Origin: Armatimonadota bacterium
Lineage (GTDB): Bacteria; Armatimonadota; Zipacnadia; Zipacnadales; UBA5352
Length of the DNA stretch: 11,623 bases
Assembly (NCBI GenBank): GCA_034722055.1
Contig: JAYENL010000087.1
Location: 1-11,623, forward strand
Direction: 5' to 3'
A program made the translations under genes and the position numbers. The notes under the pieces are model-generated. The model had not been told where the DNA came from. It did no database searches and saw nothing but the letters and a program-made list of their open reading frames with translations. Every line of letters begins with the position of its first letter. The stretch's first letter is position 1. This document shows, one piece after another, positions 1-11,623 of the stretch.

Positions 1-1362
1 ATCGAAGCTGCGGATGTACTGCCGCACCTGGTTCACCTGCCAGAGCACGACCCAGGTGGGGTGGTTCGGATCCTCCTCCTCGACCCACTCCTGGTGGGCG
101 ATGAGCCGGTCGAGCATGCTCAGCGGACGCTCATCGTTGAGGTACCACGCAAGCAGCGCGGGGTGGTCGCGGTACTGCCGCACCGTCTCCCGGACGGCCG
201 GCTCCTCATCCTCCACGGAGTCGATGAAGTCCGGCGCCCACTTCGTGCCCGCGTAGAAGTCCTTGATGGAGTAGATGCATTTCAGGCCGTAGCTGTCGAT
301 GAGGTCCATCTTCTCCTCGTTGGGCCGGCCGTAGGGCATGAGGCAGTTGAAGGGCGCCTCCACGTAGGTCTTCAGGTCCTCCTCGGTGACGCCGCCCCAG
401 TACATGCCCAGCGGGAAGAAGGGCTGGCCGTCAACGATCAGCCGGTTGTGCTGGTCGATGTACACCGTGGGCATCGGCCCGGTGCGCCGCACCACGTCAT
501 GCTCGTCGGTCGCCAGGACCCGCTCGGTGTCGTCGCGCACCAGCGAGACCTGGAGCGTGTACTGCCCCGGCTCGAGCTCCGGCAGCGGCATGCTGACCTG
601 ATTCTCGCCCGGCGCAATCGCGTCGATAGCCTGTGACGCCACAGGCCGATCAGCCTCGGCCGGGAGAAGCGACAGCTCCAGCGAGAGCTGCTCCACGCCG
701 ACCTCCAGGTCGTCGGGGATCACCTCGGCCAGGACTTCGGCGACGTCCGGCCCCTCGTCGGTGACCCAGCCCCGGTAGTTGGGCCGCATCAGGACGCACT
801 GCAGAGGGCGCTCGCGGACGATGCGCACGGAGACGTCGTCCCACCAGGCAGTGCCCGTCATCTCCTTGCGCACGTAGCAGACCACGCGGATGTCCGCGGC
901 GCCGTCGGGGATGCGCCGGGAGATGCCGCGAACCTCCGCCCACTCGGTGGTGTCGCCCTTGTACCCGGGCGGGTAGCTGCCACCGAGATACTCTCCGTCG
1001 GCGTCGTACCATTCCAGGCACACCGTGGCGCCGGAGCCCTCGCCCTCGACGCCCTCCGTGCGCACCCAGGCGCTGAGCTCGTAGCGCTTGTCCGGCTGCA
1101 GGTCGATGGCCTGGCTGCACAGCAAGTAGCGCCCGGGATCGTCATTGACATACTTCAGCGATCGCTGGCCGGTCCGCGCGTGCTCCTCGCTGGAGCTGTA
1201 TACCGGCGTCGGCGCGCTCCACTGCGCCGGCCTGCCCTCCTCCAGGCGCTCGAAGCTGGGATTGGCGACCAGGTTCGGTCCGCTTCCTTCGCCCCACTGC
1301 TGCGCCCCGGCCTGCGTCGCTATGAGACACACGGCGGTCGCCATGACTGCCACTCGTAGCAT
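1..1362 (-). CDS. Secreted protein with an N-terminal CBM4/9-like domain and a clan GH-A-like (beta/alpha)8 glycoside hydrolase domain; 3' end lies beyond the window
   Basis: Not in the ORF track because it runs off the edge; translated by hand. ATG at 1362 follows GGAAGGGG. The product begins MLRVAVMATAVCLIATQAGA|QQ (signal-peptide-like). It contains NLVANPSFE...YELSAWVRTEG...GTAWWDDVSV (CBM4/9-like), then LIVDGQPFFPLGMY...YRDHPALLAWYLNDERP...EEDPNHPTW, resembling the GH-A acid/base region. The frame is open to position 1. Confidence 0.8.
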   Translation of the reverse strand, partial: MLRVAVMATAVCLIATQAGAQQWGEGSGPNLVANPSFERLEEGRPAQWSAPTPVYSSSEEHARTGQRSLKYVNDDPGRYLLCSQAIDLQPDKRYELSAWVRTEGVEGEGSGATVCLEWYDADGEYLGGSYPPGYKGDTTEWAEVRGISRRIPDGAADIRVVCYVRKEMTGTAWWDDVSVRIVRERPLQCVLMRPNYRGWVTDEGPDVAEVLAEVIPDDLEVGVEQLSLELSLLPAEADRPVASQAIDAIAPGENQVSMPLPELEPGQYTLQVSLVRDDTERVLATDEHDVVRRTGPMPTVYIDQHNRLIVDGQPFFPLGMYWGGVTEEDLKTYVEAPFNCLMPYGRPNEEKMDLIDSYGLKCIYSIKDFYAGTKWAPDFIDSVEDEEPAVRETVRQYRDHPALLAWYLNDERPLSMLDRLIAHQEWVEEEDPNHPTWVVLWQVNQVRQYIRSFD

Positions 1363-1385
1363 AAGATGCACCCCTTCCTGCCATT

Positions 1386-1408
1386 CGGTCGCGAGACGTC
1401 TCGCACCG
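1386..1408. other. Intergenic palindrome/hairpin
   Basis: Perfect 14-bp palindrome GCGAGACGTCTCGC at 1391-1404, extendable by CGGT/ACCG with one bulge. It sits in the 50-bp gap between the DUF6785 stop and the GH start. There is no U-tract. Confidence 0.6.
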
Positions 1409-1412
1409 CCAC

Positions 1413-3356
1413 CTACCAGTTCATCGGGTAGACCTGCATTCCCTCGATGAAGAAGCCCAACGTGGTGAAGAAGCCGCCATTGATGAGGTCGCCGACCACC
1501 AGTCCCAGGAAGAAGGGGAGCGCCCGGCGGTAGAGCCTCGGCCCGCCGTAGCGCAGGATCAGGGACTTCGCGGCCCACGCCAGCAGGAAGGGGAACCACT
1601 GGGCGCCCATGCTGGGCGTGTTGGCGACGGCGTAGCCCACCGGATGGAACGGCCACCACAAGAAGCGCGTCCGCATGGCGAACAGCCCCAGCGTCACCAC
1701 CAGTCCGCCGCCGACGAAGATGAGCCCCAGCAGGTCGGCCGGCTGCGGCGCCTGCAGGTAGCTGGCCAGGGCCTCGAAGGGCCTCTGCCCCTGCCGCAGC
1801 CGCCAGACCTCGCCCTTTGCGGTGGCCCCCAGCAGGTGCCAGACCCACAGCGCGCCCCAGAAGGCCACCGGGACGCCGACCGCAGTGGCGCCGCCCATCG
1901 CCAGCGTCATGCGGGAGCGGTCGATGGACAGCTCGTGCGCCAGCTTGTAGCCGTCGAGCTGGTGGGGCATGACGACGCAGCGCAGGTCATACGAGGAGAT
2001 GTTGGCGAGGAAGGCCATGACGGTCAGGTCCCGGGGGCCGAACCTGCGCGCGCCGGCGGTCTCCACGATCAGCGAGCTTGGATCCACGCGCGGGCCGAAG
2101 AGCCAGGCGTCGCCGGTCTCCGCCCGGATGCGCGTGGCCGCGGTGAGATAGACCAGCGACAGGCCGATGGTCAGCGCGGCCAGCCACGTGCTCATGCCCG
2201 CAACCTGGGCGAAGCCCACCATGGCGCCGAAGCTCAGCAGCAGGCATACCACCGCCCAGCGGGGCGTGCTGGAACGCCCTTCGGCGTCGGGCGAGAAGGT
2301 CTCCCGCAGGATGGTGGCGAGCTCGGCCCGCCCCACCCAGATGCTCAGCACCGTCAGGCCGACGAAGGCCCCCGCGCCCTGGTGCTCGGCGAAGGGGAAG
2401 CGGCTGAGCCCGCCTGTCCCCCACTCCGAGACGCCGAAGGCCGCCGCCAGCACCCGCGAGAGCTTCCGCGCCAGGTGGAAGAACCAGCACGAGAAGGTGA
2501 CCTCCGCGGTCAGCAGGTAGGCGATGCCGATGACGAAGGGGTAGAACGACAGCCGCAGGCCGCCCATGGCATTCCAGGGCGGGCTCGTGAAGTGCCGGGA
2601 AAGGTTGACGTTCCGCAGCTCCACCTTGGGGATCTGCGGGAAGTTGCGGTTGAGCGTGTTGAGGCCGCCCAGCAGGAAGGGGATCGCCATGCCGATCAGC
2701 GCCACCGGGTTGCGCCAGAAGCCGCCACTGCGCGCGGTCACCTCCAGCGGCACGTAGACCGTGGGGAAGGTCAGGCGCTCGCGGCGGATCCACTGGCCGC
2801 GGACGATGGCGGAGAGGCTCAGCGTGCACAGGGCGAAGACGAAGATGAAGCCGCACCAGATGATCCCCGGCCCCAGCCAGGCGTCCACGGGCAGCGGGCC
2901 GCCCTCGAAGAAGGGCCTGAGCTGCCGGGGATCGCTGGGGGCGATCCACTCCGGGATGTACTCGTGGAACTGCGCCCACTCGTTCTCGGGCGTGGCGAGG
3001 TAGTAGGGTGAGGCCAGCTCCGGGACGATGAAGTGAATCGCTCCCGAGGAGGCCAGCACCGAGCCGGTGGTCGCCATGACGTAGACCACGATCAGCTCGC
3101 GCTGGCTGAGCCCCCAGCGGTGGCTCAGCGCGCCCACCGCGGCGCTGATCGCCAGCACCGCCAGCAGGGCGCTGAAGGCGCCCACGGGCACGGAGGTGTT
3201 GGCCATGGCGGTGTGGCCGCGGCGCCCGCCGAGCACCAGCTCCGCCCAGTGGATCATGGCGATGGCGGTCAGCAGCGCCAGCAGCCCGGCGATCACCGCC
3301 GGGGGCGTGATGGCCGGCCTCTGCTCCGCCGGCGCCTCCGCGCCGGTTGGCGTCAC
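1413..3356 (-). CDS. DUF6785/DUF6784-family multi-pass membrane protein (putative transporter), paralog 1
   Basis: Many hydrophobic segments. Motifs WIRRERLTFPTVYVPLE, FPFAEHQGAGA, RIRAETG, WWPFHPVGY and KSLILRYGG..LYRRALPFFLG are shared with 9381-11360. The start is uncertain (GTG 3356 or GTG 3380). The ORF-track extension to 3518 is translated repeat DNA. Stop TAG at 1413-1415. Confidence 0.8.
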   Translation of the reverse strand: MTPTGAEAPAEQRPAITPPAVIAGLLALLTAIAMIHWAELVLGGRRGHTAMANTSVPVGAFSALLAVLAISAAVGALSHRWGLSQRELIVVYVMATTGSVLASSGAIHFIVPELASPYYLATPENEWAQFHEYIPEWIAPSDPRQLRPFFEGGPLPVDAWLGPGIIWCGFIFVFALCTLSLSAIVRGQWIRRERLTFPTVYVPLEVTARSGGFWRNPVALIGMAIPFLLGGLNTLNRNFPQIPKVELRNVNLSRHFTSPPWNAMGGLRLSFYPFVIGIAYLLTAEVTFSCWFFHLARKLSRVLAAAFGVSEWGTGGLSRFPFAEHQGAGAFVGLTVLSIWVGRAELATILRETFSPDAEGRSSTPRWAVVCLLLSFGAMVGFAQVAGMSTWLAALTIGLSLVYLTAATRIRAETGDAWLFGPRVDPSSLIVETAGARRFGPRDLTVMAFLANISSYDLRCVVMPHQLDGYKLAHELSIDRSRMTLAMGGATAVGVPVAFWGALWVWHLLGATAKGEVWRLRQGQRPFEALASYLQAPQPADLLGLIFVGGGLVVTLGLFAMRTRFLWWPFHPVGYAVANTPSMGAQWFPFLLAWAAKSLILRYGGPRLYRRALPFFLGLVVGDLINGGFFTTLGFFIEGMQVYPMNW

Positions 3357-3466
3357 GCCGCCCTCGAGTGCGATGACCACAGCCTCCGTGTGGGGATGCG
3401 TGGGACGCCGAGGCGCTTCGGCGAGGCGAGGTGGGAGACCTTCGCCGGAGAGAGCGAGTGTTGTTA

Positions 3467-3863
3467 GGAGGGGCGAGCTTCCTTGCTCGCCCGGTCGTTG
3501 TCGTCTGACCGTTCTCAAGCGCGTCGCCGGGACGACGCACGGACAGGAGTGTCCGTGCCACGGAACGATAGGCTGCGCTCAGGCGCCCCTCCGTTCCGGC
3601 GATGCAATGCCCACGTCTGGCGCGTTCGGGGAGGCCGATGTCCGGGGGGCATTCCTGGAGGGGCCGCTCCGAGCGCCGCGCACGCCGGCGCGAGGAGTGA
3701 GGCCCGCGAGGGCCAAAGGTTCCACCCCGGCCCATGCCGGGCGTCTCTGGGAAGGCCCAAACGGCGTGCAGGGGAGGGCCCCTGCACTACTTAACACTTG
3801 GGCCGGGACCGTGTGCGGGAGGACCGGCGCCAACAGGTCCATCCAGCGGCCGGTGTGGAACCT
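3467..3863. repeat. Intergenic cluster of REP-like palindromes
   Basis: GGAG-GGGCGAGC-TTCCTT-GCTCGCCC at 3467-3492. GCACGGACA-GGAG-TGTCCGTGC-CAC at 3537-3561 (GTGG-headed on minus). TGGAGGGGCCG...AGGTTCCACCCCGGCCCA at 3656-3734. GTAGTGCAGGGG-CCCT-CCCCTGCACGCCGT on minus at 3761-3790. Inverted AGGTTCCACACCGGCC on minus at 3848-3863. Confidence 0.85.
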
Positions 3864-3902
3864 GCCGCCTGCGCAAGACGACCAGAGGCCTGCAGTTGCC
3901 GT

Positions 3903-6900
3903 TCAGTAGTACGCGATCTGCCGCCTCTCCCCTCCCCGTGCCGGCGTCTGGCGCAGGATTCTCTCATTCCGATGCGCTGCACTGCCGAGGCTCTTGTCGC
4001 CGACCGGGGCCAGCCTGAAGTCCTGCCACGAGCCGAGGCCAATGACGCGCTCGGCGGTCACCGACAGGTCCAATTTGCCCATGCGCGTGAGCGTGCCCTC
4101 CACGCACAGGACGGGGCTGGTATACAGCGCCCGCCCGCACTCCTGATAGGCCTCCTCGAAGACCGCCACATCCACCAGGCCGACATCGTCCTCGAGCGAG
4201 ATGAAGATGGCGGTGCGGCCGCTGCGGGTGGGCGGCCTAGCGCGGGAGACCACGATCCCCGCCACCCGCACGCGGTCGCCGTCCTCGCACTCCCACAGCC
4301 CCGTGCTGGACGTGACTTCCATCTCGTCGAGACGCTCGCGCCAGAAGCTGAAGGCGTTGCGCGTGGTGCTGACACCGAGGACGTGCAGGTCGGTGGCGAC
4401 GCGCCCCACCTCGGTCATGGGGTCCAGCGACGGCAGCATGCCCACCAGGTCGTCCACGTCGCCGTATGACAGCGTGGGGCTGCTGCGCCGCCCGCGCCGG
4501 TCGGCCACGGCGTCATCCGGCAGCGCGCCCAGCCGCCACATCAGCTCCGGGACGTTCAGCCCCGTGAAGGCGAAGGCCCGGGCCAGCACCAGGTTCTCGA
4601 CCGCCGGCCGCGGGATGCTCGTGCGGCGGCAGAAGTCCTCCAGGGACGCGAAGGCGCCGCCGCGCTCCCGCTCGGCCAGGATGCGCTCCACGCTCCGCTC
4701 CTGCAGCCCCCGCACCATCCACAGCCCCAGGCGGATGTCGCCGGTGGGGTTGTCATCGTACTCCACCAGGCAGCGGTCCTCGCTGCGATTCACGCACGGG
4801 GGCAGGATGCCCGCGCCGCAGCGCTTGGCGTCCTCGGCGACGGTGCGCGGCGGATAGAAGCCCATGGGCTGGCTGGAGAGGATCCCGGCCGCCAGCTCCG
4901 CCGGGTAGTGGGCCTTCAGCCAGGCGGTCTGGTAGGACATCTTGCCGAAGCAGGCCGCGTGGGCCTTGTTGAAGCCGTAGGCCGCGAAGCCCCGGATCAT
5001 GCCGAAGATCTCCTCCGCCACCTCCGGTCGGATGCCGCGCTCGCCGGCGCGGAGCATGAAGCGCTCCTGCAGCTCCTCCAGGTCCTCGGGGGCGATGTCG
5101 CTGGTCATCATCCGGCGCAGCACGTCCGCCTCGCCCAGCGAGAAGCCGCCGATGGCGTGGGCGATGCGCAGCACCTGCTCCTGATAGATGACCACGCCGA
5201 AGGTGCTCTGCAGGATGGGCTCGAGGTCCGGGTGGGGGTAGGTGACCTGCTGCAGGCCGTGCTTGCGCAGCACATACGGGGTGATCATGTCGGCCTGCAC
5301 CGGCCCGGGGCGAAACAGCGAGATGTTGGCGACGATGTCCTCGAACTCGGTCGGCTGGGTGCGGCCGAGCAGGTTCCGCTGACCGGGGCTCTCGAGCTGG
5401 AACAGCCCCACGGTGCGGGTGCCGCGCAAGAGCTGGTAGGTCGGCTCGTCATCCAGCGGGAGGGCGTCGAGGTCCGGGCGAACGCCCTCACGGCCCTCGA
5501 TGTGATCCAGGGCATCCTCGATGGCGGAGTGGATGCGCAGGCCGAGGATGTCCATCTTCACCAGCCCCAGCGCCTCCACGTCATCCTTGTCGAACTGGGC
5601 GATGACGATGCCCTTGTTCGCCAGCTCCAGGGGCACCATCTCGGTCAGCGGCCTGGCGCCGATGAGCAGCCCGCCGACGTGCACCGACAGGTGCCGCGGG
5701 AAGCCGGAGATCTCCCGGCACAGCTCGATGAGCAGCCGCTTGTCCTCCACATCCAGCTCGGCGTCGCGGACCTCGGGGTACTTCTCGATGGCCTCGGCGA
5801 TGTCGGCGGCGCGGATGTGCGGGAAGACTGAGGCCAGCTTGCCGATCTCCTCCTCCGGGAAGCCGAGGGCCTTGCCGATCTCCCGAATCGCCGAGCGGGC
5901 GCGGAAGGTGTTGACGGTGCAGACCGCGGCCACTTGCTCGGCGCCGTACTTGTCGTAGATGTACTTGGTGACCTCATCGCGGCGGCGGGTGTCGAAGTCC
6001 ACGTCGATGTCCGGCATGTTCCGGCGCTTGGGGTTGAGGAAGCGCTCGAAGAGCAGGTCGTTGGCGATGGGATCCGCGAGCGTGATGCCCAGCACGTAGC
6101 TGACGATGGAGTCCCCGGCAGAGCCGCGGCCCGAGCAGCGGATGCCCTGCTCGCGGGCGAAGCGCACGATGTCCCAGACGATCAGGAAATAGTCTGAGAG
6201 GCCCTTATCCTCGATGATGGACAGCTCGTGCTCGAGGCGCTCGCGGACTTGGCCGGTGACGTGGCCGTAGAGGCGCGCGGCGCCATGATAGCACAGCCGG
6301 CGGAGGTACTGGCGCGTGCCCTCGCCCTCGCGGGGAGGCGGATACGAGACGGCGGCGGGGGATGCCGTTTCCGTTGTAGGGCGCGGACCCGGGAGGTCGC
6401 TTCGCGACCTCGGGGAGTTTGCTGTGCAAACTCCAGTAGCGCTCGCACTACGAGCGCAGCCGCGCCGGCCGTTGCCGTCATCCGCTGCCGTTATGTCGTA
6501 CGGAGGGGCGGGCTTCCCAGCCCGCCCGCCGTTGTCGTCTGTCGTTGCCGTTGTAGGGCGCGGACCTGTGCCGCGCCCGCCGTCGTCGTCTGCCGTTACC
6601 GTCGCGTCGTACGGAGGGGTGGGCTGCCCAGCCCGCCCGGCCGTTTGTCGTTTGTCGTTGCCGCCGTGCCGTCGCCGCAGGTTACAGCGGGCCTGTGGCC
6701 CCCTGGCGGGCGAGGGCGCCCGCCTCCCATAATGAAGGGAACGGCGGGCCGGACGGTGGTCCGGCCCCTCCATACGGCAAGGCAACGGCAATCGCCCTGC
6801 ATCCGGAGCCGTTATGCCGTACGGAGCGGGGGGCTTCCCAGCCCGCCCGCCGTTGTCGTCTGTCGTTGCCGTTGTAGGGCGCGGACCTGTGCCGCGCCAG

Positions 6901-8411
6901 CCGTTGTCGTCTGTCGTTGCCGTCGCGTCGTACGGAGGGGTGGGCTGCCCAGCCCGCCCGGCCGTTTGTCGTTTGTCGTTGCCGCCGTGCCGCCGCCGCA
7001 GGTTACAGCGGGCCTGTGGCCCCCTGGCGGGCGAGGGCGCCCGCCTCCCATAATGAAGGGAACGGCGGGCCGGACGGTGGTCCGGCCCCTCCATACGGCA
7101 AGGCAACGGCAATCGCCCTGCATCCGGAGCCGTTATGCCGTACGGAGCGGGGGGCTTCCCAGCCCGCCCGCCGTTGTCGTCTGTCGTTGCCGTTGTAGGG
7201 CGCGGACCTGTGCCGCGCCAGCCGTTGTCGTCTGTCGTTGCCGTCGCGTCGTACGGAGGGGTGGGCTTCCTTGCCCGCCCGCCGTTGTCTGTCGTTGCCG
7301 TTGTAGGGCGCGGACCTGTGCCGCGCCAAAAGGAGTCGGGCTGGAAGCCCGACCTACGCGAGGAACACCGCTGTTCGTGATCGGGCTGGAAGCCCGACCT
7401 GCGCGAGAATGACGGGGCCGTTCGCCGTCCCGGCGCTTCCCGATTGCCAATTGCCGCTTCCCCATTCCCGCCCTCACCACCCCGCCTGCAATGCTCCCGC
7501 AGCTCATCCATATCGAAGGCGGGGAAATGGAAGGTCTCCAGGTCCAGCTCCCACTGGCAGCGCTGTGCGATGCGCGCGGCGTTTTCGACCGCCTCCGGCT
7601 GGTCGGCGAAGAGCTCCGCCATCTGGTGAGGATCCTTGAGGTAGAACTCGGCGTTGGGCCGCCGGTCGGGGTTGGGCTCATCGACCGTCTGCCGCGCGCC
7701 CATGCAGACCATGACATCCTGGAGGCGATACAGCGACTTCTCGACGTAATGCACGTTGTTGGTCGCCACGCACTCCAGCTCCAGGCGGGCGGCCAGGTCG
7801 GCCAGGCGGTAGCGCAGGCGGCTGTGCGGGCGAGGCAGCAGGTGATTGTGCAGCTCGATGAAGAGGCGTTCGGGGCCGAACAGGTCGCGGTAGTGCTCGG
7901 CGACCGCCCGGGCCTCGGAGAAGCGCTTGCGGTCCAGGAGGCTGGGGATCTCGCCGCGCTTGCGGCAGGCCGTCAGCGCGATGAGGTGGTCGGAGTGCCG
8001 GCGCAGGTTCTCCTGGCTCAGCACCGGGTTGTCGCGGTCCACGTCCTCGTAGGCCGCCGAGAAGGCGCTCTCGCGGCGGGCCTCGCCCAGCCGGGCAGCG
8101 GTCACCAGCCGGCAGAGGTTCGAGTAGCCCTCGTTGTCCTCGGCCAGCAGCAGCAGGTGTGGCGGACGTGCGGAGTCCTCAAGCAGATCGGGCAGCACGG
8201 GCTCGACGGTAAACTCCACGCCGATGATGGGCCTGACGCCGACCTCGGTTGCGGCCTGGAAGAACCGCACCGCGCCGGCGAGGGAGTTGTGATCGGTCAG
8301 CGCGATGGCGGACATCCCCCTGTCGCGCGCCGCCCGCGCCAGCTCATCGACCGGCGCCGCGCCATCGTAGAAGGAGAAGTTGCTGTGTGCGTGCAGGTGG
8401 ACGAAGTTCAT
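3903..8411 (-). CDS. dnaE2: DNA polymerase III alpha subunit, error-prone DnaE2/ImuC-like, with a ~390-aa repeat-derived in-frame insertion
   Basis: Starts MNFVHLHAHSNFSFYDG (ATG 8411). PHP motifs ALTDHN, IIGVE, HLLLLA..NEGYSNL and ATNNVHY. Polymerase motifs GRGSAGDS, LLFERFL, MPDIDVDFD, RHLSVHVGG, LVKMDILGL, GLFQLES, YQEQV and AYGFNKAHA. DnaE2-type features are SQPMGFYPP, an OB fold with RARPPTRSG..FISLED, no tau-binding tail, and an upstream LexA box. 1502 aa. The family is certain; the DnaE2 subtype is likely. Confidence 0.9.
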   Translation of the reverse strand: MNFVHLHAHSNFSFYDGAAPVDELARAARDRGMSAIALTDHNSLAGAVRFFQAATEVGVRPIIGVEFTVEPVLPDLLEDSARPPHLLLLAEDNEGYSNLCRLVTAARLGEARRESAFSAAYEDVDRDNPVLSQENLRRHSDHLIALTACRKRGEIPSLLDRKRFSEARAVAEHYRDLFGPERLFIELHNHLLPRPHSRLRYRLADLAARLELECVATNNVHYVEKSLYRLQDVMVCMGARQTVDEPNPDRRPNAEFYLKDPHQMAELFADQPEAVENAARIAQRCQWELDLETFHFPAFDMDELREHCRRGGEGGNGEAAIGNREAPGRRTAPSFSRRSGFQPDHEQRCSSRRSGFQPDSFWRGTGPRPTTATTDNGGRARKPTPPYDATATTDDNGWRGTGPRPTTATTDDNGGRAGKPPAPYGITAPDAGRLPLPCRMEGPDHRPARRSLHYGRRAPSPARGPQARCNLRRRHGGNDKRQTAGRAGQPTPPYDATATTDDNGWRGTGPRPTTATTDDNGGRAGKPPAPYGITAPDAGRLPLPCRMEGPDHRPARRSLHYGRRAPSPARGPQARCNLRRRHGGNDKRQTAGRAGQPTPPYDATVTADDDGGRGTGPRPTTATTDDNGGRAGKPAPPYDITAADDGNGRRGCARSASATGVCTANSPRSRSDLPGPRPTTETASPAAVSYPPPREGEGTRQYLRRLCYHGAARLYGHVTGQVRERLEHELSIIEDKGLSDYFLIVWDIVRFAREQGIRCSGRGSAGDSIVSYVLGITLADPIANDLLFERFLNPKRRNMPDIDVDFDTRRRDEVTKYIYDKYGAEQVAAVCTVNTFRARSAIREIGKALGFPEEEIGKLASVFPHIRAADIAEAIEKYPEVRDAELDVEDKRLLIELCREISGFPRHLSVHVGGLLIGARPLTEMVPLELANKGIVIAQFDKDDVEALGLVKMDILGLRIHSAIEDALDHIEGREGVRPDLDALPLDDEPTYQLLRGTRTVGLFQLESPGQRNLLGRTQPTEFEDIVANISLFRPGPVQADMITPYVLRKHGLQQVTYPHPDLEPILQSTFGVVIYQEQVLRIAHAIGGFSLGEADVLRRMMTSDIAPEDLEELQERFMLRAGERGIRPEVAEEIFGMIRGFAAYGFNKAHAACFGKMSYQTAWLKAHYPAELAAGILSSQPMGFYPPRTVAEDAKRCGAGILPPCVNRSEDRCLVEYDDNPTGDIRLGLWMVRGLQERSVERILAERERGGAFASLEDFCRRTSIPRPAVENLVLARAFAFTGLNVPELMWRLGALPDDAVADRRGRRSSPTLSYGDVDDLVGMLPSLDPMTEVGRVATDLHVLGVSTTRNAFSFWRERLDEMEVTSSTGLWECEDGDRVRVAGIVVSRARPPTRSGRTAIFISLEDDVGLVDVAVFEEAYQECGRALYTSPVLCVEGTLTRMGKLDLSVTAERVIGLGSWQDFRLAPVGDKSLGSAAHRNERILRQTPARGGERRQIAYY
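6345..7511. repeat. REP-like hairpin array embedded in frame within dnaE2
   Basis: Identical GTAGGGCGCGGACCTGTGCCGCGCC at 6553, 6874, 7195 and 7303, plus an interrupted copy at 6376. GGAG-headed GGGCGGGCT..AGCCCGCCC variants at 6502, 6613, 6823, 6934, 7144 and 7255. GGAGGGGCCGGACCACCGTCCGGCCC on minus at 6746-6771 and 7067-7092. G(T/C)AGGTCGGGCTTCCAGCCCGA on minus at 7335-7357 and 7381-7402. Linkers are of the CCGTTGTCGTCTGTCGTTG type. Boundaries are approximate. Confidence 0.9.
6487..7281. repeat. 321-bp direct tandem repeat (~2.5 units; 107 aa per unit)
   Basis: GCCGTTATG recurs at 6487, 6808 and 7129. GGTTACAGCGG recurs at 6680 and 7001. 6601-6946 matches 6922-7267 with a single mismatch seen (T6672/C6993). 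Confidence 0.95.
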
Positions 8412-8454
8412 GGATTCTCGCGGTTCGTTATCGGCTCTGAGCGGCGAGAAAAGG

Positions 8455-8742
8455 TTGTCGTTGTAGGGCGCGGACCTGTGCCGCGCCGGTCGTTGTCGTG
8501 TCGTTTGGAGGGGCGCGACTACGGGAGCTGCTGCGCAGCTCTCGCGCCCGGTCGTTGTCGTGCGCCGTACCGTCATGCCGTACGGAGCGATGGGGCTTCA
8601 GACCCGCCGGCCGTTTGTCGTTTGTCGTCCGTGGTGCGGGCGCCCCCGCCCGCACGCCGTTGCCGCCCGCGACTGAACAACGGCGTCGGGCTGGAAGCCC
8701 GACCTACGCGAAGATTTCCTACGCGAAGATGTCCCACGTAGG
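8455..8742. repeat. Intergenic REP-like array between the DUF6504 gene and dnaE2
   Basis: GTAGGGCGCGGACCTGTGCCGCGCC at 8463-8487, identical to the copies inside dnaE2. GGAG-GGGCGCGA...TCGCGCCC at 8507-8549. Degenerate GGAG hairpin at 8584. GTGGTGCGGGCG-CCCC-CGCCCGCACGCCGT at 8631-8660. GTAGGTCGGGCTTCCAGCCCGAC on minus at 8685-8707. A 15-bp duplication CCTACGCGAAGAT(T/G)T at 8703-8732. Confidence 0.9.
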
Positions 8743-8762
8743 GATGAAAGGGCCGCTTGTCT

Positions 8763-9023
8763 TCAGTCCCACACGCGGTAGACGTGCCACTGATCGGTGG
8801 CGGCATAGCGGCAGAGATCGAAGCACTTGCCGGCTTCGGTCATCACCCGCAGGAAGCATCGCTCTCCATCGCCCTCCCACCAGCGCCCCAGCAGCCGCCA
8901 GGTCCCGCCGGTCTCCACCACCCGGTAGCGCCTGCCCCGCCAGGTGAATGCATCCGGGCAGCGATCGCCCCCTATGGTCGCGATCTCGATCGGCTCGCCT
9001 ATCGACTTGGTCATCGTTACCAT
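8763..9023 (-). CDS. DUF6504-family small protein (resembles a stand-alone ImuB C-terminal domain)
   Basis: P.AFTWRGRRYRV...G.W....RWWEG..ER.F.RV....G..FDL.R.....QWHVYRVWD matches the Trp-rich pattern I recognise for DUF6504/ImuB-C. It is the first gene behind a LexA-boxed promoter and lies upstream of dnaE2. The start is ATG 9023 (GTG 9029 or ATG 9014 also possible). Confidence 0.8.
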   Translation of the reverse strand: MVTMTKSIGEPIEIATIGGDRCPDAFTWRGRRYRVVETGGTWRLLGRWWEGDGERCFLRVMTEAGKCFDLCRYAATDQWHVYRVWD

Positions 9024-9053
9024 GATCACTCACATCCATCGTGGGTGACTCAT

Positions 9054-9082
9054 AGTATATAGAACGTGCGTTCGAGTGTCAA
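9054..9082 (-). promoter_or_regulatory. sigma70/sigmaA promoter of the DUF6504-dnaE2 unit
   Basis: The minus strand reads TTGACA (9082-9077), a 17-nt spacer, then TATACT (9059-9054). It lies in a locally AT-rich patch about 30 bp upstream of the DUF6504 start. Confidence 0.9.
9061..9074. promoter_or_regulatory. LexA (SOS) operator, GAAC-N4-GTTC type
   Basis: CGAACGCACGTTCT on the minus strand matches the Gram-positive/Chloroflexi-type CGAACRNRYGTTC consensus and lies entirely within the -35/-10 spacer. Confidence 0.9.
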
Positions 9083-9148
9083 GGGGGAGATAAATGGTTT
9101 CGCGGCAATCCAGCAGGCTGTCGTGGATGGGTTGAGGAACGGCGTGTT

Positions 9149-9197
9149 GGGCCGACCTCCTCCGGCTGCAAAGCAGCCGTCGTCGTGCGGCCCCTCC
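9149..9197 (-). repeat. REP-like GGAG-GGGCCG...CGGCCC element with a nested hairpin
   Basis: The minus strand reads GGAGGGGCCG-cacgacga-CGGCTGC-TTT-GCAGCCG-gaggaggt-CGGCCC, with the same head and outer stem as 6746-6771, 3657-3733 and 11472-11584. Confidence 0.75.
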
Positions 9198-9256
9198 GAC
9201 GGCAACAGCTCACGCCCACCGTCGGCAGATGCGTTGCGGTACAGTCCTGAGCCGTC

Positions 9257-9288
9257 AGCTTGAGGCTTGCAGCTTGTAGCTTGTAGCT
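9257..9288. repeat. Heptanucleotide tandem repeat
   Basis: AGCTTGA GGCTTGC AGCTTGT AGCTTGT AGCT. Confidence 0.85.
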
Positions 9289-9380
9289 CCCTGAAAACTG
9301 CCGGCCGCTCCGGGTGGCGACGATGAGCAGCACATGCTTTCGGTTGCCGCTTCTCAGCGGGGTTGCGGTCGTTGCCGCCG

Positions 9381-11360
9381 CTATCCAAACCACACTCCCC
9401 AGCGGAGGAAGGGGCCACCCAGGGCCGCGCCCAGTGAGCCCCAGATGAGCCCCGCGGTGATGAAGTGCCCCACGGCGAAGCCCAAAAAGCCCGGGAGCGC
9501 CCGCAGATACGACTGGCTGCCGCCGTAGCGCAGCAGGATGGTCTTACAGATCCACACCACAAGGAACGGCCCCCATAGCTTGTGGCCGAAGGCCCCCGCC
9601 AGCACGTAGCCGATGGGATGCAGCGGGAAGCCGAACCAGTAGCCGCGGGCGATGGAGATGGCGGCCACCAGCAGGCCCCCGCCGATGGTGGCGATGATCC
9701 GCGGTGTGTCCGGGGGCGCGGGCATGTCCCGGGCGCGGAGCACGTTGGTGTACTCCTGACGAGCGGTGCCGGCGCCCCAGATGCCGCCGCGGAGGCCCAC
9801 GCCGCCCTCCTCGTAGTAGGGCTGGAGGTGGAAGACGAAGGCGAACACCGCGCCCACCGCCACCGCCAGCAGCAGCGTGGTCACGATCTGCCGCCAGTGG
9901 ACCTTCGTGCGCTGCGCCAGGTGCAGGCCCTCGATCTGATAGCCCGAGACCGTGGGGAAGTACCCGCGCGAGAGGAAGCCCATCATGGCGAAGATGGTCG
10001 GGGAGCGCAGGTCGCTGCTGGGACCGACCACGCCCTCCTGGCCGAGGAAGTTCCAGATGACCTTGTGCTGCTGCCCATAGGGGAAGGCCCACAGAATGGG
10101 GACGCCGGTCTCCGCGCGCAGCCGGCCGTAGACGACGCCCACGATGACCAGTATGCTCAGGTACAGCCCCGCCAGCCACGGAGCCATGCCGGCGGTGACG
10201 AAGAACATGAACAGGCCGGTGAAGCCCACGATCGCTCCCAGCAGCGCCCAGCGATAGGGCAGGCGGTCGCCGCGGCCCAGCGCGGGGCGCAGCAGGCTTC
10301 GCCAGGCGTGGCGGATGGCCTCGCGGCCCTTCCACAGCAGCACTCCGCCCATCACCAGGTAGGCGCCGATGCCCTGCTCCTGAGCGAAGGGCATGCCGCC
10401 CACTCGATAGCCCACCGAGGCCATCACCAGCGCCTGCAGCTTCTGAAACAGGTAGAAGAACCAGATCGAGAACGACAGCTCGGTGGAGATGAGGTATCCC
10501 AGGCCGATCAGGCCCGGTCGGAAGTCGATGTTCATGGGCCGGATGGCACGGAAGGGGTAGTCGGTGATTCCCCGGCTGATGTCGAAGTTGAGGGTCCCCT
10601 TGGGGCCGCCGAAGAACACCGCCCGGCTCATCAGGTAGAAGTTCAGGACCGTGGCGATCCCCATGCCGATCCAGGTGATGGGGTTGCGGAACAGCGGTGT
10701 GGCGCCCTCCTCCCCTAGAATCTCCAGCGGGAGGCGAACCAGGGGGAAGACGAGGCGCTCGTGCTCGATCCACTGCTCGGCAAAGAGGATCATCAGGCAC
10801 ATCAGCGTGCCGCCGAAGAGCACGAAGAAGCCGGTCCAGACCACAACGGGGATCCGCCAGACCTCCCACGGGATCTCCCCGGTCGGCGAGGCCTCGTAAA
10901 GCCACTTGTGGTAGATCAGCTCCGGAGGCGACAGCCAGGATGGGATGTGGGGCGCGATGGTGTCGGTGGGCGCCACTGGGGTGGAGTAGTACCAGGGGGC
11001 GCTGACGGTGGCGATCAAGAAGCGAGTCACGCCGCAGCCGAACATGAAGGTCGCCACGGTCACGAACAGGTAGACCACGATGATCTCGCCGGCCGAGAGG
11101 TCGCGCACGTAGGGGAGCCGGCGCAGCAGGGGGCTGGCGCCCGCAAGCACCAGCAGCGCCGTCAGGCCCGGGATGGAGGGCACCGCCTCGGTCATCTGGG
11201 CCGAGAGTGCGATGATCTCCCCCTGGCGGATCCAGTAGCCGGCCAGCCACGTCAGGCCGATGCTGAGCACCAGCATCGTGATGATCCGTACGTGCGTGGC
11301 CGGCCGCGCCTCTGCGTCCGGGGGGCCCGAGGGCTGGACATCGCTGATCTGCTCGTGCAT
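9381..11360 (-). CDS. DUF6785/DUF6784-family multi-pass membrane protein (putative transporter), paralog 2
   Basis: ATG 11360 (MHEQISD) follows AGGGAAG; 659 aa and hydrophobic. Motifs WIEHERLVFPLVRLPLE, STELSFSIWFF, MPFAQEQGIGA, RLRAETG, FPLHPIGY and KTILLRYGG..YLRALPGFLG are collinear with paralog 1. Stop TAG at 9381-9383. Confidence 0.82.
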   Translation of the reverse strand: MHEQISDVQPSGPPDAEARPATHVRIITMLVLSIGLTWLAGYWIRQGEIIALSAQMTEAVPSIPGLTALLVLAGASPLLRRLPYVRDLSAGEIIVVYLFVTVATFMFGCGVTRFLIATVSAPWYYSTPVAPTDTIAPHIPSWLSPPELIYHKWLYEASPTGEIPWEVWRIPVVVWTGFFVLFGGTLMCLMILFAEQWIEHERLVFPLVRLPLEILGEEGATPLFRNPITWIGMGIATVLNFYLMSRAVFFGGPKGTLNFDISRGITDYPFRAIRPMNIDFRPGLIGLGYLISTELSFSIWFFYLFQKLQALVMASVGYRVGGMPFAQEQGIGAYLVMGGVLLWKGREAIRHAWRSLLRPALGRGDRLPYRWALLGAIVGFTGLFMFFVTAGMAPWLAGLYLSILVIVGVVYGRLRAETGVPILWAFPYGQQHKVIWNFLGQEGVVGPSSDLRSPTIFAMMGFLSRGYFPTVSGYQIEGLHLAQRTKVHWRQIVTTLLLAVAVGAVFAFVFHLQPYYEEGGVGLRGGIWGAGTARQEYTNVLRARDMPAPPDTPRIIATIGGGLLVAAISIARGYWFGFPLHPIGYVLAGAFGHKLWGPFLVVWICKTILLRYGGSQSYLRALPGFLGFAVGHFITAGLIWGSLGAALGGPFLRWGVWFG

Positions 11361-11470
11361 CTGATCTTCCCTGGCCGCGCCGCGCGCAAGCTCGCCGCGG
11401 TGCTGGCGGATGACGGTGGCGTTCAAACGGACACTGGTGCTGGGTGGCAGGAGTTTGCGTACTGCCACCA

Positions 11471-11623
11471 TGGAGGGGCCGCCCCGAGCGGAGCGAGCGG
11501 GCGAGCTGTGGCGGCGGGAAGAGACGCGCAGCGTCTCCGGGGAGCGGTGCGTTGCAACGCACCGCTCAGGTTCCACCCCGGCCCACCCGTCAAGTAGTGC
11601 GGGCGCCCTCGCCTGCACGCCGT
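11471..11623 (+). repeat. REP-like composite upstream of paralog 2
   Basis: TGGAGGGGCCG...AGGTTCCACCCCGGCCCA at 11471-11585 encloses GAGACGC-GCA-GCGTCTC (11521-11537) and a perfect 26-bp palindrome (11542-11567). It is followed by GTAGTGCGGGCG-CCCT-CGCCTGCACGCCGT at 11594-11623. Confidence 0.85.

Follow-up and report, generated by a model that had tools for sequence, protein, structure and literature searches.

The window analyzed here is an entire contig of 11.6 kb (C87 of assembly G000). The host assembly amounts to 6.1 Mb in 330 contigs, with 68% GC and a completeness of 93%. The minus strand of the window carries an open reading frame (ORF) for a DnaE2-type C-family DNA polymerase, preceded by a small DUF6504 gene and a promoter (Table 1). 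The organisms in this analysis are known from metagenome assemblies alone, and our reading of dnaE2 rests on sequence. The closest named records, at 83-84% identity, are labeled Ca. Zipacnadia, candidate division WS1 and uncultured Armatimonadia.

Pfam searches of the dnaE2 product identified PHP (residues 5-190), DNA_pol3_alpha (701-957), finger, HhH and OB domains, and the protein terminates 47 aa past the OB match. This PHP-Pol3-HhH-OB make-up without a CTD, alongside a separate replicative-type DnaE (a 1182-aa open frame on contig C321), is that of a second DnaE. Residue N219 aligns with D212 of the Taq enzyme, a position at which entry 3e0d also has N, and N is the consensus residue in our ortholog alignment A1. 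From the motif, the position appears equivalent to D226 of Mycobacterium tuberculosis DnaE1, in which D226N abolishes the PHP exonuclease (PMC5636811). The proofreading nuclease of the dnaE2 PHP domain is thus predicted to be inactive, which would fit an error-prone enzyme.

Table 1. Features of the dnaE2 locus, in positions of the window
Feature	Position	Strand	Remarks
dnaE2-type C-family polymerase ORF	3903..8411	-	1502 aa, without CTD
Catalytic palm/thumb region	5541..6311	-	D801, D803 and D954 intact
In-frame insert	~6354..7487	-	~378 codons (1134 nt), from ortholog alignment; R/G/P/A/T/D-rich, predicted disordered
Family A hairpin	6552..6580; others at 6873, 7194, 7302; partial 6363-6389		GTAG foot; 31 genome matches
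Three small hairpins	6392..6460		middle one with 6 genome copies; other two unique
321-nt tandem module	6479..7300		2.6 copies, 96%; bears families A, B, D and E
Family E hairpin	6705..6727; second copy 7026..7048		no such foot; 90 genome matches
Family D hairpin	6740..6775; second copy 7061..7096		GGAG foot; 99 genome matches; 36 nt identical to RAYT-flanking repeats on contig C256
Family B hairpin	6815..6854; others at 6494, 7136, 7247; degenerate at 6599, 6920		GGAG foot; 38 genome matches
Family C hairpin, two copies	7335..7362, 7380..7407		GTAG foot; 125 genome matches
Degenerate heptamer tandem array	7435..7469	-	5 units, N-terminal end of insert; 20/28 matches at lag 7
PHP domain (residues 1-297)	7521..8411	-	Pfam and alignment
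Intergenic REP cluster (A, B-like, C)	8412..8760		between DUF6504 gene and dnaE2
DUF6504 gene	8767..9015	-	upstream of dnaE2; 50.4 bits, cut-off 24.2
Sigma-70-type promoter, TTGACA-17-TATACT	9054..9082	-	intact
GAAC-N4-GTTC box	9062..9073		in promoter spacer, between -35 and -10

A composite repeat array between the PHP and palm domains

The initial annotation of this locus had described REP-like DNA read in frame between the PHP and catalytic domains of the polymerase, which is borne out by the 1502-aa ORF, the Pfam domains and the identity of the repeats. The span then given, 6345-7511, and the extent of ~390 codons have to be reduced slightly. The linker between the anchors FHFP and LRRLC measures 405 aa in this genome; since AFDMDELREHC and YPPP are retained across orthologs and linkers of the order have a basal length of 27 aa, the true insert comprises about 378 codons rather than 389. 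In a sequence alignment with solved DnaE chains it sits directly after the PHP domain, at about residues 283-289 of Escherichia coli alpha.

Over 6345-7511 the dnaE frame contains 0 stops, against 4 and 7 in the other two minus frames, as first described, and 1, 5 and 6 in the plus frames. Across residues 300-700 a coding score based on hexamers, for which 1241 long ORFs served as training set, falls from about +1.2 to below about +0.1, and GC3 from ~0.93 to ~0.71. The translated insert consists to 74% of R, G, P, A, T and D, with 8.5% large hydrophobic residues and a net charge of +27, and has a FoldIndex of -0.23 compared with +0.13 for the core; on this composition it is predicted to be disordered. 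No Pfam family scored above cut-off on the insert translation or on that of an antisense ORF of 394 codons, which we took to be a by-product of stop-poor palindromes.

BLAST searches with pieces of the insert returned 1159 matches on 144 other contigs of the genome, and 80% of the linker is covered by at least 5 matches elsewhere. This agrees with the earlier description of a mosaic of the flanking hairpins, which had missed the 321-nt tandem repeat that makes up most of the length. The 25-mer at 8463, previously reported as identical to four in-gene copies, indeed occurs five times in the window, with four of the copies inside dnaE2, and the genome contains it 16 times. From the N-terminal side, the array is composed of the heptamers (the maximum at lag 7 is 15 in the coding part), two C hairpins, A and B hairpins, the 321-nt module, the three small hairpins and a remnant of A. 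Units 1 and 2 of the module differ at 10 positions, and 274 nt are identical at period 321. Family A has a further, intergenic copy at 8462, and direct repeats of up to 29 nt are common to the intergenic cluster and the in-gene copies.

Several properties identify these units as REP-type sequences. The five families each form a hairpin of -9 to -13 kcal/mol as DNA and are thus short imperfect palindromes. They are present at high copy number, mostly outside genes (31 to 125 matches per family). The 5′ foot is of the GT[AG]G type in A and C, whereas B and D have GGAG and E has neither. The 321-nt module is repeated head to tail, as in BIMEs. D is inverted relative to B, and successive A and B units share one orientation; because the orientation is not strictly alternating, we call the array BIME-like.

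The genome has six RAYT-like genes, three of them above the NF047646 cut-off. The RAYT gene on contig C256 (94.1 bits, cut-off 80) is bordered on both sides by inverted copies of family D, two of which are identical to the insert over 36 nt. Families A, B and C were not found at any of the six RAYT loci of this 93%-complete genome, and E was represented there by a single copy, distant from the gene and not flanking it. This repeat system resembles the REP/BIME-RAYT systems (Nunvar et al. 2010, PMC2817692; PMC6006769) in its tetranucleotide-foot hairpins with more than 100 copies for some families, in a RAYT gene placed between inverted copies, and in its tandem modules of mixed REP types. It differs from them in that the array is coding and frame-filtered, that most units have the same orientation instead of strictly alternating, and that the foot of B and D is GGAG, a word absent from the main text of both papers.

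Reading frame, selection and assembly

Eight distinct spacings separate the repeats of the insert (45, 51, 57, 108, 111, 177, 270 and 321 nt), about five of them independent, and all eight are multiples of 3. The same holds for 106 of 284 spacings in other repeat regions of the genome; counted by family, the figures are 9/9 in the insert versus 13/52 elsewhere. By itself, an open frame is moderately rare: among 1308 frames in REP regions of at least 240 nt, 367 have no stop, and at the stop rate of such regions the chance of an open frame is ~0.006 for 378 codons and ~0.05 for the ~220 non-duplicated codons. The spacings, together with the relatives, are stronger evidence for a frame filter. 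Twenty-six linkers were extracted, and 14 of them, among these the present one, exceed 40 aa. The 1345 core codons of these 14 contain 0 stops, whereas their other frames predict 17.8. The formal P of 2e-8 is too favorable, since the linkers are related and were found through intact matches.

These data bear on two options raised at first. One is removal of the insert, from the transcript like an intron or, by extension, from the protein like an intein; the other is a slippage hotspot that turns mutagenesis on and off by frameshift. An element that is cut out could be of any length, so frame keeping counts against removal; moreover, an Rfam search yielded 0 matches and no intron model, and dnaE2 contains neither a Hint domain nor a C-terminal HN[CST] motif. 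With every in-gene spacing divisible by 3, a change in copy number keeps the frame, which largely excludes a slippage switch. The content of the insert also differs among relatives. The direct repeats shared by the gene and its upstream region could delete the PHP part, irreversibly, and to that extent leave room for a switch. We consider removal or switching extremely unlikely.

The domains on either side of the insert are under purifying selection. Compared with the same-genus genome G001, dN/dS is 0.19 for the PHP part (298 codons) and 0.17 for the catalytic part (631 codons), values that are not relaxed and are similar to those of other family pairs (0.12-0.20), in a measure that is blind to very recent loss of function. 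Polarized changes amounted to 10 nonsynonymous and 28 synonymous on the G000 branch, and 19 and 37 on that of G001; the terminal branch of the G000 dnaE2 has a length of 0.0064 in the tree. At all 313 columns that show no variation among the other 22 orthologs, the G000 protein is unchanged, and with the catalytic aspartates, the promoter and its box in place, the initial impression of a gene unlike a pseudogene is supported.

Strain variants were found at 47 sites, 40 of them among those listed and 37 examined. Among the variants listed, 17 synonymous and 9 nonsynonymous codons are in the dnaE2 core, and 1 synonymous and 7 nonsynonymous, with no stop, are in the insert, where three sites may belong to other repeat loci. 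Within 7377-7414, which is linked to unique sequence, the count is 1 synonymous and 4 nonsynonymous. These variants point to an insert whose residue content is neutral.

Public DNA holding this stretch comes from four runs of one study, one run possibly being the source of the assembly; no RNA run is listed among the holders, which speaks neither for nor against expression. Contigs of run X1 cover 5200-6528 and 7331-8487 with 0 differences, confirming both junctions of the insert; among the pieces listed for the four runs, none spans the middle of the array. The check for misassembly thus succeeded at the borders and left the center uncovered. As 274 nt are identical between units and no piece crosses the middle, the 321-nt units may have been miscounted by one. 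The insert might then be real but shorter, with one unit over-counted, which would leave 271 codons, still in frame. The contig of relative G014, which ends inside the same linker, points in this direction as well. Against such an over-count, 10 positions distinguish unit 1 from unit 2, the junctions are exact, and the depth of run X1 is 24-25 in the duplicated unit versus 8-17.5 in single-copy sequence, a weak indication; it therefore seems very unlikely to us. Contig joints from the insert to the upstream repeats had sides of at most 38 nt, most likely stem from other repeat loci and were set aside.

The same loop in relatives and in other DnaE genes

The PHP-palm loop of relatives measures 12 to 166 residues and is filled with different repeats. 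Among the orthologs, aligned here as the initial annotation had proposed, the alignment fixed the boundaries of the insert and showed that length and content vary, with an in-frame, stop-free linker in 37 of 38 rows measured (36/37 without G000). In a tree of 39 rows, sister linkers have lengths of 405/166, 148/66 and 48/29 aa, with one of 37 aa beside the first pair. Common repeat types recur in these linkers in no common order, and we found no conserved sequence, structure or length among them. Three of the linkers are multicopy in their own genomes (47 matches in G001, 153 in G016 and 48 in G037); that of G037 is a different element of ~200 nt, and heptamer arrays are present in six linkers.

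Other DnaE genes keep this loop short. Two collection scans with HMM anchors retrieved 160 DnaE-type loci, three of which lacked an anchor and were left out; the linker is exactly 13 aa in 140 of the remaining 157, and the longer ones belong mostly to the closest relatives. DnaE1 has 13-18 aa at the same loop in 16 of 16 family genomes for which both pieces were listed. In family f5, the dnaE2 linker is 26-27 aa in 10 of 10 genomes measured.

Of the 18 family genomes, 17 yielded RAYT genes; the one that did not, G004, also lacks family-C matches, and its linker measures 37 aa. That REP load alone sets loop length is unsupported, as REP-rich genomes keep short loops: G021, G050 and G031, of family f5, have 84, 117 and 69 family-C matches and linkers of 26-27 aa, and G003 has 83 matches and a linker of 29 aa. 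Seeding of the loop therefore looks like a chance event.

Broken copies of the gene exist as well. The dnaE2 of G007 has a TAG within the PHP domain. In G005, an additional dnaE2 copy carries a frameshift, and its linker of 241 codons is out of frame and contains a TAG; a further frameshift lies near the start of this copy, so the expectation of in-frame inserts in relatives fails for this copy. The G014 linker remains open for ~200 codons up to the contig end. A dnaE2-level match is missing in 2 of the 18 family genomes, both incomplete.

It could be that dnaE2 was recently crippled, the latest expansion having impaired folding or expression and turned the gene into an incipient pseudogene with flanks still to decay. 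The copies in G007 and G005, the two genomes without a match and the dispensability of dnaE2 would agree with this. We nevertheless hold it to be quite unlikely, given the stepwise frame keeping inside the array, the preservation of all invariant residues, the mostly synonymous strain variants of the core and the intact promoter and box; in addition, the 10 differences between units 1 and 2 indicate that time has elapsed since the duplication.

Regulation, origin of the insert and published parallels

The GAAC-N4-GTTC motif in the promoter spacer of dnaE2, which we take to be a LexA box, is also found before dinB, uvrA, two helicase-like genes and, with 1 mismatch, lexA. As it is not enriched genome-wide (29 occurrences versus 28 in the control), its placement alone is informative. 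A motif search of the genome detected no recA. The DUF6504 gene and dnaE2 are likely co-transcribed.

A search for PolY polymerases in the genome gave one IMS/IMS_C match, in which DinB-like catalytic motifs are kept. The inactive imuB of the DnaE2A cassette (ImuA-ImuB-DnaE2) was not found in the 93%-complete genome, which suggests a system of the DnaE2B/X type (PMC12926913). As described for DnaE2B and DnaE2X, which lack ImuA and ImuB, the second DnaE is without a CTD, and it would be accompanied here by a single PolY that looks active and has the same SOS box, and by the small upstream DUF6504 gene, a likeness drawn from gene content. As a guess, DUF6504 might be ImuB-C. In all genetic studies cited by PMC3919608, dnaE2 is non-essential.

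Among 1068 repeat regions (167 kb) of the genome, nine entries lie inside ORFs with coding-like flanks, under a filter that demanded 50 good codons both before and after the repeat and overlooks inserts at gene ends. Two represent the dnaE2 insert, one (on C100) probably results from a wrong join to a RAYT frame, and six are inserts of 8-32 aa, in a glycyl-radical enzyme, glycosyltransferase/hydrolase-type genes and DUF4838. No repeat insert occurs in uvrA or dinB of the same regulon, and the other hosts are unrelated genes, so a preference of REPs for SOS genes in this genome is unsupported. dnaE2 is an outlier for in-gene repeats; the SOS regulon overall is not.

This outlier status raises the question of whether the insert serves as a length-tuned rheostat for mutagenesis. 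The hairpin array, or the long basic loop, would lower or modulate the dose or activity of DnaE2, with its length selected or changed by unequal recombination between the 321-nt units. The insert mRNA is predicted to fold with -605 kcal/mol over 1134 nt into at least 17 stems, a value computed without a shuffle control; since all spacings keep the frame, length could change stepwise, and PMC3733652 speculates on mutator effects and on REP inserts changing the activity of repair genes. A rheostat is at odds with the lack of conservation of sequence, structure and length among relatives, with the mostly nonsynonymous variants of the insert, with the absence of inserts from uvrA and dinB, and with our failure to find any terminator-like site on the dnaE2 coding strand. 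We regard it as improbable, though not far-fetched. The corresponding view of the repeats is equally doubtful, i.e., that hairpins spread by RAYT activity gather by preference in the mutator gene, where gain or loss of 321-nt units tunes the amount or action of the error-prone polymerase. If it were true, selfish repeats would set the stress mutation rate of their host.

The reading we favor, at roughly two chances in three, is that dnaE2 is intact and bears a composite REP-type array in its PHP-palm linker. The array would likely be translated into a loop of 378 residues, neutral and predicted to be disordered, in a polymerase that is dispensable and likely SOS-induced. Of the options first proposed, this supports a tolerated disordered linker born from selfish repeats. 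It builds on the identity of the repeats, the RAYT link of one family, the frame-keeping spacings, the conserved flanks and the in-frame turnover in relatives. In this scenario, the loop would have grown from 13 to ~27 residues in the ancestor of most of the order and become permissive. One repeat would have seeded it and more REPs would have followed, probably through RAYT activity and recombination, as proposed for the growth of BIMEs (PMC2817692), before a 321-nt tandem duplication multiplied the array. Frame-breaking alleles would have been removed by selection, while residue content mattered little. The cost of the insert may be low because LexA would repress the gene most of the time and replication would be carried out by DnaE1. 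Two observations speak against a neutral loop in an intact gene: G007 and G005 hold broken copies, and four of the five repeat families have no flanking arrangement at any of the six RAYT genes. Neutrality by itself also leaves unexplained why the largest in-gene array is in this one gene, the others being at most 32 aa, and why loops are short in the REP-rich family f5.

A 2013 survey had already described GTAG/CGTC REPs lying in frame within dnaE2 and further repair genes (Di Nocera et al. 2013, PMC3733652), and the initial statement that no kb-scale REP array is known in a C-family polymerase was thus too strong. The dnaE2 cases given there are O. terrae (934-971), S. wittichi (166-246), R. 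palustris (128-157) and E. litoralis (175-203), together with the dnaE of R. conorii (853-861). As here, REP clusters are read in frame inside dnaE2. The largest clusters in that survey span 43-82 aa compared with ~378 aa here, about 4.6 times the largest REP-encoded stretch; the published ranges are within the PHP domain or far C-terminal, whereas ours is at the PHP-palm junction; and the sites mostly differ between species, whereas a single loop has been refilled across this family. Our search, which left most subscription journals outside, found no published case larger than those of PMC3733652. Rickettsia palindromic elements (cited in PMC3733652 and PMC3184786) are likewise in-frame palindromic repeats in probably functional proteins, but they are single units of ~105-146 nt spread over many genes, while the present array is of kb scale in one gene, with few others affected. 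A known phenomenon, in an extreme form that spans the lineage, thus accounts well for the locus; new are the size of the insert, its site and the natural length series.

A C-family polymerase gene can therefore hold ~380 extra repeat codons between its PHP and palm domains with flanks that are still under purifying selection. Within the lineage, a single loop ranges naturally from 27 to 405 residues and DnaE1 can serve as a control, a series that bears on the question posed in PMC3733652 of whether repair genes are fortuitously tolerant hosts of REPs or are targeted and altered by them. The insert also illustrates clearly how mobile repeats can give rise to disordered protein sequence. For annotation, it serves as a warning that repeat-filled genes break contigs and score below model cut-offs: the curated model PRK05672 gave a split match to dnaE2 with 911.8 bits (cut-off 939), and PRK05673 gave 917.4 bits (cut-off 1002).

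The PHP domain and orthologs of DnaE2

At residue 219 of DnaE2 (window 7755-7757), a metal-ligand position of the PHP domain, the family consensus is Asn. Because of this residue at a ligand position, the DnaE2 proteins of this family are predicted from sequence to lack proofreading activity. In the relative G007, the dnaE2 ortholog (contig C191, L010) carries a TAG codon where the PHP domain normally ends with a conserved Trp. G005 harbors a second dnaE2 copy (contig C542, L054), with a frameshift near its start and a 241-codon repeat linker that is out of frame; this copy may be a pseudogene, or it may stem from contamination or from an error of assembly. Additional short insertions of 15 to 36 aa were found at other DnaE2 loops among the orthologs of G006 (L029), G040 (L033), G037 (L031) and G030 (L057), the last of which has several of them.

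Antisense frame and neighboring features

The antisense frame over the dnaE2 insert yielded no Pfam match above the cut-off, and it is likely a by-product of stop-poor palindromes. The repeat families found between positions 3380 and 3900 of the window also flank RAYT transposase genes on contigs C193 and C324 of the source genome, G000.

Coordinates of additional features in the window and elsewhere in G000
Feature	Location	Strand	Remark
394-codon ORF	window 6228-7412	+	antisense, overlapping the dnaE2 insert
Two DUF6785/DUF6784 membrane-protein paralogs	window 1413-3374 and 9381-11471	-	either side of the operon
Second DUF6504 gene	G000:C37:1796-2062		away from the dnaE2 locus
Additional repeat clusters	window 3380-3900, 9090-9320, 11330-11623		
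SOS-type boxes	G000:C93:88796 and C189:3480		each precedes a large helicase-like gene (864 and 933 aa)

uvrA and other in-gene repeats in G000

On the minus strand of contig C308, downstream of a putative SOS box at 13221, uvrA forms a double-length open frame of 2107 aa composed of two UvrA-like halves, in which no repeat insert was found. Elsewhere in the genome, six short in-frame repeat inserts of 8 to 32 aa (L047-L052, on contigs C63, C194, C217, C88, C308 and C191) are hosted by genes for a glycyl-radical enzyme, glycosyltransferase/hydrolase-type proteins and a DUF4838 protein, and by one gene without a Pfam match. An atypical stretch (G000:C328:5182-5518, minus strand) was also observed within a 1855-aa ORF; judging by their motifs, its ends appear intein-like.
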